This document shows, piece after piece, positions 1-64,000 of a DNA stretch of 64,000 bases. A program made the translations under genes and the position numbers. The notes below the pieces were generated by a model. That model searched no databases. It was not told the origin of the DNA and worked only from the letters and a program-made list of their open reading frames with translations. Origin of the DNA: an uncultured Clostridia bacterium (GTDB lineage Bacteria > Bacillota > Clostridia > TANB77 > CAG-508); NCBI GenBank assembly GCA_934184665.1, contig CAKPSX010000003.1:7806-71805 (forward strand), written 5' to 3'. Position 1 is the first letter of the stretch; each line of letters opens with the position of its first letter.

Positions 1-143
1 TGTTTCATTTTTGTTACTTCTATTAGTTCTGGCACTTTCGTTTGATCCTTTCTTTAAAAAATATTTATACAACTATTTCATTTTTTGTAATTATATCATT
101 TTATATATTTTTTGGCTATAGTTTTTAGTCTTTTAAATTATTT

Positions 144-1775
144 TTATGAAGCTCTTTTATTTCTTAATTCATTTGCATATTTTAATGTTATTTCATTTAC
201 TTCTCCTGATGACATTCTAGCTATTTCAAATATTGTTTCTTCTTCATTTAAAAGTTTTATTTCTGTATTTGTTCTGTCATTTTTTACTGTTTTGCTTATG
301 TAATAATTATAATCTGCTTTTGCTGCAATAGCTGCTAAATGTGAAACACATAATACTTGATGTGTTTTTGATATATCTTTAATTTTTTCAGCAACTGTTT
401 TTCCAGCTTTACCACTTATTCCTATATCAATTTCATCAAATACTAATGTTGGCATTTTATCTGATTCAGCTAATACTTTTTTTATTGCTAGCATTATTCT
501 TGACATTTCTCCACCTGATGCTATTTTTATTAACTCATTTTCCTTTTCTCCAATATTTGTTTTTATGTAGATTTTAACATCATCTTTTCCATCTTCAAAA
601 TAATCATTTATTTTGTATTCCACTTTTACATTTATTTTTGCATTTTTCATTTCAAGTTCTAGTACCTCTGCATTTATTCTCTTGTTTAATTCTTCTGCAT
701 ATCTTTTTCTAATTTCACTCATTTTCTCAGCTATTTGGTTCATTTCTTTTTCTATCTCTTTTTGCTCTAGTTTTAATTGGTTATTATGCTCTTCTAAATT
801 CTCTATTTTAGTTATTTCTTGTTCAACTTCTTCTTTATATTCCAAAATTTCTTCTATATTATTTCCATACTTTCTTTTTAAATTATATATATTATCAAGT
901 CTTGATTCTGTTTCTTCTATTTCTTGTTCATTAAATTCTACATCATCATTAAAACAGCTTATATCTCTTGATATTTCTTGGATTTCATAATATACATTTT
1001 TTAATTCTGATACTGTTTTTTCATACTTTGTATCAATGCTTTCTATTTTTTCTAAAGACTTTATAGCTTTTCCTATTAAGTCTATTGTATTTTCTCCTAA
1101 TGCAATATCAGCATCTTGTAAGCTTTTAGCTATCTTTTCTGAATTAGCTATAATTTTTCTTTTTTCTTCTAATTTCTCTTCTTCTCCTATTTTTAAATTA
1201 GCCTCTGTTATTTCATTTGCTTGATATCTTAACAAATCTAATTTTCTTTGTTTTTCTTTTTCATCTCCATAATTTTCTCTTAATTCTTTTTTTATTTCAT
1301 TATATTTGTTATATCTTTTTTTATATTCATCTTGTAGTCCATTTATTTCTTTTCCTATGAAACTATCTAAATATTTTATATGTGTTTTGCTATCTAATAA
1401 TTTCTGATTATCATTTTGTCCATGTATTTCTATATAGTTGCTCATAAACTTCTTTAATTCTGCTACTGTTACTAATCTACCATTTATTTTGCACATGTTT
1501 CTTCCATTACTATATATTTCTCTTGTTATTATTATATTTCCTTCAACTGCATTTTCATCTTCTGGATTATACATACATAATTCAACATATGAGTAACTTT
1601 CTCCGCTTCTTATCATTTCTTTTGAAAATCTGCCACCACATATTATATTTATAGCATCTATTATTAAACTTTTACCTGCACCTGTTTCACCTGTTAATGC
1701 ATTCATTCCTTTGTTTAATTCTATTTCTAACTCTTCTATTATTCCTATATTTTTTATGTGTAAATTTGTTATCAT
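144..1775 (-). CDS. recN: DNA repair protein RecN
   Basis: 543-aa ORF with an N-terminal Walker A (LTGETGAGKSLIIDA), a long Glu/Lys-rich coiled-coil centre, and a C-terminal ABC signature and Walker B (ASGGEMSRIMLAIK, LVFDEIDIGISG). Confidence 0.9.
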   Translation of the reverse strand: MITNLHIKNIGIIEELEIELNKGMNALTGETGAGKSLIIDAINIICGGRFSKEMIRSGESYSYVELCMYNPEDENAVEGNIIITREIYSNGRNMCKINGRLVTVAELKKFMSNYIEIHGQNDNQKLLDSKTHIKYLDSFIGKEINGLQDEYKKRYNKYNEIKKELRENYGDEKEKQRKLDLLRYQANEITEANLKIGEEEKLEEKRKIIANSEKIAKSLQDADIALGENTIDLIGKAIKSLEKIESIDTKYEKTVSELKNVYYEIQEISRDISCFNDDVEFNEQEIEETESRLDNIYNLKRKYGNNIEEILEYKEEVEQEITKIENLEEHNNQLKLEQKEIEKEMNQIAEKMSEIRKRYAEELNKRINAEVLELEMKNAKINVKVEYKINDYFEDGKDDVKIYIKTNIGEKENELIKIASGGEMSRIMLAIKKVLAESDKMPTLVFDEIDIGISGKAGKTVAEKIKDISKTHQVLCVSHLAAIAAKADYNYYISKTVKNDRTNTEIKLLNEEETIFEIARMSSGEVNEITLKYANELRNKRAS

Positions 1776-1807
1776 ATGTTCCTCCTATCACTGTTTTTAT
1801 TATTTTT

Positions 1808-1877
1808 CAAAAATATGTTCGTGATTATTGTATTACTTTCCCTTTTATTTGTCAATAGTTTTACGAACATTTTTTCT
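1808..1877 (-). promoter_or_regulatory. recN sigma-A promoter flanked by two half-degenerate LexA (Cheo-type) boxes
   Basis: On the minus strand, TTGACA (1850-1855) and TACAAT (1827-1832) are separated by 17 nt. CGAACATATTTTTG (1808-1821, minus) and CGAACATTTTTTCT (1864-1877, plus) each have a perfect CGAAC half-site and a T-rich second half. Confidence 0.45.
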
Positions 1878-1923
1878 TTTTTCGTTTGTTTTTAATTTTA
1901 GTTTTGCCTTATTGTTTCAACAT

Positions 1924-1954
1924 AAAAAAGCTTACCAATTGGTAAGCTTTTTTT
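1924..1954. terminator. bidirectional intrinsic terminator
   Basis: Perfect hairpin AAGCTTACC-aatt-GGTAAGCTT, flanked by an A-run on the 5' side and a T-run on the 3' side. Confidence 0.8.
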
Positions 1955-1966
1955 AGAGATATATGA

Positions 1967-2317
1967 TTATTCTATATCATTACTCTCCTCTTCTTTTTTG
2001 TTTTTTATTCTCTTCTGCTCTTCTTTGTAGAAAAAGTAACAAAGAATAATCATTGTAACTAATAGTGTCAGCTGCAAGATGCTGAAACCGTATTCGCGGA
2101 TGCTTGGGTTAATCATAGCTCCCATCTGACCAGCCGTTATAGTTAATAGCAAAGTATTAACCATAGGTTTCCAGGTGAACCAGTTTACAATGACTGCAAT
2201 AGCAATCATTGCGATTATGAACCCAAACTTTGTCAGGGGCTCCTCATCGTAAAAGCCTAAGGTAGTTCCAAAAAGGCTACCCATGAACGCTGTGATTACA
2301 TAATGCAGATATCTCAT
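1967..2317 (-). CDS. small integral membrane protein, unknown function, in a GC-anomalous cassette
   Basis: 116-aa ORF with 3-4 hydrophobic segments and a Lys/Glu-rich tail. An extended -10 (TGGTATAAT) and RBS (AAGGAGAG) lie upstream and a terminator lies downstream. A hand count gives 30/60 G+C at 2081-2140. Confidence 0.6.
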   Translation of the reverse strand: MRYLHYVITAFMGSLFGTTLGFYDEEPLTKFGFIIAMIAIAVIVNWFTWKPMVNTLLLTITAGQMGAMINPSIREYGFSILQLTLLVTMIILCYFFYKEEQKRIKNKKEEESNDIE

Positions 2318-2428
2318 AATGTTTTCTCTCCTTAAAAATATTGATACCTTAATTATACCATATTTTAAGCCAAAAGTAAAATTTACATAATATTAATGTG
2401 CTTATTTTTTGCTTCTATATTCTTACTT

Positions 2429-5266
2429 TTAATTTTCTAAATATTTCTTTAAGAATTTTCCTGTATAACTTCTTTCATTTTTGCATATCTGTTCTGGTGT
2501 TCCAACAGCTATGACCTCTCCCCCAGCATCTCCGCCTTCTGGTCCTAAATCTATTATATGGTCACAAGTTTTTATTAAATCTAAATTATGTTCAATTACT
2601 AAAATTGTATTTCCTGTATCAACAAGTCTTTGTAATATATCTACTAATCTATGAACATCAGCAATATGAAGTCCTGTTGTTGGCTCATCTAATATATATA
2701 ATGTTTTACCTGTTGCTCTTTTTGATAATTCAGTTGCTAATTTAACACGTTGTGCTTCTCCTCCTGATAGTGTTGTGGATGGTTGTCCTAATTTAATATA
2801 TCCTAATCCCACATCATATAATGTTTGAATTTTTGATTTTATTTTTGGTATATTCTCAAAAAATTCAAGTGCTTCTTCAACTGTCATATCAAGTACATCT
2901 GAAATACTTTTACCTTTGTATTTTACCTCAAGTGTTTCTCTGTTATATCTTTTACCCTTACATACTTCACAAGGTACATATACATCTGGTAAAAAATGCA
3001 TTTCTATTTTATGAACTCCATCACCATTACAACTTTCACATCTACCACCTTGAACATTAAAACTAAATCTGCCTTTTGCATAACCCCTCATTTTTGCCTC
3101 ATTTGTCCCTGCAAAAATATCTCTAATTAAATCAAATGCACCTGTATATGTTGCAGGGTTTGAACGTGGTGTTCTACCAATTGGAGATTGATCTATATTT
3201 ATTATTTTGTCAATATTATCAATTCCTTTTATTGTCTTACATTTTCCTGGTTTTTCACTTGCTCCATTTAATTTTTGTGCAATATTTTTATATAATACTT
3301 CATTTACTAAAGTACTTTTTCCTGAGCCAGATACTCCTGTAACACAAGTAAATGTTCCTAATGGAATTTTTACACTTATATTTTTTAAGTTATTTTCTGT
3401 TGCATTCACTATTTCAATATTTTTCTTGTTTCCTTTTCTTCTTGTTTTTGGTACATGGATCTTTTTTCTTCCACTTAGGTAATCTCCTGTAATTGACCCT
3501 TCAACCTGTTTTATTTCTTCAGCAGTTCCTTGTGCCATTACATTTCCACCATGTACACCTGCACCTGGTCCAATATCTATTATTTGATCTGCAGCATACA
3601 TTGTATCTTCATCATGTTCTACAACTATTAATGTATTGCCTAAATCTCTTAGTCTTTTTAATGTTGCAATTAGTCTATCATTATCTCTCTGATGTAACCC
3701 TATACTCGGCTCATCTAATATATACAAAACTCCTGTTAGTCCAGAACCTATCTGTGTTGCTAAACGTATACGTTGTGCTTCTCCTCCTGATAATGTTCCA
3801 CTACTTCTTGATAATGTTAAATATTCTAATCCTACATCTACTAAAAATTGAAGTCTAGCATTTATTTCTTTTAAAATCATATCTGCTATCATAGCTTGTG
3901 TATCTGTTAGTTCTAGTCCTTTTAAGAATTCTTGAATCTGTTTTATTGACATTGCTGTTATTTCATTTATATTTTTTCCATTTATTTTTGTGCTTAATAT
4001 TTCTGGTTTTAGTCTAGCTCCATTACATTCATCACAATGCATATTACTCATATACATTTCATAAAAATCTCTCATTCCCTGTGATTTTGTTTCATTATGA
4101 CGTCTTTCTAGTGTTGGTATTACACCCTCAAATGGTGCTGTAAACTTTCTTGTTCCAGCATATGAAGAATATTCGAATTCTATTTCTTCATCACCTGTTC
4201 CATATAATATTTTCTCTAAAAAGTCTCTTGGCAAATCTTTTATTTTTTTGTTTTTTATATCTATTCCATAATGTCTACCTACACTTTCGAAATACATTCT
4301 TGCCATAGTGTCACCTTTTTTCATTGTGCTTGCTCCAAATGCTTTTACTCCATCATATAATGTTTTAGTTTTGTCAGGAATAATTAAATCTTCATCCATT
4401 TTCATTAAATAACCTATTCCTAAGCACTTTGGACAAGCTCCATAAGGATTATTAAATGAAAACATTCTTGGTGTTAATTCTGGGAAACTAAATCCACAAT
4501 CTGGACATGCATAATTGCAACTGTACAATATTGGCTTTTCTCCAACAACATCTATTAATACTAGATTCTCAGCATGTTTTAATGCTATTTCTATAGATTC
4601 AGTTAATCTTCCTATTATATCTTTTTTTATTACTAATCTATCAACAACTATTTCTATTTCGTGCTTTTTATTTTTATCTAATTTTATTTCGTCTGTTAGT
4701 TCATAAATTTCTCCATCAATTCTTACTCTTACAAATCCTTCTTTTTGTAAATCTTCCAGTAATTTTGTGTGTTCACCTTTTCTACTTCTCACAACAGGTG
4801 CTAATACTTGTATTTTAGTTCCTTCTTCTATTTTCATTACATTATCCACTATTTGGTCTATTGTCTGTTTCTCAATTTTTTTTCCACAATGCGGACAATA
4901 TGGTTGTCCTATTCTTGCATATAATAAACGTATATAATCATATATTTCTGTTACTGTTCCTACTGTTGAACGTGGGTTTTTTGATGTAGTTTTTTGATCT
5001 ATTGATATTGCTGGTGATAGTCCTTCTATTGATTCTACATCTGGTTTTTCCATTACTCCTAGGAATTGTCTAGCATATGATGATAAACTTTCTACATATC
5101 TTCTTTGACCTTCTGCATATAATGTGTCAAATGCAAGTGATGATTTTCCTGAGCCAGATAAACCTGTTATTACAACTAATTTATCTCTTGGTATTTCTAT
5201 ATTTATATTTTTTAAATTATGTTCTTTTGCACCTTTTATCGTTATTTTATCATTCATTTTTCTCAT
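2429..5266 (-). CDS. uvrA: excinuclease ABC subunit A
   Basis: 945-aa ORF with two ABC ATPase modules ([14 protein letters not shown] and [14 protein letters not shown]), signatures LSGGEAQR (twice), and zinc-finger Cys pairs. SD spacing favours the ATG at 5257 as an alternative start. Confidence 0.95.
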
Positions 5267-5286
5267 TCCTCCTTCAAGGCTCTATT

Positions 5287-5322
5287 ATTATACTACATTT
5301 TTTGATAATAAACAAGAGTTCG
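5287..5322 (-). promoter_or_regulatory. uvrA promoter with an overlapping LexA box
   Basis: On the minus strand, TTGTTT (5310-5315) and TATAAT (5287-5292) are separated by 17 nt. CGAACTCTTGTTTA (5309-5322) fits the clostridial GAAC-N4-GTTT pattern and overlaps the -35. Confidence 0.5.
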
Positions 5323-5333
5323 AGAAAATTGTT

Positions 5334-5687
5334 TTATATTATTTTCTTTATGTGGTTAATTAGGCACTTTCCATTTTTAAAAACTATTTCAATTACATCA
5401 AAGTAGAATTCATACTTCCAATATTTTTTATTCAAGCTTAAAAATATTTTAGCTGCTGTTTTCATATGTTTTATTTTCTTATAATTTACCGCTTCTGATG
5501 GCATTCCATAATTAAAATTGCTTCTTGTCTTTACTTCAACAAAAAATAATTTTTTATCTTTTTTTGCTATTACATCTATTTCACCTTTTTTAGTATAATA
5601 ATTCTTGCAAACAATTTCATATTCCTTACTTTCTAGATAATGCTCGGCTATATTCTCTCCTATTTTTCCAAATACTTTCTTATTCAT
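5334..5687 (-). CDS. yraN: YraN-family (UPF0102) endonuclease-like protein
   Basis: 117 aa. The pattern GEIDVIAKK...LFFVEVKTR is typical of the YraN/PD-(D/E)XK fold. Confidence 0.8.
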
Positions 5688-5732
5688 TTTTTCACATCCA
5701 TTTCTTAGGATATAACTTTTTCAATCAAATTT

Positions 5733-6599
5733 TTAATCTTGTTTTTTCACAAACTGTTGACCAGGTAGTTCCTGGATTTTATTTTCAATCTCAAGCATCA
5801 TCAATTTATAATTTACTTCATTTACAGCCAAGCCTGTTTTTATAGAGATTTCATTTATATCTTTTGGATTATCATCAAGTATTTTATAAACACATAATAA
5901 ATCTTCTGGAATATCAAAAAATATATCATTTTTTGATAATTGCTTTTTCGCAAATTCTATATCTGAAAATTCACTTAAAATATCTGTTACATTTGTTACT
6001 AGATTACAACCTTTTTTTATTAATTTATTTGTTGTAATTCCTTTTTTATTATCTAAACTACTTGGTATAGAAAAAACTGGTTTTCCTTGTTCTATTGTAT
6101 TTCTTGCAGTTATATTTGTTCCACTATTCTCCCCTGCTTCAACAACTAATGTTCCAATCCCCATTCCAGCAACAATCCTATTTCTTTCTCTAAATTTATT
6201 TGAGTCTGCCTCAACCTCATCATCATATTCTGTTACCAAAACTCCATCATTTTCTAATATCGCTCTTGCTAATTCAATATTTGATTTCGGATATATGTTT
6301 TTTAGCCCTGATGGCAATACAGCTATAGTTTTACCACTATTTTTCAAACAAGTTTCATGTGCAATAGTATCAATACCTACAGCTAATCCACTTATTATAT
6401 TTATATCATATTCCACGAGATCTTTAGTGAATTTTTGACACATTTTTGCTCCATACAATGTGTTGTGTCTTGAACCAACAACAGCAATTCCATAATTGTT
6501 TAATATTTCTATATTTCCTATTGCATGTAATCTACTTGGTGGCTTTTTTAATTCACGCAATCTCTCTGGATATAATTCATCACAATATTCAATTATCAT
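5733..6599 (-). CDS. dprA: DNA processing protein DprA/Smf
   Basis: 288 aa. Rossmann-like DprA core (VVGSRHNTLYGAKM, SGLAVGIDTIAHE, VVEAGENSGTNITA) plus a C-terminal winged-helix-like tail. Confidence 0.9.
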   Translation of the reverse strand: MIIEYCDELYPERLRELKKPPSRLHAIGNIEILNNYGIAVVGSRHNTLYGAKMCQKFTKDLVEYDINIISGLAVGIDTIAHETCLKNSGKTIAVLPSGLKNIYPKSNIELARAILENDGVLVTEYDDEVEADSNKFRERNRIVAGMGIGTLVVEAGENSGTNITARNTIEQGKPVFSIPSSLDNKKGITTNKLIKKGCNLVTNVTDILSEFSDIEFAKKQLSKNDIFFDIPEDLLCVYKILDDNPKDINEISIKTGLAVNEVNYKLMMLEIENKIQELPGQQFVKKQD

Positions 6600-6631
6600 A
6601 TCTCTTAAAATTTTCCTCCTTCAAATCTGTA

Positions 6632-8182
6632 TCAGCTAAATTTTTGAGCTGTTCTATCTAAGCTTCTATACATTATTGCTTCTGCAATATGTTTATCTTC
6701 TATTTTTTCTTTTCCTTCTAAATCTGCAATAGTTCTTGCAACTTTTAATACTTTTTCATATGCTCTTACACTTAGTTTTAAATTGTCAAACGCTTTTTTT
6801 AATATAATTTCAGCTTTCGAATCTAATATGCAATATTCAGAAATCGCCTTTTGATTTAATTCTGCATTTGAATGTATATTCCATTGTTTATATCTTTTTC
6901 TTTGAATTTCTCTCGCTTTATTTACTCTATTTCTTATTTGCTCTGAAGTTTGCCCATTATATTCTGAATTTAATTTATTATACTTAGGTCTTTTTACTTC
7001 TACTTGTATGTCTATTCTATCTAAAAGAGGTCCACTTATCTTATTTAAATATCTATGTATTTCTGTTGGAGTGCACCTACATTCTTTTTGTTCATCTCCA
7101 TAATAGCCACAAGGACATGGATTCATACTTGCAACAAGCATAAAATTACAAGGAAATATACAATTTCCATTTACTCTATTTATCATTATTTCTTTATTTT
7201 CTAAAGGTTCTCTTAATGATTCTAAAATATATCTATTATATTCTGGTAATTCGTCTAAAAATAATATTCCATTATGTGCTAAACTTACTTCACCAGGTCT
7301 TGGATTTCTTCCTCCTCCTATAATGGTACTTAATGTAACTGTATGATGTGGCATTCTAAATGGTCTATTTAAAATCAGTCCATCATTTTTCAATTCTCCT
7401 GATATACTATGTATTTTTGTTATTTCCATCGCTTCTTCTATATCAAGTTCAGGTAATATTGTATTTATTCTTTTTGCCATCATTGTTTTTCCAGAACCTG
7501 GACTACCTACCAATAAGCAATTATGTCCTCCTGCAACTGTAATCTCCAATGCTCTTTTTATATCTTCCTGTCCTTTAACTTCCAAAAAATCTATATCATA
7601 TTTATTTTGAGAACTAATCTCTGTATATACTTTTGTTAAACTTTCTGTACGTTGAATGTTTATTTCTTTATTCAAGTATCTCACTAATTCATTTAAATGT
7701 GTCACTGGAATAACTTCTAATTCTTTTACAATTGCTGCTTCATTTGCGTTTTCTTTTGACAATATTATTCTTTTTATTCCAAGCTCTTTTGCTTCCATGC
7801 ACATCGATAATATTCCATTTACTTTGTTTATTTTTCCATCAAGTGAAAGTTCTCCAATAAATATAGTTTTTCTTAATTCATTATAATCAATATATGGAAT
7901 TTTATTAGTAGCAAGCAATATTCCCATAGCCATTGCTAAGTCATAGCTACTTCCTCCTTTTTTTACATTTGCAGGTGCTAAATTTATTAAAATTTTTTTA
8001 TTTGGAAATTCAATTTTCGAATTTTTTATTGCTGCCATAATTCTCTTTTTGGCTTCTTTTACACTTGTATCTGGTAGACCAACTATTTCAAACTCTAGTA
8101 TTCCATTACTTATGTCTGTTTGTATTTCTATTAAATATCCATCTAATCCATTTAGTGACATTGATTTTACTTCTGATAACAT
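6632..8182 (-). CDS. comM: YifB/ComM Mg-chelatase-like ATPase
   Basis: 516 aa. N-terminal Lon-protease-like domain, Walker A GSPGSGKT, ILFLDELPE Walker B, and a CPCGYYG Cys cluster typical of ComM/YifB. Confidence 0.9.
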   Translation of the reverse strand: MLSEVKSMSLNGLDGYLIEIQTDISNGILEFEIVGLPDTSVKEAKKRIMAAIKNSKIEFPNKKILINLAPANVKKGGSSYDLAMAMGILLATNKIPYIDYNELRKTIFIGELSLDGKINKVNGILSMCMEAKELGIKRIILSKENANEAAIVKELEVIPVTHLNELVRYLNKEINIQRTESLTKVYTEISSQNKYDIDFLEVKGQEDIKRALEITVAGGHNCLLVGSPGSGKTMMAKRINTILPELDIEEAMEITKIHSISGELKNDGLILNRPFRMPHHTVTLSTIIGGGRNPRPGEVSLAHNGILFLDELPEYNRYILESLREPLENKEIMINRVNGNCIFPCNFMLVASMNPCPCGYYGDEQKECRCTPTEIHRYLNKISGPLLDRIDIQVEVKRPKYNKLNSEYNGQTSEQIRNRVNKAREIQRKRYKQWNIHSNAELNQKAISEYCILDSKAEIILKKAFDNLKLSVRAYEKVLKVARTIADLEGKEKIEDKHIAEAIMYRSLDRTAQKFS

Positions 8183-8291
8183 TTTTCTCCTTTCTCTTAA
8201 GGCATAGTACCTTATTTTTCAATTTTTTATTGATTTTTTAATTGTTTTATTATAAAATATTTTTAAATTTTAACTAAAGAATGGTGATATT

Positions 8292-10181
8292 ATGAGTAAT
8301 AAAAAAAATATAAAATCAAAACCTTTTAAAACAAATAATAGTGATATTAATGTTCCTAGCAATATTTCAGGAACCAAATTGATAATTGTATTTGCATTTT
8401 TATTAGTTATCATGATACTTTTAATTGGTCGTATTGTTTTTCTAAAGTTTGTAGATGGTGATAGATTACAATCTCTTGCAACATCTCAACAAACACTTAC
8501 TGAAACTCTTACAGCTAAGCGTGGTACAATCTATGATACTAATGGTAATGTTTTAGCAATAAGTTATGATACTGATAAAGTTTATATAAATCCTGCTGAA
8601 ATAGCTGAAAAGGATAGAGAAATCGTAGCACAAAGTATATCTAATATATTAGAAATAGATTATTCAGAATTATTATCTAATATCAATTCTTCTACAAGCA
8701 AATTCCTTGTTGCATCTGATGTTCCTCAAGATAAAGTTGATCAATTAAATAAATTGAAAGATAATTTATCTGAGTCTAAAATTAAAACTGGAATGAGTTT
8801 TGAAGATACTAATAAAAGATATTATCCACATAATTCTTTAGCTTCAACCGTTGTAGGTTTTGTTGGCTCAGACAACCAAGGTTTAAGTGGAATCGAATAC
8901 TCATGGGATTCTTTTTTAAGTGGTGTTGCTGGAAAATCAGTTAGTCTAAAAGATGCTGACCAGTCTGAAATTGCTAACTCTGAGCAAACTTATATAGCAG
9001 CTGAAAATGGTTATGACATTAATTTAACTATTGATGTTAATATTCAAGGTATTGTTGAAAAATATCTTGCTGAAGCTGTTCAAGAATATTCTTGTGATAG
9101 TGGAATTACAGTAGCAATGAATCCTTCTAATGGTAAGATATATGCTATGGCAGATTATCCAAGTTATGATTGTAATTCTCCTAATACTATTAATTCATCT
9201 CTTTCTGCTGTTTGGGATAAATTATCAGATCAAGAAAAAAATGATGCAAGATATAATATGTGGAAGCCAAAGGCTGTAACTGACACTTATGAGCCTGGTT
9301 CAGTATTTAAAATTATAACTTCTTCAATTGCATTAGAAGAAAATATTACTGACACTGATGTTGCAAACGATTTTTACTGTAATGGTCATTATTATATTGA
9401 AGGTGAAGACAAACCTATTGATTGTTGGAAAAATGTAGCTCCTTATCATGAAAGTCAAACATTACGAAAAGCTTTATGTAATTCTTGTAACCCTGCTTTC
9501 ATGCAATTAGGAAAACGTATTGGTTCTAAGACAACTTATAAATATTATGAAGCTTATGGATTTTTTGGAAAGACTGGTATCTCACTTGCTGGTGAACCTA
9601 AAAATGGTGGTATTTTCTATAAATTGGATGAAATAAAACCTATTGAACTTGCAATAATGTCATTTGGACAACGTTTTACTATTACGCCTTTACAAATGAT
9701 TTCAGCTGCTTCTGCAATAGCAAATGGTGGTACTTTAGTTCAACCTCAAATTGTTGACAAAATAACTAATACTGATACTGGCGAAGTTACTACTTTTAAA
9801 ACAGAAGAAAAATGCCAAGTTATTTCTAAAGAAACTGCTGACAAAGTTACATCAATGATGGAATCTGTTGTTACTACTGGAACTGGTGGACATGGTGCAG
9901 TTGAAGGTTACTCAATCGGTGGTAAAACTGGTACATCTGAGCCACGTAATGGAACAAGTGATGGTTATGTTGCTTCTTTTATAGCAATATCTCCTGTTGA
10001 AAATACAAAAATTGTTTTACTTGTAATTTTGAAGAATCCTACAGGAAAACAACACAATGGTGGGCAAATCGCCGCACCTACAGCATCTAAAATGCTTGCA
10101 GAAATCTTACCATATCTTGGTGTAGAATCTGGTAATGAAAAAGATGTTAATACTAGTATTTCTACAGATGATTTATATTAA
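8292..10181 (+). CDS. class B penicillin-binding protein (FtsI/SpoVD-like transpeptidase)
   Basis: 629 aa. N-terminal TM anchor, dimerisation domain, and transpeptidase motifs SVFK, SCN and KTGT. Confidence 0.9.
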   Translation: MSNKKNIKSKPFKTNNSDINVPSNISGTKLIIVFAFLLVIMILLIGRIVFLKFVDGDRLQSLATSQQTLTETLTAKRGTIYDTNGNVLAISYDTDKVYINPAEIAEKDREIVAQSISNILEIDYSELLSNINSSTSKFLVASDVPQDKVDQLNKLKDNLSESKIKTGMSFEDTNKRYYPHNSLASTVVGFVGSDNQGLSGIEYSWDSFLSGVAGKSVSLKDADQSEIANSEQTYIAAENGYDINLTIDVNIQGIVEKYLAEAVQEYSCDSGITVAMNPSNGKIYAMADYPSYDCNSPNTINSSLSAVWDKLSDQEKNDARYNMWKPKAVTDTYEPGSVFKIITSSIALEENITDTDVANDFYCNGHYYIEGEDKPIDCWKNVAPYHESQTLRKALCNSCNPAFMQLGKRIGSKTTYKYYEAYGFFGKTGISLAGEPKNGGIFYKLDEIKPIELAIMSFGQRFTITPLQMISAASAIANGGTLVQPQIVDKITNTDTGEVTTFKTEEKCQVISKETADKVTSMMESVVTTGTGGHGAVEGYSIGGKTGTSEPRNGTSDGYVASFIAISPVENTKIVLLVILKNPTGKQHNGGQIAAPTASKMLAEILPYLGVESGNEKDVNTSISTDDLY

Positions 10182-10196
10182 AAATTTATTATTTTT

Positions 10197-10251
10197 GCCA
10201 GATTTTGAGACTTCTATAATGAAATCTCAAATATCTGGCATTTGTAGTTTT
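10197..10251. terminator. hairpin terminator between convergent genes
   Basis: GCCAGATTTTGAGA ... TCTCAAATATCTGGC imperfect stem, followed by a T-rich tract. Confidence 0.6.
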
Positions 10252-10265
10252 TATATAATAAAAAT

Positions 10266-10703
10266 CTACTTGTTAAATGGATGTGTTTTTATTCCAATTA
10301 ATAAAACATCATCACTCTTTTCATCAAAGTAATTAAATAATTGTTCATATCTATTTTCATTATTTTTTTCTGCACGAATATAATCTGAAACATCTAAAAA
10401 ACTAATCTGTGTACCTGTTTCTATCATTTGACCTTTGTTGTTCTCAATTTCTAGAAAAATGCTTTGTTGAAATCGTCTTTTGTTCAATTCTGATATAAGT
10501 ACTTTATTTAGATTTGCATCTTGTTTTTTCTCATTTTTATTATTTTCTGTTTCTTCTTCACATATAGCACACCAATAACAGAAAATAGATTCTTTTATTC
10601 TGTATTTCCTTATCATTTTTAAATATACTTCTATTTCTTCGTCTGTTTCAAGTAATGCTTTTACTTTTACTAATTCAAATTCATATTCTGATATGTCTTT
10701 CAA
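10266..10703 (-). CDS. hypothetical protein; the ORF is open upstream to about 10841
   Basis: 145-aa ORF from a TTG with no SD. The same frame stays open 46 codons further upstream, ending 8 nt after a strong SD (AAAGGAGGG) at an ATA codon. No family recognised. Confidence 0.55.
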   Translation of the reverse strand: MKDISEYEFELVKVKALLETDEEIEVYLKMIRKYRIKESIFCYWCAICEEETENNKNEKKQDANLNKVLISELNKRRFQQSIFLEIENNKGQMIETGTQISFLDVSDYIRAEKNNENRYEQLFNYFDEKSDDVLLIGIKTHPFNK

Positions 10704-11144
10704 TTTTATATTTTTTTCATATTCTATGTCTTTTATTTTTATTTTTAATACATTATTTAGAACATCTCTTAGTATGTCCTTTTCTTTACCTCTTACTAGC
10801 TCACCTAGTTTGTATATACTATTTAAATTATTTGATTCTATAGAATATCCCTCCTTTGTTATATATTTTAATTAATTATAATAAGGTTTTTTAATCTTAG
10901 ATAAAATTAACTTTGATTTTAAATTTAAATTTTAATTTATAGAAAAAATTTTTTTGAAAATTATATAATCTTTAACTAGTATAATTTCTTTTTACTTTTT
11001 TGTCAATACCAAAATCACATTTTTTTATTTTATTTTTCCAAAATACATTTTTCGACTTTTTACGACTTTATTCGTTTAAACTTTTTCAGAGTAGATATTG
11101 ATCAACTTCAACACCTACTCTGAATATACTTTATTATTTTCAAC

Positions 11145-11888
11145 TTATTTATTTGGGATATAATATCCTACTCCTCTTTTGGTTATTAATATTTGTGGGT
11201 TTGATGTATCTTTTTCAATTCTTTCTCTTATTCTTCTAACAGTAACATCAACTGTACGAATATCTCCATAATATTCATATCCCCAAACTCTCTCTAGTAA
11301 AGCTTCTCTTGTTACAACTTGACCTGGTTGTTGTGCTAAGAATTTCAATACTTCAAACTCTCTTAATGTTAGATTTATTACTTTTCCATCTATATGTACT
11401 TCATATTTTTCTAAATCAAGAACTAATTCACCAACCTGTATTATGCTTACTTTTTTCTCTTTTTCTTCTTCTTTGTTCTTTTCTTTTTTCTCTTCTATAT
11501 TATTTTCAACTTTTCTCAAATTAGCCTTTACTCTTGCTACTACTTCTCTAACACTAAATGGTTTAGTTATATAATCATCTGCTCCTAATTCTAGCCCAAC
11601 AATTTTATCAAGCTCATTGTCTTTAGCAGTAACCATTAATATAGGCACATTATATATATTTTTTATTTTTTTACATACTGAAAGTCCATCTAATCTAGGC
11701 AACATTAAATCTAATAAAATCAAATCTGGTCTTTGTTCTCTTGCTATTTCTACAGCTGTAACTCCATCATTTGCTTCTATTGTTCTATATCCTTCTCTTC
11801 CTAAATTATGTACTAATAAATCTACTATCTTTTGTTCATCATCTACGATTAATACTGTCTTTTTCTCATATTCATATTTATCTTCCAT
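11145..11888 (-). CDS. OmpR/WalR-like response regulator with no adjacent kinase
   Basis: 247 aa. Receiver domain (LIVDDE ... LLDLMLP ... TAK) and a winged-helix output domain (TVDVTVRRIRERIE, RGVGYYI), joined by a Glu/Lys-rich linker of about 30 aa. Confidence 0.9.
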   Translation of the reverse strand: MEDKYEYEKKTVLIVDDEQKIVDLLVHNLGREGYRTIEANDGVTAVEIAREQRPDLILLDLMLPRLDGLSVCKKIKNIYNVPILMVTAKDNELDKIVGLELGADDYITKPFSVREVVARVKANLRKVENNIEEKKEKNKEEEKEKKVSIIQVGELVLDLEKYEVHIDGKVINLTLREFEVLKFLAQQPGQVVTREALLERVWGYEYYGDIRTVDVTVRRIRERIEKDTSNPQILITKRGVGYYIPNK

Positions 11889-11992
11889 ATTTCTTTCAAT
11901 CCTTCTTTCCAGTATTTTATGTTCATGTTTTTATTCCATATTCTTTATATCATAATTTTTTCCATTATACAAGTTTTTTCACTAATTTTATT

Positions 11993-13240
11993 TTAAATAT
12001 TAGATAATGCTTTTAGTACTCCTAGCTTTCCATATTCATATGTAAGACCACCTTGCATATAAGCTATATATGGCTCTCTTATTGGCCCATCACAACTTAA
12101 TTCTATTGTTGAACCTTCTGTAAATGTTCCTGCTGCCATAATTACTTCATCATCATATCCTCCCATTGGACTTGGTTCAGGAATAACATGTGAATCTATT
12201 GGAGAACCCATCTGAATTCCTTGGCAAAATTTAACCAATTTATCTTTTGAACCTAATTTTATTGTTTGAACAATATCTCCTCTTTTTTCATCATATTTAG
12301 GATCTATTTCATACCCTAATTTTTCTAACATTCTACTTGTAAATACTGCTGTTTTCACACTACTTGCCACTACACTTGGTGCGAAAAACAAGCCTTTTAT
12401 AAATGCTATATTCTGATTCAAAGATGGTCCAATTTCTTTACCAATTCCTGGTGCTGTCAATCTTTCTGCACATAATTCAACTAATTCTTTTTTGCCTGCA
12501 ATATAGGCTCCGCTTGTTGCTATACCTGCTCCAAGATTTTTCATTAATGAACCTACTATTATGTCTGCTCCAACTTCTGTTGGTTCCTTTTCTTCCACAA
12601 ACTCTCCATAACAATTATCAACCATTATAATTACTTCAGAATCTATTTTTCTAATTTCTTTTATTACATTTTCTATTTTGTCTATTGTTAAACTCTTTCT
12701 TGTAGAATAACCTCTTGACCTTTGAATCTCAATTAATTTAACATCTTTTTTTGAAACTCTTTGTTTAATTGCCTCTATATCAAAATCATTGTCTACCAAG
12801 TCTATTTGCTCATATTTTACACCATGAGCTTTTAATGAACTTCTACTTTCTTCTTTGCTTATGCCAATAACTGTCTGTAATGTATCATATGGCTCTCCTG
12901 TTATACTTAACATTATATCATTATATCTTAATAACCCAAATAATGTAACTGTTAAAGCATGTGTTCCAGATATTAGTTGTGCTCTTACTAATGCATCTTC
13001 TGCTCCCATAATTTTTGCATAAATTTCTTCAATTTTATTTCTACCAATCTCATCTATTCCATATCCTGTAGATGAATGTAAATGCATTTCTGTTAAATTG
13101 CATTCCTGAAATGCTGACAATACTTTTAAACTATTCTCCTCTGAAATTGCATTTATATTTTGAAATATTGGTTCTATTTCTTTTTCTACTTGTTTTGATA
13201 ATTCTAAAATATCATTTTTTATTCCGAATTCTTTATACAT
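11993..13240 (-). CDS. ynbB: YnbB-family PLP enzyme (aluminium-resistance / methionine gamma-lyase-like)
   Basis: 415 aa with full-length resemblance to the YnbB family (HSSTGYGIDEIGR, SGTHALT, GSLMKNLG). Confidence 0.8.
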   Translation of the reverse strand: MYKEFGIKNDILELSKQVEKEIEPIFQNINAISEENSLKVLSAFQECNLTEMHLHSSTGYGIDEIGRNKIEEIYAKIMGAEDALVRAQLISGTHALTVTLFGLLRYNDIMLSITGEPYDTLQTVIGISKEESRSSLKAHGVKYEQIDLVDNDFDIEAIKQRVSKKDVKLIEIQRSRGYSTRKSLTIDKIENVIKEIRKIDSEVIIMVDNCYGEFVEEKEPTEVGADIIVGSLMKNLGAGIATSGAYIAGKKELVELCAERLTAPGIGKEIGPSLNQNIAFIKGLFFAPSVVASSVKTAVFTSRMLEKLGYEIDPKYDEKRGDIVQTIKLGSKDKLVKFCQGIQMGSPIDSHVIPEPSPMGGYDDEVIMAAGTFTEGSTIELSCDGPIREPYIAYMQGGLTYEYGKLGVLKALSNI

Positions 13241-13298
13241 TTAAATCACAATCCTTTTTATTTCATTTTCCGCACTATTATATCATATATAATGCCAA

Positions 13299-14039
13299 TT
13301 ATCCAGTCTTACTCATAATATCTTTTTTCATCTTACTTATTATCTTTTTTTCTAATCTTGATATATAACTTTGTGATATGCCTAATTCATCTGCAACTTC
13401 TTTTTGTGTCTTTTCTTTTCCACTTATAAAACCAAATCTCATTTCCATTATATTTTTTTCTCTATCATTTAATTTTTTTATTGCTTCTTTTAATAATCTT
13501 CTATCTACTTCATCTTCTAGTTTTCTATATGTAACATCTGGGTCTGTTCCCAAGATATCTGATAACAATAACTCATTTCCATCACTGTCTTTGTTTAGTG
13601 GCTCATCAATAGATACTTCAGTTTTTATTTTATTGTTTCTTCTTAAATACATTAGAATTTCATTTTCTATACATCTTGATGCATATGTTGCAAGTTTTAT
13701 ATTTTTTCCAGAATTAAATGTATTTACCCCTTTCATTAATCCTATTGTTCCTATAGATATTAAATCCTCTATTCCAATTCCTGTATTTTCAAACTTTTTT
13801 GCAATATATACAACTAATCTTAAATTTCTTTCTACTAATATTTTTCTTGCTTCGTTTTTTTCTTCAGTATCAAGCATTTTGATTGTCTTTTCTTCCTCCT
13901 CTGCATTTAATGGTGGTGGTAATGTTTGACTTCCAGCAATATAAAAAATCGGTAATATATCATTTTCATCAAGATTTCCTTCAATGTATTTTCCACAAAT
14001 CGTATTTATACTTTTTTTAATAACTTCTATTATATTCAT
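13299..14039 (-). CDS. sigE: sporulation sigma factor SigE (pro-sigma-E)
   Basis: 246 aa. N-terminal pro-sequence followed by [12 protein letters not shown], then sigma-70 regions 2-4 ([23 protein letters not shown]). It lies downstream of spoIIGA. Confidence 0.9.
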
Positions 14040-14169
14040 TTAAAATTCTTCCTTTCTTAATGTACATTTTCTATACTTACGTTAATTTAAATTCCTTATT
14101 TCACCTCCCTTATTTGTTAGAGTTATTGTACAACTTTTGTGTTGAAAATACTGTCTTTTCTTCTTGTAG

Positions 14170-14205
14170 AAAAAAAGAAATAATCGCTATTTTACGATTA
14201 TTTCT
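14170..14205 (-). terminator. intrinsic terminator between spoIIGA and sigE
   Basis: On the minus strand, AGAAATAATCG-taaaatag-CGATTATTTCT (11-bp stem) followed by TTTTTTTC, starting 7 nt after the spoIIGA stop. Confidence 0.7.
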
Positions 14206-14211
14206 TACATC

Positions 14212-15060
14212 TTATATCATATCAATTCCAACTAAAGCTCTATATTCTCCCCTCTTAGTTAATGATTTATCATATATTCCTACTATTACATTTTGAACCT
14301 TATGTATTTCTTCTTTTTCGACTTCCATTCCATCAATTTTTATTCCTAATAACATTCCATTTTCTTTTCCCAATGATTTATATGGTATCCATCTTAATTT
14401 TGGTATATATATGTTTCTGATTTCTTCTGGTATGTCATCAAAATTTCCTCCTAAGATATTTTCCAAGTTATTTATTATTTCTTTTGGTAATATATCATAC
14501 ATTAAACTGCTTTCAACTATTATTACTGGTATATTCGTTATTGGCTCTTTCACTAAATTTCCTGTATCAATCATTGCTGTTGTTTGTATTTCTTTTCCAT
14601 TAATCTTTAGCTTTACTTTGCAATACATATCTTTTGGTTGTATTTTTGTTTTAATTATCTTGATAGATAATTTTATAATCACAAATGCCACTATTGCACC
14701 AAATAATATTACTTTTAACACATATTTACCTGCAAAAAGCCCATTTTTTATTAATACATTTTGTGGCTTTATAAAATATATTAAATAAAGTGCAACTCCG
14801 CCAAATATAAATGATGTGAGATAAAAAATTAGTATTTGCTTACACAATTTTTTTATATTTTGTGGATTAAATGCGATATATACCATTATTACAGATAAAA
14901 TAATTTTTGTAATTATTGACTCATATATTTTAAATTGAGTTACATATATTATCATCGCATATAAACTTCCAATTATCCCAGAAATTAATATTCTTATTAT
15001 GCTTGGCTTTATTTTTAGCATAATAGCTGTAGCATACAAAATTATGCTATTCATTATCAA
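14212..15060 (-). CDS. spoIIGA: sigma-E processing peptidase SpoIIGA
   Basis: 282 aa from TTG 15060. Multi-TM N-terminal half and a C-terminal aspartic protease motif (MIDTGN). The frame continues upstream as (I)KITVYIDIIFLEN, which matches the conserved SpoIIGA N-terminus, so the true start is probably near 15102-15107. Confidence 0.85.
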   Translation of the reverse strand: MIMNSIILYATAIMLKIKPSIIRILISGIIGSLYAMIIYVTQFKIYESIITKIILSVIMVYIAFNPQNIKKLCKQILIFYLTSFIFGGVALYLIYFIKPQNVLIKNGLFAGKYVLKVILFGAIVAFVIIKLSIKIIKTKIQPKDMYCKVKLKINGKEIQTTAMIDTGNLVKEPITNIPVIIVESSLMYDILPKEIINNLENILGGNFDDIPEEIRNIYIPKLRWIPYKSLGKENGMLLGIKIDGMEVEKEEIHKVQNVIVGIYDKSLTKRGEYRALVGIDMI

Positions 15061-15339
15061 ATTTTCTAAAAAGATTATATCAATATATACTGTTATTTTA
15101 ATGTCATTCCTTTCTTAAGGCACAAACTCGGTTAAAAAAATTAATTTTAAAATTGTAAATGTTTTTCAACCTTCTCACCTTTTCATTTTTACTAATTATA
15201 TATTAATAATTTTAAAAATGATGTCTTTTTATGAACTCATTCCTAAAAATATCGTTTCATTTATTCGAGGTTAAATTCTTATTTTTGTTTTCGTATCATA
15301 TAATTTATATAACAGAAGTGTAATTTCACAGGAGGTTTT

Positions 15340-16128
15340 ATGAGGATATTTGTTTTTAATTTTAAAAAAATAGCCATTATTGTTTCTTTATTAATTTTTT
15401 GTATAATTTTAGGTTTGCTTTTTTTATTTTATAAGAAAAATTTCTTTGCTATAGAATCTGCTTCAAATAGTGTTTCAGATACTCTAGTAAAAAACGATGA
15501 AAAAATTGCATATCTAACCTTTGATGATGGTCCAACACTACGTGCAACTGGCAAAATTTTAGACATTTTAAAAGAAGAAAATGTTAAGGCTAGTTTTTTT
15601 GTTATTGGTAAATATGTTGCAAAACATCCTGAACTTGTAAAACGAGCATATGATGAAGGACATTATATTGCTAATCATGGATATTCTCATGATAATTCAA
15701 AGCTATATAAAAGTGATGAAAGTTTTTTATCTGAAGTGAAAAATACAGATATTGAAATTGGAAAAGCAATTGATGTTCCTGATTATTGTTCTCACTATTT
15801 CCGCTTTCCAAATGGCTTTATGTCAGCTAGTTACAGAAACCAAAAAAAGAAAGCTGCACAATTGCTTTCTGATATGGGTTATATGTATGTGGATTGGAAT
15901 TGTTTAAATAAAGATTCCGAAAAAAAATGTTCACAAGCACAATTACTAAACAATCTGAAAAAAACATCAAAAAACAAAGGCACTTTAATAATACTAATGC
16001 ATGATACTTGTGATGTTAATGATACTGTTTCTGTTTTAAAAGATTCTATTTTATACTTAAAATCTCAAGGGTATGAATTCAAAAATTTTTATGATTTAGA
16101 CATTCAATCACCAGAAGATCTTAAATAG
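15340..16128 (+). CDS. polysaccharide deacetylase family protein (NodB domain)
   Basis: 262 aa. TM anchor followed by NodB motifs (TFDDGP, HGYSH, LMHD). Confidence 0.85.
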   Translation: MRIFVFNFKKIAIIVSLLIFCIILGLLFLFYKKNFFAIESASNSVSDTLVKNDEKIAYLTFDDGPTLRATGKILDILKEENVKASFFVIGKYVAKHPELVKRAYDEGHYIANHGYSHDNSKLYKSDESFLSEVKNTDIEIGKAIDVPDYCSHYFRFPNGFMSASYRNQKKKAAQLLSDMGYMYVDWNCLNKDSEKKCSQAQLLNNLKKTSKNKGTLIILMHDTCDVNDTVSVLKDSILYLKSQGYEFKNFYDLDIQSPEDLK

Positions 16129-16135
16129 GAAAATT

Positions 16136-16166
16136 AAAAAGGTAGAGTTCTAAAACTTTACCTTTT
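16136..16166. terminator. hairpin between the convergent deacetylase gene and ftsZ
   Basis: AAAGGTAGAGTT-ctaa-AACTTTACCTTT with one mismatch, flanked by A and T runs. Confidence 0.55.
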
Positions 16167-16214
16167 AATTCTGCTATTTCCATATTAACATATTTCACAT
16201 TACTTTATATTAAT

Positions 16215-17327
16215 TTACATATTTTTATTTTTGTTTTTACGTAAGAATGCTGGTATGTCTAAATCTCCTTGTGATGAACTTACATCTGATGTTGCTGGAA
16301 TTGAATTTATTTTCTTTTCCCATGTTTTGTTTACAAAACTGTCTACACTTGATGAAGTACGTGTTTCTGGTTTTTCAAAGCCTGTTGCAATAACTGTAAT
16401 TTGGATTTCATCTTTCATTTCTGGATCTGTTACTGTACCAAATATTATGTTTGCTTCTGGGTCTACACTGCGTTGTACTAATTCAGCAGCTGTATTAACT
16501 TCGTGTAATCCTAAGTCTTCACCACCTGTTATGTTAATAATAACTCCTCTTGCTCCTTCTATTGATGTTTCTAGTAATGGACTTTGTACAGCTTGTTTTG
16601 CAGCATCTTCTGCTCTGTTTTCTCCTGATGCTCTACCAATTCCCATATGCGCCATACCTGTATTTAGCATTATTGTTTTAACATCTGCAAAGTCTAAGTT
16701 AACTGTTCCTGTTACTGCAATTAAATCAGATATTCCTTGAACACCTTGTCTTAAAACATCATCAGCCATTCTAAATGCTTCATTTATTGATGTTTTTCTA
16801 TCTATTATTTGTAATAATTTATCATTTGGTATTACTACTAATGCATCAACTTTACCTTTTAAGCTTTCTATTCCTCTCTCTGCTTGAGAAAGTCTTTTCT
16901 TTCCTTCAAATGTGAATGGTTTTGTAACAACACCTATTGTTAGGATTCCCATTTCTTTAGCTGCTTGAGCTACAATTGGTGCTGCACCTGTACCTGTTCC
17001 TCCACCCATTCCGGCTGTAACAAATACCATGTCAGCTCCTCTTAATGTTTCAGCTATTTCTGATTTATTTTCTTCTGCTGATTGTGCACCAATATCAGGG
17101 TTTGCACCTGCTCCAAGTCCTCTTGTTATTTTTTCTCCAATTTGAATTTTAGTTCCTGCTTTTGATTTTTGTAATGCTTGTCTATCTGTATTTACAGCAA
17201 TAAAATCTACACCTTTTATCCCTGTTTCAATCATTCTATTTACTGCGTTATTTCCTGCACCTCCAACACCAATTACTTTTATTGTGGCTGTACCATCCAT
17301 CATTGTAACGTCTTCATATTCCATCAT
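16215..17327 (-). CDS. ftsZ: cell division protein FtsZ
   Basis: 370 aa with the tubulin signature [10 protein letters not shown] and the VGGAGNN motif. Confidence 0.97.
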
Positions 17328-17401
17328 AAAGATTTCCTCCCATTAAACTTAATTTAAAAACTTTTAATTTATTACTGAAAATTTACTTTTATTTCTAACT
17401 C

Positions 17402-18631
17402 TTATGAATAAAAAAATTCTTTTATTCTTTCAATAAATACTTTGAACATACTTTCATTTGATTGTGAATCAATTTTGCTTGATACTGTTTTCACAAATGG
17501 CTTAGCTGCTATATATCTAACTAGTGCATAACTTGTTCTGAATTCTGGTTTTACTGTACTTATTAATCTTCCTGTTGACATTTTTACAGGGATATTTAAG
17601 TTTATTTTTCCTGCAACATCACTTTTATTTATTGTTGTGATTCCTCTACCAGCTAATATTACTGTATTTATATTTGATTTTACATTCTCTTTTGTAATAT
17701 CTTTATTTACTATTGCAAATATCTCTTCTATTCTAGCTTCAATTATTTCTATCAATTCTGAACTTTTTATTACTTTATTTCTACTCTCATCTTTACAAGT
17801 ATTTAGCATAATCTCATTATCATTATCTATAAATGATTTTAATGCAAGTCCATATTGTTTTTTTAGTTTTTCTGCTTCATCTTCTGAGATATTTAATACT
17901 AATGATATGTCATTAGTTATGTTATCTCCCCCAAGTGGGATTGTGTTTGTATATGTAAATGTATTGCCTTCAAATACACCAATTTCAGTATTTCCGGCTC
18001 CTATGTCTAGTAACATTACATTATCAAAAAGCTCATTAGTATCTAGCATAAGATTTCTTTCTGCTAATGCTGTTGGCACTATTCCATCTATCTCTATCCC
18101 AACTCTTTTAAATATTGAAGTTATCTGTCTAATATATTCTTTGTCTGCTAAAATAACTTGAGATTTTAATGTGAAACTTGAGCTTAAATTTCCTACTGGA
18201 TCAACTACTACTTTTCCATTATCAAGTACTATTTCTGATGGTACTATATCTATTATTGTTTTTCCTTCTGGTATTTCTATATCTTTTGCTTGCATAATTG
18301 CACTTTGGACATCTTTTAATGATATTCCTGCAAACTTATCTTTTAATTCTTTTAATATACTATTTTGAACTATTGTTACATATTTGCCAGGAATTGTTAC
18401 ATATGCTGAATTTATTTTAAAGTCTGCTTCTTCTTCAGCATCTTTTATCGTTTTGGCTATGCTTAAACTAATTTCTTCTTCATTTATTATTTTGCCTTTT
18501 TTCAACCCACTGCATTTACAAGATGTGCTACATATAGTTTCAATTTGGCCAAAATTATTTACTTCCCCTACAACTGTGCATACTTTGGACGTACCTATAT
18601 CAATACCAACTATGATATCACCTATTGCCAA
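17402..18631 (-). CDS. ftsA: cell division protein FtsA
   Basis: 409 aa. Actin-like ATPase motifs (GIDIGTSKV, LLDIGAGNTE), located directly upstream of ftsZ. Confidence 0.93.
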   Translation of the reverse strand: MAIGDIIVGIDIGTSKVCTVVGEVNNFGQIETICSTSCKCSGLKKGKIINEEEISLSIAKTIKDAEEEADFKINSAYVTIPGKYVTIVQNSILKELKDKFAGISLKDVQSAIMQAKDIEIPEGKTIIDIVPSEIVLDNGKVVVDPVGNLSSSFTLKSQVILADKEYIRQITSIFKRVGIEIDGIVPTALAERNLMLDTNELFDNVMLLDIGAGNTEIGVFEGNTFTYTNTIPLGGDNITNDISLVLNISEDEAEKLKKQYGLALKSFIDNDNEIMLNTCKDESRNKVIKSSELIEIIEARIEEIFAIVNKDITKENVKSNINTVILAGRGITTINKSDVAGKINLNIPVKMSTGRLISTVKPEFRTSYALVRYIAAKPFVKTVSSKIDSQSNESMFKVFIERIKEFFYS

Positions 18632-18670
18632 AATAATTCCTCCAATTTATTACTGTTTTCTTTAGTGTTA

Positions 18671-18739
18671 TATATATTACATTTTAAGACAAATGTCAAG
18701 ATAATTTGAAATATTTCTGAAATATTTTTGAAATATTTC
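18671..18739 (-). promoter_or_regulatory. ftsA promoter with three 11-bp-phased palindromic repeats upstream
   Basis: On the minus strand, TTGACA (18694-18699) and TATATA (18671-18676) are separated by 17 nt. GAAATATTTC, GAAATATTTT and GAAATATTTC start at 18708, 18719 and 18730. Confidence 0.55.
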
Positions 18740-18772
18740 TGTAATAAATGTAATATTCTTGTAATTAATTTT

Positions 18773-19144
18773 TTAACCATTATTTTTTAATTTTTCTTGT
18801 CTTTTCTCTGTCCATTTTTCAATATAATGTCTTCTTATTATTGTTAAGTTTGTAAACATTCTTCCAACGAAAACTACTAATGCTGCTAAATAAATATCCA
18901 GGTTTAATTTTTGACCCAAATATGTTAATGCAATTGAAAGAATACTATTACAGAAAAATCCTGAGATAAAGATTTTTAAATCAAAATTTTTCTTTAATAC
19001 TGATGTGATTCCTCCAAATACAGAATCTAATGCAGCAACAACCGCAATCGCTAAAAATATTGAATATGTATATGGTATTACTGGAGCATTTATTCCTATT
19101 ACTGCTCCTATTATACATCCTATAAGTATCGCTATAATTATCAT
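18773..19144 (-). CDS. sbp: small basic protein Sbp (DUF1290)
   Basis: 123-aa multi-TM protein in the conserved position between the DUF881 genes and ftsA. Confidence 0.75.
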   Translation of the reverse strand: MIIIAILIGCIIGAVIGINAPVIPYTYSIFLAIAVVAALDSVFGGITSVLKKNFDLKIFISGFFCNSILSIALTYLGQKLNLDIYLAALVVFVGRMFTNLTIIRRHYIEKWTEKRQEKLKNNG

Positions 19145-19158
19145 TTTATATCTCCTTT

Positions 19159-19905
19159 TTATTTTATATATTTTGTGCTAATATCATCCGCATATTTATT
19201 TATTTTTACTTTTTTGACTTTATTTAGAGTCACTTCATGTCCTGCATCTTTCAGTTCATCTACATGTCCTCCTTTACCTATTACAGCACTTTCAAGATAT
19301 GTTTGATTTCCTATTGCTTTTATGTAATATGGTGATAATATTCTATGCCCATTTACCTTTAAGAAAGAATTATCTCCTTCACCTAATTTTGATATATCAG
19401 TTTTAGCTATTATTCTTTCATCATTTATAGAAATAGCCTCTGCTCCAGCTCCAAAAAGTTCATTAACTATTATTAATAAATCTTCTTCGTCTATCATTCT
19501 TACTGTCTGGTCATCAGATAATTCTGTTCCACCTTTATCTGTTATAATAATCTCTATGCCTTCTCCCTCAACATCAGTTTTACCAACAGCTTCATCTAAT
19601 TGTTCTAATTCAGTTTTTAATAGTTGCGCTGTTTTTTCATCAGATTCTTTTTCTGTTTGATATTCAGATATTTTTTGACTAACTTCTTCATATCTTTCAT
19701 TTAACTCATTATATTTTTCTCTCCAGTTTGATAATTCAACACGTAATTCTGATTCTCTCATATTTTCTATTGCAGTTATATCAGTTTCTTTAACTACTTT
19801 GAATTGCATAAACATTACTAGCATTAATGTTAAACATGCTATTCCAATTGAAATTGACATTACTACTTTTTCTTTTTTAAACTTTATTTTCATGTTAGAA
19901 TTCAT
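19159..19905 (-). CDS. DUF881 division/sporulation-associated protein (YlxW/YlxX-like)
   Basis: 248 aa. N-terminal TM, coiled coil, and a C-terminal DUF881-like region (NELFGAGAEAISINDERI). Confidence 0.8.
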   Translation of the reverse strand: MNSNMKIKFKKEKVVMSISIGIACLTLMLVMFMQFKVVKETDITAIENMRESELRVELSNWREKYNELNERYEEVSQKISEYQTEKESDEKTAQLLKTELEQLDEAVGKTDVEGEGIEIIITDKGGTELSDDQTVRMIDEEDLLIIVNELFGAGAEAISINDERIIAKTDISKLGEGDNSFLKVNGHRILSPYYIKAIGNQTYLESAVIGKGGHVDELKDAGHEVTLNKVKKVKINKYADDISTKYIK

Positions 19906-19947
19906 TCCTTTCTTGAAGTCTACTTTTGAAATAACTTTAATCCTTCA

Positions 19948-20673
19948 TTAATTACTTTCAGCATAATTATATTTGATTACACCTGTATATTTTGGAATTG
20001 TTATATCACTAGATTTTGTTACACTTGTTTCAATTCCCCAATATTCTTTTAAATTCATTAAATATCCACCTTGTCTATTCATAGCTCCACTTAAATATTC
20101 TGGGAAACCTATTGCTTTTATTTCAAATGGTGCTCCAATTTTTACTCCATTTATTTTTATTACATTTCCATCACATTCTATTGATGTTGTTAATACAACT
20201 CTTTGATCATTTACAGATATAGCTTCTGCTCCTGCATTTTTTAATTCATTTACAACTCTTATAACATCTGTATAATGAACTATTAAATCATTTGGATCTC
20301 CCAAATAACTATTTAATGATGTTTTTTTATTATCATCTAATTTTACTATAACACCTTCACCTTTTACCTCAGTTGTACCTAGTTGTTTATTTCTCTCTTT
20401 TATGCTATCTTCAAGTCCTGCTAAATCTCCATTATTTTGTGTTGCATTTGTTCTTTCAGTTTCCAATTTTTTTTCTGCATCTTCAAGTGTTTTATATAAA
20501 TTATCATATCTTTCTTTTGCCCTAAGAACTTCATCTCTTAATTCATTTTCATTTGCATTCGTACTTGTAGATATTCCCCTATTTTCAGTTGCTTTTATCT
20601 GTGCTGCTATTCCATAACTTAAAACAATACACATTATTCCTATAATTATGCTTATTATTTTTTTATTGTTCAT
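19948..20673 (-). CDS. DUF881 protein (paralogue)
   Basis: Same architecture as the neighbouring DUF881 gene (NELKNAGAEAISVNDQRV). The start is set at MNNKK, after SD GAAAGGAAA. The tracked ORF start at 20721 overlaps ftsQ. Confidence 0.8.
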   Translation of the reverse strand: MNNKKIISIIIGIMCIVLSYGIAAQIKATENRGISTSTNANENELRDEVLRAKERYDNLYKTLEDAEKKLETERTNATQNNGDLAGLEDSIKERNKQLGTTEVKGEGVIVKLDDNKKTSLNSYLGDPNDLIVHYTDVIRVVNELKNAGAEAISVNDQRVVLTTSIECDGNVIKINGVKIGAPFEIKAIGFPEYLSGAMNRQGGYLMNLKEYWGIETSVTKSSDITIPKYTGVIKYNYAESN

Positions 20674-20686
20674 AACCATTTCCTTT

Positions 20687-21520
20687 CTATTTTGCACTAA
20701 AATATGGTGCAAAACCTTCATTTATGTTTCCATTTACATATACGGTTCCAGAATTATCCTTTTCTTCTTTTAATATAGCTTTTACATAAAACATCTTCTC
20801 ACTTAAATCTTCAGCATCTCCTAAATTTATAATTATGCTATCATCTTTGTAATGTAATACATATTCATTTGCCACATCTATTTGTACTATATTTTGTTCT
20901 ATTCCGATTTTTTCATTTTCTGCTTTTATATGAAGTATTTTCTCCATTTTATCTAAATCATTTTGCTCTAACCTTTTTAATTGTTTAGCTTGTTCTTCTG
21001 AAATACTCATACCTGTAATTGTTTTTAAGTCTGCTTTTGTTGTTGATGTTTGAAGTATATGTCCTTGTTCATCTATGTATATATATGAACCTGTCTCTGT
21101 TAATATTTGATAATCTTTTTTTCTTTCTGTTAATTGTATTTTTATTTTATTTGGATATACTTTTTTTAATTTTACATCTTCTATATATCCGTTTTCTTTC
21201 ATTTTTACTTTTGTTACTAATTCTGATGTTAAAAATATATTTTGTCCAACTTTTATGTCTGATAAACTTATAGCTTCCTCTTTTGTAATTTCTACATTGC
21301 CCTCTATTTCTACTTGCTTTATATTATATGTATCAGATTTTAAAAGATATGCTAAAATTGCTATAACAATAATTATTGCAAAAATCACTATAATTTTTTT
21401 GTTATTTATTTTTTGATTATTTGTTTTATTGTTATTTATTTTTTTTCTTTGAGCTTCTTTTTGCTTTCTTCTCCTTCTGCTCCTGCTTTTATTCAATTTT
21501 ATCACAATCCTTCCTAACAT
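20687..21520 (-). CDS. ftsQ: cell division protein FtsQ/DivIB
   Basis: 277 aa. Basic N-terminus, single TM, POTRA-like region (IKQVEIEGN), and conserved position in the division cluster. Confidence 0.8.
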   Translation of the reverse strand: MLGRIVIKLNKSRSRRRRKQKEAQRKKINNNKTNNQKINNKKIIVIFAIIIVIAILAYLLKSDTYNIKQVEIEGNVEITKEEAISLSDIKVGQNIFLTSELVTKVKMKENGYIEDVKLKKVYPNKIKIQLTERKKDYQILTETGSYIYIDEQGHILQTSTTKADLKTITGMSISEEQAKQLKRLEQNDLDKMEKILHIKAENEKIGIEQNIVQIDVANEYVLHYKDDSIIINLGDAEDLSEKMFYVKAILKEEKDNSGTVYVNGNINEGFAPYFSAK

Positions 21521-21623
21521 CTTTAAATTACATAAAAAGATAGTAAATGCTACACATTGTATATTTTATCACATTTACTATCTTTTTTTCCATACTTTTT
21601 CTTAAATTTTCTACACTTTTTTA

Positions 21624-22874
21624 TCAATCTTCAGTATAAATTTCAGCTCCTAGCTTTTTTAATTTTTGTTCTATATTTTCATATCCTCTTAAAATATAAT
21701 GAATGTTGTCTATTTGCGTTTTTCCTTTCGCTGATAATGCCTCTAATATCAATGCTGCACCACCTCTCAAATCATTTGCAACAACATTTGTACCTTGTAT
21801 TCTTCTTGAGCCCTTTATTATTGCCGTTCTGCCTTCTACCTTTATTTTGGCTCCCATTCTATTTAATTCCTGAGTATATTTATATCTACTTTCAAAAATA
21901 TTTTCTGTAACAATTGATGTACCTTTTGCATGTGTTAGTAATGCTGTGAATATAGATTGTAAATCAGTTGGAAAGCCCGGATAAGGCATTGTTTTTATAT
22001 CAACAGCTTTCAATCTCCTTGGTGCAATTATTTCTATTTCATTATTTTGAGTTATTATTTTACAGTTTGTTTCTTCCAATTTATTTAGTATTGGCTCTAT
22101 ATGTCTTGGATTAGCATTTGTTATTTTTATATCTCCCCCTGTTATTGCTCCTGCTACTAAATATGTTCCCGCTTCTATTCTATCTGGCATAATATTATAA
22201 CTTATTTCTGATAGCTTTCTTACTCCTATTATTTCTATTCTATCCGTTCCTGCGCCTTTTATTTTTGCCCCTGCTTTATTTAAAAAATTCACCAAATCTT
22301 CTATCTCTGGCTCTTTGGCTGAGTTCGTCAATACCGTTGTCCCCTCTGCTAAACATGATGCAAGTATTATATTTTCTGTTGCTCCAACACTTGGAAAGTC
22401 AAGATTTATTTGTGTTCCTACTATTTCCTCAGAAGAACATACTATTTCACCATATTCTTCTTTTATCTCTATTCCTAATTTTTCAAATCCTTTAAGATGT
22501 AAATCTATAGGTCTTGCTCCAATATCACACCCTCCTGGATATGAAAAATTAGCTTTATGATATTTTCCTATTATTGCACCTGCTAATATCACTGATGACC
22601 TCATTTTTCTCATTAATTCTTCTGGTATTTCATATGTATGTACTTTACTTGTATCTATAATTACTTTATTGTTTTTCTTTGTCACCTTTCCACCTATATC
22701 TTTTATTATTTCAAACATTGTTTGCACATCTTGGATATTTGGCACATTATATAATGTTGTTCTTCCTTTAATTAATACTGTTGCTGCTATTATAGGTAAT
22801 GCCGCATTCTTTGAACCTGATATTTTAACTTCTCCCTTTAACTTTTTTCCTCCATGAATTATAAACTTTGACAT
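21624..22874 (-). CDS. murA: UDP-N-acetylglucosamine 1-carboxyvinyltransferase
   Basis: 416 aa with full-length MurA similarity, including the active-site region YPGGCDIGARPIDLH. Confidence 0.95.
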   Translation of the reverse strand: MSKFIIHGGKKLKGEVKISGSKNAALPIIAATVLIKGRTTLYNVPNIQDVQTMFEIIKDIGGKVTKKNNKVIIDTSKVHTYEIPEELMRKMRSSVILAGAIIGKYHKANFSYPGGCDIGARPIDLHLKGFEKLGIEIKEEYGEIVCSSEEIVGTQINLDFPSVGATENIILASCLAEGTTVLTNSAKEPEIEDLVNFLNKAGAKIKGAGTDRIEIIGVRKLSEISYNIMPDRIEAGTYLVAGAITGGDIKITNANPRHIEPILNKLEETNCKIITQNNEIEIIAPRRLKAVDIKTMPYPGFPTDLQSIFTALLTHAKGTSIVTENIFESRYKYTQELNRMGAKIKVEGRTAIIKGSRRIQGTNVVANDLRGGAALILEALSAKGKTQIDNIHYILRGYENIEQKLKKLGAEIYTED

Positions 22875-23083
22875 TTTTTCACCTCTTTTTTGTTTTGATA
22901 TATTTTATGTAATTTATTTATAAGGTGTGCTATTTTATATATCGCCACTACATGAAAGAAAAATTCTATTGTAATAATCTGTTATTTTAATTTATTTTGA
23001 TTGCTTACCTTTAACTTTTTATTTTTCTCTTTTTCTTTTATCCTATCTGAAATAATATCGGTGAATGCCTATAATTTGTCATT

Positions 23084-23392
23084 CTACTTATTTTCAATTA
23101 AATCGGTGTAATATATAATTTCTTTGCCTAATTTTTTGGCATAATCTATTTCTAGATTTGTACTATTGCCTATATAATTATCTACATTTACAACCAATAT
23201 GGCATCAGAAAATTCTATTCTTTTAAAATGTGCTTCTTTCAATTTCATTAATTGTCCTTCTGTCCTTTTAATATTTTCTAATACTGGATATACTGGTGTA
23301 AGAATGCAATATCCTTCTAATGCCATTTTTTCTGCAATCTTCATCATCTCTTTTTTAAATTTTAAACTTCCACATAATGTGATTACTTTCAT
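23084..23392 (-). CDS. hypothetical small protein, possibly with a nucleoside 2-deoxyribosyltransferase-like fold
   Basis: The start is set at MKVITLCGS, after SD TATGGAGGT. The pattern ITLCGSLKF ... ILVVN resembles DRTase-like Rossmann proteins. The functional call is weak. Confidence 0.5.
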   Translation of the reverse strand: MKVITLCGSLKFKKEMMKIAEKMALEGYCILTPVYPVLENIKRTEGQLMKLKEAHFKRIEFSDAILVVNVDNYIGNSTNLEIDYAKKLGKEIIYYTDLIENK

Positions 23393-23498
23393 TTCAATAC
23401 CTCCATATGTTTCAATATTTATCATTTTCCGTTCCATTTTTTTATATACTTTTATCTTTATTATATTAGGTATATTATAGTTTCCTGCAAATTTAGAA

Positions 23499-23687
23499 TT
23501 ATCTAACAATTGCTATACCTATTGCTATGCATCCTACTATAGTATTAATCATTCCCATTGTTTTTGAAACAGTGTCTCCCATAATATAGTATTTATTATA
23601 ATCTTCTGGATTATAACATATCTCAACCTCTTGTCCTATTTCATATTTAGACAAAGAACTTCCACTCGAAGATTCTTTTACAATATT
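23499..23687 (-). pseudogene. C-terminal remnant of a DUF3592-like membrane protein
   Basis: 62-codon open frame with no usable start. It reads ...KYEIGQEVEICYNPEDYNKYY...TMGMINTIVGCIAIGIAIVR, matching the DUF3592 pattern (G-x-V-x-V-x-Y-x-P followed by a TM). Confidence 0.4.
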
Positions 23688-23854
23688 TTAAGCAAAGTGT
23701 TTTGCGAAATCTTGTTTAATTATTTTCAATTTAAACGCCATCCTTTCGTTTGGATGATTTTAATATTGTTTTTAGGCAACAAAAAAATCAACCAGATTTT
23801 ATTTTCTGATTGATTTTTGTATCTATCTGTCGTTTTCCGGCATTCAAATACAAA

Positions 23855-23884
23855 AAAGACTTAAAGCAAAGCTTTAAGTCATCT
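23855..23884 (-). terminator. tRNA-Leu terminator
   Basis: On the minus strand, GACTTAAAGC-tttg-CTTTAAGTC followed by TTTTTT, immediately after the tRNA 3' end. Confidence 0.75.
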
Positions 23885-23885
23885 G

Positions 23886-23973
23886 TGGTGCAGATGGCCG
23901 GAATCGAACCGGCACGGTTTATTCAACCGCAGGATTTTAAGTCCTGTGCGTCTGCCAGTTCCGCCACATCTGC
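23886..23973 (-). tRNA. tRNA-Leu (anticodon UAA)
   Basis: 88-nt cloverleaf folded by hand. Acceptor GCAGATG/CATCTGC, anticodon arm CAGGA-CTTAAAA-TCCTG, long variable arm, T-arm GCCGG-TTCGATT-CCGGC, and encoded CCA. Confidence 0.9.
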
Positions 23974-24007
23974 ATTTATAACTGGCATTTGTCTTACGAC
24001 AATGACA

Positions 24008-24036
24008 ATTATAATATTTTTATAGCAGTTTGTCAA
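24008..24036 (-). promoter_or_regulatory. consensus sigma-A promoter for tRNA-Leu
   Basis: On the minus strand, TTGACA (24031-24036) and TATAAT (24008-24013) are separated by 17 nt. Confidence 0.7.
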
Positions 24037-24146
24037 TAGATATTTCAAAAAAATTAAAAATATTTTTTGAAAGTTGGTTAAATTATAATTATGATATTGT
24101 TACAATGGAATTTCTCTATTTCTCCATCTTTCATAGAATTATAAAT

Positions 24147-25586
24147 TTAATCTTTTTTTAGTTCTTCTATAAACATTTTATTTAACATTTGTGGGTTTGC
24201 TTTTCCTTTAGTTTCTTTCATTGCTTGACCTACTAAAAATCCTAATGCTCTATCTTTACCTCCTTTATAATCTGATATTGATTGAGGGTTCGCATCTAAT
24301 ATTTTTAGTACAATTTCTTTTATTGCATTTTCGTCTGATATTTGTACCCAACCTTTTTCTTGTATTATTGTTTCTGGGTCTCTTGGATTTTCAAATAGTT
24401 CTACTAATACTTTTTTTCCAATACTTGAACTTATTGTACCTTTATCAATTAGCATTACTAACTTTCCTAGTTGGTTTGCATCAAAAGGAATTTCAATTGG
24501 TTCCATTTCTGTTTCATTTAATATTCTTGATATGTCTGATATTATCCAATTGTTTACCGCTTTATAATTTCCGCATACTTTTGATGCTTTTTCAAATAAA
24601 TCTGATAAATATTTTGAAGATGTAATTATATTAGCATCTTTTTCTGATAACTTATATTCTTCCAAATATCTTTTCTTTCTGCTTTCTGGTAATTCAGGTA
24701 AACTATTTTTTATATTTTCTATATATTCATCTGATAATTTTATTGCTACTAAATCGGGTTCCGGAAAATATCTGTAATCTTGTGCATCTTCTTTATCTCT
24801 CATTGAAAATGTTTTTCCAGATACTTCATCCCATCTTAATGTTTCTTGTGTAATTGTTCCACCATTATCTACAACTTCTACTTGTCTTTGTATTTCATAT
24901 TCAACAGCTCTTGATATACTTCTAAATGAGTTCATATTTTTCATCTCTGTACGTGTTCCAAGTTTAGTTTCACCTTTTTTACGTATAGATACATTTACAT
25001 CAGCTCTGAATGAACCTTCTTGCATTTTGCAATCTGAAACTTCGATATATTCAAGTATTGATTTTAATTTTTTTAGATATGCGTCAACTTCTTCAATTGT
25101 TCTTAAATCTGGTTCAGATACAATTTCTATTAATGGCACACCTGCTCTGTTTAAGTCAACTAATGTGCCTCCACCTATATCATCATGATTTAATTTTCCA
25201 GCATCTTCTTCTATATGAATACGTGTTATTCCTATTTTTTTATTTCCATTACTTGTTTCAATTTCTATATATCCATGTTCACAAAGTGGTTTATCATATT
25301 GTGATATTTGGTATGCCTTTGGTAAATCTGGATAAAAATAATTTTTTCTATCGTTTTTGCAATTTCTTGATATTTCACAGTTCGTTGCAAGTCCTGCTTT
25401 TACAGCATATTCAACTACCTTTTCATTTAATACTGGCAATGTTCCTGGCATTGCAGTACATATTGGACATATTTGTGTATTTGGCTCTGCACCAAATGCT
25501 GTTGGGCAGTTGCAAAATATTTTTGTTTTTGTTGATAGTTCGGCATGTACTTCTAAGCCCATTACTACTTCATAATCTTCTCTCAT
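24147..25586 (-). CDS. gatB: Asp/Glu-tRNA amidotransferase subunit B
   Basis: 479 aa with full-length GatB similarity (GLEVHAEL, YFYPDLPK, DVNVS). Confidence 0.95.
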   Translation of the reverse strand: MREDYEVVMGLEVHAELSTKTKIFCNCPTAFGAEPNTQICPICTAMPGTLPVLNEKVVEYAVKAGLATNCEISRNCKNDRKNYFYPDLPKAYQISQYDKPLCEHGYIEIETSNGNKKIGITRIHIEEDAGKLNHDDIGGGTLVDLNRAGVPLIEIVSEPDLRTIEEVDAYLKKLKSILEYIEVSDCKMQEGSFRADVNVSIRKKGETKLGTRTEMKNMNSFRSISRAVEYEIQRQVEVVDNGGTITQETLRWDEVSGKTFSMRDKEDAQDYRYFPEPDLVAIKLSDEYIENIKNSLPELPESRKKRYLEEYKLSEKDANIITSSKYLSDLFEKASKVCGNYKAVNNWIISDISRILNETEMEPIEIPFDANQLGKLVMLIDKGTISSSIGKKVLVELFENPRDPETIIQEKGWVQISDENAIKEIVLKILDANPQSISDYKGGKDRALGFLVGQAMKETKGKANPQMLNKMFIEELKKD

Positions 25587-25630
25587 AATTATTTTAAAGA
25601 TAATAGCTATCTTACGGCATTAAAATTAAA

Positions 25631-25675
25631 TTAAAATGCGATTACATACACCAGTTTGTGTACCTTTTCCTTTTA
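25631..25675 (-). repeat. conserved intergenic hairpin motif, copy 1 (gatA-gatB spacer)
   Basis: The minus strand reads TAAAAGGAAAAGGTACACAAACTGGTGTATGTAATCGCATTTTAA. It is near-identical in pattern to the copy at 59255-59298. Confidence 0.6.
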
Positions 25676-25708
25676 GTTTAATTCTGCCTAGCAATATAAC
25701 AATTCTCT

Positions 25709-27190
25709 TTAAAATTGTTCACCTCCTTTGAATGTTGGTTTATATTTCTCACGGAAGTTTGTTTCTTGTTCATATGCATATGCAGCATGTAATATTTTTT
25801 CTTCTTCAAACTTATTTCCTATTATTTGCATTCCTATAGGCATCCCTTCACTATTTACTCCGCATGGGATTGATATACCTGGTAATCCAGCTATATTAAC
25901 AGATACTGTACATATGTCTGCTAAATACATTTCCATTGGGTTTGTTGATTTTTCTCCTAGTTTGAATGCAACTGTTGGTGATGTTGGTGTTATAATGATA
26001 TCATATTTTTCAAAAGCTTTATTAAATTCATTCATTACTAATGTACGAACTTGTTGTGCTTTTTTATAATATGCATCATAATATCCTGAAGATAATACAT
26101 ATGTTCCAAGTATAATTCTTCTTTTTACTTCTGTTCCAAATGCTTCACTTCTTGATTTTTTATAAATCTCCTTTAATGTTTTAGCTTCTGGTGCTCTATA
26201 TGTGTATCTTATTCCATCAAATCTGCCTAAGTTTGAGCTTGCCTCTGCACAAGCAATTATATAATATGTTGCTAAAGCATAGTTTGAAATATCTAATGAA
26301 AATTCTTCAATTTCTGCTCCCATTTCTTTATATTTTTCTATTGCTTTTTCAAGTGATTCTTTTACTTCTGGATTTATTCCCTCTCCATAAAATTCTTTTG
26401 GCACTCCTATTTTTAATCCTTTTACATTTCTTTTTAGTGATTGAGTATAATCTTTTGGTTCAGCATCTACTGATGTTGTGTCTTTTTCATCATGTCCAGC
26501 TATCACATTTAATAATGTTGCACAGTCTTGTACATCTTTTGTAAATACTCCTACTTGGTCTAGTGATGATGCAAATGCGACTACCCCATATCTTGAAACT
26601 AGTCCATATGTTGGTTTAAGTCCAACTACACCACATAAACTTGCTGGCTGGCGAATACTTCCACCTGTATCTGTTCCTAATGCCCATGGAACCATATTGG
26701 CTGCAACTGCTGCCGCTGAGCCTCCTGATGAACCGCCTGGCACTCTTGATAAATCCCATGGATTTCTTGTCTTTTTAAAATATGAATATTCTGTTGAACC
26801 GCCCATTGCAAATTCGTCCATATTTAATTTACCAAGGTCTATCATTTTTTCTGCATTTATTTTTTCCATAACCGTTGCATCATATGGTGATACAAAATTT
26901 TCTAGCATTCTTGATGCACAAGTTGTCTTTATCCCTTTTGTACATATAATATCTTTTATTCCGATTGGTATTCCTGCTAGCTCTCCTACCTTTTCTCCTG
27001 CATCTATTTTTGCTTGTATTTGTTCTGCTTGCTTCATCCCCTCTTCTGTAAGCTCTGTAATAAATGCTTGTACATCCTTTTCTTTTTCATTTATTCTATT
27101 AATATATGCTTCATTAATTTCTTTTATTGTTAATTCTTTGTTTTTAATTTTTTCTTGTAATTCGTGTACTGTTAATTCTGTAATTTCCAC
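25709..27190 (-). CDS. gatA: Glu-tRNA(Gln) amidotransferase subunit A
   Basis: 493 aa with the amidase signature [13 protein letters not shown] and the Ser-cisSer-Lys context. Confidence 0.95.
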
Positions 27191-27244
27191 TTAGATTCCT
27201 CCAATCTTTATAATAGGAACATCTCACTTTCCTATTTTACTATA

Positions 27245-27532
27245 TTAATTTATTACTTTTGGTATTTTAAACATATGTTGTTTTTGCTCTGGTGCATTTT
27301 GTAATAAACTATCAGTATCTTCAAATCTTTTTATTTCATCTTTTCTAAATTTATTTTTGGCATTATTTGTTCCTATTGTTACATCTAATCCGTCAACAGG
27401 TGCATTATTTACTATATTTGCAAAATTTAATATATCTTGTAAATGTAACATGTATTTTTCAATTTCTTCTTCTTTTAATTCTAATTGTGCTAAATTTGCT
27501 ATATGCAATATTTCTTCTTTACTTACTTGCAT
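27245..27532 (-). CDS. gatC: Asp/Glu-tRNA amidotransferase subunit C
   Basis: The start is set at MQVSKEEILHIANLAQLEL, after SD GAGGAGG. It is a 95-aa GatC-like protein upstream of gatA. Confidence 0.85.
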   Translation of the reverse strand: MQVSKEEILHIANLAQLELKEEEIEKYMLHLQDILNFANIVNNAPVDGLDVTIGTNNAKNKFRKDEIKRFEDTDSLLQNAPEQKQHMFKIPKVIN

Positions 27533-27602
27533 AATAACCTCCTCATTTTCTATTCGTTTTCTTAACATAACATATTATATACTGTTTTTTCCAAAATTAC
27601 AA

Positions 27603-27632
27603 GTAAAACCCCTTAGTTTTTTACCTAAGGGG
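27603..27632 (-). terminator. terminator after the DUF3048 gene
   Basis: On the minus strand, CCCCTTAG-gtaaaaaa-CTAAGGGG followed by TTTTAC. Confidence 0.65.
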
Positions 27633-27670
27633 CATAAACTGATTAAATTTTCTGATACTTTTTATAGTTA

Positions 27671-28723
27671 TTATTCAATAACCACATTGGCTTCTGTTGG
27701 GCAAATATTTACAAATGTATTTCCATCATTTACATTTATTTCATTTCCCTGTAAATCTTTATAAACTGTTTGAGCATCTCTAGCATTTTTCGTACATTTG
27801 ATTTTTATTGCCTTCCCATTTGTTATATAATATCCATCAAAAGTTCCAATATTTTTTAATCCTTGTCTTCCTTTATTTTCGCTATCTGTTAAATCATAAT
27901 TATCGCAATATGTTATAATTATATTTTTAGTTGTGACACTTTCTCCTGTTGTATAGTCTTTTTGAAGTTTTCCTCTAGCATATCTAGTATATACCTTCTT
28001 TTCAGCATCATATTCATATGTGACTGTTTGTAATTTTGAATGTGGTATTGTAACTTTATTTGCAGATACACTATCTTGTGATGTTAATTGTATTTCATCT
28101 ATTGAATAATTTAAAATACTTTCTTTTTGTGATGTCGTCCTATATTTATTTCTTTCTGCAATTTTTAATATATTTTCTGTGCTTGTTAATACATTATGTG
28201 GTGCTGCTTTATCTTTGACTCTCCAAAAGCTTGATGAACTTTCTGTTATTCCATTTATATTATTTATTCCTAATGTGCTTATATCACTTTCAGCTTGAGG
28301 GCTCCATCCATAATGCACATATATTGCATCATTTTCTAAAGCATAATCTAAGAAATAATGTCTTGAACTTCTTACTGGTCCGATTTTATCAACATTTTGA
28401 CCTTTAAATACTGCCAATAATCTAGTTTCTCCTCCTTCAACAACAATTTCATAAACCATATATGCTTTGTTTAAGTTTGCTTGAGGCCACGCACCTGAAT
28501 GATTATCAATCATAACTGCTATTGCTCTACTATTTCCTCTGAATATTTGGGGTTGATTTTTATCTACTACTAATTCTCCATTATCTACTTCTGTATTTGT
28601 TTCCAAAGAATCTCCGGTATTTCCTTTATCTCGCGTTATATATTTATATATAAACACTCCACCTGCAACAAGTACAAGTATAGATAAAGTACATATCAAA
28701 ATAATTACTTCTTTATTTTTCAT
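27671..28723 (-). CDS. DUF3048 (YerB-like) secreted or lipid-anchored protein
   Basis: 350 aa. N-terminal TM/signal anchor and the motif AVMIDNHSGAWPQANLNKAYMVYEIVVEGGETRLLAVF, typical of DUF3048. Confidence 0.8.
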   Translation of the reverse strand: MKNKEVIILICTLSILVLVAGGVFIYKYITRDKGNTGDSLETNTEVDNGELVVDKNQPQIFRGNSRAIAVMIDNHSGAWPQANLNKAYMVYEIVVEGGETRLLAVFKGQNVDKIGPVRSSRHYFLDYALENDAIYVHYGWSPQAESDISTLGINNINGITESSSSFWRVKDKAAPHNVLTSTENILKIAERNKYRTTSQKESILNYSIDEIQLTSQDSVSANKVTIPHSKLQTVTYEYDAEKKVYTRYARGKLQKDYTTGESVTTKNIIITYCDNYDLTDSENKGRQGLKNIGTFDGYYITNGKAIKIKCTKNARDAQTVYKDLQGNEINVNDGNTFVNICPTEANVVIE

Positions 28724-28777
28724 CTATTTTATTCAATCCTTTCTCAATGTGCATATTATGGGAAATTGAACTATAAT

Positions 28778-29260
28778 TTATTGGTCATTTTCTCTCACAA
28801 TTCCCAGTTTATTTAATACATTCTCTTCTTTTGGTCTCATTATAATTTTATCTTTTTCCTCTATATGATCATATCCCATTAGATGATAGAAGCCGTGTAC
28901 TAACATATATGAAAATTCTCTTTCAAAACTATGTCCATATTCTTTTGCTTGTTCTTGTACTCTTTCAATAGATATTATTATATCTCCTAATATATCTTCA
29001 TGTTCAAAATTCATGTTTTTTATTTTTTCATCTAATTCAAACTTTTCAAACATAGGAAATGACAATACATCTGTTTCTCTATCAATATTTCTATATTCTT
29101 TATTTGCTTTTCTGATATTCTGTGGAGTTGTTAATATTATGTTTATATATAGTTTTGATTGTTCCAACTTTTCCTCTTTAAAGCACTGTTCTATTACTCT
29201 TTTTATTATGTCCTCATATTGATGGTTTTCTTCTATATCTAAATATTCTAATTCATACAT
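28778..29260 (-). CDS. ybeY: rRNA maturation endoribonuclease YbeY
   Basis: 160 aa with the metal-binding motif HGFYHLMGYDH. Confidence 0.92.
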   Translation of the reverse strand: MYELEYLDIEENHQYEDIIKRVIEQCFKEEKLEQSKLYINIILTTPQNIRKANKEYRNIDRETDVLSFPMFEKFELDEKIKNMNFEHEDILGDIIISIERVQEQAKEYGHSFEREFSYMLVHGFYHLMGYDHIEEKDKIIMRPKEENVLNKLGIVRENDQ

Positions 29261-29342
29261 ATTTTTTCTGCCTTTCTTAGTGTATCACCATTTTATTATA
29301 AACAGCTCTATTTTTGATAAAATTGTTTATCATATACTATAA

Positions 29343-30572
29343 TTATGCACTTATTAATTCTTTAACTTTTCTTTTATTTACTCTGCTATATTTTTTATTT
29401 TCTGTTCTTACTGATTTTATTTCTTTCATTACACCATAATCTATTAATTTTCTGTGATAATATTTTATTAAATTACTATAATCTCTTTTGTCTTTTCTTA
29501 TTTTTTCTATATCATCTCTAATAAACAATATTTCTTTTTGTTTCACATATTCTATATAATCTGTTTCTTTTAATTTTTCAATTATTTTATATTTTTCATA
29601 TAGACTTTTAAATTCTTCCCTATCTTTTTGGTTTTCCCAATATACTTTTGTTGCTAATAGTCTTATATTGTAATCTTCTATTAATGTTAATAACATTGTA
29701 TAAGCTCTTTCTCTTTTTGTTGCAATTTTTGTGTCTTGTACAAGACTTCTTGCATCTTTTAATAGTTTCATATAACATTGTTCAGCAACAACTAATGGTA
29801 AACTGTGTGTAAATAAGTTCCTACTGATTCCTAGTAAAATCATATTTTTTTCTATATTATCTCTAGCATCTAATTTACCTACAGTAAATTTTTCGTATTT
29901 TTCATACTCTTTTGAAATCTTTTCGAATTTTTCATCATTCATTTTTAATGGTATTATATTTTTTATGTAATCTTCTAGTGTGTCAAATATCTTTATATAT
30001 ACCCATTCTTTTGTTGAATCATATATATTTGTATTATCTGCTAATTTTATAGAATAATTTTTTAATATTCCTTTATATAATGAATCTTGTTTTGATACAT
30101 AAAATCTTTGATATTTTTCAATTACTTTTTCTTTTCCTGAATTCATTACAGATTCTTTGTCAAGTTCTAATAAATATTTTTGTTTTCTATATTTATATTC
30201 TACATATTCATTTTCTTTTAATTGAACTATACCATAATATTGAGATAATGCCATACTTTCTAATTTTGTTGCTGTTTCATTTTTTACTTTTTTGTATATT
30301 GTATCTAATACATATTTATCTAAAGCTTCTAAATATGCTGTGTAAGCATCCTCATATTTTTTCTCTACTATCTCTTTTTTACTTGGTTCAATATCCTCAT
30401 CTCTTGTAGCTTCATATGCCTTTATTAATGCATTTCTTTTCATTCCAATGCGCATACCATTGATTCCTATTTGTGTTGGTATTAATAATTTTGTTAATGT
30501 ATTTGTTAATTTATTGAAAAATGTTTTATCTGTTCCTACTACTCTTAGACTTCTTTCTTCCATATAATTCAC
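29343..30572 (-). CDS. hypothetical Lys/Glu/Tyr-rich helical protein
   Basis: 409-aa ORF with no TM and no recognisable catalytic or NTP-binding motif. It occupies the yqfD-ybeY interval, where phoH and the 7TM-HD gene usually lie. Confidence 0.6.
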   Translation of the reverse strand: MNYMEERSLRVVGTDKTFFNKLTNTLTKLLIPTQIGINGMRIGMKRNALIKAYEATRDEDIEPSKKEIVEKKYEDAYTAYLEALDKYVLDTIYKKVKNETATKLESMALSQYYGIVQLKENEYVEYKYRKQKYLLELDKESVMNSGKEKVIEKYQRFYVSKQDSLYKGILKNYSIKLADNTNIYDSTKEWVYIKIFDTLEDYIKNIIPLKMNDEKFEKISKEYEKYEKFTVGKLDARDNIEKNMILLGISRNLFTHSLPLVVAEQCYMKLLKDARSLVQDTKIATKRERAYTMLLTLIEDYNIRLLATKVYWENQKDREEFKSLYEKYKIIEKLKETDYIEYVKQKEILFIRDDIEKIRKDKRDYSNLIKYYHRKLIDYGVMKEIKSVRTENKKYSRVNKRKVKELISA

Positions 30573-30710
30573 CCTTTCTAAGTTATCTGGTAGGCAGGTA
30601 TATTATTATTCTATTGTATTTCTTCTGTTTGTTGTTGTGTTATGTCAATTCTTCCCTGCATTCCTATATTTTCAACCACATCATATGTAACTTTTACTTC
30701 TACAAATTCG

Positions 30711-31847
30711 TCATTTCTTGATACATCTGCTGTTTTTCCGAAGTACTGCCTTTTTATCTTTTATTACTTCTTCCATTTTTTCTTCTAATTTTTTTGTACC
30801 TATTTCTATTGCCTCTTCCTCAGAATATTCATTTGAATTTCTTTCCAATTCATAATTAGTCGTTTTTACTATGGAAATAGGTAAATATAAGTTTGAAAAT
30901 ATTTTTGTTTTTCTATCCTCTTCTATTGTATCATAAATTTCAAATTTTGAAAGTGTTTTATAAAAATTTATTTGAATTTTATTTAATTTTATTCCATATT
31001 TTTCTTCTTTATTACCAGTTCTGACATTTTCATCCTTTTTATAATATATTTTTTCTGTTTCAGCATATTTTACATCTGCTTCAACTTCTCCTAAGCTATG
31101 TACATATCTTATTCCTGTGTACTTTCCTTCCATTGTTCCCTGAATCAGAACTTGCCCTTCTTGAACTTCATCTCCAACTTTTACAAGTGCTGTTCCATTT
31201 TGTGCTATGATTTTAGTAATTGTGCCTGCTTTTTTTGCAATTATATTACTATAGTCTTTTTCATCAATTAATTCTGGTGCCTCTTTTGCTTTTACTATTT
31301 TAACTATTGCATTTGTTCCTTTTAATTTTATACCAATCCATGATATGTCATTTCTTTTTAACCTTATTTTATTCGTTATTTCTTCTGTATTTATATCACT
31401 TTTTTTCATTCCAGTTTCTAAGCCAGCTGATTTTACATCTTCAATTATATTATCCATATTCATATTGTCTTCTATTTGAATTTCTATATTCCATATATAG
31501 TTTGAGCTAACACATAATGCAATAATTATTATTAATAATGAGACCACAAAAACTTTTCTTTTTCTATATTTGTTTATAATAAATGGAACACCTCGTTTTT
31601 TTACTATTTTTATTTTGCATTGTAATTTCTTAGCAACTTTAACAGCTTTGTAATAATCTTGTATTCCAATATTAAGATATAATTTTACACCTTTTTCTCT
31701 TTTTAAATTCCATATTAAGATTTTGCTATTTGTACAAATATTAATAAATCTTTCAATATAATATCCTTCTACAGCTATCCTAACATATCCAAAGAAGTAT
31801 TTTAGCAATACCTTAAATATCATTAGATACCTCCATTCAATCTTCAA
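30711..31847 (-). CDS. yqfD: sporulation protein YqfD, with the 3' end shifted out of frame
   Basis: 378 aa. N-terminal YqfD-like region, a TM, and a position downstream of yqfC. The conserved C-terminal end (EFVEVKVTYDVVENIGMQGRIDI...) is encoded in the +1 frame down to the stop at 30611. Confidence 0.8.
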   Translation of the reverse strand: MKIEWRYLMIFKVLLKYFFGYVRIAVEGYYIERFINICTNSKILIWNLKREKGVKLYLNIGIQDYYKAVKVAKKLQCKIKIVKKRGVPFIINKYRKRKVFVVSLLIIIIALCVSSNYIWNIEIQIEDNMNMDNIIEDVKSAGLETGMKKSDINTEEITNKIRLKRNDISWIGIKLKGTNAIVKIVKAKEAPELIDEKDYSNIIAKKAGTITKIIAQNGTALVKVGDEVQEGQVLIQGTMEGKYTGIRYVHSLGEVEADVKYAETEKIYYKKDENVRTGNKEEKYGIKLNKIQINFYKTLSKFEIYDTIEEDRKTKIFSNLYLPISIVKTTNYELERNSNEYSEEEAIEIGTKKLEEKMEEVIKDKKAVLRKNSRCIKK

Positions 31848-32109
31848 TTCTTTCTAGTTCTATATCGTCAATCTTGCCAGTTATTTTTATATCATCATTT
31901 GTCATTTTTTCTAAATTCAAATTATATCCTTTTATATTAACTATTCCTATGTATGTGTTTATACTAGCAAAATATTCTTCATATTCTAAGATTCCCTTAT
32001 AATTTTCTAATATCAATTCATTAAAGCCTGTTATCGTTAGCTTTGGAATATCAGAATATACTTCTTGTGGTAATTCTAATATATTTTCTAATCGCTTTCT
32101 TTTTTTCAT
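31837..32109 (-). CDS. yqfC: YabP/YqfC-family sporulation protein
   Basis: 90 aa with the YabP-like beta-rich pattern (ITGFNELILENYKGILEY). It overlaps the yqfD start. Confidence 0.8.
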   Translation of the reverse strand: MKKRKRLENILELPQEVYSDIPKLTITGFNELILENYKGILEYEEYFASINTYIGIVNIKGYNLNLEKMTNDDIKITGKIDDIELERIED

Positions 32110-32161
32110 TTTGTATCACATTCCTCTCTTACCTATTGTTTATATTTTTATGTTGACTGTT

Positions 32162-32986
32162 TTATATTTCAAACTCATCAAGTGTTCTAAATTCATATCC
32201 TTGATTTCTCGCTTCTTTTATAATTGCATCTAATACTTCTGAATTGGTTTTTGAGTTAGAATGTAATAACATTATTTCTCCTGAATGTAAATTATCTATT
32301 ATCATCTTTTGAGCTTTTTCTTGGCTTGGTTGTTTTTTCTCATCCCAGTCGCAATATGCAAAACTCCACATTACTGTTTTATATCCCAAGTCTTGACATT
32401 TTTTTAATGTTCTCTCATTGAATTCTCCCTTTGGAGGTCTAATATATCTCATTTCATAATTAAATTTTTCAAATACTGCTTGATGTAATTTCATAATTTC
32501 TGTCTCAATCTCTTCATTTGAAATGCTTGGCATACTTTTATGATTTACAGTATGATTTCCTACAATATGCCCTTCCTCAATCATTCTACCTACCAATTCA
32601 GATGCTGTATTTAAGTAATGAGATGTGATAAAAAATGTGGCTTTTACATTATTCTGTTTTAATACATCTAAGATATTTTCCATATACCCTGCCTCATATC
32701 CTGAATCAAAAGTCAGATATATATTTTTATCAAGCTCTTTACCTAAACATATTCCGCCATTTGCTTCAAGAATCTGCTTGTTTTTGTCTCCTACATCAGG
32801 TCTTTCATGGTTATCGTTTCTTTTTATTCCCCACTCAAGCTTTTGATTTTCACCTGTGTTTGATACAACACTCCTGATGTTTTTACTTCCAATGTCCATT
32901 TGAAATATGCAAATGGAAAAAAGAACCAATATTACACCTGATAAAATTACATTTTTTTCTATATTTCTCTTATATTGATTTTTCAT
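32162..32986 (-). CDS. polysaccharide deacetylase (PdaA-like, NodB domain)
   Basis: 274 aa. Signal anchor followed by NodB motifs (LTFDSGYE, GNHTVNH, LLHS). Confidence 0.85.
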   Translation of the reverse strand: MKNQYKRNIEKNVILSGVILVLFSICIFQMDIGSKNIRSVVSNTGENQKLEWGIKRNDNHERPDVGDKNKQILEANGGICLGKELDKNIYLTFDSGYEAGYMENILDVLKQNNVKATFFITSHYLNTASELVGRMIEEGHIVGNHTVNHKSMPSISNEEIETEIMKLHQAVFEKFNYEMRYIRPPKGEFNERTLKKCQDLGYKTVMWSFAYCDWDEKKQPSQEKAQKMIIDNLHSGEIMLLHSNSKTNSEVLDAIIKEARNQGYEFRTLDEFEI

Positions 32987-33158
32987 TTTTCCTCTCCATT
33001 TCTAGGCTTTCCTGTATGTAGTGTATCCAGATAGCCTATTGACAAGTTTACCATTTTAGTTTATATTTATAATTGTTATATAGTATAATTTAGGCGATTG
33101 TCTAAACTATTATATAATTAAAAAATATATTATATTTATATTAGAAGGATTGATTTTT

Positions 33159-33878
33159 ATGCTTAATTTTGCAATTTGTGATGATAATGAACACATATTG
33201 AACAAAATGTGTTCTTTGTTCGAGTCAGCATTTTCTAAGGGTGATTTTGAAGGCAAAATTGTATTTAAGACTACAGATTGTAATGAAATAGTTGACTATA
33301 TTTCTTCAAATAGAGTTGATGTAGTTGTATTAGATATACAATTTAATAATGTTGACAAAACTGGATTAGATATTGCAGAACAAATTAGAAGAATTAATAA
33401 AAAATGTTACATAATATTTACTACAAGTCATATTGAATATATTATGCAAGCTTATAAATTTAAAACATTTGATTATCTTATTAAAAGTGCTATAACAATT
33501 GATGTGCTTATTGATACTTTACAAAGACTTTATGATGATATCAGTGGTACAACTGTGCAATATGTAAAAATTGACTCCAAAGGTACTATTATAGATGTTA
33601 ATGATATTCAGTTTATCGAAAAAGATGGAATGAGACTTGTTTATCATACAACTTTTAGTAAGTATGAAGTTTATACTTCGTTTTCTAAAATTCAAGATAA
33701 ACTACCAAAACATTTTGTACGTTGTCATAAATCATATATAGCTAATATTAAAAATATTTCAAGTATTGCTATTGCTGATAATTTAATAACATTCAAAAAT
33801 AATGAGGTTTGCTACATCGGACCTAAATATAAAGACGCATTTATGGAGGTGTTTAGACATGACACAATTTTTGAATAA
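33159..33878 (+). CDS. agrA: LytTR-family response regulator (AgrA-like)
   Basis: Receiver domain (ICDDN, LDIQF) and a C-terminal LytTR DNA-binding domain (FVRCHKSYIANI). The start is set at the ATG 9 nt after GAAGGA. Confidence 0.85.
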   Translation: MLNFAICDDNEHILNKMCSLFESAFSKGDFEGKIVFKTTDCNEIVDYISSNRVDVVVLDIQFNNVDKTGLDIAEQIRRINKKCYIIFTTSHIEYIMQAYKFKTFDYLIKSAITIDVLIDTLQRLYDDISGTTVQYVKIDSKGTIIDVNDIQFIEKDGMRLVYHTTFSKYEVYTSFSKIQDKLPKHFVRCHKSYIANIKNISSIAIADNLITFKNNEVCYIGPKYKDAFMEVFRHDTIFE

Positions 33879-35235
33879 TATTTGGACTTTTTTGAATACA
33901 GAGAATGCTGAATTTCTAGACTATCTTGGATTAATTATGATTCCAATTGAAAACTACATACTAATGAGTTTATTCTTAATTGTTCTTAACATAAAATCTA
34001 ATAGAAATAAAAGACTAGGTTATGTACTACTTATGTCATTATTAAGTATTCTTACATCTATGTGTATTCCATCACCTTATAACATAATTATAAATTATAT
34101 TGGTATGATTTTATTAATTAAAGTGTTGTTTGAATTGACATTTCTAAAAAGTTTCATCTCTTTGTTAATATCTATATTTATATTTGGATTATGTAATATG
34201 CTTATTCAAAATCCTTATTTAACATTATTGCATATCAGCCAAGATGACTTTATGGTAACACCAATATATCGTATCACATATCTATTTGTTTTATATTCAT
34301 TTGCATTTATTGTATGTATATTGTTGAAAAAGTTTAAAAAAGTAAAATTAACTTTAGACTTAATTGACACATTAGATAAGAAAACTAGAACTATCTTGTT
34401 AATGAATTTGATTACAGGTTTTTTAACATTATGTATTCAATTAGTAGTTACTGCATTTTATATTGATATAGTTCCACTGACTATTACTTTATTGAGTTTC
34501 ATATTATTAATAGCATTTCTCATCTTAAGTATTTACAGTTTTTCGCGTATTGTTAAACTTGCTATAACAAAAAGAAATTTACAAAATGCTGAAGATTATA
34601 ATAAATCATTACAACAATTATATGATAAAGTAAAAGGTTTTAAACATGATTTTGAAAGTATGGTATTTACTCTTGGTGGATATCTTGATAATAATGACTT
34701 AGCTGGTGCTAAATCTTATTTTGAAGATATGAAAAAAGATTGTAAATTCACAAGTAATTTATCTGTATTAAACCCAAAGATAATTAATAATCCTGGTATT
34801 TATAGTCTTTTAAATAATTTATATACAAAAGCTGTCAAACAAGATATAGATATAAGTATAAAAAGCTTTTTAGATTTATCTGATTTAAAAGTAAATGCTT
34901 ATGAATTTTCAAGAATTCTTGGTATATTAATAGATAATGCAATTGAAGCATCTGCAATATGTGATGATAAAATTGTAAAAGTAATTTTTAGAAGAGAACC
35001 AGCACATAATAAAAGTATTGTAATTATAGAAAATACATATTCTAATAAAGATGTTGATTTAACAGAAATATTTAAGAAAGGCTTTTCTGAAAAATCAAAA
35101 CATTCTGGTATTGGATTATGGGAAGTCCAAAAATATGTATCTAAAACTCAAAATCTAAATTTAGTTACTACTAAAAATAACAGATTTTTTACACAAAAAT
35201 TAGAAATTTATGATGAAGTCGAAAATTTATTTTAA
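33859..35235 (+). CDS. agrC: AgrC-like HPK10 sensor histidine kinase
   Basis: Six to seven N-terminal TM segments, H-box FKHDFESM, and GHKL ATPase motifs (IDNAIEAS, SGIGLWEV). The start is at the ATG after GGAGG and overlaps the regulator stop by 20 nt. Confidence 0.85.
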   Translation: MTQFLNNIWTFLNTENAEFLDYLGLIMIPIENYILMSLFLIVLNIKSNRNKRLGYVLLMSLLSILTSMCIPSPYNIIINYIGMILLIKVLFELTFLKSFISLLISIFIFGLCNMLIQNPYLTLLHISQDDFMVTPIYRITYLFVLYSFAFIVCILLKKFKKVKLTLDLIDTLDKKTRTILLMNLITGFLTLCIQLVVTAFYIDIVPLTITLLSFILLIAFLILSIYSFSRIVKLAITKRNLQNAEDYNKSLQQLYDKVKGFKHDFESMVFTLGGYLDNNDLAGAKSYFEDMKKDCKFTSNLSVLNPKIINNPGIYSLLNNLYTKAVKQDIDISIKSFLDLSDLKVNAYEFSRILGILIDNAIEASAICDDKIVKVIFRREPAHNKSIVIIENTYSNKDVDLTEIFKKGFSEKSKHSGIGLWEVQKYVSKTQNLNLVTTKNNRFFTQKLEIYDEVENLF

Positions 35236-35236
35236 T

Positions 35237-35269
35237 ATCCTCTAAATTTAATTAGAGGATATTTTATTT
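35237..35269 (+). terminator. terminator of the regulator-kinase operon
   Basis: ATCCTCTAA-atttaa-TTAGAGGAT followed by ATTTTATTT. Confidence 0.7.
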
Positions 35270-35288
35270 CATAAATGTATAAGACTTT

Positions 35289-35325
35289 AAAAAGGAACTT
35301 CTACAAAATGTAGAAATTCCTTTTC
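35289..35325. terminator. bidirectional terminator serving agrD from the minus strand
   Basis: AAAGGAACTTCTACA-aaa-TGTAGAAATTCCTTT with one mismatch. T-runs follow on both strands. Confidence 0.7.
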
Positions 35326-35383
35326 GAATTGAATTTATAATATTTAAGTAAACTTAATTACTTACAACGTTAATTAAAATGGA

Positions 35384-35503
35384 TTAATCCTTTTTTATTA
35401 ATGATGCTGGCATCTTTGGTTGATGTCCCCACCAAGCTACATAACATGCTGTATTTGTTGACTTTGCGTATTTTTCTGAAACCTTTACTAAGAATTTTAA
35501 CAT
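35384..35503 (-). CDS. agrD: AgrD autoinducing-peptide precursor (not in the ORF track)
   Basis: 39-aa ORF MLKFLVKVSEKYAKSTNTACYVAWWGHQPKMPASLIKKD, starting 8 nt after AGGAGG and 74 nt downstream of agrB. It has a single Cys followed by a hydrophobic stretch and an HQP...P..L tail, similar to clostridial AgrD. Confidence 0.7.
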   Translation of the reverse strand: MLKFLVKVSEKYAKSTNTACYVAWWGHQPKMPASLIKKD

Positions 35504-35577
35504 AAATAATTCCTCCTTCTTTGGTTCAAATTATATAACATAAAAATATTTCCGGATTATATTTTTATATTAGGCAT

Positions 35578-36198
35578 TTATCCATTTGCATATACTTCAT
35601 ATCCATATTTATTATCAGTAATTTTATATGCAAATTTGGTAATTGTTATTGTTTGAAATAAATCTCCAAATATTATAATTGATGTAATTACTGGGTTATT
35701 TATCACAAGTGCAATAGTAATTTCTGCCGTCAAAATTATATACGAGAATATTCTTTTTTGTTTTCTGTCTTTTTCTCTAAGTATTGGTACATTTTCAGTG
35801 TCAGCGGGTGCATACATTTTTAACATTAGCATCCCAAAAATCCAAACGCTCATTCCAAATATGTATTTAGTTAATCCCATTAGTATAAAATTTTTTCCTA
35901 TCATAGCGGCTCCACTATACAAAATCAATGTATATATTATACAGCCTATATGTGTTTTCATATGTACGCCACCAGAAAAGCATCTATATGGAGCTATAAT
36001 AAGCATTGCTATTAAGGTCAATTTAAATATACCTAAAAAATATGCTATAAGTAAAATAATGATTCCTTTTGGTAATTCTCCTATAATATTTTGGAGTCCA
36101 TACATTATTATTTCTGCTCTTTCGTCATCAATTTCTGGCATTTCTTGTCTCATTCTCTTGAGTAGTAATGTGCAGACTTTATCAATCATTTCCATCAC
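35578..36198 (-). CDS. agrB: AgrB accessory gene regulator (AIP-processing membrane protease)
   Basis: 206 aa, multi-TM, with the AgrB-family motif region YRCFSGGVHMKTHIGC. Confidence 0.88.
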   Translation of the reverse strand: MMEMIDKVCTLLLKRMRQEMPEIDDERAEIIMYGLQNIIGELPKGIIILLIAYFLGIFKLTLIAMLIIAPYRCFSGGVHMKTHIGCIIYTLILYSGAAMIGKNFILMGLTKYIFGMSVWIFGMLMLKMYAPADTENVPILREKDRKQKRIFSYIILTAEITIALVINNPVITSIIIFGDLFQTITITKFAYKITDNKYGYEVYANG

Positions 36199-36301
36199 CT
36201 CATCTCTTCCTGAGTACAGTTATAATTTACCATGAAATTTTAAAATATGTTCACTTTGTTTATGAAAAGTCCATTTTTATATACAAAAAGTTGTAATTTT
36301 A

Positions 36302-36331
36302 AATTTCGTATATGAATTATGCATTTTCGTA
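36302..36331 (-). promoter_or_regulatory. candidate LytTR (AgrA-type) direct-repeat binding site upstream of agrB
   Basis: On the minus strand, TACGAAAAT-N12-TACGAAATT gives a 21-bp repeat period. A TATATA/TATAAA -10-like element follows downstream. Confidence 0.5.
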
Positions 36332-36382
36332 AAATCGTTTTTTGTCTGTTTTTGTATAATTTTGTAAAGCATTAATTCAATA

Positions 36383-36431
36383 TACATAAAATGTGACTAT
36401 AGAAATTATCAAAAATAACTTCTATAGTCAC
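36383..36431 (-). terminator. terminator after rluA
   Basis: GTGACTATAGAA ... TTCTATAGTCAC 12-bp stem, followed on the minus strand by ATTTTAT. Confidence 0.65.
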
Positions 36432-36460
36432 ATTCTTTTAAATATTCTAATTACAATATT

Positions 36461-37147
36461 TTATATATTAACATCTCTTATAATACACCATGTTCCATTA
36501 CTCTTAGGTAAGCATTTAAAAGTAAGTTCCTCTTTTGTTACAGGATGTTGAATAGTAAGCTCATATGCCCATAAAGCAATCTGTTTGCCCTTCCCTCTAC
36601 TGCCATATTTTTGATCTCCAAAAATGCTATGTCCTGAATTAGCTAATTGAACTCGTATTTGATGATGTCTACCTGTATGAAGATTTACTTTAACCAAAGA
36701 TAGGTTTTTTACTTCATTATATGCAAGAACTTCATAATCAAGTTTTGCCAATTTGGCATTTTTCTTATCTTTACTAACAACCTTGCTCATATTATTTCTT
36801 TCATCTTTATACAAATAGTCCTCTAATACTCCATTTTTATTTTCAAACTTTCCATCAACAACTGCTAAATATTTCTTTTTAAAAACTTTTTCTCTAACTT
36901 GATTGCTTAATCTTGAGGCAGCTTTTGATGTTTTAGCAAATACCATAACACCTCCAACTGGTCTATCAAGTCTGTGAACCAATCCTAAATAAACATTACC
37001 TGGTTTATCATATTTTTCTTTGAGATATTGCTTTATTATTGTAAGCATGTCTAAATCTTCTGTTTTATCAGCCTGTGATGGAATATTAGGTTCTTTTTTT
37101 ACAACAATTATATGATTATCTTCATATAATATCTCTAATTTATTCAT
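36461..37147 (-). CDS. RluA-family pseudouridine synthase
   Basis: Catalytic motif HRLDRPVGGVMVFAK and the HQIRVQL motif. The start is set at MNKLEILYEDNHIIVV, immediately after the upstream gene's stop. Confidence 0.88.
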   Translation of the reverse strand: MNKLEILYEDNHIIVVKKEPNIPSQADKTEDLDMLTIIKQYLKEKYDKPGNVYLGLVHRLDRPVGGVMVFAKTSKAASRLSNQVREKVFKKKYLAVVDGKFENKNGVLEDYLYKDERNNMSKVVSKDKKNAKLAKLDYEVLAYNEVKNLSLVKVNLHTGRHHQIRVQLANSGHSIFGDQKYGSRGKGKQIALWAYELTIQHPVTKEELTFKCLPKSNGTWCIIRDVNI

Positions 37148-37148
37148 T

Positions 37149-38012
37149 TTAGTTCTCCCATCTTCCATAAATTCCACATGGTAATATAAGTTTTGATTCT
37201 TCCATTGGTAAACCAATTTCTCCTGATGATAATTTACCTTTATACTTTTTATTTACAGTTAAAGTTAATATATTTTCTAATACTTTGCTTGATATTCCTG
37301 TTGTATATGAATTTATCAAAAAGAATAATGGATTATCAGATAACACTTTGGAACATAATTCTACTAAGTCATAAATATTATTTTCAAACTGCCATACTTC
37401 TCCATTTGCCCCTCTACCATATGATGGCGGATCCATTATTATTGCATCATATTTATTTCCTCTACGAATTTCTCTATTTACAAACTTTACAACATCATCG
37501 ACAATATATCTTACAGGTCTTTCTTCAAGTCCTGAAGATTTAATGTTTTCTTTTGCCCATGATACCATTCCTTTTGAACTATCAACATGGCATACTGATG
37601 CACCAGCAGAGCTACATGCAACTGTTGCGCCACCTGTATATGCAAATAAATTTAATACTTTTATTTCTCTACTAGATTTTTTTATTTTATCTATCATCCA
37701 ATCCCAGTTAACAGCTTGTTCAGGAAATAATCCTGTATGTTTAAATCCCATTGGCTTTATATTAAATGTTAAATTTTTATATTTTATTTGCCATTGTTGT
37801 GGCATTTTTTTATTAAACTCCCATGAGCCTCCACCTGTTTTACTTCTATAATATACTGCATTTATGTTTTTCCATTTATTAGGATATGATTTATCTTTCC
37901 ATATTATTTGAGAATCTGGTCTTGATAAAATTACATCTCCCCATCTTTCTAATTTTTGTCCATCTGCCATGTCTAAAATTTTATAATCTTTCCATTCACT
38001 TGCTATATTCAT
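37149..38012 (-). CDS. class I SAM-dependent methyltransferase (RlmI/YwbD-like)
   Basis: 287 aa with SAM-binding motif I (VLNLFAYTGGATVA) and motif IV (IIMDPPSYG). Confidence 0.8.
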   Translation of the reverse strand: MNIASEWKDYKILDMADGQKLERWGDVILSRPDSQIIWKDKSYPNKWKNINAVYYRSKTGGGSWEFNKKMPQQWQIKYKNLTFNIKPMGFKHTGLFPEQAVNWDWMIDKIKKSSREIKVLNLFAYTGGATVACSSAGASVCHVDSSKGMVSWAKENIKSSGLEERPVRYIVDDVVKFVNREIRRGNKYDAIIMDPPSYGRGANGEVWQFENNIYDLVELCSKVLSDNPLFFLINSYTTGISSKVLENILTLTVNKKYKGKLSSGEIGLPMEESKLILPCGIYGRWEN

Positions 38013-38144
38013 TTTTTGTTCCTTTCACTAATAAAATCTACTTTTCTATTATACACCAAAAAAGATATGTTTTCCATATCTTTTTCTTCTTTTTATCTGA
38101 TTTTCTAATTTAAGCATAAATTTTTATTTTTCCTTAAATTAACA

Positions 38145-38996
38145 TTACTGTTTAATCATTTTTATTTGTTTTCTAGCTTGCTCGTATCCAATCTGATATA
38201 ATTCATAAATTTTACTAGAATCTAACAAAGATACCTTTTCTAAATGAATTTTTATTTCTTTATCAATTCCAGCTTTTTCATAAACATATAATTCTCTTCC
38301 TTGTAGCTCCATAGCTCTTGCAGCAACATCTATTAAATTATTACAACATTCTTGACTTTTATATACTGTTTCAAATGAAATTCCATAAACCTCATCTGCT
38401 CCTATTTGTTTTAATGGCTTCCATGGTAAATTTTCACGTGTTCCACCATCTATCAGTTGTAAGCCCATATATTCACATGGAGAAAATACAACTGGAAAAC
38501 TGCAACTAGCTCTAATAGCAGTTTCTATTGGAATATCTGTTATAAATACTGTATCATCTAAAAGTGAGCTCCTTTGCTCTTTTGAAGATGCAATATATAC
38601 TGTTCCATTTTGTAAATCTACCATTGATATTGCCAATGGCATTTCTATTTCATCAATTCTATTTATTCCTTTTTCTTTGCAAATGTCTCTCATTATTTTT
38701 TCGACAACTTTTCCACTATTTAAGCCATCAATTATTATTCGTCTTTGAAATATTAATCCAAAAATCATTTTAAAGACATTTCTCCAATCAGCATATTTTA
38801 TTTTTCTACAATAAACTTGGAACATATCCCACATTTCATCACTATTATAACCTAATGCATACATAGTGGCAATTATACTTCCAGATGATGCACCTGAAAC
38901 GCAATCAAACTTTATGTTTTTTTCTTCAAATGCTTTTAATGCACCAATATGTGCCGCTGCTTTTATTCCACCGCCAGCTAAGCATAAACCTTTCAT
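38145..38996 (-). CDS. patatin-like phospholipase
   Basis: 283 aa with the oxyanion GGGIKAAAH, the nucleophile elbow GASSGS, and a DGG catalytic Asp motif. Confidence 0.88.
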   Translation of the reverse strand: MKGLCLAGGGIKAAAHIGALKAFEEKNIKFDCVSGASSGSIIATMYALGYNSDEMWDMFQVYCRKIKYADWRNVFKMIFGLIFQRRIIIDGLNSGKVVEKIMRDICKEKGINRIDEIEMPLAISMVDLQNGTVYIASSKEQRSSLLDDTVFITDIPIETAIRASCSFPVVFSPCEYMGLQLIDGGTRENLPWKPLKQIGADEVYGISFETVYKSQECCNNLIDVAARAMELQGRELYVYEKAGIDKEIKIHLEKVSLLDSSKIYELYQIGYEQARKQIKMIKQ

Positions 38997-39028
38997 AGTA
39001 TCACCCTACTACTAGTTTATGCAAAGTT

Positions 39029-39148
39029 TTATATTATTGATATACCTATTTTTATTAATTGATAAATCATAAAAAAATTAGCTCCTGTTAAAATAACAAA
39101 AGAAAATACTGCAAATGAAAACAGTTTGTGCTTTTTTAAAAACTTCAT
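39029..39148 (-). CDS. small hydrophobic peptide (39 aa), unannotated
   Basis: MKFLKKHKLFSFAVFSFVILTGANFFMIYQLIKIGISII. SD GAAGGGGA lies 10 nt upstream. The ORF ends 32 nt before the patatin start on the same strand. Confidence 0.35.
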   Translation of the reverse strand: MKFLKKHKLFSFAVFSFVILTGANFFMIYQLIKIGISII

Positions 39149-39307
39149 ATATAATCAATCCCCTTCTTGGAAAATTTTATATCAGGAAATTTATCTATCT
39201 TCCTGACACTTTTTTCCTATATGCTTGTCCAATAATATATATATTAATTTTTTTTAAATTTATTCTTATTTCTTTAAAGTTTTCATCGCAATATTTTACA
39301 TATTTTC

Positions 39308-41101
39308 TTATTTCTTATTTAGCTCTTGTAATATTCTTTCTGCTAATTCTTCATTTACTCCATTAACTTTTGTTAATTCATCTACACTTGCTTTTCTTAT
39401 TTTTTCAACACTGCCAAACTCTTTCAAAAGTGCAATTTTTTTTACATTGCCAATTCCACTTATATTTTCTAATTTAGACTTTGTTGTTCCTTGTGCTCTT
39501 AATTTTCTATGATATGAAATTGCTGTATCATGAACTTCATCTTGAAATCTAGTTATTAATTTTTTTAGATTTTCTGATATTTCAAGTTCTTTTTTATTTT
39601 CATCTATTAATGCTCTTGTCTGGTGCTTATCATTTTTAACCATTCCGAAAACTGGAATTTTAATCTCATATTTAGCAATAGCCTTTTTTATAGCATTAAT
39701 CTGTGTTATTCCACCATCTGCTAATATTACATCAGGCAATTTTCCAAAGCCACTATTATCTCTATCAATAGAATATTTTAAACGTCTTGTGACAACTTCT
39801 TCCATACACCTTGGATCATCTTGACCATATACAGTCTTAATTCTAAATCTTCTTGACATATTTCTTTTTATAACACCATCAATCATTACACACATTCCTG
39901 CCACAATATATTCTCCAGAAATATTTGAAATGTCATATGTTTCTATTTTTCTTGGTAATTTTTTTAATTGCATTACTTCTTTTAGTTCCACTAATATTTC
40001 ACTTTTATCTTGTTCTTTATTTTGTAGCGTGATTTTGGCATTATTATCTGCCATATCAATAAAACGTAATTTTTCACCTTTTTTAGGTGTTTTTATTTCA
40101 ACTTTTCTTCCCGCTTCTTTTGTTAACCATTCTTCTATCGCATTTTTATCTTCTAATTCTTGTCTAATCATTATTTTGTTAGGTAAATTTTGACTATCAA
40201 TATAATATTGTTTGATAAATCCAGAAACTATTTCTTCATCATCAACATCTTTTAAATCATTGAAAAAATAATGTTCTCTACCTACCATTTTGCTACCTCT
40301 AACAAAAAATATCTCTATACAAACTTCCATTTCAGATTTTGCAATTCCTATAACATCTATATTGTTTTCTGTAATATTTGATACTTTTTGTTTTTCATTT
40401 GCTCTTTCTATTGCTAGCATTCTATCTCTTAATTCTGCTGCTTTTTCAAACTCTAATTTTTCTGAAGCTTCTTTTATCTGATTTTCTAACTCTTTTAAAA
40501 CTTTATCAGTTTTTCCATCTAAAATATCAATTATTTCATTTATTTGTTTTCTATAATCTTCTTTTGAAATATAGCCCATACACGGACCTGAGCATCTATT
40601 TATATGATAGTTTAAACACGCTCTTGTTTCTGACCTAAATTTTTTACATTGCCTTATTTTATATTTTTGCTTTATAAAATCCACCATTTCTTTTGCAGAA
40701 CCTGGATTTGCGTATGGACCAAAATATTTTGCTCCATCATTTATATATTTTCGTGTTATCACCACATTGGGATATTCTGATTTCACATCAATTTTTATAT
40801 ATGGATATGTTTTATCATCTTTTAACAATACATTGAATTTCGGCCTGTTCTTTTTTATTAAATTACATTCTAATATTAATGCTTCTGCTTCATTATCAAC
40901 AATTATATATTCAAAATGGTCTATTAATGAAACCATTCTTTTAATTCTTTCTGTTTTTTCAGTTTTTCTAAAATATGATCTTACTCTGTTTTTTAAGTTT
41001 ACAGCTTTTCCAACATATATAATTCTATCATTTATATCATGCATTATATATACACCTGGTTTGTCTGGTAACATTTTCAATTGTTCTTCTATCTCAAACA
41101 T
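39308..41101 (-). CDS. uvrC: excinuclease ABC subunit C
   Basis: GIY-YIG N-terminus (GVYIMHD ... IIYVGKA), UvrBC domain, Endo V-like domain, and C-terminal HhH. The start is set at MFEIEEQLK. Confidence 0.93.
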   Translation of the reverse strand: MFEIEEQLKMLPDKPGVYIMHDINDRIIYVGKAVNLKNRVRSYFRKTEKTERIKRMVSLIDHFEYIIVDNEAEALILECNLIKKNRPKFNVLLKDDKTYPYIKIDVKSEYPNVVITRKYINDGAKYFGPYANPGSAKEMVDFIKQKYKIRQCKKFRSETRACLNYHINRCSGPCMGYISKEDYRKQINEIIDILDGKTDKVLKELENQIKEASEKLEFEKAAELRDRMLAIERANEKQKVSNITENNIDVIGIAKSEMEVCIEIFFVRGSKMVGREHYFFNDLKDVDDEEIVSGFIKQYYIDSQNLPNKIMIRQELEDKNAIEEWLTKEAGRKVEIKTPKKGEKLRFIDMADNNAKITLQNKEQDKSEILVELKEVMQLKKLPRKIETYDISNISGEYIVAGMCVMIDGVIKRNMSRRFRIKTVYGQDDPRCMEEVVTRRLKYSIDRDNSGFGKLPDVILADGGITQINAIKKAIAKYEIKIPVFGMVKNDKHQTRALIDENKKELEISENLKKLITRFQDEVHDTAISYHRKLRAQGTTKSKLENISGIGNVKKIALLKEFGSVEKIRKASVDELTKVNGVNEELAERILQELNKK

Positions 41102-41305
41102 ATCTAATCTCATTCCCCTCTCAAGGTACAAGTATGACTGAAAAGAATTTTATTCTTTTTCAACTTCCTTCTTTACTACATTATAATACACTATTATTAA
41201 CTAATTTGCAACAATATTTAATTTCAGTTCATAATATTTGCGAAAATACTTGCTACATTTATCGTTTTGGTGTAATATAATAATATAGTAAAGGAGGTTC
41301 TGCTT

Positions 41306-43147
41306 ATGTGTGGAATTATTGGTTATATAGGAACAAAAAAAGCGAGTCCTATACTTATTAATGGATTATTAAGATTAGAATACAGAGGTTATGACTCTGC
41401 TGGGATATCAACTGTCGAAAAAAACGGTTTATCTATCATGAAAGATATTGGTAGAGTAAAAAATTTATATAAATTAGAAGGTATTGATAATTTAGAAGGT
41501 ACAATAGGTATTGCTCATACAAGATGGGCAACACATGGAAAACCATCAAAAGAAAATTCTCATCCTCATTTAGATAATAGTAATAGTTTCGCTGTTGTTC
41601 ATAATGGAATTATAGAAAATTATATTGAGTTGCGTAAATTTTTAACAGATAAAGGATATAAATTCTATTCTCAAACAGATACAGAACTTATACCTAATCT
41701 TATTCATTACTATTATTCAAAGGATAATTTAAATGATGATAAGAAGGTATTACGTGCTGTTGAAAAAGCTTGTAAAGATTTAAAAGGAAGTTATTCACTT
41801 GAGATTATATCAAAGTATATGCCAGATAATATGATTGTTATTAGAAAAGATAGCCCTCTTGTTATCGGTAAAGGCGAAAATGAAAATTACATATCTTCTG
41901 ATATACCTGCAATCTTGTCATTTACAAAAGATTTCTATCTTTTAGATGATAATGAATTTGCGTTATTATCAAGAGACAATGTAGAATTTTTTGATAGTAA
42001 TTTAAATAAAATAGACAAGAAAGTTACAAGTATTGATTGGAATGCAAGTTCTGCTGATAAAAATGGATTTGAGGATTATATGTTAAAAGAAATTTATGAG
42101 CAACCTAATTCAATTAGAGAAACTATTGGTGCACATCTACCTGAAAATGAACCTTGTAATTTTGAAGATTTAAAATTCACTAAAGAATTTTTATCTTCTA
42201 TAAATAAAATATATATTGTAGCTTGTGGTACTGCAATGCATGCTGGACTTACTGGAAAGATTGCTATAGAACAACTTTGTAATATACCTGTTACTGTTGA
42301 AGTTGCATCAGAATTTAGATATAGAAATCCAATTATTGATAAAAATACATTGTGTATCTATATTTCACAATCTGGAGAAACTGCTGATACAATTGCAGCA
42401 CTTAAATTGTCAAAATCAAAAGGTGCTACTACTCTTGCTGTATCAAATGTTATAGGTAGTTCAATTACAAGAGAAGCTGATTATTGCATATATACACATG
42501 CTGGTCCAGAAATTGCAGTTGCATCTACAAAAGCATATACTTCGCAAGTCATATTATTAAATATTTTAGCAATTTATTTTGCAGAAATTTTAGGAACTTC
42601 TTCATCTACTAGAATTGATGAATTGAAAAAAGAAATTTTACAACTTCCTATAAAAATTGAAAAAGCTTTAGAATCAGGTACAGAAATTAAAAAATTTGCT
42701 AAGAAAATTTATCAAGAAAAAGATGTATTTTTCTTAGGTAGAGGAATTGATTATACAACAGCATTAGAAGCTTCTTTAAAATTAAAAGAAATATCTTATA
42801 TTCATTCAGAAGCATATGCTGCTGGTGAATTAAAACATGGACCTATCGCACTTATTGAAAATGGTATAACTGTTATTAGTATAATTACAGATAAAAATTT
42901 AGTTGAAAAAACTATTAGTAATATTCAAGAAGTTATAACAAGAGGTGCTAAAACATTGTTAATTACAAGTCAAAAACTTCCTGATAATAATATTGATGAA
43001 ATTATCACTATTCCTGAAACAGATATATTCTTATCACCTATAGTTTCTATTGTTCCTTTGCAATTACTTTCATATTATATTTCAAAGGAAAAAGGATTAG
43101 ATGTTGATAAGCCAAGAAACTTAGCAAAATCAGTTACAGTTGAATAG
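41306..43147 (+). CDS. glmS: glutamine--fructose-6-phosphate aminotransferase
   Basis: 613 aa. N-terminal MCGIIGY nucleophile, two SIS domains, and the C-terminal end KSVTVE. Confidence 0.96.
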   Translation: MCGIIGYIGTKKASPILINGLLRLEYRGYDSAGISTVEKNGLSIMKDIGRVKNLYKLEGIDNLEGTIGIAHTRWATHGKPSKENSHPHLDNSNSFAVVHNGIIENYIELRKFLTDKGYKFYSQTDTELIPNLIHYYYSKDNLNDDKKVLRAVEKACKDLKGSYSLEIISKYMPDNMIVIRKDSPLVIGKGENENYISSDIPAILSFTKDFYLLDDNEFALLSRDNVEFFDSNLNKIDKKVTSIDWNASSADKNGFEDYMLKEIYEQPNSIRETIGAHLPENEPCNFEDLKFTKEFLSSINKIYIVACGTAMHAGLTGKIAIEQLCNIPVTVEVASEFRYRNPIIDKNTLCIYISQSGETADTIAALKLSKSKGATTLAVSNVIGSSITREADYCIYTHAGPEIAVASTKAYTSQVILLNILAIYFAEILGTSSSTRIDELKKEILQLPIKIEKALESGTEIKKFAKKIYQEKDVFFLGRGIDYTTALEASLKLKEISYIHSEAYAAGELKHGPIALIENGITVISIITDKNLVEKTISNIQEVITRGAKTLLITSQKLPDNNIDEIITIPETDIFLSPIVSIVPLQLLSYYISKEKGLDVDKPRNLAKSVTVE

Positions 43148-43150
43148 AGT

Positions 43151-43181
43151 AGAAATAGAAGCCTTCATGGCTTCTATTTCT
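43151..43181. terminator. bidirectional terminator between glmS and the M23 peptidase gene
   Basis: AGAAATAGAAGCC-ttcat-GGCTTCTATTTCT, a 13-bp perfect stem. Confidence 0.75.
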
Positions 43182-44187
43182 ATTTATATAAATATTTTTG
43201 TGGGTTTATTGCTGTTCCATTTACTCTTATTTCTAAATGTAAATGTGGTCCTGTTGAATTACCTGTTGATCCAACAGCTGCAATTATATCTCCCGCACTT
43301 ATTTCTTGACCTACTGTCGCATATAATTCACTACAATGAGCATACCATGTTTCTACACCATTACCATGGCTAATTTTAATTAAATTACCATATGAACCAT
43401 TTCTTTCAGCAAACACTACTGTTCCTGATGCAACAGCTTTTATTGGTGTTCCTGTTGGGCAACATATATCTGTTCCAGTATGTGCACCTGATCTTATACT
43501 ACTTACAGACCCAAATCTGGATGTAATTCTACCTTGTACAGGTGATACAGCCAATAGCACACCATTTATTTGAGGTTGTTTACCTTTTTCTTCCTCTTCT
43601 TTTACACGTTCTTCCTCTTTTACAAGTTCTTCAACTTTTTCTTCAACATGAGTTTGTGCTACTTGAACTGTGTCTAAATTTACTTCTTCCATATTTTCTG
43701 TATAGTTTTCAGTTATTTGTAGGTCTAATTGTATTTTTTCATCTTTATGTTCTTCTTTTATCTCACTTACTGCTTGTTCTGCCTCTTCTATATTGTCTAC
43801 TAATCCTATTGTCTCGTTATTTAGTTGTACTGCGTAATACTTATACATTATTTTTGCTTTTTCTTTTAATGCTAACATCATTTCTTCTTCGTTAGTTTCT
43901 TGTGTTCTGCTTATTAATTTTAATTCATAACTTGGCATTTCGTCTAAAGAAACAAAATCAATATTCTTTCCTTCCATTCCAATTATTTCTGTTTCTATTT
44001 TTTCATTTAATTTTGTTCCACTTTGTGTGTACCCTATCTCTTCTCCTGACATAGTTACCACATATGTTGGTTTATATTTTAATATTATTATCGCTATTAT
44101 TACCATAGACGCTATTGCCATTATGCTAAAAACTTTGCACATTTCTTTTGTATAGTATTTTAGCTTTCTTTTTAAAATAATATACAC
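43180..44187 (-). CDS. M23 (LytM-type) peptidoglycan endopeptidase
   Basis: 335 aa. TM anchor, coiled-coil and acidic linker, and C-terminal M23 motifs (HTGTD, HLHLEIR). Confidence 0.88.
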   Translation of the reverse strand: MYIILKRKLKYYTKEMCKVFSIMAIASMVIIAIIILKYKPTYVVTMSGEEIGYTQSGTKLNEKIETEIIGMEGKNIDFVSLDEMPSYELKLISRTQETNEEEMMLALKEKAKIMYKYYAVQLNNETIGLVDNIEEAEQAVSEIKEEHKDEKIQLDLQITENYTENMEEVNLDTVQVAQTHVEEKVEELVKEEERVKEEEEKGKQPQINGVLLAVSPVQGRITSRFGSVSSIRSGAHTGTDICCPTGTPIKAVASGTVVFAERNGSYGNLIKISHGNGVETWYAHCSELYATVGQEISAGDIIAAVGSTGNSTGPHLHLEIRVNGTAINPQKYLYK

Positions 44188-44478
44188 TCTCCTTTTTTAA
44201 CGCGACCATCTCCTATTATACCACATTTCAGCACTTTTGGCAAATTCTTCATCCTTTCTTAGCCATTTTTATCAGTTTTTGACCTTTTTTTCCTTTGTAT
44301 TTTGCCTGGTTTACATATATATTACTCATTTTTTCTTTATTTTATTCGTTTTTTCTCTATTTTTCTATTGTTTAGAGTTACATAATTTATAATTATCTAA
44401 TTTTATTCCCCCTAACCTTTTGTATTGTAATTTGCCTTTTTATATGATATATTGAACAAAAGGAATGTGATTTATTTT

Positions 44479-45345
44479 ATGAAAGAATTAATTGTAACAA
44501 CTAAATATAATAATTGTAAAGTTTCAAAATTTATTTTTGATTCTTTTCCTCATTTATCTTCTGGCACATTTTATAAAGCACTACGCCAAAAAGATATAAA
44601 AATAAATGGCACAAGAATTAATAAAGATTGTACTATATTTACAGGAGATACTATTTTAGTATATATCTCTAATGAATTATTAATACCACATTTTAATTTA
44701 AATATTATTTACGAAGATAATAATATTCTATTAATTAATAAGCCTGCTAACCTTGAAGTTACTGGTGATAATAGCCTAACTACTTTAATACACAATAAAT
44801 ACAAAGACTCTATATTTAAGCCAATGCCTTGTCACAGACTTGATAGAAATACAACTGGTATTGTTTTATTTGCTAAGGATGAATTATCTTTAAATATTTT
44901 ATTAGATAAATTTAAAAAACATGAAATCACTAAAAAGTATCTTGCTTTAGTATACGGCTATCCAAAGCAAAAATATGCAAAATTAGAATCTTTTTTATTT
45001 AAAGATACTAAAAAATCTCAGGTATATATATCAGATACTTTTAAAAAAGGTTATCAAAAAATAATAACATCATATTATGTAATTAAAGAATACAAAAACA
45101 ATTCAAGTTTACTTGAAGTAGAAATTGAAACCGGTAAAACTCATCAAATTAGAGCACATTTAGCACATATTGGCTACCCAATTATAGGTGATGGCAAATA
45201 TGGCATTAATTCTGTCAATAAACAGTTTGGTGCAAAATATCAACAACTACAAGCTTATAAGCTTATTTTTGAATTTACATCTGACAGTGATATTTTGAAT
45301 TACCTTAAAGGTAAAACCTTTGAGATTAAACCAAACTGGAACTAA
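44479..45345 (+). CDS. RluA/RluD-family pseudouridine synthase with an S4-like N-terminus
   Basis: HRLDRNTTGIVLFAK catalytic motif and the KTHQIRAHL motif. An alternative start lies at 44452. Confidence 0.88.
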   Translation: MKELIVTTKYNNCKVSKFIFDSFPHLSSGTFYKALRQKDIKINGTRINKDCTIFTGDTILVYISNELLIPHFNLNIIYEDNNILLINKPANLEVTGDNSLTTLIHNKYKDSIFKPMPCHRLDRNTTGIVLFAKDELSLNILLDKFKKHEITKKYLALVYGYPKQKYAKLESFLFKDTKKSQVYISDTFKKGYQKIITSYYVIKEYKNNSSLLEVEIETGKTHQIRAHLAHIGYPIIGDGKYGINSVNKQFGAKYQQLQAYKLIFEFTSDSDILNYLKGKTFEIKPNWN

Positions 45346-45364
45346 TTATTGTAAATTAATAGAT

Positions 45365-45393
45365 TTGACAATTTTATGTAAATATGATATATT
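45365..45393 (+). promoter_or_regulatory. sigma-A promoter of island gene A
   Basis: TTGACA-17 nt-TATATT. The spacer contains ATTTTATGTAAAT, which is shared with the gene B promoter. Confidence 0.65.
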
Positions 45394-45511
45394 ATAGTTA
45401 TGAATTAGGTAGATTTGTGCAACGAATAATTTCAATGCATAAGCTTCTTTCTTACTTCATGATACTATTACATTTTACACCCCACTAAAGTGGGAGAAAG
45501 AGAGGTCTATT

Positions 45512-46345
45512 ATGACTATCAACAGAGGGAACTATTCTAGCACTCGTATCAACCTCAGCTATGATGTTGAGATCATCGACAATGAGAAAAGCTATTTTTA
45601 TAGTTTTTCTCGTACCTATGGAAAGGGGTTCTCAAGAAGAATCTCTCCTCTTGAGCTGACAAACCCAGTTCCAATTCTCTGGGAAGACCTTGATACTGAA
45701 ATCCAGAAAGCTCACTTCTGGGTTATCAACCCAGAAGGAACAGAAGAAGAGATGAACCTCTATGTCTTTGGTAAAGCCAAAGGCAGCAAACTTAACAGTC
45801 TAAACAAGTGGGCTGATGCTCACTTGGTCTTTAGCCGAGAGATTACTCTACAGTTAGTGGAGAAACTAGGCTACTTCACAAAAGTAGAATTCCTTAGGAC
45901 CATATCTCGGATGCCAGGAACAGGCTACAAGGACTATCTATTTGTTATAGACAACAAGTGGCAAGTTACCGTAATCGCCAACTGCTATGAAGCAGGAGAT
46001 TTCTATGATACATACAAGATCGAGGACTATGACGAAATCAGAGCCAAGCAAAAGGCTTTTGGCAGGCGTGTTGCAAAACTTGCCAAGGAGGCTGATGTGC
46101 CGTGGCATATTGGCGTTTTCGTAGGACATATCGAGCAGGATTATATTGCCGTCGCAATTCTGCGGGCAATTAAGTATTATAAGGAGACATACATGACGGA
46201 AAAAATCCGTCGCGAGCTAAAGTGTGGCATAAAAAGGAGAACTGCAGCAATAATCCAATTGCTCGGAGACGAACTCTGGGAAAGCCTCCACTGTGATGGG
46301 CAAAACCAGACCTCAACTCTCGCTTATTATTTACTAAGCGAGTAA
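45512..46345 (+). CDS. hypothetical protein A (277 aa), foreign composition
   Basis: Single clean ORF preceded by RBS GAGAGG and a leader of about 110 nt containing the hairpin CCCAC-taaa-GTGGG. A hand count gives 25/60 G+C in the first 60 nt. No motif recognised. Confidence 0.75.
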   Translation: MTINRGNYSSTRINLSYDVEIIDNEKSYFYSFSRTYGKGFSRRISPLELTNPVPILWEDLDTEIQKAHFWVINPEGTEEEMNLYVFGKAKGSKLNSLNKWADAHLVFSREITLQLVEKLGYFTKVEFLRTISRMPGTGYKDYLFVIDNKWQVTVIANCYEAGDFYDTYKIEDYDEIRAKQKAFGRRVAKLAKEADVPWHIGVFVGHIEQDYIAVAILRAIKYYKETYMTEKIRRELKCGIKRRTAAIIQLLGDELWESLHCDGQNQTSTLAYYLLSE

Positions 46346-46354
46346 ATAAAATAT

Positions 46355-46390
46355 AAAACCTCCATTGCAAAATGGAGGTTTTATATTTTT
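46355..46390 (+). terminator. terminator of island gene A
   Basis: AAAACCTCCATT-gcaa-AATGGAGGTTTT, a 12-bp stem followed by a T-rich tail. Confidence 0.85.
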
Positions 46391-46475
46391 TACTACAGGA
46401 TTTTTTTATAATAATATTTTTTAATACTAGATTTTATCTAAAAATTGATGTATAATTATTGTATAAAAAATATTT

Positions 46476-46549
46476 GCGGGTATAGTTTAATGGCAGAATT
46501 CCATGCTTCCGACCTGGTGGTGAGGGTTCGATTCCCTCTACCCGCTCCA
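46476..46549 (+). tRNA. tRNA-Gly (anticodon UCC) with an atypical anticodon arm
   Basis: 74-nt cloverleaf. Acceptor GCGGGTA/TACCCGC, T-arm GAGGG-TTCGATT-CCCTC, encoded CCA, and anticodon arm CCATG-CTTCCGA-CCTGG. This arm has a U30-C40 mismatch and G at position 37. Confidence 0.8.
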
Positions 46550-46632
46550 TAATGCGTTTTCGTCGAACTCTTTGTAGTTATTGATACAAGAAAGTTTGAA
46601 GAAAGCAAAAGTGAATATCATTTCACAATATA

Positions 46633-46662
46633 TAAGTCGATTTAGTCGGCTTATTTTTTTTT
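46633..46662 (+). terminator. terminator downstream of tRNA-Gly, after a trailer of about 85 nt
   Basis: TAAGTCGA-tttag-TCGGCTTA followed by a run of 9 T. Confidence 0.7.
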
Positions 46663-46710
46663 CTTTTAATTATCTTAAATTGTAAAAACGGATAATTGAT
46701 CTTTAAAAAT

Positions 46711-46739
46711 TTGCAATTTTATGTAAAATGTGGTATAAT
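46711..46739 (+). promoter_or_regulatory. sigma-A promoter of island gene B
   Basis: TTGCAA-17 nt-TATAAT with an extended TG. The spacer contains the palindrome-like ATTTTA-TG-TAAAAT. Confidence 0.65.
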
Positions 46740-46796
46740 AAATGTATGTTAGGAGCAATCGCTTCAACAAATAATACACAGAAAGGTGTAACAACT

Positions 46797-47252
46797 ATGG
46801 CAATCAATGAGTACGGTGAAATCGTAAGAGAGGAGAACACAAAGAACTGCGGTCTTCGTATGATGACTCGCAAGGAACGGTTTGAGTACCTCGTGAAAAA
46901 GGTCAGCGAAGTCAAGCAGGAACTGCGTACTGCCAACACGGAAGAATCCGTTAACACCGCCCTGGATAAGCTGTCCACCCTCATGGATAGGCTGTCTAAA
47001 GATAGTCAGGTGACTGATGTTAACGGCTGGGTTGCGGATATCTCTGGCACGATTCGTGGTGTGAAACTGCATGATATTACACGTTCCGCTCTGGATGATA
47101 TGCTCGAGAAATTGCTCAAAATGGCAATGGAAATCATCGCGGAGGAGAGTAAGAAAGAGAACGCAAACAAGCTCAAGGCTCTGTTTTTGGAGCTGGCGGA
47201 GCACTCCGACGAAATCGCTGAGTTCATCGACATCAACAAGATTTTTGGCTGA
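46797..47252 (+). CDS. hypothetical protein B (151 aa, predicted helical), foreign composition
   Basis: The start is set at MAINEYGEIV, after RBS GAAAGGTG. The tracked ORF start at 46728 lies inside the promoter. Hand counts give 26/60 and 28/60 G+C, and the codon choice is CTG/CGT-rich, unlike the host. Confidence 0.7.
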   Translation: MAINEYGEIVREENTKNCGLRMMTRKERFEYLVKKVSEVKQELRTANTEESVNTALDKLSTLMDRLSKDSQVTDVNGWVADISGTIRGVKLHDITRSALDDMLEKLLKMAMEIIAEESKKENANKLKALFLELAEHSDEIAEFIDINKIFG

Positions 47253-47278
47253 TAAGCCAAAAAAAAGGTACACACCTT

Positions 47279-47315
47279 CTAGGGAGCAGATATTCTTGCT
47301 CCCTAGTTTCGTTTT
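47279..47315 (+). terminator. terminator of island gene B
   Basis: CTAGGGAGCA-gatattct-TGCTCCCTAG followed by TTTCGTTTT. Confidence 0.8.
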
Positions 47316-47450
47316 ATAATATTTTTAAAATTAAGATATATGGTAATAATTCTGTCTTTTAGAATCTTTAATTATTTTTCATTATAACTGATGGCTATCC
47401 TTTTTTATATTAGACTACTTTGGTAGTAAGACGGGAGCCTAAATGATTTT

Positions 47451-47478
47451 GGAGAGTTCTAGCAACTCTCCTTTTTAA
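47451..47478 (+). terminator. orphan plus-strand terminator-like hairpin
   Basis: GGAGAGTT-ctagc-AACTCTCC followed by TTTTT. No plus-strand ORF lies upstream. It is preceded by a second hairpin, ACTAC-tttg-GTAGT. Confidence 0.45.
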
Positions 47479-47486
47479 GATATATA

Positions 47487-47657
47487 TTATTTAGTAAAAA
47501 ATTTTATAATCTGTTTATCAATCAAGTCAAGTGATTCACCAGATATTTTTACATTTCTTCTAACAGTATCTTTAAAAATCCTTTGCTTGCTAATTGTTGT
47601 TATTTGTTTAATTAAAGCAATGCTATCTTTCTTCATTTTAGAAATTTCGTTCTCCAT
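47487..47657 (-). CDS. possible Spo0E-family small regulator (56 aa), unannotated
   Basis: MENEISKMKKDSIALIKQITTISKQRIFKDTVRRNVKISGESLDLIDKQIIKFFTK. The segment SGESLDLID resembles the Spo0E SQELDxLI motif. There is no clear SD. Confidence 0.35.
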   Translation of the reverse strand: MENEISKMKKDSIALIKQITTISKQRIFKDTVRRNVKISGESLDLIDKQIIKFFTK

Positions 47658-47680
47658 TTTTTTAATATTTTAGATATACT

Positions 47681-47712
47681 TAAGCTTAGAACCCTAAGCT
47701 TTTTATTTTGTC
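47681..47712 (+). terminator. orphan plus-strand terminator-like hairpin
   Basis: AAGCTTAG-aacc-CTAAGCTT followed by TTTATTTT. Confidence 0.4.
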
Positions 47713-47808
47713 AAATATTTTTCTACTTTTTGTTGCCTTTTGTGATCTAATCATAGAAATTAAGGAGTTAACTATATGTATTTGATTTTTCTTTACATTT
47801 CTATTATA

Positions 47809-48072
47809 TTAAAACAAATATAAATAATTATTTGTTAATATTATCAATATCATACTTATATAAATAAATGCAAATAGTGATAATCCAACAATTCCAGTTA
47901 TCATTCCTGCTTTTCCTATTTTACTTCCTGTTCTTTTAGCAGATTTAACCCCAAATATAATTGCCAATATTCCTGTTGGTAGTGTTATATACCAAAAAAG
48001 CGATGATATAATTGATACTATTCCTAATACAAGTGAAGCAATATGCATAACATTTTTATTATTTTTTTTCAT
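47809..48072 (-). CDS. DUF4190-like small membrane protein
   Basis: 87 aa with two hydrophobic hairpins around a GVKSAKRTGSKIGKAG loop. Confidence 0.65.
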   Translation of the reverse strand: MKKNNKNVMHIASLVLGIVSIISSLFWYITLPTGILAIIFGVKSAKRTGSKIGKAGMITGIVGLSLFAFIYISMILIILTNNYLYLF

Positions 48073-48084
48073 TTCTTTTTCCTC

Positions 48085-50109
48085 CTAATCTATCTTGATT
48101 TCACTTATTTGCTCTAATGTTTCTAAGTCATTTACTTTTATTGCTGTTTCTGATACTGTATATAAATTATTATCAATATATAGCCCTCTTAAAAGCTTTG
48201 ATCTTACTTGATAACTGTAGTAATTGTATTTATCACGTTTTTTTACATCATGTTTAATTATTCCTTTTAATTTAAATCCTTCTTCTATATTTATTTTATA
48301 TACTGCATAGCCTTCTGATATTCTGCTATCTTCTCTTGACGTGTACAAAGTCTGCATTGAATCATAAGTTTCTTCATTTAGTTCTGCTTCAAAGTCTTCA
48401 ACATAATTGTTTACAGGTATTGCAATCAATTCCTTTTCCTTTGAGAACAATAGTGCTTTTGGATTTGTTAAAACTGCAGAAGTAGTTCTTCTATCTCCAA
48501 TTATAGTGTTTGATATTTGCCTTGGATTATTAACATCAGATACATCAAATAAAGCCATTTTCATTCCAATAATCTTCGCTGTATTTGATATTACTTTTCC
48601 ATTTGAATCTCTTCTAATTTCTTCCTCAGTTTCAATTCCTATCCCTATTATGTGATTTTCATCATAAGGATGTATATAATTACTATATCCTGGAATTTTT
48701 AATTGTCCTAATACTTTAGGATTTTCTTCATTACTTAAATCAATAGTAAATAACGGATCAACTGTTTTATATGTTACCAAATATGCTTTATCTCCAACAA
48801 ATCTTGATGAATACATTTTTTCTCCTTTTGCCAATCTTTCTGTTTCTCCTATTGTTCTGAGGTTATTATCAAGTATTGCAACTCTTGTGCCTTCATTATC
48901 CTTTAAAGCTATTCTAAGATGTCCGTCTTTTTCATCAAGTGAATATTGGTCTACTGTCTTTCCTTTCACTAATGTTTTGGTTTGATATTTTATTTGTCCA
49001 TTTTCTAATATGTTAAATTTAAATATATTTGTGCATTCCCCTAAATTTTCATCCTCATCTTCTTTTATTCCAAGGATTCCTTTTACTCCAAATATATCTT
49101 TAATTCTATATTCATACTCATTTTTATAATCATTATATAATAAATATATATTGTTTTCTGAAACATACGCATTAGATATATCTATAAGATATGAATTTAA
49201 ATTTATATCTTGTTTAACATCATATAAATCAACTGTTGAAATTATTGTTTGTTTCTTTGTTTTAATGTCTTTCAAGTATTTTATGTCACTTAGTTTAATT
49301 TCTTTTCTAGTAGAATCCTCAATGTAATATGTATCTATTTCATTTTTTTCATCTTCATTTTCTCTTAAATTTCCTGATGATATTACATATAATTTATTAT
49401 CTATACATCTTGATGTATAGTATGGTTCAAACATTTTATATTCTTTTAAAAGATTTGGACTTGTTCTATCTTGAATATCATATATTCTTACTATAGTATT
49501 TTTTTCGCTGTATAGACTAGCATATTCAGATTCAGATATTATTATTAATTTTTCCTTAGTCAATATTAAATCTTCAGGCATACTGTTATCATTAAAATTT
49601 ATTTCAGCAGCTATTTTTATTTCTTTTGAATTTCTGACATCTGTAATTATAACTTTACTTTCTGATATAGAATATATATAATCCCCATCTGTTTTAGTGA
49701 CATCTGCTTCATCTACATTTTCCACCTGTATATTGGTTGTTGAATAATCTTTTTCTATTTTGCTTGAATTTTGCACTGTTGATACAGAATCTGATTCCAT
49801 TCTAGGTAAGGTCGATTTTAAATTAGAATTAGTAGTATTATTAGTTTTAATTTCATCAGTAAAATCATAATTATAATAATCGTAAGGCTTTTCCAGCCAT
49901 GAATTTATTGAAAATGGCATTGCAAATATCTTTAACAATCCCTCTTTAAAGTCTGTTATATCATCTCCTTTATATATTCTTTGTAATTCACTTTTTGATT
50001 TTATTTGTTGAAGTTCCTCTATATTTCTGCTATTTCTTATTAGAATCGTTGTACTTACTAGTACTATTGAAATTATAATTATTGACAATATTTTATATTT
50101 ACTTTTCAT
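48085..50109 (-). CDS. beta-propeller domain-containing secreted protein (PF09826-like)
   Basis: About 674 aa. N-terminal TM/signal sequence and repeated beta-strand blocks, with the C-terminal region DKAYLVTYKTVDPLFTIDLS...IPGYSNYIHPY typical of this family. The start is set after SD AGGTGA. Confidence 0.8.
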   Translation of the reverse strand: MKSKYKILSIIIISIVLVSTTILIRNSRNIEELQQIKSKSELQRIYKGDDITDFKEGLLKIFAMPFSINSWLEKPYDYYNYDFTDEIKTNNTTNSNLKSTLPRMESDSVSTVQNSSKIEKDYSTTNIQVENVDEADVTKTDGDYIYSISESKVIITDVRNSKEIKIAAEINFNDNSMPEDLILTKEKLIIISESEYASLYSEKNTIVRIYDIQDRTSPNLLKEYKMFEPYYTSRCIDNKLYVISSGNLRENEDEKNEIDTYYIEDSTRKEIKLSDIKYLKDIKTKKQTIISTVDLYDVKQDINLNSYLIDISNAYVSENNIYLLYNDYKNEYEYRIKDIFGVKGILGIKEDEDENLGECTNIFKFNILENGQIKYQTKTLVKGKTVDQYSLDEKDGHLRIALKDNEGTRVAILDNNLRTIGETERLAKGEKMYSSRFVGDKAYLVTYKTVDPLFTIDLSNEENPKVLGQLKIPGYSNYIHPYDENHIIGIGIETEEEIRRDSNGKVISNTAKIIGMKMALFDVSDVNNPRQISNTIIGDRRTTSAVLTNPKALLFSKEKELIAIPVNNYVEDFEAELNEETYDSMQTLYTSREDSRISEGYAVYKINIEEGFKLKGIIKHDVKKRDKYNYYSYQVRSKLLRGLYIDNNLYTVSETAIKVNDLETLEQISEIKID

Positions 50110-50119
50110 AAACATCACC

Positions 50120-50281
50120 TTATCTTTCAAATATATTTTGTTTTTCATCTAATTGTGATATAAGTATTTCTTTTATTGCATTCTCATCTAAATCAAACTT
50201 TAGACTATCTCTAAAACTGTCTTCTGGTATTTTTCCTATTTCTTCTCGTAACTTTGGTATTAATTCAGATAGTCCTAACAT
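50120..50281 (-). CDS. small acidic protein (53 aa from the ATG), unannotated
   Basis: MLGLSELIPKLREEIGKIPEDSFRDSLKFDLDENAIKEILISQLDEKQNIFER. It ends 10 nt before the beta-propeller gene start. The frame is open upstream to a strong SD (GGGAGGTG) that has no canonical start codon. Confidence 0.35.
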   Translation of the reverse strand: MLGLSELIPKLREEIGKIPEDSFRDSLKFDLDENAIKEILISQLDEKQNIFER

Positions 50282-50664
50282 TTGTAAATCTGGTATTGCT
50301 TCTAATACACCTCCCTATAAATAATATAGATTCTCTATTATGTTCATATATTATTTTATCATATATTACATATGTTCTTCAACATTTTATTCATAATTAC
50401 TTTAAGATATTGCTACTTTTTCTATGAAACACATATCTACTGCAATGTTCATTTCCTATGCTAACTAGTATAACATTCAATTTTCAGTAAGCCAATCCCA
50501 AAACAAAAATTTGTAAATATTTTTTGAATTTACTTGATTTTTTAATACGAATCTGTGTGATTCATTGCACTGATATTTTATCAAAATTATTGACTAAATG
50601 AGAAATTTAATGTATTATATATAATATTATTATATAGATATAAAGAAAAGAGGAAATTAAATTT

Positions 50665-53010
50665 ATGTTATGTTCAGAATGTAAAAAAAATACAGCAGTA
50701 GTATTTATTAACAAAATTGAAAATGGCGTTTCAACAATGGAGGGACTATGTAAAAGTTGTGCTCAAAAAAGAGGGCTAGAAGTTCCAGATGCACAACCTC
50801 AAAATAGCAATTTTAATGTTCCACCAAATATGAATAATATAGATATGACAAATATGTCAAAGCAATTAGAGTCTTTATTTAAAGATTTATCTGCAAACTT
50901 AAAGATAGAAAATCTTGAAGATTTAGAAGATCTTGATTCAGAAGAAATGGAAGAACTTGAATCAGATATGTCTAATAGTCCTATTGGCATTCCAATAGGC
51001 TCTATATTTGCAAACTTTGTTCCTAAAAATGGTCAACAAAATGAAGAAGAAAATTCTGGAAGACAAAAAGTTAAAGTTGAAAAAAAGAAAAACACTAAGA
51101 AAAAGAAGAAATACTTAGATGTATATGGAACAAATCTTACTGTAAAAGCAAAAAATAATGAGCTAGATGTTGTAGTTGGACGTGATAAGGAAATTCAAAG
51201 AGTTGTTCAAATATTAAATAGACGTACAAAAAATAATCCATGTCTAATTGGTGAACCTGGTGTTGGTAAAACAGCTATTGCTCAAGGTTTAGCTATTAAA
51301 ATAGCTAATAATAATGTGCCTGCAAAACTTTTAAATAAAGAAGTTTATTTATTAGATATGACAGCTGTTATTGCTGGAACTCAATTTAGAGGCCAGTTTG
51401 AAGCACGTATGAAAGGAATTATAGATGAATGTAAAGAATATGGCAACATTATTCTTGTAATTGATGAGATTCATAATATAATTGGTGCTGGTGATGGTGA
51501 ACATTCAATGAATGCTGCTAATATTTTGAAACCTTCCCTATCAAATGGCGAAATTCAATTAATTGGTACAACTACATTAAAAGAATATAGAAAATATATT
51601 GAAAAAGATTCTGCATTAGAAAGAAGATTTCAACAAGTATTAGTTGAAGAACCCAATATTGATGATTCAATTTCAATTTTAAAAGGTATCAAAAAATATT
51701 ATGAAGAATATCACAAAGTTAAAATATCAAATGATGTTATTAGGCAAACAGTTATAATGTCTGAAAAATACATTCATGATAGATTTTTACCAGACAAAGC
51801 TATAGATATTCTTGATGAGGCTTGTTCAAGAATAAATCTTGAAAATAAAGATTTGTTTAGATTAGAAATGCTAAAACAAGAACTTGCAAAAGTTCAAGCT
51901 CAAAAAGAAGATGCTGCAAATGCAGATTCAACTGAGGATTATCAAAAAGCTGCTGATTTAAAAACTCAAGAATGTAGATTAATTGAAGAAATAGACAAAT
52001 TAAATAGTACTATAAAATTAAAAAATCTTACTGTTCAAGATATAGCTCAAGTAATTGAAAACTGGACTAAAATTCCAGTTAAGAAAATAACTGAAGCTGA
52101 AACACAAAAATTATTAAATCTTGAAACTAATCTTCATAAGAGAATTATTGGTCAAGATGAAGCTGTAAACAGTGTTTCGCGCGCTATAAGAAGAAACAGA
52201 GCAGGTTTACAAAGTACAAAAAGACCACCATCATTCATATTTGTAGGTCCTACAGGTGTTGGTAAAACTGAGCTTGCTAAAAGCCTTGCTTATGAAATGT
52301 TTGGATCAGAGGATTCTATAATTCGTATAGATATGTCAGAATACATGGAAGGTCATTCTACATCAAAATTAATTGGTGCACCTCCAGGATATGTTGGTTA
52401 TGATGATGCAGGTCAACTTACTGAAAAAGTTAAAAGAAAACCTTATTCAATTATATTATTAGATGAAATTGAAAAAGCTCATCCAGATGTATTTAATATA
52501 CTTCTACAAGTTCTTGATGATGGTAAACTTACAGATTCTCAAGGAAATACAGTAAGTTTCCAAAATACAATAATTATCATGACATCAAATGCTGGTTCAA
52601 ACTTAAATAATAATTCAATTGGTTTTGCTAAACAAACTGTTGATGCTGGTAAGATTGAAGATAATCTAAAAGAAGTATTTAGGCCAGAATTCTTAAATAG
52701 AATTGATGAAATAATTGTATTCAATTCTCTAACAAAACCTGAATTATTAAAAATTGTAGATTTAATGTTAAAAGATACTGTAAAAGCTTTATCTGATAAA
52801 AATATTTCTTTTAATATTTCAGATGATGCTAAAAATTATATTTTGGAAAAAGGAACTAATTTAAAGTTCGGTGCTAGACCTTTAAGAAGAGCTATTCAAA
52901 GATATGTAGAAGATGAAATCTCTGAAATGATTTTAAAAGGTGAAATTAAAGAAGGTCAAACAATAAATGTTACTTTGGAAAATGATAATTTAAGATTTAA
53001 TGCAAATTAG
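50665..53010 (+). CDS. clpE: ClpE-type Clp/Hsp100 ATPase with an N-terminal zinc ribbon
   Basis: 781 aa. N-terminal CSEC...CKSC zinc ribbon, two AAA+ modules (GEPGVGKT and GPTGVGKT), and a coiled-coil linker. Confidence 0.9.
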   Translation: MLCSECKKNTAVVFINKIENGVSTMEGLCKSCAQKRGLEVPDAQPQNSNFNVPPNMNNIDMTNMSKQLESLFKDLSANLKIENLEDLEDLDSEEMEELESDMSNSPIGIPIGSIFANFVPKNGQQNEEENSGRQKVKVEKKKNTKKKKKYLDVYGTNLTVKAKNNELDVVVGRDKEIQRVVQILNRRTKNNPCLIGEPGVGKTAIAQGLAIKIANNNVPAKLLNKEVYLLDMTAVIAGTQFRGQFEARMKGIIDECKEYGNIILVIDEIHNIIGAGDGEHSMNAANILKPSLSNGEIQLIGTTTLKEYRKYIEKDSALERRFQQVLVEEPNIDDSISILKGIKKYYEEYHKVKISNDVIRQTVIMSEKYIHDRFLPDKAIDILDEACSRINLENKDLFRLEMLKQELAKVQAQKEDAANADSTEDYQKAADLKTQECRLIEEIDKLNSTIKLKNLTVQDIAQVIENWTKIPVKKITEAETQKLLNLETNLHKRIIGQDEAVNSVSRAIRRNRAGLQSTKRPPSFIFVGPTGVGKTELAKSLAYEMFGSEDSIIRIDMSEYMEGHSTSKLIGAPPGYVGYDDAGQLTEKVKRKPYSIILLDEIEKAHPDVFNILLQVLDDGKLTDSQGNTVSFQNTIIIMTSNAGSNLNNNSIGFAKQTVDAGKIEDNLKEVFRPEFLNRIDEIIVFNSLTKPELLKIVDLMLKDTVKALSDKNISFNISDDAKNYILEKGTNLKFGARPLRRAIQRYVEDEISEMILKGEIKEGQTINVTLENDNLRFNAN

Positions 53011-53053
53011 TTTTTATCATCTTCCCTCTTATGAATTGAAAGGATTTTATAAT

Positions 53054-53605
53054 ATGAAGAAAAAATATATACCTAATATATTAACAGGATTACGTTTTAT
53101 ATTAATACCATTTATATTTATATCTGTTATTCATGAAAAATATCTAACAGGTATTATACTTTTTACAATATCAGCAATAACAGATGTTTTAGATGGATAT
53201 ATTGCCCGTAAATATAATTTTGTTACTGATATTGGAAAATTACTTGATCCATTATCAGATAAGCTAACTCAAATATTCCTTCTTTTAGCCTTAGCAATTT
53301 TAAATATTTTACCATGGTGGATATTTATTATTGTTATTGCAAAAGAATGTGCTATGATTATATCTGCATCAATGCTTTATTCTAAAGAAGATGTAGTTGT
53401 ATATAGCAAATGGTATGGTAAATTAGCAACATCACTTTTCTACTTGGCAATTATATCTTCATTGATAATAAATCAATTTAATATATCTTTACCATTTAGA
53501 ATTGATTTATATTTATATTATTTAGCAATATTATCTACAATCTTTTCTTTAATAATGTATGCTGTAAAATTTAACCTTTCAAAATTTATAATGAAGAAAA
53601 AATAA
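53054..53605 (+). CDS. CDP-alcohol phosphatidyltransferase (PgsA-like)
   Basis: Motif DGYIARKYNFVTDIGKLLDPLSDK and a multi-TM topology. The start is set at MKKKYIPNILT. Confidence 0.85.
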   Translation: MKKKYIPNILTGLRFILIPFIFISVIHEKYLTGIILFTISAITDVLDGYIARKYNFVTDIGKLLDPLSDKLTQIFLLLALAILNILPWWIFIIVIAKECAMIISASMLYSKEDVVVYSKWYGKLATSLFYLAIISSLIINQFNISLPFRIDLYLYYLAILSTIFSLIMYAVKFNLSKFIMKKK

Positions 53606-53618
53606 CATTAATTATATA

Positions 53619-53665
53619 TAGACTCTAAAATGCTTATAAGCAAGATTTAGAGTCTATTTTGTTTT
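53619..53665. terminator. hairpin between convergent genes
   Basis: TAGACTCTAAA ... TTTAGAGTCTA stem followed by TTTTGTTTT. Confidence 0.65.
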
Positions 53666-53686
53666 CTGTCACAAAAAACATTTATA

Positions 53687-54286
53687 TTATTCAAAATCTT
53701 CTATAACTTTATTTAAATCTTCCTGCCCATATACTTCTAATCCATTTTGTATATTTATTAAATCAGTATCTGTCAAATACTCACTTGATATATTTGTTTT
53801 TTCATACACTTCTTCTTTTCCATCTTCATTCATTTTATATATAACTACTTTTCCATCTTCAACTTTTAATTTGAAATGCTCATTACATGACTCATCAGAC
53901 TCTTTATATAATGTAATTTTTTCTGGGCTAAAACCTATAACTTCCCATTCTGGATATTGCTCTTCCACCTCTTTTTTTGTCATATTTACGAGCTCTTTTG
54001 GAAGTTCGACATATTCATTTATAGTATGATCGCATTTTACATAATATTTTTTTAATATTAGTATCGCATTTGCTGCAACTTTTTCTTCATTTGCAGATGT
54101 AGTTTGTGTTAAATTCTCCTCAATATACTCATTCATGCAATCATCTTCAACAGTTTCTTCAGACATAAAAATATCTTTCTCAGCTTCATTATCTTTATTT
54201 TTTACACTAACTATAACATATGTTATATATAATATAACATTTATAGTTAATATTCCTGCTATTATAGCAATTGTTTTTTTATTCAT
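53687..54286 (-). CDS. membrane-anchored protein with a BofC-like C-terminal region
   Basis: 199 aa with an N-terminal TM. The C-terminal pattern (FKLKVEDGKVVIYKMNEDG ... LINIQNGLEVYGQEDLNKVIEDFE) resembles the BofC C-domain. This is a tentative call. Confidence 0.45.
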   Translation of the reverse strand: MNKKTIAIIAGILTINVILYITYVIVSVKNKDNEAEKDIFMSEETVEDDCMNEYIEENLTQTTSANEEKVAANAILILKKYYVKCDHTINEYVELPKELVNMTKKEVEEQYPEWEVIGFSPEKITLYKESDESCNEHFKLKVEDGKVVIYKMNEDGKEEVYEKTNISSEYLTDTDLINIQNGLEVYGQEDLNKVIEDFE

Positions 54287-54289
54287 AAA

Positions 54290-56780
54290 TCACCAACTCT
54301 TTTCTTTTGTTTTATTATTTACCATATTTGTTATTTTTATACATTTATTTATCTTTAAAATTATTTCTCCATTTTTATCTGTTCTATAAATGCTTATTTT
54401 ATTTTTTGTTAGTCTACCAATTACATCTTCATTTGGATGTCCGAAATTGTTATTCTCCCCTACTCCAATCAGTGCAATTTCTGGAGATACAACTTTCAAA
54501 AATTCCTCACTTGTAGATGTTTTTGAGCCATGATGCCCTACCTTTAGAATAGTTGATTTTAATTTTTCCTGATTATTTTTATATAATTTTAAAATCTCAT
54601 CTTCTGCAATTTTTTCAATATCACCTGTAAATAATACACTAAAATTTTTATATATTAATTTACATACTAATGAATTATTATTCAAAACATTTTCTGAAAT
54701 CTTATTTTTTGAGTTTGGCCATAACACATCTAAATGACAATTTTTTTCTATTTGAATTTTTTGTCCCGCTTCTACAATATTTATCACAATCTTCTTTTCT
54801 CTTACTATCTCAATGAACTTGCTATAATTTTCTGAGCCTTCAAACTGTTTTCCTATTATTATCTTTTTTACTTTAAGTTGTTCAATAATTGTCAATATTC
54901 CACCGCACATGGTCTTGGTCAAAATGACTTATTATTATCATATCTAATTTATTTATTTTTCTATTTAACAGATATGGCAATAAAATATTCTTACCTGTAT
55001 CATAAAATTGGCTGCCTCCTCCGTCTATTAAAATCTTTTTATTACAAGGTGTAACAATTAATGTTGAATCTCCTTGTCCAACATCGATAAAATAAATTCT
55101 TAAATCTGATGAAATATTAATACAGTTAGTTGATATTATTACTATTATAGTTAATATAACAATTATCTTTTTATATGATTTAATTCTATATTTAAAAAGA
55201 TAAATCATGTTCTTAATTCTTGTTTGTGTTGGAGTCTCATTTTTTATATGAAATAATTTATATAAATACATTAAAACAATAATGCAAATATAATACAAAA
55301 TAACTTGATATAAATCAGGTGTAATAACTTTCTGATATCCAAATGGTATTTTGCTACCTAATTTTGAAATATAAATTAATATATATGTTGGTAATTGAAT
55401 AATTTTAGCCATACATATTCCACATTTTATAGAAACAAATGATATTATAATTTGAATTAATCCACCAATAACTATTGCTCCTATAACTAAATTTAGCAAT
55501 AAATTTGTTATTAAAAAGGCAATTCCTATGTTATTAAATTTTAAAATTATTATAGGTGCTATTATTATTTGAGAAGAAATCGAAACTGATAAAACCTTTA
55601 TAATAGGTTCACATTTTTTCTGGATTTTCAAAAATAGATATTTCCATTTTCTATGTTTTATTTTTATACTTTTCAAGATTTTTTCTACATCTGAATTAAA
55701 AAATATTATTCCTAGTGTTCCACCATATGTAAGTAGAAAACTCACACTAAATAAACTAAATGGATTATTTAATAAAATTATCAGCATTGAAATTGCTATA
55801 TTATTTAATGTGTCATTTTTTCTGTAAAAAACAAATGACATACATGATATTATTCCCATAATACAAGCTCTTACCACTGATAAGCTAAGCCCTGTTATAA
55901 ACATATAAAATAATAAAACTATACTTGCAATTATTTTACTATTTCTTTTTCCAAATGGTATTTTAGTAATGTTTGTTATTAAAAAAATCAAATATGTAAC
56001 ATGCATTCCAGAAACTGCTAGCACATGTGATATATTACTTTCAGAAAAATCTTCTTTTATCTCTTCATCTATATTACTTGTATCTCCTAATAACACTCCA
56101 AGTATAATTCCTTGTACATCTTCATCATAACTATTTTTCACATTTTCTTTTATTTTTAATGAAGCATCATTTATAATCTTACTAAAATTCCATTTACTTG
56201 CTTTTTGCTTAACTTCAATGTTTTCCGCTTTTACAGTTCCATAAACTTTCAACGTTTTTAAATATTGCTTATAATCAAAAGCTTTATAGTTTCTGGCTAT
56301 CTGAGGCTCTTGAAATTTACCACTTATTTCTATTATATCTCCATATTCTAATTTTTGGTTTTTTTTAACATTAATATACAGATAAGTATTTTTTAATCTT
56401 TCTTCTAATACTTTTATTTTATATCTATCACTATAATCTTTTTCCATTTTATTACTTACAACTATTCCTGTAAGTTTTATATCTTCTATTCCATTATAAG
56501 CTGTTTCATATTTTTGATTTTGAACTTTAATAATGATATTTGAAATAAATGATGAAATAATAATCATCAAAATTATATTGATTTTAAAAATCATTTTTAG
56601 ATATCTAAAATATCTTTTTATTGATAAAATTCTAAATTTTTTCTTTTTATATTGTATATTGATTATAACATATATTGCAATTAAAATCGCATGAAAAAGG
56701 ACTATACTAGCTTTAAAGTATAGCCCCCATATTATACCTATAATATAACCAATCACAATTATTAAAATTGGTCTATTCAA
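54290..56780 (-). pseudogene. comEC: ComEC/Rec2 competence channel, split by a frameshift in the metallo-beta-lactamase domain
   Basis: The 632-aa ORF (competence domain plus the start of the MBL domain, ...IIISHFDQDH) and the 210-aa ORF (CGGILTIIEQ... HHGSKTS) overlap in different frames. The junction GACCATGTGCGGTGG at 54901-54915 needs a 1-nt correction to read DH-x-GG. Confidence 0.8.
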
Positions 56781-58178
56781 TTAATCTATTACTCTCCTTG
56801 CTCCTACATATCGTGAACCATAATAACTAGAATCTAATGCTGTTATTTTTACTCCGCCTTTTGGATTTGACGCATGTATAAATTCTCCCCCACCTATATA
56901 GATTCCAACATGGCCTATTGTTTTGTTTGATTCTCCATTAAATATTATTAAGTCACCTTTTTTTAGATTACTTTTTTCAACAGCCGTACCATTTTTTATT
57001 TGATCTCTTGATGATCTATTTAATGATACTCCAAAATGCTTAAATACATAAGATGTAAAACCTGAGCAGTCAAATCCTGTTGAAGGTGATGAACCCCCTG
57101 ATACATATTTATATCCAAGATAAGTTTTTGCATATTGTACAACTTCTTCACCTTTTGCAGATGATGATGTTGTCTCTGTTTTTGATGTTTCTTCTGGTTG
57201 AATTTCTGAAACTTCTCCTATTCTTTGCGAACTTGTTCCTCTTGATGTTGTTTCTGCAACTTTTGTATCAGAAATATATTTTGATGATACATATCCAATT
57301 TTTCCATCAATTTTTATTTTATACCAGCCATCTTTTTCTTCAATAATTGATACTTCATCATTTTTAGTTAAGCTATCAATTATTTCACTTGATGTATTAC
57401 TTTCTTTTCTGACTTTAAGGCTATCAGTGCTTACATATGCTTTTTTAGTAACAGTTGTATTTTCTGGTTTTTCTTCTGTTGTTGTATTTGTGTTTGTTTC
57501 TGTTTCATTAGTTGTCGTTTCTGTTGCATCATTATTTGTTTCTGGCTCTTCTGTAGTTGAGTCACTATTTTCTATTGATTTTTTCAATATATTTTTTCTT
57601 ATCCAACCCATTTCAGAATCGCTTTCTATTCTACACCAGTCATTTATTATCTCTACTGTTTTTATATTTCCACCACTAATCTCTGCTTTTTCTAATGAGC
57701 TCATATTAGGTAATGCTTTTACTTTTATTGCTTGATTAATTTTATATTCTTTATTTTCTTCAATAATTGTTGATACTTCATCTGTTCTTGGCTCTTCTTT
57801 TTCAATATTTTCTTCTACTTGTTGTGGTTGTTCAGTTTCTTCTTGTTTTGGTTCTATAGTTGTGTTTTCTTCCTGTTTTTCAACCTTTCCTTTTTCTAAA
57901 TCTATTAAGCTTTCACTAATATACCCTGTTACTTTTTCTCCTTTTTCTGAGAAACTAACTTTATACCAACCTTCTGATTGTTCTAATATTTCAACCTTTT
58001 GATCTTTGTCTAATTGTGCTACTATATTAGATTTTGTATTTGCTTCACTTCTTACTCTTACAGTTTCAGAATTGATTGTTCCTGTTGTTGCTTCAACCTT
58101 TGTACTTAGTATTATCATAGTTGTTATCATTAGTATAATTATTGCTAAGCTTTTTAAATTTTTCATTTTATACCTCAT
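56781..58178 (-). CDS. SH3b-repeat NlpC/P60 (C40) cell-wall hydrolase
   Basis: 465 aa. Signal sequence, three SH3b-like modules (GWYKV, GWIRK, GWYKI), a Thr/Glu-rich linker, and a C-terminal NlpC/P60 domain (FDCSGF ... GHVGIY). Confidence 0.88.
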   Translation of the reverse strand: MRYKMKNLKSLAIIILMITTMIILSTKVEATTGTINSETVRVRSEANTKSNIVAQLDKDQKVEILEQSEGWYKVSFSEKGEKVTGYISESLIDLEKGKVEKQEENTTIEPKQEETEQPQQVEENIEKEEPRTDEVSTIIEENKEYKINQAIKVKALPNMSSLEKAEISGGNIKTVEIINDWCRIESDSEMGWIRKNILKKSIENSDSTTEEPETNNDATETTTNETETNTNTTTEEKPENTTVTKKAYVSTDSLKVRKESNTSSEIIDSLTKNDEVSIIEEKDGWYKIKIDGKIGYVSSKYISDTKVAETTSRGTSSQRIGEVSEIQPEETSKTETTSSSAKGEEVVQYAKTYLGYKYVSGGSSPSTGFDCSGFTSYVFKHFGVSLNRSSRDQIKNGTAVEKSNLKKGDLIIFNGESNKTIGHVGIYIGGGEFIHASNPKGGVKITALDSSYYGSRYVGARRVID

Positions 58179-58279
58179 TTTATTTTATTCTTCACACACA
58201 AAACAAATGAAAAAAATTTCATTTGTTTCGTAATTATCGTATTAGATTATATACTGAATTTCCAAAAAAGTCAATTTTT

Positions 58280-59197
58280 TTATGCGTTTTTTTCTATAAG
58301 TGGCAATACTTGTTTCTTTCTTGACACTACACCTGGCATTACTGCAATATTGTCTTTTATTTCATATGTTTTACTTACAATATCTGCTCTATCTCCTAAA
58401 ACTATTGATTCTGAATTGCTATTTAATATGTCTGTTATTACAAATATAAATAATTGAAGTCCTTTTTCTGCTATTGCTTTTTTCATTTCTTCTTCAATTT
58501 TTTCTTTTCTTTTTAATATATCTGCAATATTTACAGTATTTACTTGTGCAATTATGTACTTCATTCCATTTTTATCTGCTGATTTAGCATCTAATTCTAT
58601 TAATTCTTTTTCTGTATATTTGTCCAAGTTTGTTCCTGCTTTAAGCATGTTTAATCCATATTCTTTTACATCTACATTTGCTATTTTTGCTAGTTCTTTA
58701 ACAGCTTTTACATCTTTTTCTGTAGTTGTTGGAGATTTTAAAAGTAGTGTATCTGATATTATTGCACTTAACATTAATCCTGCTATTTTAGGCTCAATTT
58801 CTATATTATTTAGTGTATATAATTCATATAATAATGTTGATGTACATCCAACTGGTTGTGCGTAGTAGAATAATGGTTCTGCTGTTCTAAAATTATTTAT
58901 TCTATGATGATCAACTACTGCATCTATTTTTGCATTTTCAATGCCTTCAACAGATTGTGTAAATTCATTATGATCTACCATAATTACTATTTGACCATCT
59001 TCTATTTTTTCTATAAATTTAGGTGTTTCTACTTTAAAATATTCTAATGCATATTTTGTTTCTTCATTTATATCACCTAATCTACATGGTATTATTTCTT
59101 CATTTCTAATCTTTTTTTGTAATTCTGCCATTGCTATGCTTGAGCAGATTGTGTCTGTGTCTGGACTTTTGTGTCCAAATACTAGTATGTTTTCCAT
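58280..59197 (-). CDS. ppaC: manganese-dependent inorganic pyrophosphatase (family II, DHH)
   Basis: The start is set at MENILVFGHKSPDTDT, after GAGGAGG. The DHH motif VDHH and the DHHA2 C-domain are present. Confidence 0.92.
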   Translation of the reverse strand: MENILVFGHKSPDTDTICSSIAMAELQKKIRNEEIIPCRLGDINEETKYALEYFKVETPKFIEKIEDGQIVIMVDHNEFTQSVEGIENAKIDAVVDHHRINNFRTAEPLFYYAQPVGCTSTLLYELYTLNNIEIEPKIAGLMLSAIISDTLLLKSPTTTEKDVKAVKELAKIANVDVKEYGLNMLKAGTNLDKYTEKELIELDAKSADKNGMKYIIAQVNTVNIADILKRKEKIEEEMKKAIAEKGLQLFIFVITDILNSNSESIVLGDRADIVSKTYEIKDNIAVMPGVVSRKKQVLPLIEKNA

Positions 59198-59254
59198 TTT
59201 ATTCCTCCTCTTTGTTGCGAAATAATTGCAATTTTGGGCTGTGTCAGATTTCAT

Positions 59255-59298
59255 TTAAAACGCGGTTACATACACCACGTATGTGCCCTTGCCTTTTA
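59255..59298 (-). repeat. conserved intergenic hairpin motif, copy 2 (ppaC 5' leader)
   Basis: The minus strand reads TAAAAGGCAAGGGCACATACGTGGTGTATGTAACCGCGTTTTAA. It contains a 6-bp stem ACATAC/GTATGT and lies about 60-100 nt upstream of the ppaC start. Confidence 0.6.
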
Positions 59299-59348
59299 AA
59301 TAAAATCTTCCTTTCCAAAATTTAATTCTTTCACAACATTTATTTCCT

Positions 59349-60233
59349 TTATATATTTCTATTATATATTTCTTTTAACTCTTCTTTATTAAAATGATAT
59401 TCTTTATTACAGAATTGACATTTTATTTCAGCTTGTTCATCTTCTTCTATTAATTCTTTTAATTGGTCTTTTCCTAATGTTACTAAACTATCTGCAAATT
59501 TTTCTTTACTACATTCACATTCATATACAGGTACTTTTGATGCATCAATAACCTTTACCTTTTTATCTCCTGTAATTTTCTCTGCAATTTCCTTTAATGT
59601 TAATTTTTCAACCAACATTCTTGACATTGCACCAGCTTGGAATATTGCTTTTTCTATTTTTGAGATTTCCTCTTCTGTTGCATCAGGCATTGCAGATATT
59701 ATATAACCTCCACTAGCTCTTACTCCATTTTTATCAACTAATACTCCTAATGCTACAGCTGTTTGTCTTTGCTCTGACGTTTGAAAATAGTTTGCAAAAT
59801 CATCTGCAATCTCTCCAGATGTTAATGGACTAACACCAATATATGGCTCTTTTAATCCAATATCTTTTATAACATTTATAAATCCTTGATTTCCTACTGC
59901 TGCACCTACATCTAATTTACCGAATTCGTTTAATGGTATATCAACTATCGGATTTGTTAAACATGCTTTTACATGTGGATAATTATCTGATACAGCAACC
60001 ATTTTTCCTATTGGTCCATTGCCTTTTATTTGTATTGTTAATTTATCTGTTTCATTTTTCATCTCTGAACCTATTAGTGCTGTTATTGTCAACACTCTAC
60101 CTAGTGCTGCTGTTACAACAGGACTTAAGTCATGTACTTTTCTGGCTTCTTCAACCATGTTTGTTGTTGATGCACATATCACAGATATTTTACCATCATA
60201 TGCTAAAAATCTAATTATTTGGTCTTTTTCCAT
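59349..60233 (-). CDS. hslO: redox-regulated chaperone Hsp33
   Basis: 294 aa with the C-terminal zinc centre CECS...CQFC. Confidence 0.92.
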   Translation of the reverse strand: MEKDQIIRFLAYDGKISVICASTTNMVEEARKVHDLSPVVTAALGRVLTITALIGSEMKNETDKLTIQIKGNGPIGKMVAVSDNYPHVKACLTNPIVDIPLNEFGKLDVGAAVGNQGFINVIKDIGLKEPYIGVSPLTSGEIADDFANYFQTSEQRQTAVALGVLVDKNGVRASGGYIISAMPDATEEEISKIEKAIFQAGAMSRMLVEKLTLKEIAEKITGDKKVKVIDASKVPVYECECSKEKFADSLVTLGKDQLKELIEEDEQAEIKCQFCNKEYHFNKEELKEIYNRNI

Positions 60234-60235
60234 GT

Positions 60236-61345
60236 TTAGTCTTTCTTCCTTTCATCTATTAACCTTGGTCTACTTTCTTTTTCTTTAATAAAGTTCCTGT
60301 AGCCCATTGCTACAGCTGCAATTATCATTAATAAGAACGATAATGCTTTCCATATTCCACTATCAAATAATATTATTGCAAACATTCCCAATGATGCACT
60401 TAATCCATATAATATTAACACTGCTTGTCTTTGTGTAAAGCCTTTCTCTACTAATCTATGATGTAAATGACCTTTATCTGGTTTAAACACAGCTTTTATT
60501 GATTTACCTTTTGCAAGTCTTCTTATTATTGCAAATAATACATCAAATATTGGAAATCCTAATACTATTACTGGTAATACTATTACAGCTAATGTATATG
60601 TTTTTGCTACACCTAAAATTGAGACAACGGCGAGCATAAATCCTAAAAAATTCGAACCTGCATCTCCTATAAATGTCCTTGCTGGTGAAAAATTATATGG
60701 TAAAAATCCTACAAGCGCACCACTCATCGCTGTAACAATTACTGTTGCTATAATTGGTGAATCATTTAATATAAATATTATTAATAATGATACACATGAT
60801 ATTAATGATATACCTGATGACAAACCATCAAGTCCATCTATTAAATTAATCGCATTTGTTATACCTATTATCCACAATACAGTAATAAATTGTGAAAAGA
60901 ACTCAGATAAACCGATTTTATATAAAAATGGTACTTCCAAATGTTCTATTTTTAAACCAAAATACACAACTATAATTGCCGCAATTGTTTGTCCTATCAA
61001 TTCTTGCCATGGTTTTAATGTTTTTATATCATCTATAATTCCTGTTATTGCAATTACCCCTATTCCGAGTAATATTCCTAACAGTTTCTTTCCATATTCT
61101 TGATCATTAAATAAATCTAAACTTCCTTCAATACTCATTATTATTATTAAGTATAGCATTGAGACTATAAAGCCTAGTATTACTGCTGGCCCCCCAAACT
61201 TTGGCATTCTTTTGGTATGCATTCTTCTTTTGTCTCTTGGTATGTCTACCGCACCTATTTTGTGTGCTATTTTTATAGTATATGGTGTTGCCATAAATGC
61301 TACTATAAATGCTAAAATAAATGCTATAGCTATATTTCCCCACAT
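60236..61345 (-). CDS. tagO: undecaprenyl-phosphate GlcNAc-1-phosphate transferase (TagO/WecA, MraY family)
   Basis: 369 aa, multi-TM, with motifs NLIDGLDGL and FIGDAGSNFLGF. Confidence 0.88.
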   Translation of the reverse strand: MWGNIAIAFILAFIVAFMATPYTIKIAHKIGAVDIPRDKRRMHTKRMPKFGGPAVILGFIVSMLYLIIIMSIEGSLDLFNDQEYGKKLLGILLGIGVIAITGIIDDIKTLKPWQELIGQTIAAIIVVYFGLKIEHLEVPFLYKIGLSEFFSQFITVLWIIGITNAINLIDGLDGLSSGISLISCVSLLIIFILNDSPIIATVIVTAMSGALVGFLPYNFSPARTFIGDAGSNFLGFMLAVVSILGVAKTYTLAVIVLPVIVLGFPIFDVLFAIIRRLAKGKSIKAVFKPDKGHLHHRLVEKGFTQRQAVLILYGLSASLGMFAIILFDSGIWKALSFLLMIIAAVAMGYRNFIKEKESRPRLIDERKKD

Positions 61346-61361
61346 TTATATGCAACCCCCA

Positions 61362-61808
61362 TTATTTCATATTTTCTTTTTCTATTTCTTCTATTAGTTT
61401 TATTCTTTCTGCATGTCTGCCACCTTCAAATGGTGTTGCTATCCATGCTCTAACTACACATATTGCTGTGCTTGTTGTAATATAATCCGCTCCTAATGCA
61501 AGTATATTGCTGTCATTATGCATTTTTGAAAATTTTGCTTCTTCTTCATTCTCGCATTTTGCACATCTTATTCCTTTAAATTTATTTGCAACAATACTCA
61601 TTCCTATTCCTGAACGGCATATTAAAATTCCACTATTACATTCTTTGCTTTGTACTCTTTTTGCAACATCTTTTGCTATATCAGGATAGTCTACACTTTG
61701 TTCTGAATATGTTCCACAGTCTTTATATTCTATTTCTTTTTCGTCTAAATATTTTTTTATTTCTTCTTTTAGTTTATATCCTCCATGGTCACTACCTATA
61801 GCTATCAT
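61362..61808 (-). CDS. rpiB: ribose-5-phosphate isomerase B
   Basis: 148 aa with the motifs IAIGSDHGG and ICRSGIGMSI. Confidence 0.93.
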   Translation of the reverse strand: MIAIGSDHGGYKLKEEIKKYLDEKEIEYKDCGTYSEQSVDYPDIAKDVAKRVQSKECNSGILICRSGIGMSIVANKFKGIRCAKCENEEEAKFSKMHNDSNILALGADYITTSTAICVVRAWIATPFEGGRHAERIKLIEEIEKENMK

Positions 61809-62037
61809 ATTACCACATCCTTTTCTTCTTTTTGAATTTTACTTCTATAATATATCACAATATCATTTTAAGTGCAATATTTTTGGCTAAAATAGATGTA
61901 TTGCGCTTTTTATCGAGCGCAAACTATTTTATGTAAATTGTGTAAAAAATTTGTAAAACACCTATTGCCAAATGTTGACTTATATGTTATAATGATAGAC
62001 GTTATAGTTTATTTTACTAAGAGGAGGTGCATTATAC

Positions 62038-62304
62038 ATGCCAAATATTAAATCAGCAAAAAAGAGAGTTAAAATTATTGAAAAGAAAACATTAACAAAT
62101 AATATGATAAAAACTGGATATAAATCAGCTGTAAGAAAATTCGAAGAAGCTATTGCTGCTGGTAATATAGAAGAAGCTAAAGTTCTATGTTCTAAAGCTA
62201 CTAAAAAAATAGACCAAGCTTGCACAAAAGGTGTAATCGTTAAAAATACAGCTTCAAGAAAAAAATCTAGCTTATCTAAGAAATTAAATGCTGCTATGGC
62301 ATAA
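62038..62304 (+). CDS. rpsT: 30S ribosomal protein S20
   Basis: 88 aa beginning MPNIKSAKKRVK. It is preceded by TTGCCA-17-TATAAT and AGGAGG. Confidence 0.95.
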   Translation: MPNIKSAKKRVKIIEKKTLTNNMIKTGYKSAVRKFEEAIAAGNIEEAKVLCSKATKKIDQACTKGVIVKNTASRKKSSLSKKLNAAMA

Positions 62305-62310
62305 TTGTAA

Positions 62311-62347
62311 CCCCCTAGACTCATCCTATACTGGATTGTCTAGGGGG
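62311..62347 (+). terminator. rpsT terminator
   Basis: CCCCCTAGAC ... GTCTAGGGGG 10-bp stem followed by a T-rich tail. Confidence 0.75.
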
Positions 62348-62404
62348 TATTATATTATAAAAAGCCATTAATTTACACATTATCCTTTTCTGGTTTTATT
62401 TCGT

Positions 62405-62620
62405 TTAGTTTATTTCTTCATATTCTATTCTGTCTTTTATTACTACTACTGAATAACTCTTTAGTTTGGGTAGCATTTTTATTTCTTCTGCGTTTCTGTA
62501 CTTTTGTAGCTGTTCTTTTGCTTGCTCTTGTTTTTGCTTTAGCAGGCTATTGTCTTTTACATAATCTTCTTGTTTTATATATTTGAATTCTATTAATATG
62601 CTATATCTTTCTTTTATCAT
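62405..62620 (-). pseudogene. C-terminal fragment of a PD-(D/E)XK (DUF1703-type) nuclease-domain protein
   Basis: The 71-aa piece, with ILIEFKY (E-x-K) and a QLQKY tail, resembles the C-terminus of proteins that pair an AAA-ATPase-like domain with a PD-(D/E)XK domain. The N-terminal 400+ aa are absent. Confidence 0.5.
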
Positions 62621-62687
62621 TGTTGAAAATACATATCCATCATAGCATGAATAATTTTGGGAATTGTAGAATAAAATAAATAAGGTA

Positions 62688-62716
62688 TTGACTATGATAC
62701 TTAAAAGTATTATAAT
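62688..62716 (+). promoter_or_regulatory. consensus sigma-A promoter of the candidate antitoxin sRNA
   Basis: TTGACT-17 nt-TATAAT. Confidence 0.65.
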
Positions 62717-62722
62717 TAATAT

Positions 62723-62801
62723 AGCTTAAGCTAGTAATTTAAGAAATTCATTTGTGTAGATTCACAAAAAATCCCTAGAGTGCAAGTCTAGGGATTTTTT
62801 T
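62723..62801 (+). ncRNA. candidate type I antitoxin sRNA (about 80 nt)
   Basis: It runs from the consensus promoter to the terminator ATCCCTAGAG-tgcaa-GTCTAGGGAT plus a T-run. It carries AGTAATTTAAGAA...CATTTGT, a direct repeat of 62851-62877, and is therefore complementary to the toxin start region. Confidence 0.5.
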
Positions 62802-62804
62802 CGT

Positions 62805-62873
62805 CTAATCATTAAATTCTTTTAATATATTAAGAATAATGATTAATGCAAGTAATTTAAGAATTTTTTTCAT
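62805..62873 (-). CDS. candidate type I toxin, a 22-aa hydrophobic peptide
   Basis: MKKILKLLALIIILNILKEFND. SD GAAAGGTGGTG lies 9 nt upstream, a 5' UTR CCTTTC segment can pair with the SD, and the ORF ends at the shared bidirectional terminator. Confidence 0.5.
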   Translation of the reverse strand: MKKILKLLALIIILNILKEFND

Positions 62874-62919
62874 TTGTACCAATTCACCACCTTTCTACCT
62901 TTAAGCGAAAGGCTTTTTT

Positions 62920-62948
62920 ATTATAAGGTATTTTACTATAATTGTCTA
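62920..62948 (-). promoter_or_regulatory. promoter of the candidate toxin mRNA
   Basis: On the minus strand, TAGACA-17 nt-TATAAT. Confidence 0.55.
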
Positions 62949-63126
62949 GCGATTTTTATAAAAGGACAAATAAAGAAACATAACCAAATTATTTACTTAT
63001 TTTCAATGTTTATATGATTTTTTAGAAATAACTCATATAATCGTTCAATAAAACACGTATTGAAAACTCAAACTAGTTCCTATATAATTAGGATAATTCA
63101 AGATTTCAATACGTGCTTTTATTAAC

Positions 63127-63432
63127 TTATCCAACTCTTAGTAAACCTCCCACCTTTAATAACATTTGTGAAAAGCGATTTTCTTTTTCATCTAAATCTA
63201 TCAAATCAAATTCATTCTCTAATTCAAACATTAGTATGCTTGCGACCTTATAAAAATTCTTTTGATTTAGTCCTTTTACCGCAATATCTATATCTGAATT
63301 TTTATTAAATTTTCCGTTTGCAATAGAGCCAAAAATAAATACTTCTGTTGCTCCATTTTCTTTTAAGATTCGAGTTGCTTTCTTTATATCTTCTTGATAT
63401 GAATATGGTAAATCACCTAGTTTATCAACCAT
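63127..63432 (-). CDS. MntA-like minimal nucleotidyltransferase with no HepT partner
   Basis: The start is set at MVDKLGDL, after AAAGGAGG. The NTase motif is FGSIANGKFNKNSDIDIAV. A long imperfect hairpin (63053-63120) follows immediately. Confidence 0.75.
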   Translation of the reverse strand: MVDKLGDLPYSYQEDIKKATRILKENGATEVFIFGSIANGKFNKNSDIDIAVKGLNQKNFYKVASILMFELENEFDLIDLDEKENRFSQMLLKVGGLLRVG

Positions 63433-63561
63433 TTGTGTGCCTCCTTTAATCTTAGTATACACATATTTTTATAAAAAATAAATGAATTTTAGGTATTTTT
63501 ATGAATTTAATAGGTGAAGGTGTTGGGCTATTTGATGAATAAGGTGCAGCGTAACCCGATG

Positions 63562-64000
63562 CTATCGTATCTGTAGTAAGGACCGTGGTAGAATGCCACG
63601 GAATGCCACTGAACCGTTGTCGCCATTGCCATCACGAACGAACCTATTGTAGCCGATACCTGAACTATCAGATTCTAGTGTCCAATCTTTTACATTACCT
63701 GCTAAATCGAAAACATTGTTCGCATTTGCTCCTTCATATGCTCCACTTGGGATTCTTGTTCTAGTTCCTGATGCCTTTGTTGCTGTGCTCTTTGATGTGT
63801 TTGTATAATATGTGAAACTACATTTATAATAATTTCCCCAACTTGTTGAATCTGAGGCTATCTCTGCATATGTCTTCTCTCCTGTGTCTATTAGCCACTT
63901 TAATGTTTCATCGAACTGTATTCCCCATATCATCTGCACTCCTGCACTTGTTCCTGATAACTTTCTCGCTTTTTTCCACATTGTATACCAAGTTTGATAT
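63562..64000 (-). CDS. partial GC-rich ORF, possibly an FGE/SUMF1-like domain, running off the window
   Basis: The frame is open to the window edge. GNVKDWT resembles the GNVWEWT motif. A hand count gives 31/60 G+C at 63541-63600. The last roughly 25 codons may be frameshifted, because the alternative frame reads ...YDSIGLRC. Confidence 0.4.
   Translation of the reverse strand, partial: YQTWYTMWKKARKLSGTSAGVQMIWGIQFDETLKWLIDTGEKTYAEIASDSTSWGNYYKCSFTYYTNTSKSTATKASGTRTRIPSGAYEGANANNVFDLAGNVKDWTLESDSSGIGYNRFVRDGNGDNGSVAFRGILPRSLLQIR

Follow-up and report, generated by a model that had tools for sequence, protein, structure and literature searches.

A short stretch of DNA in a contig of an uncultured Clostridia bacterium raised the question of whether a type I toxin–antitoxin module is encoded there, and whether such a module would work like the par locus (Fst/RNA II) of Enterococcus. 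An earlier note, made from the letters of the sequence, had proposed this par-like architecture. We considered the proposal in the window (the whole 64 000-nt stretch of DNA that was analysed) and in related loci of other genomes. The architecture appears to have been kept as a unit in 17 independent loci, with the pairing kept by compensatory substitutions; on this comparative evidence, the cassette is probably a type I toxin–antitoxin-like module working in the par manner. The likeness to Fst is, judging from sequence, one of mechanism and architecture rather than of demonstrated homology; the peptide lacks the PXXXG + Trp signature of Fst, as it contains no P, G or W.

To our knowledge, type I toxin–antitoxin loci are hardly ever annotated, and most of what is known about them comes from cultured pathogens; the family considered here sits in uncultured, very low-GC Clostridia, mostly from human gut samples.

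Elements and predicted RNA interactions of the window copy

The cassette in the window consists of the following elements, listed in order of their coordinates; the ends of the sRNA were placed from the positions of its promoter and terminator.

62646–62987, unstranded: whole cassette, ~340–342 nt (BLAST versus strain loci)
62646–62687: conserved A/T-rich stretch 5′ of the sRNA promoter
62688–62716, plus strand: sRNA promoter TTGACT-17-TATAAT (11 of 12 consensus positions)
62723–62802, plus strand: predicted antitoxin sRNA of ~80 nt, with an unstructured targeting region at the 5′-end and the terminator hairpin behind it
62725–62766, plus strand: sRNA region complementary to the toxin translation initiation region (RNAduplex), including direct-repeat copy 2
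~62913 to near 62764, minus strand: putative toxin transcript, an mRNA of ~150 nt
62766–62800, unstranded: bidirectional intrinsic terminator common to both transcripts (14-bp stem including A/T runs, 7-nt loop)
62805–62873, minus strand: candidate toxin ORF MKKILKLLALIIILNILKEFND, 22 codons and stop
62805–62846, minus strand: conserved hairpin within the ORF, codons 10–14 pairing with codons 18–22 and the stop
62842–62888, minus strand: mRNA target of the sRNA (3′-end of the Shine–Dalgarno sequence, spacer, AUG and approximately the first 10 codons)
62884–62896, minus strand: extended Shine–Dalgarno (SD) sequence AGAAAGGTGGTGA, read from the sequence
62890–62913, minus strand: 5′ stem-loop of the toxin mRNA, CCUUUC (62912–62907) with GAAAGG (62895–62890)
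62920–62948, minus strand: toxin promoter TAGACA-17-TATAAT (11 of 12 consensus positions)

The promoters, ORF, SD, CCTTTC segment, terminator and repeats were all found where the earlier note had placed them. Its minus-strand reading (a 22-aa ORF behind a TAGACA-17-TATAAT promoter and a strong SD) held, the ORF being conserved in the family described below; so did the plus-strand TTGACT-17-TATAAT promoter, whose position is kept in the family. Promoter-like hexamers as such are not significant alone in DNA of 24–28% GC, where 9 were found in the window versus 10.8 expected; the evidential weight of both promoters comes from the conservation of their position across the family, not from the hexamers themselves.

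The two arms of the terminator, 62766–62779 and 62787–62800, are complementary at 14 of 14 positions around a 7-nt loop, and the fold reaches −17.3 kcal/mol (z = −5.5), with compensatory changes at six stem pairs across the family. The bidirectional terminator first described at 62771–62795 is thus confirmed as a perfect inverted repeat over 62766–62800 with the A/T runs within the stem. A simple terminator scan listed nothing at 62766–62800, in our reading because the flanking A/T runs extend the stem and consume the T tail that such a scan seeks. The terminator loop on the mRNA, CUUGCAC, contains a match (CUUG) to YUNR; by eye in the alignment, YUNR is found in ∼7 of 11 subtypes, although a motif this short has a high chance rate. 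The YUNR U-turn motif is not universal among Fst loci (PMC7472228).

At the other end of the mRNA, the minimum-energy fold pairs CCTTTC with GAAAGG of the SD (−8.9 kcal/mol). This pairing occurs in 11 of 11 aligned members (nine pairs, 97% of cells paired), and its apical pair covaries (CG in eight, GC in two, GU in one); the sequestration of the SD by CCTTTC that had been suggested is borne out by both predicted fold and conservation. Most of the family keep the SD as GAAAGG[AT]GGTG; a few members deviate from it by a single base. The distance from SD to AUG is long, 10–14 nt after GGAGG (in the window, 13 nt after the GGTGG core), and this counts against the model. A further hairpin, within the ORF, has 16 pairs with 93.8% of cells paired and three pairs showing compensatory change; in the window it folds at −8.1 kcal/mol (z = −2.5). 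For the 5′ hairpin, ORF hairpin and terminator taken together, 95% of cells are paired versus 39–62% when partner columns are slid.

The pattern AGTAATTTAAGAA-N(3/7)-CATTTGT occurs exactly twice in the 64-kb window versus 0 expected. The presence of this repeat pair had been described correctly, its extent had not: the repeats are longer, spanning 62848–62887 (copy 1) and 62730–62765 (copy 2); they match at 17/19 and 15/19 positions and differ by a 4-nt indel. A repeat family common throughout the genome, which had been named as a ground for abandoning the module, was not seen: with two motif copies and no further copy found within the window by a whole-module HMM, we rejected this idea.

RNAduplex paired the 5′ 42 nt of the sRNA with positions −15 to +32 of the mRNA at −34.3 kcal/mol, and so the complementarity to the toxin initiation region noticed earlier takes the form of a predicted duplex well beyond shuffled controls: 1000 shuffles gave −14.0 ± 2.9 kcal/mol, none as good, placing the duplex 7 sd beyond them; none of 2000 random genomic 45-mers did as well. 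The duplex is interrupted where the A-run of Lys codons 2–3 remains unpaired between two intermolecular helices. The 5′ 45 nt of the sRNA have no significant structure (z = 0.09), and RNAalifold found the terminator to be the only conserved structure of the sRNA.

Across the family, compensatory changes were observed in 12 of the 22 intermolecular pairs (6.5 ± 1.4 in shuffles, 0/500 reaching this value), with 94.8% of cells paired versus 33–43% when slid. Cognate duplexes averaged −31.2 kcal/mol versus −20.6 kcal/mol for non-cognate ones (permutation 0/100 000). Compensatory pairing over the initiation region is what a comparison should reveal for an antisense antitoxin that functions, and at the level of sequence such a role is supported. 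Because both pairing regions are DNA direct repeats, the apparent covariation may be due partly to gene conversion; a remnant (L019, 329–483) gives evidence that the two repeats do recombine. Copy 1, on the ORF side, changes together with the ORF start in other species. The cassette offers a clean, covariation-supported sRNA–mRNA pair for experiments.

Starting from the elements, predicted structures, conservation and covariation observed here, we infer how the locus may operate, from transcription and the order of RNA contacts to relative RNA stabilities, membrane insertion and toxicity. Transcription of the minus strand would yield the ~150-nt mRNA for a 22-residue hydrophobic peptide; as this RNA emerges, its first nucleotides, CCUUUC, would fold onto the SD and hold translation off. 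On the plus strand, a promoter close to consensus would drive a convergent sRNA of ~80 nt. With a single bidirectional terminator serving both RNAs, the hairpins at their 3′-ends, 7-nt loops included, are perfectly complementary, and the loops could make a first kissing contact. The single-stranded 5′ 42 nt of the sRNA would then anneal to the mRNA over a stretch that begins just within the SD and reaches approximately codon 10, blocking ribosome binding and perhaps triggering cleavage. Should the sRNA fall, the peptide could be made and inserted into the membrane, with arrest or death of the cell as the likely outcome.

An unannotated family in gut Clostridia

Judged by sequence, the cassette is a member of a so far unannotated family, which was found in 15 assemblies of uncultured gut Clostridia. 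The first degenerate codon pattern was constrained at M and four Lys positions, and otherwise only by a T as second base in the hydrophobic codons. It matched 28 loci among 185 579 species genomes; 16 of these, in 15 species-representative MAGs, were true members, encoding peptides of exactly 22 aa that end in KEF[DEN][DNT] and stand behind an SD of the GAAAGG[AT]GGTG type. The other 12, being longer proteins or ORFs with no SD, were rejected as members. Host MAGs are labelled uncultured Clostridia, Clostridia bacterium or Clostridium sp., and the stretches fetched from them have 24–30% GC. With a second pattern, all 26 matches in metagenome contigs (nearly all labelled human gut) were true members; this pattern could serve as a search tool with 26/26 specificity. 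Overall, 45 full-length copies were found, 17 independent loci were examined closely, and the cassette was seen in at least 15 different genomic contexts. A 24-aa ORF in L020 and L031, considered as a second peptide family, was rejected; it appears to lie out of frame within a larger ATPase-type coding region.

All cassette elements hold their position across the family. The convergent promoter, TTGAC[AT]-17-TATA[AC]T, points the same way and sits at the same place in 17 of 17 members; beyond the toxin stop codon, its −10 box follows after 76–93 nt (134 nt in L018). The −35 box of the sRNA is TTGAC[AT] throughout and that of the toxin is weaker; promoter-like hexamers of the toxin stand at a constant position relative to CCTTTC in all members.

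The peptides follow the consensus MKK..LKEF[DEN][DNT], in which Lys-Lys marks the N-terminus, aliphatic residues form the core and KEF with an acidic tail makes up the C-terminus. Their 22-aa length, KEF motif and acidic or polar C-terminus are kept in all 42 homologues found. The search patterns forced part of the peptide character, and the forced positions are not independent evidence; left free were the length, the last two residues and the SD, as well as, in the first pattern, E19 and F20. Codon differences are synonymous in 39% of cases in frame versus 16% and 5.5% in the other two frames. The aliphatic stretch has only ~14 residues (I4–L17, including K6), which is short for a transmembrane helix. 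Pro, Gly and Trp were found at no position in 14 distinct family sequences; at the border of core and charged tail, the place taken by Trp in Fst/Ldr, stands an invariant Phe (F20), a resemblance rather than a signature.

With Pfam-A, hmmscan of the 22-aa and 25-aa forms of the peptide returned no family at E up to 10, hence no match to Fst_toxin, and NCBIfam gave noise only, with weak matches to Phr_nterm and EbpS at E = 0.3–0.9. The 25-aa form, which would begin at an in-frame TTG at 62882, was rejected: the TTG is out of frame in relatives. Ten peptide variants, looked up by exact sequence, were absent from a collection of 15 billion predicted proteins, in which proteins this short are evidently not called, and the C-terminal motif was not found in the literature searched.

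Relation to known type I systems

In par, as described by Weaver 2020 (PMC7472228), the promoters converge on a bidirectional terminator used by both RNAs, direct repeats cover the initiation region and the SD is engaged in a 5′ stem-loop. Each of these four features appears to have a counterpart in the cassette, as far as its sequence and predicted folds tell. It also contains what generally defines type I systems (PMC6563280, PMC8594479), a hydrophobic peptide of <60 aa with charged ends and an adjoining antisense RNA complementary to its mRNA. Like par of the Enterococcus faecalis plasmid pAD1, the cassette has direct repeats that are transcribed in opposite directions and an sRNA that pairs outside the overlap; like Fst, its peptide is small and hydrophobic, with a charged N-terminus and an acidic C-terminus. 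Chromosomal and multi-copy occurrence is known for par/Fst-type loci as well (PMC7472228). On the other hand, Fst-pAD1 has 33 aa (PMC7472228) while the cassette peptide has 22, and PXXXG and Trp are present in the former and missing from the latter. The par sRNA is ~40 nt long as opposed to ~80 nt; the 5′–3′ ‘upstream helix’ of par is not predicted in the cassette, which has the conserved ORF hairpin instead; and the hosts, uncultured low-GC gut Clostridia, are unlike those of par. The family would add a second, sequence-unrelated toxin under par wiring, with a bearing on single versus repeated origin of this arrangement.

The SprA1/SprA1as locus of Staphylococcus aureus, whose toxin PepA1 has ~30 aa, is alike in that its RNAs overlap at their 3′-ends yet pair functionally at the 5′ initiation region; neither peptide nor RNA has sequence similarity to the cassette. 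Overlap at the 3′-end with pairing at the 5′-end is described in T1TAdb as peculiar to the Fst/RNAII and SprA1 families (PMC8594479), and PepA1 has been placed in the Fst/Ldr family (PMC7472228). Thirteen type I antitoxin RNA families in Rfam are cited in T1TAdb (PMC8594479). An Rfam cmscan of 61800–64000 at E up to 10 gave only sub-threshold terminator-like noise and no antitoxin RNA family (the best, NsiR1, scored 24.8 bits versus a gathering score of 39; PyrR and others were further below theirs), and the scan of the whole window at gathering thresholds returned only two tRNAs.

Toxins of the Ibs/Sib system of Escherichia coli have 18–19 aa and resemble the cassette peptide in being very short, almost wholly hydrophobic and encoded by a multi-copy chromosomal locus; they exemplify that peptides of such a size can be membrane toxins. 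The system belongs to a Gram-negative species and has no arrangement of bidirectional terminator and direct repeats; Sib RNA, unlike the sRNA of the cassette, is fully antisense across the ORF (PMC8594479). Closer in host are CD2517.1–RCd8, CD0956.2–RCd10 and their relatives in Clostridioides difficile, type I modules of Clostridia with convergent overlapping genes and previously unannotated small hydrophobic toxins (PMC6563280). These toxins differ in their size of 34–59 aa and Lys-rich C-termini, and many of the loci lie in prophages or near CRISPR arrays; the review describes overlapping convergent genes and mentions no separate direct-repeat pairing region (PMC6563280). Sequence similarity to the cassette is absent. 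For type I toxins of Bacillus subtilis, 28 aa is given as the lower bound (PMC6563280); a toxin of 22 aa would lie below it. The peptides described here would make up a new family of toxins, unusually short ones.

Genomic context and alternative readings

Many copies of the module are chromosomal, among housekeeping genes. One genome carries two copies (L018 and L033), and tandem copies are present in L069. In two decayed copies (L043, 6642–6812, and L066) the toxin promoter and ORF, or the promoter and SD, are lost, while the sRNA gene is kept; in L057 the sRNA has no promoter of its own. A tRNA-Lys(CUU) gene lies ~133 nt upstream of the module in at least 19 copies, and in L069 tRNA gene and module have been duplicated in tandem as one unit. 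No recombinase gene was found consistently near the family loci. In viral contigs of IMG/VR, the exact repeat pattern had no match and the degenerate codon pattern had five, none with an SD or the family C-terminus; therefore, we saw no sign of phage carriage in these pattern results. BLASTN of the cassette against plasmids and phages gave no matches or short AT-rich chance matches only.

One could speculate further that the module is an independently evolved par-type addiction module with a non-Fst 22-aa toxin, that a unit of ~560 nt including the tRNA-Lys(CUU) gene spreads and amplifies in tandem as a minimal selfish element keeping an accessory tRNA gene, and that the antitoxin of L057 is made as the 3′ trailer of a tRNA-Cys transcript; taken jointly, these propositions are rather unlikely to hold.

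The alternative that survives best, although we consider it doubtful, is a small membrane peptide under antisense RNA control that has a normal physiological role, as a membrane-protein modulator or a stress peptide, and is harmless at native levels. All of the RNA-level evidence would fit such a peptide equally well, as would its short hydrophobic core and the many chromosomal copies between housekeeping genes. However, strain-variable presence, tandem or multiple copies, and decayed copies that retain the sRNA gene make up the pattern of a selfish toxin–antitoxin system, and a double lock of SD hairpin and antisense RNA is typical of toxic products (PMC7472228).

The association with tRNA-Lys(CUU) genes and the tandem unit in L069, along with recombination between the repeats in L019 and the discrete boundaries of the cassette, might also indicate a small DNA element that moves or recombines in association with tRNA genes; its repeats and conserved flanks would then be structural features such as recombination or attachment sites, the RNA complementarity being a by-product of the repeat. 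We regard this as quite improbable: it leaves unexplained an ORF of fixed length with a synonymous surplus, a conserved strong SD with its anti-SD hairpin and a conserved pair of promoters directed from outside inwards around a bidirectional terminator. Moreover, the repeats differ between subtypes yet always track the ORF start, and a recombinase gene is not consistently nearby.

The family might once have been functional and the window copy itself be a decaying or silent relic, unexpressed or no longer toxic. Decayed copies exist elsewhere, the window copy lies in a degraded patch adjoining a gene remnant, and two changes in its mRNA relative to the L019 type weaken the duplex, from ~−39 to −34.5 kcal/mol. 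Still, this is very improbable in view of the intact state of all its elements (promoters matching at 11 of 12 positions, a complete ORF, a perfect terminator) and of its relatives in the same species. The cassette is present at 98–100% identity in five other metagenome contigs of that species (L005–L008 and L011), and where these copies do differ, in a few places, the change is silent (K2, AAA to AAG), conservative (N21D) or away from the pairing regions.

That a secreted protein or lipoprotein gene was truncated and left the ORF behind as a remnant of its signal peptide, with repeat and promoters due to chance in AT-rich DNA, is scarcely credible and already refuted by the homologues: MKK followed by a hydrophobic run does resemble the N-terminus of a signal peptide, there are the weak Phr_nterm and EbpS matches, and promoter-like sites occur at chance density, but 42 homologues in at least 15 contexts end after exactly 22 codons with KEF and an acidic or polar end, and neither the repeat count nor the duplex is at chance level (twice versus 0 expected; 7 sd beyond shuffles).

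In the source species, the presence of the cassette varies among strains. It is absent from L001–L004, L009 and L010; in L002 the flanks resume at window positions 62645 and 62988. The neighbours, first taken for a nuclease remnant and an orphan nucleotidyltransferase, could be identified: the 71-aa ORF at 62405–62620 corresponds to the C-terminal end of an AAA-ATPase/PDDEXK_9 gene of 569 aa, of which other strains have an intact copy, and the ORF at 63127–63462 is a Polbeta/MntA-like nucleotidyltransferase with no partner gene. The cassette marks a strain-variable spot adjoining rpsT.

Layout and predicted RNAs of the window copy

Reading both strands of window positions 62640-63000, we found the elements of the earlier note arranged as it had described them: a minus-strand ORF of 22 codons with a promoter and a strong Shine-Dalgarno (SD) sequence, a convergent plus-strand promoter with a predicted transcript of ~80 nt, and a single terminator between them. 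The ORF would encode a hydrophobic peptide, the putative toxin, and the opposing transcript would be a small RNA (sRNA), the predicted antitoxin.

62948-62920, minus strand: toxin promoter TAGACA-17-TATAAT (promoter scan)
~7 nt past the toxin promoter, minus strand: extended SD sequence GCCTTTCGCTTAAAGGTAGAAAGGTGGTGA (read from the sequence)
ATG at 62873, TAG at 62807-62805, minus strand: toxin ORF of 22 codons, peptide MKKILKLLALIIILNILKEFND
62766-62800, both strands: bidirectional terminator between the ORF and the sRNA promoter, a perfect 14-bp inverted repeat with a 7-nt loop
62688-62716, plus strand: sRNA promoter TTGACT-17-TATAAT, facing the ORF (promoter scan)
62730-62765 and 62848-62887: direct repeat (17/19 and 15/19 matches, 4-nt indel)

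Promoter hexamers occur at chance density in window DNA and carry no significance by themselves. Bordered by an A-run at one end and a T-run at the other, the terminator has a perfect inverted repeat and a stable fold (-17.3 kcal/mol, z = -5.5) and can act in both directions. A simple terminator scan did not pick up this hairpin; in our reading, its T tail is consumed by the A/T runs that lengthen the stem. The repeat overlapping the toxin start is real and longer than first described; rather than belonging to a family common throughout the genome, its core motif occurs only twice in 64 kb (0 expected).

The predicted toxin mRNA (62913 to ~62764, ~150 nt) would fold into a 5′ hairpin sequestering the SD sequence, an open initiation region, an ORF-internal hairpin (codons 10-14 paired with 18-22, -8.1 kcal/mol) and the terminator. 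The 5′ hairpin (-8.9 kcal/mol) bears out the suggested SD sequestration: GAAAGG of GCCTTTCGCTTAAAGGTAGAAAGGTGGTGA is complementary to CCTTTC at the extreme 5′ end of the transcript. In the predicted sRNA (62723-62802, ~80 nt) the 5′ half lacks significant structure (z = 0.09) and is followed by the terminator hairpin.

Since the terminators of the two RNAs are trivially complementary, they were set aside in predicting the duplex. The 5′ 42 nt of the sRNA are predicted to pair with the mRNA at window positions 62888-62842, from the last SD bases to about codon 11, at -34.3 kcal/mol, an energy matched by no dinucleotide shuffle out of 1000 (-14.0 ± 2.9) and by no 45-mer out of 2000 drawn at random from the genome. 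The proposed complementarity to the translation-initiation region is thus well beyond chance.

Most family members have a conserved palindrome at the predicted 5′ end of the sRNA (62723-62732 in the window); it reads AGCTTAAGCT in the window copy and GCTTATAAGC in several of the other subtypes. It adds little to the predicted duplex; its role could be to protect the 5′ end as a hairpin or to bind a protein.

Related loci and conserved architecture

Database searches assigned the window copy to no known family: the peptide had no match in Pfam or NCBIfam, the region around the cassette (61800-64000) had none in Rfam up to E = 10, and the cassette had no relatives among plasmid and phage records. 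Ten exact family peptides were absent from a 15-billion-protein collection; the peptide's C-terminal motif was not found in the literature searched, nor anything similar in the type I toxin-antitoxin literature.

Relatives were found with a degenerate codon pattern (ATG, AAR at K2/K3/K6/K18, NTN at hydrophobic positions). It gave five matches in viral contigs, all unrelated, and 28 loci in a set of one GTDB genome per species. Sixteen of these come from 15 assemblies that bear the names uncultured Clostridia, Clostridia bacterium or Clostridium sp., and the stretches retrieved have 24-30% GC. All sixteen peptides are exactly 22 residues long, with the consensus MKK[FIL][IL]K[IL][ILMV][ASV][LM][ILV][FILV][IV]L[FLNY]I[LM]KEF[DEN][DNT], and each ORF is preceded by an SD sequence of GAAAGG[AT]GGTG type. 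Part of the peptide conservation is imposed by the search patterns themselves; the length, stop codon, E19, F20, acidic end and SD sequence lay outside the first pattern, and their conservation is therefore independent evidence of a real gene. Synonymous changes make up 39% of codon differences in frame vs 16% and 5.5% in the other frames.

A second pattern, with positions 4 and 6 relaxed and KEF required, matched 26 sequences in a metagenome collection, all of them family members; contig names stating a source mostly indicated human gut. Run over all fetched DNA, a module HMM detected 45 copies of full length plus 6 partial ones; the 64-kb window has just one. On either side, the flanking DNA of the copies forms at least 15 clusters unrelated to one another.

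All 17 loci examined closely have a TTGAC[AT]-17-TATA[AC]T promoter facing the ORF, its -10 box 76-93 nt past the stop codon; the exception, 134 nt in L018, is explained by an insertion behind the common terminator, an additional terminator-like hairpin unlike the first (L018:2170-2479). Of the two promoters, that of the sRNA is consistently the one nearer consensus across the family, which would suit a need for excess antitoxin.

RNAalifold on 11 divergent mRNAs returned three helices: the anti-SD/SD hairpin (core invariant, apical pair covarying), the ORF hairpin and the terminator (six compensatory pairs). Here 95% of alignment cells were paired vs 39-62% with partner columns slid. The terminator was the only conserved structure in the sRNA alignment, which leaves the 5′ half of the sRNA free.

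When each mRNA initiation region was joined to the 5′ end of its own sRNA, the consensus contained two helices, at mRNA -6..+3 and codons 3-7, with the A-run of the Lys codons left unpaired between them. Changes on both sides with pairing kept were seen at 12 of 22 pairs (e.g. one position U-A in 7 and C-G in 7), a number possibly raised by gene conversion from one DNA repeat to the other. Paired cells amounted to 94.8% vs 83% in column shuffles and 33-43% in slid columns, and 0 of 500 column shuffles reached the observed values. Mean duplex energy was -31.2 kcal/mol for cognate and -20.6 for non-cognate partners; none of 100,000 partner permutations was as good as the cognate pairing.

Some non-cognate duplexes in the family energy matrix are predicted to be as strong as cognate ones (sRNAs of L041 and L023 with mRNAs of L018, L025 and L036, -27 to -36 kcal/mol; cognates -26 to -30), so cross-talk between subtypes is conceivable. 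L018 and L033, two subtypes from one metagenome-assembled genome (MAG), gave -13.5 and -22.5 kcal/mol for non-cognate vs -29.8 and -37.2 for cognate pairs.

Relation to par and overall reading

Hallmarks of the Enterococcus faecalis par locus are convergent promoters, a common bidirectional terminator giving complementary loops for the first kissing contact, direct repeats (DRa, DRb) that make the RNAs complementary a second time, across the initiation site, and a 5′ stem-loop on the SD sequence (PMC7472228). According to T1TAdb, it is a peculiarity of the Fst/RNAII and SprA1 families that the two RNAs pair beyond their overlap (PMC8594479). At sequence level the cassette has all four RNA hallmarks, and to this extent the par-like logic of the earlier note stands. 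The protein hallmarks are absent: the peptide has no PXXXG, no profile match and no Trp, its position in Fst/Ldr being taken by an invariant Phe. Type I toxins of C. difficile have 34-59 aa and Lys-rich tails (PMC6563280), whereas the cassette peptide has 22 residues. We therefore describe the family as par-like in its working and do not file it as Fst. Its 22 residues fit either a highly diverged Fst or an independent origin by convergence.

The cassette as a whole is probably a par-like type I toxin-antitoxin module; antisense control taken alone deserves more confidence than this overall reading, and toxicity less. The predicted translation carries the caveat of a long SD-AUG spacing (10-14 nt), and the predicted membrane peptide that of a short aliphatic core. 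Sequence comparison upholds the module proposed from the window alone and supports a family that is new and unannotated, though of known kind.

Strain variation, tRNA linkage and decay

The S20 protein adjoining the cassette is found on many human-gut metagenome contigs. Among ten such loci, DNA 3′ of rpsT is hypervariable. The cassette is present in five contigs (L005-L008, L011; 98-100% identity) and absent from six loci of the species. The unique insert, 62646-62987, comprises both promoters, the interval between them and ~40 nt on each side. Strain differences within it are few: K2 AAA to AAG (synonymous, within the unpaired A-run), the conservative N21D, and changes in the terminator loop and tails. 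Three cassette-free loci (L002, L004, L010) carry an AAA-ATPase/PDDEXK_9 gene directly 3′ of rpsT. Its product has 569 aa in L002 and L004 and at least 424 aa in L010, whose contig stops before the gene does; the nuclease remnant at 62405-62620 is the C-terminal 71 aa of this gene. Other contents 3′ of rpsT across L001-L010 include an extra ~415-aa gene and a 100-aa ORF replacing the nucleotidyltransferase.

The latter (63127-63462, minus strand; Polbeta/NTP_transf_2) resembles the MntA antitoxin of type VII HepT/MntA at 40 bits, under the cut-off of 60, and is an orphan as described, with no adjoining HEPN partner ORF. Directly 3′ of it lies a long imperfect inverted repeat (63043-63126; arms 33 nt, 76% complementary) holding a TTGAAA-17-TATAAT site.

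Besides the MAG with two subtypes, one locus (L069) has two tandem units, and three copies have decayed. What survives in L043:6642-6812 is an intact terminator and sRNA gene, orphaned by a deletion that took the toxin promoter, 5′ UTR and codons 1-18; in L066:1140-1338 the promoter, 5′ UTR and SD sequence of the toxin ORF are replaced by unrelated sequence; L019:329-483 is deleted exactly between the direct repeats, its two promoters left face to face. We take these as signs of selfish-gene behaviour.

In most close relatives the module follows a same-strand tRNA-Lys(CUU) gene: the toxin ATG is ~133 nt downstream of the tRNA, and a small terminator hairpin separates tRNA and module (L035, L039, L040, L042, L045, L049, L051, L052, L054-L056, L059-L061, L065, L067). 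The tRNA plus module unit is duplicated in tandem in L069:2475-3500, and a tRNA-Lys gene (L043:6839-6914) lies ahead of the orphan sRNA remnant. No tRNA gene is near the window copy, the only ones in the window being Leu-UAA at 23886 and Gly-UCC at 46476. A second subtype is convergent to a tRNA-Gly/tRNA-Cys pair (L057:1818-1960; compare L018:1961-2479, L053, L068). The sRNA body of L057 begins immediately past the tRNA-Cys CCA end and has neither a promoter of its own nor the 5′ terminal GCTTATAAGC; judging from this single 2.9-kb metagenome contig, the antitoxin may be made there as a tRNA 3′ trailer.
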